Origin: a virus
Taxonomy: Duplodnaviria > Heunggongvirae > Uroviricota > Caudoviricetes
IMG/VR virus record: IMGVR_UViG_2660238078_000002
Reading direction: 5' to 3' (one strand)
DNA: 4,564 bases
Made by a program: the position numbers and the translations under genes
In this document: positions 1 to 4,564 of the stretch, in pieces
Layout: each line of letters opens with the position of its first letter
How positions within the stretch are numbered: position 1 is the first letter of the stretch
Notes under the pieces: generated by a model
What the model saw: only the letters and a program-made list of their open reading frames with translations
Database searches by the model: none
What the model was told of the DNA's origin: nothing

Positions 1-18
1 ACGAGTATTTTTAGTCAT
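1..18 (-). CDS. 5' end of the next minus-strand gene (MTKNTR...), continuing beyond the left edge; function unknown
   Basis: ATG at 18..16 with AGAGGT (31..26) 7 nt upstream. Only six codons are in the window, so coding status rests on the RBS context alone. Confidence 0.4.
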
Positions 19-98
19 CCTGTTTACCTCTTTCTCAGGAAGTTTAGTCTCCAGGATTCCCGGGGCGGTTCACGTTGGGTTTTTCTGCTCATTATTAG

Positions 99-131
99 CT
101 CCTTCTGATGCCATTCTATTTCAGGAAGGAG
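99..131 (-). promoter_or_regulatory. Inverted repeat / RNA hairpin in the intergenic region downstream of the SLT gene; its 3' arm (on the minus-strand transcript) contains an AAGGAG Shine-Dalgarno
   Basis: Plus-strand ctccttctga (99..108) and tcaggaaggag (121..131) are reverse complements apart from a one-base bulge, with a 12-nt loop (109..120). No U-tract follows on the minus transcript, so it does not look like an intrinsic terminator. Confidence 0.3.
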
Positions 132-143
132 TGTCCGTTAAAC

Positions 144-1874
144 TCAGGCTACCTCAACTCTCTTTTCAATAGGGTCAAGGTTTTTCATCCCGCCAAGATC
201 TTCTGCCACCTGTTTGAGCATTGACCTTGTTGATGGCGCATCAATTTTTGCACCTGCAGGCATCGCCTTTTCAACATTGCGATAAAGCTGGTCGCTTCGT
301 TTCATCAGCGCAGACATTCTTCCATTGACCGTATCAATAAACTTGTCGCTCATACCAAGAGCATCTTTTGCACCGGAAACGCGATCAATTATCTCACCCG
401 CGCCCTGTGCTAGCTGCCTGATTGCTTCATTTTCCTGCACCTGTAGAGCAGAACCCGCACGGGACTTGATTGCTTGCTCAACTGCCTTGTATTGCTCGTT
501 CCCGGAAAAGTGTGAAGGGAGTAATGAATCAACATTAAGCCTTTCAGCAGACTCCAGAACTTCAGCCTGAGGATTGATATCTAGTTCATCAAGCGATGAA
601 GCGAGATTTGGCCTTTTTTGTGCTGCTACTGTGCGAACGACTTCCTCTGGGTTCTTCGTCGCAGGCGTCATTGGTACACCTTGTGCTACTCTTGCCTCTG
701 CGGCATGAACCGCAGGATTTGTTGCTGCAGCGGCATCACCGGAGAATGGTGATGTTTCTGTTGGCGCAGTGGTCGCTCTCTGTGCAGATGTTTTATTGCC
801 ACTAATTATATTTGATGCACCACGAACACCACGGGTAACGCCATTTATCAGGCCATGCGTAGCAATGCTAAGTCCGGCATTAATAGCGGCATTTTCGGCA
901 AAATCACCCCGTTGATTCGCCGCGTCAGCGAGAGAACCAATGACCATGTTTCCAGCTACACCTGCTCCAGGAACAAGATAACCGCCTATTGACTCTCCAG
1001 CTTGCGCGTAGGGGTCTGTCGGTCTGTCTACTGGACGATAAACATCATCCAATACTTTTGGCCCCCCAAGCCCCTGACTGATTGCATTAATCAGACTTGC
1101 GCCACCCTGCAATACGTCAAATGGTATGTTTACCAGACCACGACCAGCCTGTTCTGCAATTTGCCCTGCACTTTGACCACCAGTGAGCCAATCGCCAGCT
1201 TGTTGCATCAATGATGGTTCTTCCCGTGTTGGTGCATTATTGGCCTGATTAACTGTTTGTTGCTGAACAGGTTTCGGTGCGACAGAACTTACGGGTTGAG
1301 GTGGCTGCTGACTGGCTGCCTGCTGCTCAATCTGAGCAAATGGATTATTTGGGTCTGACTGCACACCTGATGCCGATACTTGTTCGGATGACTGTACTTC
1401 CAGTTGTGCAAACGGGTTGTTAGGGTCTTGCTGAGGATGTACCTTTGCAGAGGTGGCGCGCTGTTCGACTGTTGAGTCTGTCACCGGGTCACCAGCCCAT
1501 TGAGCAAAGCGATCATCAACGTAACCGCGGCCTTCAGGTCCTGGCGTATATTCACCACGCTTTGCCTTCATAACGTTGCCGGGACCGTCGTGATAAGCCT
1601 GAAGAGAGTCACGCCAGTTACCAAACTGCTGGTACATCTTTGCCAGATAGCGCGCGCCAGCGTCAGCCTGATATTCGGGGTTTTGCATTTGCTCATCGGT
1701 ATAACCCATATCACGCCATGTCCCAGGCATGACCTGAGTCAATCCTACAGCCCCGGCGGAGCTTACTGCGGCAGGGTTGTAAGAAGACTCCTTGGCACCC
1801 AGTGCAGTCATCAACCCTTCTGGCACACCGTAACGTGCGCCAGCCTGCTCTAACAAATCACGGTAATTAGCCAT
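144..1874 (-). CDS. Lytic transglycosylase (SLT/GH23 family 1) domain protein, 576 aa; probable virion-associated peptidoglycan-cleaving ejection protein
   Basis: N-terminal 100 aa carry the family-1 lytic transglycosylase signature: catalytic-type Glu-Ser (…[29 protein letters not shown]…, Glu codon at 1790..1788) and the AYNAGxG-like motif (AYHDGPGNV). This is followed by a Q/P/S-rich linker with a tandem peptide repeat, a Gly/Ala-rich hydrophobic segment and a charged helical C-terminus. ATG at 1874 abuts the upstream stop. Confidence 0.9.
1332..1427 (-). repeat. Two copies of an imperfect direct repeat 72 bp apart, encoding the in-frame peptide repeat DPNNPFAQ(L/I)E within the SLT protein linker
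   Basis: Plus-strand gcaaatggattatttgggtc (about 1336..1355) versus gcaaacgggttgttagggtc (about 1408..1427). These translate on the minus strand to residues 150-157 and 174-181 of the 576-aa protein. Confidence 0.6.
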
Positions 1875-3206
1875 TTACTGCCCCAAAGATGGAAGATATC
1901 CGTAGCGATTAATGAAGTCGATTGACAGCTCGGGGTGCTGCTTCAGGTAATCTATAGAAGCCTGAGGCGCTTCCACTCGCTTGATACCGTTTTGCTGAAC
2001 GTACTTACCAACCGCCTCATTACGCTTCTGGTTGAGCGTGTTCAGGATGACGCCAGCGTTGCGACGAAAGGACTCCTCGCTCTGCGAGTTCTGCAGCGAA
2101 CCAACAGCCTGGTCGAGCTTTTTGCCCTCGGCATCAGAAAGTGCGCCCATGCCTCGCATGGCCTGAACCGCTGTCAGGTATGCTTGTGATTTAAAGGTAT
2201 CAAGTCGTGCCTGAGTGTCTGCAGCCTGTGAGCCTGGAACGTTGGGGATTACTCCACGTAAGCCTGTAATGCTCTTAAGTGAAGGAGAACTAACGATATC
2301 GTTCAGAGTGAACATGCTGGTTGTGAGGGTGTTGATGCCGTCTTTGTAGCCATCATTTAGCGCTTGCTGCTTCTGCTGCAACTGCTGGTTGTTGGCTGCT
2401 ATGCGGCTCTGTATTTCCTGGCGCTTCAGGTCGTTAGTTTCTGCTGATAGCATCCGGTCAAGGCGCTTATTTTCGTTGTTAATGCGGTTTGTTTCTGCGT
2501 CCAGATTAATGCGCTGCTGACCTAAATTCGCCTGGATATCTTGTCCGCGCATTGTGATTGCCTGATTCCGAGCGGCGGTTTGCGAATCCAGATCCTGACC
2601 GCGCATGGTAACCTGGCGACCCTGCATTTTATCCTGTAGGTCAAAGTATTTTTCGGGCCCGAGACTGTTCATCCCCAGGTGATCGACAAATTCGCCGAAC
2701 TGCCGCGGGTTCTGTTGGTACATCTGAGCGACGTCATGAGGATTAACGCCAACACGAGCTAACTCACCGGCGTTGTTTTGCAGCCATGATTGCATTGCTT
2801 CTGGAGACGATGACGCAAGGCGTGCGCCAGCCGCTAAGGTGCCGATAGAATTACGCTGCTCTTCATCAATGAATCCCATGCCTTTACGAACGGATTCAAT
2901 CTGGTCTGGATATTGAGTAGCCAACTGACGCAAAGCACCGCGATCACCAGACGCATAAGCATTAGCGTACGCCTGCTGAAATTCTTTCTGCCGCTGAGCC
3001 TGCTTTTCCTGCTGAAAAACACCCGCAATACCTGAAAGACCTTGCAAAGCAGTCAGCCCAACATTGTTAGCGCCTGAACGCTCAATATCATTGTTCTGCC
3101 TGATAAGCTGAAGCGTATTGCCGATGTCATTTACGCTCGGAGCGTTTGAGTTGACGCCGCCGATACCAGCCAACAATCCGCCGTTTGTTCCTTGCCAAGT
3201 AGCCAT
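1875..3206 (-). CDS. Phage internal virion/ejection-type protein, 443 aa, Q/N/R-rich with probable coiled-coil centre
   Basis: ATG at 3206..3204, preceded by a purine-rich AAGGGGGAA 2 nt upstream, an unusually short spacer. Long ORF to TAA at 1877..1875, which abuts the next ATG (TAAATG). Central region is rich in Q/N/R/E/L with internal repeats (…TMRGQDLDSQ… / …TMRGQDIQAN…; RINLDAETNRINNENKRLDRMLSAETNDLKRQEIQ). Confidence 0.85.
   Translation of the reverse strand: MATWQGTNGGLLAGIGGVNSNAPSVNDIGNTLQLIRQNNDIERSGANNVGLTALQGLSGIAGVFQQEKQAQRQKEFQQAYANAYASGDRGALRQLATQYPDQIESVRKGMGFIDEEQRNSIGTLAAGARLASSSPEAMQSWLQNNAGELARVGVNPHDVAQMYQQNPRQFGEFVDHLGMNSLGPEKYFDLQDKMQGRQVTMRGQDLDSQTAARNQAITMRGQDIQANLGQQRINLDAETNRINNENKRLDRMLSAETNDLKRQEIQSRIAANNQQLQQKQQALNDGYKDGINTLTTSMFTLNDIVSSPSLKSITGLRGVIPNVPGSQAADTQARLDTFKSQAYLTAVQAMRGMGALSDAEGKKLDQAVGSLQNSQSEESFRRNAGVILNTLNQKRNEAVGKYVQQNGIKRVEAPQASIDYLKQHPELSIDFINRYGYLPSLGQ
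2533..2612 (-). repeat. Imperfect direct repeat 54 bp apart, encoding (V/I)TMRGQD(L/I) twice inside the 443-aa protein
   Basis: ccgcgcat occurs at 2545..2552 and 2599..2606 with similar flanks (cttgtccgcgcattgtgattgcctg versus atcctgaccgcgcatggtaacctggcg). In frame, consistent with a repeated heptad-like segment. Confidence 0.5.
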
Positions 3207-3215
3207 GATTCCCCC

Positions 3216-3981
3216 TTAAAACAACGAGCCAAGCAATCCGATACCAGCACCAATACCAGCGCCCCAAGGCGTTGATGTTCCCAAAAGGCTGGCAAGACCT
3301 GCACCGGCAATCGCACCAGACGTGCCACCGCTAATTGCAGTCTGAAGACTTGATGGTTTATTGGCATTAGCAGCGGCAAGAGCTGCGCTTTGCTGTGCAA
3401 TGCTGCTCATGTTGTTGGCGTACGTCTGCCCGGCGTTTGCCTGACCTTGCAGCGCACCAAGCCCAACGTTTGCCAGATTGTTGTAATTGCTCATCTGATT
3501 TGATAACCAAGACTGACCGAGTGTCGGCGCGATCGTAGCCAGTTGATTGCTTGTGGCTGTCGAACCAAGTCCACCCGTCGCCTCCGCAGCAGCAAGACTC
3601 TGGTANNNNNNNNNNNNNNNNNNNNNNNNNNNNNNNNNNNNNNNNNNNNNNNNNNNNNNNNNNNNNNNNNNNNNNNNNNNNNNNNNNNNNNNNNNNNNNN
3701 NNNNNNNNNNTAGAGTTGTAATACTGATTAAGTGCCTGCCCCTGACCTTCTAAACTGGAAAGGTTCTGAAGCTGGTTAACATACTGCTCCGCAAGAGGCG
3801 TGAACGGAGCAAGGTTTTTCATGATCGTCTGCCACTGCTGATTTTGCAGGTCTGCAGCATACTTCTGGGCTTCTGCTGCATACTTTGCGCTTTTATCAGA
3901 ACTGCCACCTTTCCCGCCTTTTTCAGGGCAATAAGGTTCCTCGCCGCGCAGTTTTCTGCCCAGCTTAAATGCATATAACAT
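3216..3981 (-). CDS. Phage internal/ejection-type protein with a Gly/Ala-rich glycine-zipper-like C-terminus; a single gene interrupted by an N-run (about 255 aa if the gap were exactly 105 nt)
   Basis: ATG at 3981..3979 with GGGAGA 5 nt upstream. N-terminal part MLYAFKLGRKLRGEEPYCPEKGGKGGSSDKSAKYAAEAQKYAADLQNQQWQTIMKNLAPFTPLAEQYVNQLQNLSSLEGQGQALNQYYNS runs into the gap at 3711. Below the gap a different frame is open from 3605 to TAA at 3218..3216 (YQSLAAAEATGGLGSTATSNQLATIAPTLGQSWLSNQMSNYNNLANVGLGALQG...GAGIGAGIGLLGSLF*). The track continuation of the upstream frame below the gap (PESCCCGGDGWTWFDSHK...) is not protein-like. The track's 92-aa ORF (3216..3494) is therefore the C-terminal part of this gene. 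Confidence 0.7.
3606..3710. other. Assembly gap or masked segment (105 N) inside a coding region
   Basis: A run of 105 N directly in the sequence. Protein-like frames on either side differ in phase, so the N-run length is a placeholder and not the true length. Confidence 0.95.
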
Positions 3982-3983
3982 GG

Positions 3984-4439
3984 CTATCTCCCGTGATTCA
4001 GGAAGTCGATTAGTTCTTCGCGTGTGGCGCTGTAAAAAGTCACGTCATCCACGCCTTTGAAGTATTTCTTGATGGTTCCTACACGCTTAAGGCCAATCAT
4101 TGCGCAGTACATCTGACCGTGTCGGAATTTGCGTGCAGCGAACGATGTTACGCACTGAACGGTGGTGTTAGTCAGAATGTATCGCCAGAACGCCAGCCCA
4201 ATTTCCTTGCTGAAGCCGCGAATCTCTGGCAGGTACATGGCGTGGCAATCTAATGTCAGCGGCTGAATCTCCTGATAGTAAACAATGCCGCCAAACTGAC
4301 CGTGCACGTTCACCTCAAAGTAACGGCATTCAGGTTTGTAGTCGTATCCATCACCGTTGTTGCTCCCGGCGATAATGTCAGGGTGATTTCCGACTGCTTC
4401 TATCAGGTCGATGTTTCGCGTTGGTTTGAATGTAATCAT
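3984..4439 (-). CDS. Hypothetical phage virion-module protein, 151 aa (first gene of the putative ejection/internal-protein cassette)
   Basis: The ORF track gives 3984..4442 starting at GTG. I prefer the ATG at 4439..4437, which has GGAG (4446..4443) 5 nt upstream and overlaps the upstream stop. The frame is open to TAG at 3986..3984. Translation MITFKPTRNIDLIEAVGNHPDIIAG... is protein-like; no motif I can name with certainty. Confidence 0.8.
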   Translation of the reverse strand: MITFKPTRNIDLIEAVGNHPDIIAGSNNGDGYDYKPECRYFEVNVHGQFGGIVYYQEIQPLTLDCHAMYLPEIRGFSKEIGLAFWRYILTNTTVQCVTSFAARKFRHGQMYCAMIGLKRVGTIKKYFKGVDDVTFYSATREELIDFLNHGR

Positions 4440-4564
4440 CACTGCTCCGCGATTATCTTGATGGTTGTGGCAGTAAACGCCGCACCATTCGACTGAATGG
4501 TTAACGTACTGCCATTTGTGGCAAGAAAGCCGTCTTTATCCACGCTGAAGAACGTAGCTAACAG
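4439..4564 (-). CDS. 3' end of an upstream gene (5' end lies beyond the right edge of the window); probable phage structural protein
   Basis: The only minus-strand frame open from 4564 down to a TGA at 4441..4439. Hand translation gives ...LLATFFSVDKDGFLATNGSTLTIQSNGAAFTATTIKIIAEQ*. The stop shares one base with the ATG of the next gene (TGATG), typical of coupled late-operon genes. Too short for the ORF track; function not assignable from 41 residues. Confidence 0.5.
   Translation of the reverse strand: MLATFFSVDKDGFLATNGSTLTIQSNGAAFTATTIKIIAEQ

Follow-up and report, generated by a model that had tools for sequence, protein, structure and literature searches.

The gene 16 product of phage P22 is a virion ejection protein that leaves the particle before the DNA, associates with the inner membrane and is needed for injection, and gene 16-minus particles were found to display neither potassium release nor DNA injection (PMC10883804). 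Changes in that protein that permit escape from SieA were located at G532 and P546 of its 609 residues, in what was termed the C-terminal region (PMC10883804). The muralytic activity of the P22 virion was assigned to gp4 (review PMC5380687), and a review published in 2022 further indicated that P22-like phages are without muralytic activity on their ejection proteins.

In phage Sf101, ORF11-13 were termed a DNA injection module, and a holin/lysin/Rz/Rz1 lysis cassette was found to be encoded separately (PMC4159516). The product of ORF13 (Sf101_0013, AII27837.1; 911 aa) is annotated as a 'transglycosylase', and that gene is the intact form of the one described here. Fusions of 790-935 aa, in which an SLT (family-1 lytic transglycosylase) domain is joined to a gp16-type protein, are widespread both among the P22-like prophages of enterobacteria and among phage isolates (Sf101, IME10, Huey and Dewey), and the SLT module is approximately 99% identical across the viable phages Sf101, IME10, APC_JM3.2, Huey, Dewey and phiKp_30. 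The SLT-gp16 fusion is thus already known, near-identical deposits being named either transglycosylase or lytic transglycosylase domain-containing protein. A search of the literature, the scope of which did not extend to Casjens and Thuman-Commike (2011), found no paper that expressly describes a P22-like gp16 with an SLT domain, nor any mutant, assay of activity or proteomic data on virions for an SLT-gp16 protein.

Genomic setting

The window (the whole stretch of DNA that was analysed, 4,564 nucleotides in length and drawn from the Caudoviricetes record IMGVR_UViG_2660238078_000002) is 100% identical to chromosomes of Shigella flexneri. It belongs to a prophage remnant of approximately 12.7 kb with IS elements on both sides, in which the order of genes is an IS3-family transposase, a 350-aa fragment of a truncated terminase gene, portal, scaffold, coat, gp4, gp10, gp26, gp14, gp7, gp20, a truncated gp16, IS629 and then psiF-phoA-iraP-ddlA. 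No tailspike, lysis or regulatory genes were found near the gp16-type reading frame in the approximately 12.7-kb remnant, and no holin or spanin neighbour was found in the window. An IS-mediated rearrangement may have spared this block of head and ejection genes beside psiF-phoA.

Within the window, genes of the P22 14, 7, 20 and 16 types follow one another on a single strand (Table 1), in the order also found in P22, Sf6 and Sf101, and the TAA stop of the gene-20-type frame directly meets the ATG of the gp16-type frame. The gene-14-type frame corresponds to a 151-aa gene call in S. flexneri genomes, and the gene-7-type frame is interrupted only by a mask of N characters (3606..3710), the unmasked genome containing an intact gene of 230 aa.

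Table 1. Features of the window, with positions counted from its first letter
Feature	Position	Strand	Description
IS629 left end within IS600 copy	1..72	minus	continues past the window edge
IS600 left end	73..156	minus	terminal repeat, then first 7 orfA codons, MSRKTQR
Truncated gp16-type ORF	144..1874	minus	ATG to TGA, 576 aa, uninterrupted
IS600-derived ORF tail	144..156	minus	final base of codon 573, then the EVA codons and TGA stop; read directly
Phage-derived part of ORF	157..1874	minus	codons 1-573 of a 911-codon Sf101 ORF13-type gene
Sf101-type middle segment of gp16	157..815	minus	residues 354-573; 3' end missing
Conserved gp16 core, Gly/Ala-rich weakly hydrophobic block	816..1214	minus	residues 221-353
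Q/P/S-rich low-complexity linker, predicted disordered	1215..1499	minus	residues 126-220
Second ten-residue NPF motif	1326..1355	minus	residues 174-183
First ten-residue NPF motif	1398..1427	minus	residues 150-159
SLT / GH23 family-1 lytic transglycosylase domain	1545..1856	minus	residues 7-110; Pfam PF01464
Glu29 codon, predicted catalytic acid (ES motif)	1788..1790	minus	aligned with Slt70 Glu478
P22 gene-20-type ejection protein gene	1875..3206	minus	443 aa; Inj_translocase E=1e-67; phrog_2534
P22 gene-7-type ejection protein gene	3216..3981	minus	Pfam P22_gp7 E=2e-42, C-terminal part
P22 gene-14-type gene	3984..4439	minus	DUF2824 E=1e-52; 151 aa

Truncation of the gp16-type gene by insertion sequences

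The gp16-type reading frame had been described, from the letters of the window, as an entire protein with a helical C-terminal domain, encoded in the last position of its operon. Comparison with intact relatives overturned that description. Over residues 1-573 the frame is identical to Sf101_0013 at 566 of 573 positions (99%), with no similarity beyond, and every megablast match to phages and to E. coli prophages begins at base 157 of the window. The intact gene continues past that junction as ...KRVFRAVNPG..., with the E. coli prophage sequence remaining in frame at that point, and every one of the full-length homologues in the alignment runs approximately 220-360 residues past the end of the frame found here.

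The sequence on the other side of the junction is that of a mobile element. The 85 bp at bases 72..156 are 100% identical to the beginning of an element that bears the annotation 'IS3-like element IS600 family transposase', and the left end of that IS600 encodes residues 574-576 (EVA) and the stop codon; the frame remains open because the element supplies a stop three codons past the junction. The IS600 copy is itself interrupted by IS629 at base 72: bases 1..73 of the window match IS629 at 100%, and the full copy of 1310 bp into which they continue corresponds to elements annotated as 'insertion sequence: IS3 family IS629'. Both ends begin with TG, followed by the start of orfA, and are identical to annotated copies. 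The arrangement is explained by entry of IS600 at codon 573, followed later by entry of IS629 into that IS600.

The reading frame thus very probably comprises the 5' 63% of the gene that encodes an ejection protein of the P22 gene 16 type with an SLT N-terminus, and is a pseudogene because an insertion sequence (IS600) has cut it. The copy in the window retains 573 of 911 residues; among the 338 that are absent is another Gly-rich hydrophobic segment, at 802-825 in the intact protein. With them is lost the C-terminal region that a complete gp16-type protein requires, so that what remains is a fragment of a family member and not a functional one. It cannot be packaged or injected today, and the copy in the remnant is presumably inactive and without expression. 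Since the 3' end of the frame is artificial, with homology to the 911-aa gene ending at base 157, the supposed 'helical C-terminal domain' is the middle of a 911-aa protein, and the gene appears to be last in its operon only because insertion sequences have replaced everything downstream.

The transglycosylase domain

Analyses of the N-terminal region bore out the SLT assignment made in the original prediction. A search with PF01464 aligned residues 7-110 with positions 2-110 of the 117-position profile, scoring 86.9 bits (E=9.3e-25; curated cut-off, 21.3 bits), and the family motifs are present at E29-S30, G44-LTQVMPGTW and A93-YHDGPG. In a phmmer alignment to E. coli Slt70 (PDB 1qsa/1qte), E29-S30 falls opposite E478-S479, in agreement with the earlier nomination of Glu29 as the candidate catalytic residue; GLTQ (44-47) and residues 93-99 are likewise aligned to Slt70, the latter opposite AYNAGPG. 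Across the alignment of homologues, KES[S/G] is kept in 19 of 19 SLT-bearing sequences, and motifs of the GLMQ and AYNxG types are kept in all of them. Sequence matches of the domain in the PDB included Slt70, MltC and MltE, whereas every NCBIfam equivalog model scored far below its cut-off. Direct reading of the N-terminus revealed no evident signal peptide.

Structure prediction of the full 576-aa frame with AlphaFold2 (from an alignment of 24 sequences) succeeded in part: residues 1-128 were modelled with pLDDT of about 75-88, but the remainder is unreliable (mean pLDDT 47.5 and pTM 0.32 for the whole model), and the model is usable only in the SLT domain. The best 41 Foldseek matches in the PDB were all lytic transglycosylases (Slt, Slt70, MltE, MltF and MltD), with E-values of about 1e-3, a modest level that reflects searching with the entire 576-aa model, and the predicted model and these matches point to a goose-lysozyme-like alpha-helical fold. 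The proposed fusion of such a domain to an ejection-type protein is real, and near-identical genes had already been deposited as transglycosylases. From its sequence, the intact SLT-gp16 protein is predicted to be an active peptidoglycan-cutting enzyme.

Linker, core and middle segment

The earlier outline of the rest of the frame, as a linker, a Gly/Ala-rich block and a helical stretch, agrees with composition, which placed the linker at residues 126-225 and the block at 226-360, and with the model, in which the sequence after residue 420 is mostly helical. The linker contains 19 Q, 13 P, 11 A and 11 S per 100 residues, displays pLDDT of 31-57, and carries two copies of a motif, DPxNPFAQ[LI]E, that 15 SLT-bearing homologues retain as a pair (the NPF motif pair). 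In DNA the two DPNNPFAQ[LI]E copies differ at 10 of 30 nucleotides, so that a peptide repeat is written in diverged codons; a DNA-level search of the linker detected no repeat.

The block that follows identifies the protein, since residues 221-353 are 81% identical to residues 53-189 of P22 gp16 (111/137; BLASTP E=1e-67), and on that basis the frame is of the gp16 ejection protein type. The invariant columns of the alignment lie mostly in this core (Q242, A243, P251, P281, R284, P288, Y289, G313, A318, N320 and A326), precomputed Pfam tables assign both PF26808 (Phage_P22_gp16) and SLT to the protein, and a match to phrog_770, 'DNA transfer protein', spans residues 108-566. The core is only weakly hydrophobic (Kyte-Doolittle maximum of 1.2 over 19 residues), which counts against its insertion into the membrane; that role is suggested by its homology to P22 gp16. 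Beyond it, residues 354-573 are mostly helical in the low-confidence model, and other gp16 types carry unrelated alternative segments in this position.

The same exchange of parts was observed at the N-terminus. One and the same gp16 body also occurs without the SLT module, in proteins of 754-777 aa, behind P22-like or Sf6-like N-termini, and bodies of at least three kinds (797, 875 and 911-935 aa) carry the same SLT module.

Alternative interpretations

Several other readings of the locus were considered. That the 576-aa frame is a complete and functional virion protein with a genuine helical C-terminal domain might be argued from its uninterrupted course from ATG to TGA, from an end-to-end match to the 576 positions of the phrog_21143 profile, and from the calling of exactly this product in thousands of assemblies. 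Those identical copies, however, represent one clonal S. flexneri locus with one IS junction; the final three codons and the stop lie inside IS600, and both the 99%-identical phage gene of 911 aa and all full-length homologues run well past the end of the frame. The junction sequence refutes this reading, to which we assign almost no probability. Labels attached to profiles were similarly responsible for the suggestion of a tail fibre, a tail-tip muralytic protein or a tape-measure-like protein: phrog_21143, phrog_2013, phrog_28504 and phrog_14342 bear tail or tail-fibre names (for example, 'lytic tail fiber protein'), and one PDB match (9b45) is to a tape-measure protein that contains an SLT domain. 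With the exception of phrog_21143, however, the PHROG matches are limited to the SLT domain, while the body is a homologue of the internal ejection protein P22 gp16, and the tails of P22-like phages consist of gp4, gp10, gp26 and the tailspike, each of which is separately encoded; a tail role is very unlikely.

SLT-type enzymes act as endolysins in some phages, and lambda R is a transglycosylase, so that a part in prophage lysis instead of entry might be considered for the domain, particularly as some of its PHROG matches are labelled endolysin. The gene is nonetheless the third of an ejection-protein operon and possesses a gp16 core, and the window has neither a holin nor a spanin beside it. 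For the gene family, the earlier view that this is not a lysis enzyme is upheld, because the lysis cassette of Sf101 is separate and lies elsewhere (PMC4159516), and a lysis function is exceedingly improbable. Finally, the truncated product might have been co-opted by S. flexneri, for instance to serve as an additional enzyme of peptidoglycan remodelling, given that the frame is open and identical in very many assemblies and differs from Sf101 at 19 synonymous and 7 non-synonymous codons. Clonal descent, however, accounts for the identity between strains, and the excess of synonymous changes arose as live phages diverged, prior to the insertion; the comparison of 19 with 7 is uninformative on domestication because the changes are too few and all older than that event. 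The N-terminus is without an evident signal peptide, the phage late promoter and antiterminator that the gene needs are absent from the remnant, and adjacent dead genes are just as intact, all of which leaves co-option with very little likelihood. An ejection protein gene cut by IS600 is the reading adopted in what follows.

Proposed role of the intact family and its significance

The original prediction had envisaged an injected protein that cuts peptidoglycan locally during genome delivery. Because intact SLT-gp16 fusions are common, that functional logic is valid for the intact family, but not for the copy in the window: an ejection-type role is favoured for the former by its gene 14, 7 and 20 neighbours and by its gp16 core, whereas the latter is a 3'-truncated pseudogene. 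The intact 911-aa protein would be packaged in the capsid together with the gene-7 and gene-20 proteins and, after adsorption, expelled through the tail. Its N-terminus would then lie in the periplasm, where the enzyme may cut glycan strands of peptidoglycan locally and let a trans-periplasmic conduit pass, while the Gly/Ala-rich block and the C-terminal part may interact with the inner membrane and give passage to the DNA. As the muralytic activity of the P22 virion was assigned to gp4, and a gp4 homologue is also found in the S. flexneri remnant, the SLT domain may be dispensable through redundancy or, as in T7, required only under some conditions.

Gp16-type proteins would draw on at least three N-terminal modules that can be exchanged for one another, the transglycosylase with its linker being one of them. 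It is possible, although we place it somewhat short of an even chance, that the transglycosylase and the linker with its paired DPxNPFAQ[LI]E motifs form a portable 'wall-breaching' cassette that can take the place of the short module with which P22-type gp16 begins. In that case muralytic ejection proteins would not be missing from P22-like phages as a group, contrary to the 2022 review, whose generalisation is already contradicted by the SLT-gp16 genes in databases; P22-type gp16 would have its N-terminus at the periplasmic peptidoglycan layer, as in the topology of T7 gp16-N; and the paired motifs could act in the manner of the T7 'molecular tape' that follows the LT domain, by binding a periplasmic tube protein. 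The existence of natural SLT-plus and SLT-minus forms of one gp16 body allows them to be compared.

For the window itself, the outcome is chiefly a correction: the reading frame is a pseudogene fragment, produced by nested insertion of IS600 and IS629 in a decayed S. flexneri prophage, and the 576-aa frame is unsuitable either as a complete protein or as a representative of its family.

Comparison with known systems

The closest relative is Sf101 ORF13 (phage APC_JM3.2 and prophages of E. coli carry the same gene), which shares with the window copy its gene 14, 7 and 20 neighbours, the SLT module, the linker, the NPF motif pair and the gp16 core; in IME10, Huey, Dewey and phiKp_30 the SLT module is present at 98.9% identity. 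Phage genes of the Sf101 ORF13 type are complete, reside in viable phages and are followed by the tailspike region, whereas the window copy ends at codon 573, in IS600. P22 gp16 (609 aa; PF26808) occupies the same operon position and presumably has the inner-membrane role in common, but carries an N-terminal module of approximately 50 residues (MKVTANGKTF...) instead of the 220 residues of SLT domain and linker, and over its C-terminal two thirds it shows no sequence relationship to the window protein, a mosaic pattern. A comparison with Sf6 gp13 was dropped as evidence, the similarity being weak and patchy (E=0.017).

The catalytic domain of E. coli Slt70 and MltE/EmtA (GH23) are the best matches in both sequence and fold, sharing the ES, GLxQ and AYxxGxG motifs, but these are cellular housekeeping enzymes, either secreted or lipid-anchored, whereas the domain in the window is fused to a phage ejection protein. 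For such a fusion the N-terminal transglycosylase of T7 gp16 was correctly cited as the functional precedent (PMC8954989). T7 gp16 is the third and largest ejection protein of its phage and begins with its LT domain (catalytic residue E37), behind which lies an extended segment, as here, and local cutting of peptidoglycan during DNA entry would be the common logic; it differs in its length (1318 aa) and its ordered core stack. No T7 gp16 chain was found among PDB sequence matches at E<0.01, no sequence homology to T7 gp16 was detectable outside the LT fold, and the Foldseek match to the T7 core protein 9jyy_I was weak (E=0.014; 168 columns) and ranked below the cellular Slt and Mlt enzymes. 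The window protein is a functional analogue of T7 gp16-N, and not a member of the T7 gp16 family. In SP6, K1E and K1-5, a lysozyme module is carried instead on the gp15/gp20-equivalent protein, and the gp15-like proteins of those phages illustrate that muralytic modules move among podophage ejection proteins; the family described here, in which such a module has been shuffled onto P22-type gp16 as others were onto T7 gp16 or the gp15-like proteins of SP6 and K1E, provides a further example.

Domain content and identity of the open reading frame

The original prediction placed a family-1 SLT signature in roughly the first 100 residues of the open reading frame (ORF), and several searches establish that this signature is genuine and far above chance. 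A Pfam search matched PF01464 (SLT) to residues 7-110 (E=9.3e-25; 86.9 bits, with the gathering threshold at 21.3), and E. coli Slt70 was the top PDB match found by phmmer, with Glu29-Ser30 aligned to the catalytic Glu478-Ser479 of Slt70, GLTQ to GLMQ, and AYHDGPG to AYNAGPG. Only residues 1-128 of an AlphaFold2 model based on 24 homologues were confident (pLDDT about 75-88); the top 41 Foldseek matches of that model in the PDB were all lytic transglycosylases (Slt, Slt70, MltE, MltF, MltD), and a T7 core protein (9jyy_I) followed at rank 42 (E=0.014). The profile search and the structure prediction that had been proposed as checks thus both bear out the assignment, the latter within the confident part of the model. 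The described composition was likewise recovered, as a linker rich in Q/P/S (residues 126-225), a weakly hydrophobic Gly/Ala-rich block (226-360; Kyte-Doolittle 19-residue maximum 1.2), and a region beyond residue 420 that is helical for the most part.

Over residues 221-353, the ORF product shares 81% identity with P22 gp16 residues 53-189 (BLASTP E=1e-67), and the exact protein is annotated with SLT plus PF26808 (Phage_P22_gp16) in precomputed Pfam tables. All of its neighbors in the window lie on its strand, its ATG directly adjoins the gene-20 stop codon, and the gene order, 14-7-20-16, is that of P22 itself. P22 gp16 is one of three virion-borne ejection proteins; it exits before the DNA, is membrane-associated, and is required for DNA passage across the inner membrane (PMC10883804).

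Features of the window and of related genome stretches
Feature	Position	Strand	Basis
ORF, 576 aa, ATG to TGA	window 144..1874	minus	ORF calling
P22 gene 14 homologue		same as ORF	DUF2824, E=1e-52
P22 gene 7 homologue		same as ORF	P22_gp7, E=2e-42
P22 gene 20 homologue		same as ORF	Inj_translocase, E=1e-67
IS629 left end	window 1..73		100% identity
IS600 left end	window 72..156		100% identity
Nested IS elements	window 1..156; L004 (genome stretch with full IS629) 674..2063
Masked bases	window 3606..3710; L005 (unmasked counterpart) 8238..8269		105 N for 32 real bases
DPNNPFAQ[LI]E, residues 150-159	window 1398..1427
DPNNPFAQ[LI]E, residues 174-183	window 1326..1355
Remnant region	L016 (S. flexneri CP034931.1) 379..14223
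Intron reverse transcriptase gene, 502 aa	L015 (S. flexneri CP106857.1) 15757..17265		RVT_1 + GIIM

Truncation by nested insertion sequences

The ORF had been read as a complete protein, and in this respect the prediction fails. Base 157 is where every megablast match between the window and a phage or E. coli prophage starts; the best is Shigella phage Sf101, in which the gene (Sf101_0013, annotated 'transglycosylase') encodes 911 aa, and identity to it (566 of the first 573 residues) ends at codon 573. An intact E. coli prophage reads ...EKRV-FRAVNPGKNG..., where the window reads ...EKRV-EVA-stop. An element with a transposase labelled 'IS3-like element IS600 family' supplies the tail from its left end, and the outermost bases match the left terminus of another, 1310 bp long and annotated as 'insertion sequence: IS3 family IS629'. 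From the break in homology and these end matches, it follows that IS600 landed at codon 573, and that IS629 went later into codon 7 of IS600 orfA. In a 24-sequence alignment, full-length homologues all run some 220-360 residues beyond the window end. Among what was lost is a second hydrophobic segment rich in Gly, at residues 802-825 in the numbering of the Sf101 protein. The full IS629 interrupts an 84-bp IS600 left-end stub at that orfA codon; its far end directly adjoins the chromosomal gene psiF, and therefore the remaining IS600 and the remaining prophage are gone from the site.

A prophage remnant in Shigella flexneri

An exact search located the phage/IS600 junction in Shigella flexneri SFBU1023 and also in ECMA0423, a genome of 4.44 Mb that carries an E. 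coli label. S. flexneri chromosomes are 100% identical to the window outside its masked bases, and the exact 576-aa product occurs in about 1949 blocks of an assembly collection, mostly on 10-20 kb contigs. The gene order in complete genomes (IS3-family transposase, 350-aa terminase fragment, portal, scaffold, coat, gp4, gp10, gp26, gp14, gp7, gp20, truncated gp16, IS629, then chromosomal psiF, phoA, iraP and ddlA) defines a remnant of about 12.7 kb with IS elements at both ends. No tailspike, lysis or regulatory genes were seen within it in complete genomes, and its terminase gene is truncated; the remnant cannot form particles, and this copy of the ORF cannot be packaged or injected.

The size agrees with that of draft-assembly contigs (12.6-12.7 kb) carrying the 576-aa protein. 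In CP034931.1, the upstream IS3-family transposase adjoins the terminase fragment; between the truncated genes at the two ends, each of the nine others is still called full length. Because of the masking, the window shows the gene-7 homologue with an apparent frameshift and 73 nt of excess length; where S. flexneri genomes are unmasked, the gene is intact and encodes 230 aa. Over 2.27 kb, ECMA0423 (CP178302.1) shows 99.5% identity, and despite its E. coli label the strain may belong to the Shigella/EIEC lineage; the junction was absent from 5,426 complete genomes of E. coli and, besides ECMA0423, was found in S. flexneri only. In some S. flexneri strains, a gene for a group II intron reverse transcriptase separates the IS region of the truncated gene from psiF, and another copy is located on the upstream side of the remnant.

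The SLT-gp16 family

Among 5.8 billion proteins searched, 1617 were relatives (E<=1e-5), including SLT plus gp16 fusions of 790-935 aa from E. coli, Cronobacter, Klebsiella, Shimwellia, Serratia and Pluralibacter, most of them already named 'lytic transglycosylase domain-containing protein' by NCBI. These relatives are mosaic: the SLT-plus-linker module (residues 1 to about 205) is joined to three or more bodies unrelated to one another (types of 797, 875 and 911-935 aa), and bodies of the Sf101 type are also found lacking SLT (754-777 aa), following either a P22-like (MMKVTANGKTF...) or an Sf6-like (MAKAWKDVIASPQYQ...) N-terminus. The module is present on gp16 homologues of many prophages and, at 98.9% identity, of isolated phages including Sf101, IME10, APC_JM3.2, Huey, Dewey and phiKp_30, and at 52-62% identity in Skarpretter-like phages. 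The profile phrog_21143 (576 positions) matches the truncated ORF end to end (1365 bits), and its length suggests that the family may have been shaped by the truncated form; its label, 'lytic tail fiber protein', also attached to the Sf101 RefSeq record (NC_027398) in a phage collection, is unsuited to a gp16-type ejection protein.

Judged by sequence, many P22-like phages and prophages do bear a predicted muralytic domain on an ejection protein, in contrast to a 2022 review that describes the ejection proteins of P22-like phages as lacking that activity (PMC8954989, sections 4 and 6). No explicit account of SLT on a P22-like gp16 was found in the literature, and Casjens & Thuman-Commike 2011 may cover it; the gene itself has been in the databases, under a name, since 2014, so the finding counts as already known.

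Probable function of the intact protein

A role in lysis was rejected, as the original prediction had also held, because in Sf101 ORF11-13 form a DNA injection module and a holin/lysin/Rz/Rz1 cassette is separate (PMC4159516). Most likely, the intact protein acts on the pattern of P22 gp16 and T7 gp16: it would be ejected from the capsid and would use its N-terminal enzyme to make a local opening in the murein; the inner membrane would be the site of action of the conserved Gly/Ala block and the C-terminal region. The proposed logic of an injected wall-cutting protein is sound for the gp16-type family, but does not apply to the window's truncated copy in a dead remnant. Because the muralytic activity of P22 virions is assigned to gp4 (PMC5380687) and a gp4 homologue is also present here, the SLT domain may help under certain conditions without being essential.

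The two DPNNPFAQ[LI]E copies in the linker, spaced 24 residues apart, differ by synonymous codons at 10 of 30 nt. Among homologues that bear SLT, the pair is kept in all those of the E. coli/Cronobacter/Klebsiella/Shimwellia type (n=15); those of a second type (n=4, including Serratia and Pluralibacter) instead have two GPWxxY motifs ahead of the SLT domain, and neither feature was found in five of five SLT-less gp16 homologues. In T7 gp16, residues 1-156 form a transglycosylase domain (catalytic E37) that makes up the wings of a periplasmic tunnel and is needed with highly cross-linked peptidoglycan (PMC8954989), and the 'molecular tape' segment of that protein resembles the DPNNPFAQ[LI]E pair in position.

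Follow-up and report, generated by a model that had tools for sequence, protein, structure and literature searches.

A near-invariant glycine-ladder tail on a P22 gp7-type ejection protein, a candidate membrane-inserting end of the ejection channel

Structural work on the way in which short-tailed phages open the outer membrane for DNA is still under way, and among the three P22-type ejection proteins gp7 is the smallest, the most conserved and the least characterised. The literature describes P22 gp7 as a lipid-associated protein that is ejected from the virion and serves as a hub-proximal channel component. P22 gp7 is carried in the virion, leaves it ahead of the DNA and is needed for DNA entry, and Sf6 gp7 can stand in for it in P22 (PMC10883804). 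In one report, the tail hub gp10 acts as the template on which gp7* (mature gp7), gp20 and gp16 assemble in sequence, and gp7 occupies the outer-membrane end of the trans-envelope channel, proximal to the virion (PMC13622523); another, citing Iglesias 2023, has P22 gp7 partitioning into lipid nanodiscs (PMC11445570). The protein is classed as 'gp14-like (OM)' (PMC8954989), and outer-membrane entry by this protein class is an already published idea.

Proteins of the gp14-like kind, namely T7 gp14, gp41 of the phiKMV-like phage Ar-KM and gp73 of DEV, resemble gp7 in being about 180–240 aa long, in being encoded first in a three-gene ejection operon and in having a helical hairpin core (PMC8954989, PMC11445570, 10.64898/2026.05.18.726046). 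They also share hydrophobic ends predicted or shown to enter membranes and a hub- or nozzle-proximal place in the ejectosome. DEV gp73 and T7 gp14 form pores in lipid bilayers (PMC11445570), and after ejection Ar-KM gp41 makes a tube of helical hairpins inside the nozzle, with both termini directed outward to the outer membrane and predicted to span it (10.64898/2026.05.18.726046). P22-like gp7 differs from these proteins in carrying its two hydrophobic segments at the C-terminus and a charged propeptide, which is cleaved off, at the N-terminus, and P22-like ejection proteins form no ordered core stack in the virion (PMC8954989). Sequence homology to T7 gp14 was not detectable, as hhalign of a 58-sequence gp7 family profile gave a probability of 0.2% and E = 0.28; the protein studied here had no match to Pfam T7_gp14 (PF24072), and a single relative among the 58 matched it at E = 9e-4. 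The analogy of function and position remains.

We examined a 4,564-nucleotide stretch of a Caudoviricetes record (IMGVR_UViG_2660238078_000002), here called the window. Its gene order, gp14–gp7–gp20–third ejection gene (in the gp16 place), equals that of Sf6 genes 10-11-12-13 and the Sf101 layout:

3984–4442, minus strand: gp14-type (DUF2824) head-assembly or virion-stability protein, upstream of gp7 (PF11039, E = 1e-52; Sf6 gene 10 position)
3216–3981, minus strand: gp7-type gene, encoding the orthologue of the ejection ('DNA transfer') proteins Sf6 gp11 and P22 gp7
3207–3215, minus strand: 9-base spacer GGGGGAATC from the gp7 stop to the gp20 start, read from the sequence
1875–3206, minus strand: gp20-type ejection protein, orthologue of Sf6 gp12 and next channel component (PF16928 Inj_translocase, E = 1e-67; phrog_2534, full length)
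144–1874, minus strand: third ejection protein, with an SLT lytic-transglycosylase domain at its N-terminus (Pfam SLT, E = 9e-25)

Pfam and PHROG matches, synteny and the near-identical Sf6 gp11 all support identity as a gp7-type ejection protein. Both halves of the gene exceed the curated 28-bit cut-off of PF25688 (P22_gp7), the N-terminal half at profile positions 1–90 (E = 1e-52, 179.5 bits) and the C-terminal half at 102–230 (E = 3e-66, 224.2 bits), and the tail alone scores 45–63 bits at profile positions 183/192–230. The PHROG match, phrog_598 'DNA ejection' (E = 1e-99), was scored on P0003, a cluster of 1595 database sequences with 99% protein identity to the protein here. At the DNA level the gp7 region is 97–98% identical to phages Sf101, Dewey and Sf6, and the gene occupies the Sf6 gene 11 position. 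The likeness to P22 gp7 and Sf6 gp11 thus takes in a full-length PF25688 match that includes the tail (profile 192–230), the gene order, the propeptide and the KGGKG N-terminus; compared with the Sf6 reference, which carries Glu at 210 (LLETSTPW) and Ser at 227, the copy here has G210 and G227 and otherwise shows no substantive difference. What sets the gene apart from P22 gene 7 and Sf6 gene 11 is an assembly gap and its setting in a prophage of Shigella type, in which insertion sequence (IS) elements interrupt the third ejection gene. That third protein is truncated to 576 aa, the Sf101 counterpart having 911 aa; Sf101 homology ends at window position 157, positions 73–156 are IS600-family DNA and positions 1–72 an IS3-family end. 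The gene studied here is nearly identical to a known phage gene, and a glycine tail on its protein is largely expected, which makes its presence an ordinary finding.

Since the 9-base spacer contains a Shine–Dalgarno-like GGGGG, gp7 and gp20 are tightly coupled. Within 3100–3450 we saw no consensus for a promoter or a minus-strand terminator, and a DNA-level search in and near the tail returned no tandem repeat, promoter or same-strand terminator. Other-frame ORFs over 3219–3335 were rejected as being without support, whereas the gp7 frame is backed by Pfam.

The gene is interrupted in the window by the following stretch:

3606–3710: run of 105 N, an assembly gap within the gp7 gene that replaces 32 nt of the reference phages

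The first-pass annotation had spoken of a gap-containing protein, and this proves to be a single gene: its two halves take up profile positions on either side of the gap, the reading frames flanking the 105 N are offset by one base, and 32 nt mends the frame. A 1001-nt query covers just 928 nt in Sf6, Sf101 and Dewey, whose translations give the hidden residues 91–101 as QQYKDLAGQAR and, after gap filling, a protein of 230 aa. Because a tandem duplication of 19 aa (57 nt) lies exactly at the gap site in an S. flexneri variant (P0001), the gap may in truth hide either 32 or 89 nt.

Two parts of the protein precede the tail:

3922–3981, minus strand: N-terminal charged propeptide of 20 residues, MLYAFKLGRKLRGEEPYCPE, read from the sequence
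3712–3759, minus strand: residues 75–90, other part of the helical core (AlphaFold2)
3474–3605, minus strand: residues 102–145, C-terminal part of the conserved helical core (AlphaFold2, column entropy)

In P22, the host protease OpdA removes the gp7 propeptide and leaves a mature gp7* N-terminus of Lys-Gly-Gly-Lys-Gly (PMC8402733). The cleavage-site sequence ...PE/KGGKGG is present here and matches the mature P22 N-terminus KGGKG, and by this resemblance an OpdA-type cleavage would be expected in the present phage. Residues 75–90 and 102–145 form a helical hairpin, which is the sole confidently predicted region of the protein (pLDDT 85–95 for about residues 75–145 in the first AlphaFold2 run); the lowest column entropy among 109 distinct homologues, 0.40, falls at residues 101–150, and the core is conserved in 58/58 sampled family members.

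The tail comprises the last 39 residues, ISGGTSGAIAGAGLASLLGTSTPWGAGIGAGIGLLGSLF (window 3219–3335, minus strand; stop codon 3216–3218), and divides as follows:

3279–3329, minus strand: tail segment 1, G194–G210, moderately hydrophobic, with the first ladder G194-x3-G198-x3-G202
3264–3278, minus strand: turn T211-S212-T213-P214-W215, a Ser-Thr-Pro-Trp motif between the hydrophobic segments (from conservation)
3219–3263, minus strand: tail segment 2, G216–F230, GAGIGAGIGLLGSLF, with the second ladder G216-x3-G220-x3-G224(-x2-G227) and a C-terminal Leu-Phe (from conservation)

Our translation is identical to that of the first-pass annotation, and its description of a tail dominated by Gly, Ala, Leu, Ile and Ser holds: there are 12 G, 6 A, 6 L, 5 S, 4 I and 3 T, with one each of P, W and F. 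Glycine makes up 31%, D/E/K/R/H and N/Q are missing altogether, and the composition is far from chance, the probability relative to the rest of the protein being about 1e-4 for at least 12 Gly in 39 residues and about 1e-7 for none of D/E/K/R/H/N/Q. The absence of charge is not special to the tail, K184 being the one charged residue among the last 121. It is also a property of the window sequence rather than of the family, in which the claim of no charged residues gives way to E210 in 27/109, K207 in 7/109 and D227 in 1/109 homologues. As for the repeated GxxxG spacing that had been noticed, the tail has five GxxxG where shuffles that keep its composition yield 3.1 (P = 0.14) and two GxxxGxxxG where they yield 0.75 (P = 0.18), which is no more than the composition gives. 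Since the single-sequence counts do not go beyond composition, the spacing is meaningful solely through conservation, and there the ladder glycines are near-invariant.

We therefore turn to position-specific counts and entropy over the 109 distinct homologues. In segment 1, G194 is kept in 100/109, G198 in 108/109 and G202 in 107/109, and in segment 2, G216 is kept in 107/109, G220 in 109/109, G224 in 107/109, G227 in 106/109 and F230 in 102/109. The turn is nearly as constant (S212 in 89, T213 in 100, P214 in 94 and W215 in 95 of 109), apart from a minority variant class that lacks STPW and has GIGTGIG or a deletion in its place. Mean entropy is 1.10 for residues 192–210 and 0.47 for segment 2, against 1.1–1.5 for N-terminal regions, making segment 2 the second most conserved stretch of the protein and segment 1 the more variable of the two. 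Segment 2 is near-identical across sampled prophages of Escherichia, Salmonella, Klebsiella, Serratia, Providencia, Morganella, Shimwellia and Symbiopectobacterium. Non-conservation in close relatives had been named in advance as a finding that would count against the tail; across these 109 homologues the tail is kept. It is under selection, with two near-invariant i, i+4, i+8 glycine ladders, while the other small positions, 195, 203, 218 and 221, toggle between Gly and Ala. The toggling at 218 and 221 is reciprocal, with (G,A) in 73, (A,G) in 30, (A,A) in 1 and (G,G) in 0, so that one Gly and one Ala stand at this pair in 103/109, and on a tree of residues 21–190 the order has switched at least 14 times. 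Polar and charged substitutions concentrate at 207–211, adjoining the Pro-Trp turn (position 207 is S, G, N or K; position 210 is G in 65, E in 27 and S in 11), which fits a hairpin whose turn lies at a membrane interface.

This pattern bears on two other accounts of the tail. One would make it a flexible low-complexity spacer with no specific contact, easing, for example, threading through the narrow portal and tail channel; we hold this very improbable, since a spacer would drift in sequence and length, whereas the tail combines position-specific conservation near the maximum of the protein with an exact Gly/Ala compensation, even if its Gly/Ser/Ala-rich composition and the lack of a stable tail structure in the AlphaFold2 models would suit a spacer. 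The other is a β-hairpin in the outer membrane, some 6–12 of which would close a small β-barrel pore like those of β-pore-forming toxins, and we consider it improbable, though to a lesser degree. Residues 216–225 do alternate Gly and hydrophobic residues (G-A-G-I-G-A-G-I-G-L) in a manner compatible with a strand facing lipid on one side and lumen on the other, and the high glycine content and tight Pro-containing turn are in keeping with it. However, the conserved glycines stand at i, i+4 and i+8 rather than in strict alternation, 218 and 221 toggle, segment 1 has no alternation, and the membrane parts of the analogues Ar-KM gp41 and DEV gp73 are helical, whether resolved or predicted. A reciprocal swap at i/i+3 would lie on opposite faces of a strand, unlike size compensation on one face of a helix, for which this spacing is expected. 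The C-terminal β-signal of BAM substrates ends in an aromatic residue and has hydrophobic residues at every second position. The C-terminus of the tail mismatches this signal of outer-membrane proteins: the terminal Phe of GIGLLGSLF is present, but positions −3, −7 and −9 are S, G and G.

We judge that, on balance, the tail is probably the membrane-inserting, self-packing end of a virion-proximal channel ring, made of two glycine-zipper segments (194–210 and 216–230) joined by the Ser-Thr-Pro-Trp turn; residues 192–230 would be the lipid-embedded, helical part. The earlier description of membrane-embedded helices that pack into a channel is in part borne out, by the conserved Gly ladders and the published nanodisc partitioning of gp7, and in part not, as simple hydropathy calls no transmembrane helix and the structure models leave the tail at low confidence. 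The best 19-residue Kyte–Doolittle mean is 1.28, below the customary 1.6, and the apparent free energies on the Hessa scale sum to +4.4 kcal/mol over 19 residues, or +2.3 over the best 15. The hydrophobic stretch of segment 1 is about 9–12 residues long and that of segment 2 is 15. Such short stretches, together with the tolerance of Lys at 207 and Glu at 210, weigh against a membrane helix. Two AlphaFold2 runs, on alignments of 58 diverse sequences and of 120 mostly clade sequences, gave pLDDT of about 30–40 (<50) for residues 150–230 and no confident tail structure. Foldseek against the PDB returned no match (best E = 3.5), a sequence search of solved structures with the single protein and the family profile gave chance matches only, such as ricin B and FepB (E > 0.2), and the PDB set searched contained no gp7 structure.

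The same hydropathy values would suit a protein–protein packing motif outside lipid, in which the tails contact each other, the tail hub or the gp20 N-terminus as a water-exposed channel wall or gasket while another element, or gp20, crosses the outer membrane. Very high conservation of the kind seen in segment 2 is more typical of a specific protein–protein contact than of a generic lipid anchor. The near-invariance of that segment and the 218/221 compensation would mark a precise contact, Casjens and co-workers tie the low diversity of gp7 to its binding of the highly conserved gp10 (PMC10883804), and in Ar-KM the N-termini of the gp15-like protein line the lumen of the gp14-like tube (10.64898/2026.05.18.726046). 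A run of 39 residues without D/E/K/R/H/N/Q is nevertheless unusual for a soluble interface, and the nanodisc partitioning reported for gp7 (PMC11445570) also speaks against it. Moreover, because Sf6 gp7 is functional with P22 gp20 and gp16 (PMC10883804), the tail needs no cognate gp20 or gp16. We regard such packing outside lipid as rather unlikely.

A role before ejection, as a signal for procapsid incorporation or a hold on the portal barrel, is largely refuted and has hardly any chance of being right. In its favour, gp7 has the copy number of the portal and affects gp20 and gp16 incorporation (PMC4992974). The gene-7 amber allele 7-amH1375 lies at codon 155, and the tail-less fragment 21–154 is still incorporated in virions (PMC8402733); the tail is therefore dispensable for virion packaging, and we rejected a virion-incorporation role on this result. 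Because conditional lethality is part of what defines an amber allele, losing the C-terminal 75 residues is presumably lethal, the source paper leaving partial function of the fragment undecided (PMC8402733).

Among known motifs, the membrane-inserting reading of the tail has its closest parallel in glycine zippers, which occur in channel-forming helices such as those of VacA and MscL and in glycine-zipper pore-forming toxins. The transmembrane glycine zipper was reportedly defined by Kim et al. in 2005 as (G/A/S)xxxGxxxG or GxxxGxxx(G/S/T). The tail contains this pattern twice (G194-G198-G202 and G216-G220-G224) in an A/I/L-rich, uncharged setting, its six ladder glycines are kept in 100–109 of the 109 homologues, and an oligomer around a pore would be expected. 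It differs from typical transmembrane glycine-zipper helices in being less hydrophobic and in its short segments, and gp7, once ejected, would enter the membrane from the cell exterior, without use of the Sec pathway. We also compared the tail alone with PF13441 (Gly-zipper_YMGG), PF13488 (Gly-zipper_Omp) and PF13436 (Gly-zipper_OmpA), domains of outer-membrane lipoproteins with SlyB/Pcp-type '2TM' hairpins. The match to PF13441 was weak and sub-threshold (E = 0.007–0.02, 15–16.5 bits against a gathering threshold of 28.9), and PF13488 gave 7.7 bits against 25 and PF13436 7.4 against 27, both at E of about 5. With all scores under the gathering thresholds, membership in these families was rejected and the resemblance is compositional. 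The lipoprotein domains and the tail share two Gly-rich hydrophobic segments, a short turn and an outer-membrane target, whereas gp7 has neither lipobox nor signal peptide and an unrelated protein context.

More distant relatives, whose loci were found by tblastn against a phage collection, place the hydrophobic end elsewhere. Our family sample comprised 17 P22-like and 41 distant members, all 58 of which match P22_gp7, and equal gene order confirmed distant members as orthologues in Shewanella phage ZP9, Salmonella phage Lumpael and a Vibrio phage. Defining a hydrophobic segment by a best 15-residue Kyte–Doolittle mean of at least 1.4, we find one within the C-terminal 40 residues in 17/17 P22-like but 3/41 distant members, and within the N-terminal 30 residues in 28/41 distant but 0/17 P22-like members. 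The distant orthologues lack the glycine tail, and most have a T7-gp14-like, Gly/Ala-rich hydrophobic N-terminus. Because this end is N-terminal in distant members and C-terminal in P22-like ones, it appears to be a conserved, movable requirement, and a shift to the opposite terminus is hard to square with the single fixed docking site of a packing motif outside lipid. A tentative further possibility is that a membrane-entering Gly/Ala segment was relocated within one orthologous family of podophage proteins for ejection, the P22/Sf6 N-terminus having become a cleaved charged propeptide and the C-terminus a doubled glycine-zipper hairpin; as part of the same tentative reading, most lineages (Shewanella, Vibrio and Murrayvirus-type phages) would have the segment N-terminally, their C-terminal end being just a short G-x-F. 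In the literature library searched, we found no description of the tail as a glycine zipper, nor of such an N-to-C relocation.

In the membrane-inserting reading, about 12 copies of mature gp7* would pass out of the capsid by way of the portal and tail channel after adsorption, and the central helical hairpin would dock onto or into the tail hub (P22 gp10, Sf6 gp8), forming the virion-proximal ring of the DNA conduit. The two-segment tails would point from this ring toward the cell, enter the outer membrane as hairpins, most likely α-helical, and pack laterally by their Gly faces into a membrane collar or pore that gp20, gp16 and then DNA may pass. Such a course would fit both the gp7 nanodisc work and, by analogy, the T7 gp14-like proteins. 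It also bears on the proposal of a first-ejected protein that primes a trans-envelope conduit: the gp7-type identity and the channel placement agree with it, whereas 'first ejected', though it can reasonably be read out of the sequential-assembly model, is not an established order, gp7 release being dependent on gp16 (PMC10883804).

At the level of sequence, this probable membrane or packing module of two invariant Gly ladders, an STPW turn, a Gly/Ala pair and a terminal Leu-Phe offers precise mutagenesis targets for the P22 sequential-assembly model. If the relocation is true, some 6–12 hairpins would build a purely α-helical, DNA-conducting outer-membrane pore, and the packing rules of that pore would be legible in the sequence, in its two invariant Gly ladders and in the Gly/Ala compensation between 218 and 221.

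Translation of the minus strand across window 3219–3335 yields ISGGTSGAIAGAGLASLLGTSTPWGAGIGAGIGLLGSLF, confirming the 39-residue tail (residues 192–230) reported in the first-pass annotation, and the TAA stop of the gp7-type gene follows its codons directly at 3216–3218. Upstream, the reading frame is open as far as a run of N at 3606–3710; a second open frame runs from an ATG at 3981 to the far edge of this run, with a one-base offset between the two. A 1001-nt query (3100–4100) is 97–98% identical to phages Dewey, Sf101, IME10 and Sf6 but the matching stretch there is only 928 nt long, so that the 105 N stand in for 32 real bases; the run is thus not length-preserving, the interval being 32 nt in Sf6, Sf101 and Dewey. 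Placing 32 real bases at the gap restores the frame and adds 11 codons (QQYKDLAGQAR), giving a protein of 230 aa. The two halves match Pfam PF25688 (P22_gp7), a model that includes the tail, at profile positions 1–90 and 102–230, which places the protein in this family. The "gap-containing protein" of the first-pass annotation is thus encoded by one gene only, orthologous to gene 11 of Sf6 and gene 7 of P22. An S. flexneri database variant (P0001, 249 aa) carries a 19-aa tandem duplication, GQGQALNQYYNSQQYKDLA occurring twice, exactly at the gap position; the assembly gap may thus hide, or have been caused by, a 57-nt duplication, with a real length of 32 or 89 nt. The neighbouring genes are as follows.

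3984–4442, minus strand: gp14-type/DUF2824 gene, on the other side of the gp7 gene from the gp20-type gene
1875–3206, minus strand: gp20-type gene (PF16928)
144–1874, minus strand: third ejection gene, after the gp20-type gene

The third ejection gene encodes an N-terminal SLT lytic transglycosylase domain and is truncated to 576 aa. Its match to the 911-aa Sf101 transglycosylase gene ends at window 157. Window 73–156 matches with 100% identity the end of an IS3-like element of the IS600 family, and window 1–72 forms the end of another IS3-family element, a multi-copy one (orfA start at 18, minus strand, MTKNTR...) that we take to resemble IS629/IS1203. The window copy lies in a degraded Shigella-type prophage, probably a defective one, since IS DNA truncates this gene. 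The exact IS junction recurs in S. flexneri SFBU1023 (CP182556) and in ECMA0423 (CP178302), the latter a genome labelled E. coli, but a search of 5426 complete E. coli genomes found it in none. The family phrog_21143 ("lytic tail fiber protein") has 576 positions and matches the truncated ORF end to end (1–576/576), and so seems to have been built on the IS-truncated form. The operon is mosaic: gp7 and gp20 are Sf6/Sf101-like and the third protein (144–1874 against 815–2812 of locus L001) is of Sf101 type, whereas Sf6 gp13 and P22 gp16 are of a different type from this SLT-bearing protein (911 aa when intact). The third ejection protein would thereby carry the peptidoglycan-hydrolase activity, as T7 gp16 does.

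The tail comprises 12 G, 6 A, 6 L, 5 S, 4 I, 3 T and one each of P, W and F, and the window copy contains no charged residue, N or Q, in keeping with the composition first described. Relative to the other 191 residues, both the glycine content (at least 12 in 39, P ~ 1e-4) and the absence of D/E/K/R/H/N/Q (P ~ 1e-7) are improbable by chance. The tail has three parts.

G194–G210: segment 1
T211–W215: STPW turn
G216–F230: segment 2

A glycine-zipper sequence pattern is present twice, in a putative membrane context. The "repeated GxxxG spacing" noted earlier does not stand out in the single sequence, where 5 instances against 3.1 expected on shuffling (P = 0.14) are within reach of 31% glycine, but it gains weight from glycine positions kept across homologues. 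Membership of the Pfam Gly-zipper families was rejected (16.5 bits against a threshold of 28.9).

We aligned 109 distinct full-length homologues (64–100% identity) taken from 1043 database hits. G198, G202, G216, G220, G224 and G227 are each kept in 106–109 of the 109, and G194 in 100, while Gly and Ala replace one another at positions 195, 203, 218 and 221; this pattern indicates that the ladders 194/198/202 and 216/220/224 (i, i+4, i+8) are under selection, and the predicted conservation in close homologues is borne out. Such position-specific conservation contradicts the idea that the tail is a functionless flexible spacer, which we regard as very unlikely. Mean column entropy is 0.47 over the last 15 residues, with only the core (101–150) lower at 0.40, whereas segment 1 (192–210) is more variable at 1.10. 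The absence of charge holds for the window copy but not for the family: Glu occurs at 210 in 27/109 homologues, including Sf6 itself, and Lys at 207 in 7/109, exceptions that cluster next to the conserved S-T-P-W turn. Glu210 is always coupled with Leu at 211. Relative to the window copy, the Sf6 gp11 reference has E210 for G (3279–3281) and S227 for G (3228–3230), and Sf101 has T201 in place of A.

Positions 218 and 221 (codons in 3246–3257) behave in the alignment as a reciprocal, compensating pair, with 73 sequences (G,A), 30 (A,G), one (A,A) and none (G,G). At least 14 switches between states are required on a neighbour-joining tree of residues 21–190, part of which recombination could explain; each of the two versions is found on the same segment-1 background, a hint that the tail has changed repeatedly or recombined internally. 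Tight contact along a single helical face would call for exactly one Gly and one Ala at i/i+3, while positions i and i+3 of a β-strand point to opposite sides. The compensation is thus modest evidence for a helical, closely packed tail, and we consider a membrane model with the tail as a β-hairpin improbable.

Classical hydropathy falls short of a transmembrane helix: the best 19-residue Kyte–Doolittle mean is 1.28 against a threshold of 1.6, the best mean over 15 residues reaches 1.57 (in GAGIGAGIGLLGSLF), and the summed apparent free energy on the Hessa scale comes to +4.4 kcal/mol for a 19-residue and +2.3 for a 15-residue stretch. AlphaFold2 predicted a confident helical hairpin only at ~75–145, with residues 150–230 at pLDDT ~30–40 with either alignment, and searches of the PDB by Foldseek and by sequence found nothing. 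Given these negative results, a membrane helix is something we infer for the tail. Its weak hydropathy and the extreme conservation of segment 2 would also suit a protein–protein gasket outside the bilayer, a tentative alternative to which we give a minor share of our confidence. Membrane insertion is still compatible with the negatives because the protein arrives from outside the cell instead of by the Sec route and would function in oligomeric form.

Each P22 virion holds ~12 copies of gp7 (PMC4992974), which is ejected, K+ efflux and DNA entry depending on it (PMC10883804); it is believed to attach to gp10, the conserved tail hub, and to make up the virion-proximal part of the conduit (PMC10883804, PMC8402733). 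A 2026 in situ study by cryo-EM reports that gp10 serves as the template on which gp7* (the mature form), gp20 and gp16 assemble in sequence into a channel of ~50 nm (PMC13622523). In a review, gp7 and Sf6 gp11 are grouped under "gp14-like (OM)", with transmembrane helices predicted for them (PMC8954989); we detected no homology to T7 gp14, yet the functional analogy stands. The gp14-like gp41 of the phiKMV-like phage Ar-KM builds, after ejection, a hexameric tube within the nozzle that consists of helical hairpins; its two termini point outward to the outer membrane and are predicted membrane-spanning and unresolved (10.64898/2026.05.18.726046). The layout of gp7, a confident central hairpin with hydrophobic ends, matches it well. 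Sf6 gp7 works with P22 gp20 and gp16 (PMC10883804), so neither of the two has to be cognate for the tail to work. A P22 gp7 amber fragment (21–154) is still packaged (PMC8402733), which contradicts a role of the tail as incorporation signal, a reading we hold to have almost no chance of being right.

We lean, by a little, towards the following mechanism taken as a whole. After ejection, the central hairpins of gp7* would dock on the hub and the C-terminal two-segment tails would extend to the outer membrane and enter it in hairpin form, the polar STPW turn lying at one membrane interface; the tails would then pack laterally via their glycine faces into a membrane-embedded collar of the channel.

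The tail as first described is already known biology, its general role being published. The protein is 99–100% identical to database entries, among them P0003, which stands for 1595 sequences, and P0002 and P0047, both with 100% identity across the overlap. Several database proteins (P0002, P0061, P0090, P0121; e.g. 363, 403 and 481 aa) fuse gp7 to unrelated N-terminal parts, one with a replication-protein domain, and are probably gene-calling or assembly artefacts, not real fusions.

An exhaustive HMMER search found 201 representatives; 41 full-length relatives at 22–39% identity all match Pfam P22_gp7 and align over the core (residues ~45–170). Distant members of this kind occur in Shewanella phage ZP9 (identical to database protein P0195), in Salmonella phage Lumpael (gp45), in Vibrio phages and among many metagenomic proteins. 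They are true orthologues: the ZP9 and Lumpael proteins and one from a Vibrio phage are encoded in the same gene order (hub, needle, gp14-like, gp7-like, gp20-like, large third protein). The observations on them refer to alignment A1 and to three loci.

L004, 7001–7639: distant gp7 orthologue
L005, 5899–6561: distant gp7 orthologue
L006, 4899–5528: distant gp7 orthologue

Conservation of the tail does not extend to these relatives, which mostly lack it, as well as the P22-type cleaved propeptide; their C-terminal end is short, often G-x-F, and they have instead a Gly/Ala-rich hydrophobic N-terminus (e.g. MGGAISGIGGAVSSVLGGIG in Lumpael) with AxGxxxG in its consensus. Scoring a hydrophobic segment as a best 15-residue Kyte–Doolittle mean of at least 1.4, we found one in the first 30 residues of 0/17 P22-like and 28/41 distant proteins, and in the last 40 residues of 17/17 and 3/41, respectively. 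The N-terminus of the P22/Sf6 lineage is a charged 20-residue propeptide cut off by host OpdA (PMC8402733). We found no paper linking "glycine zipper" with phage ejection proteins in the searchable library, and the word "glycine" does not occur in the 2026 preprint; the description of the tail at motif level and the N-to-C relocation of the module may thus count as small new observations. From the segment counts, the gp7 family seems to need a small-residue hydrophobic end at one terminus or the other, and this module appears to have switched termini within the family.
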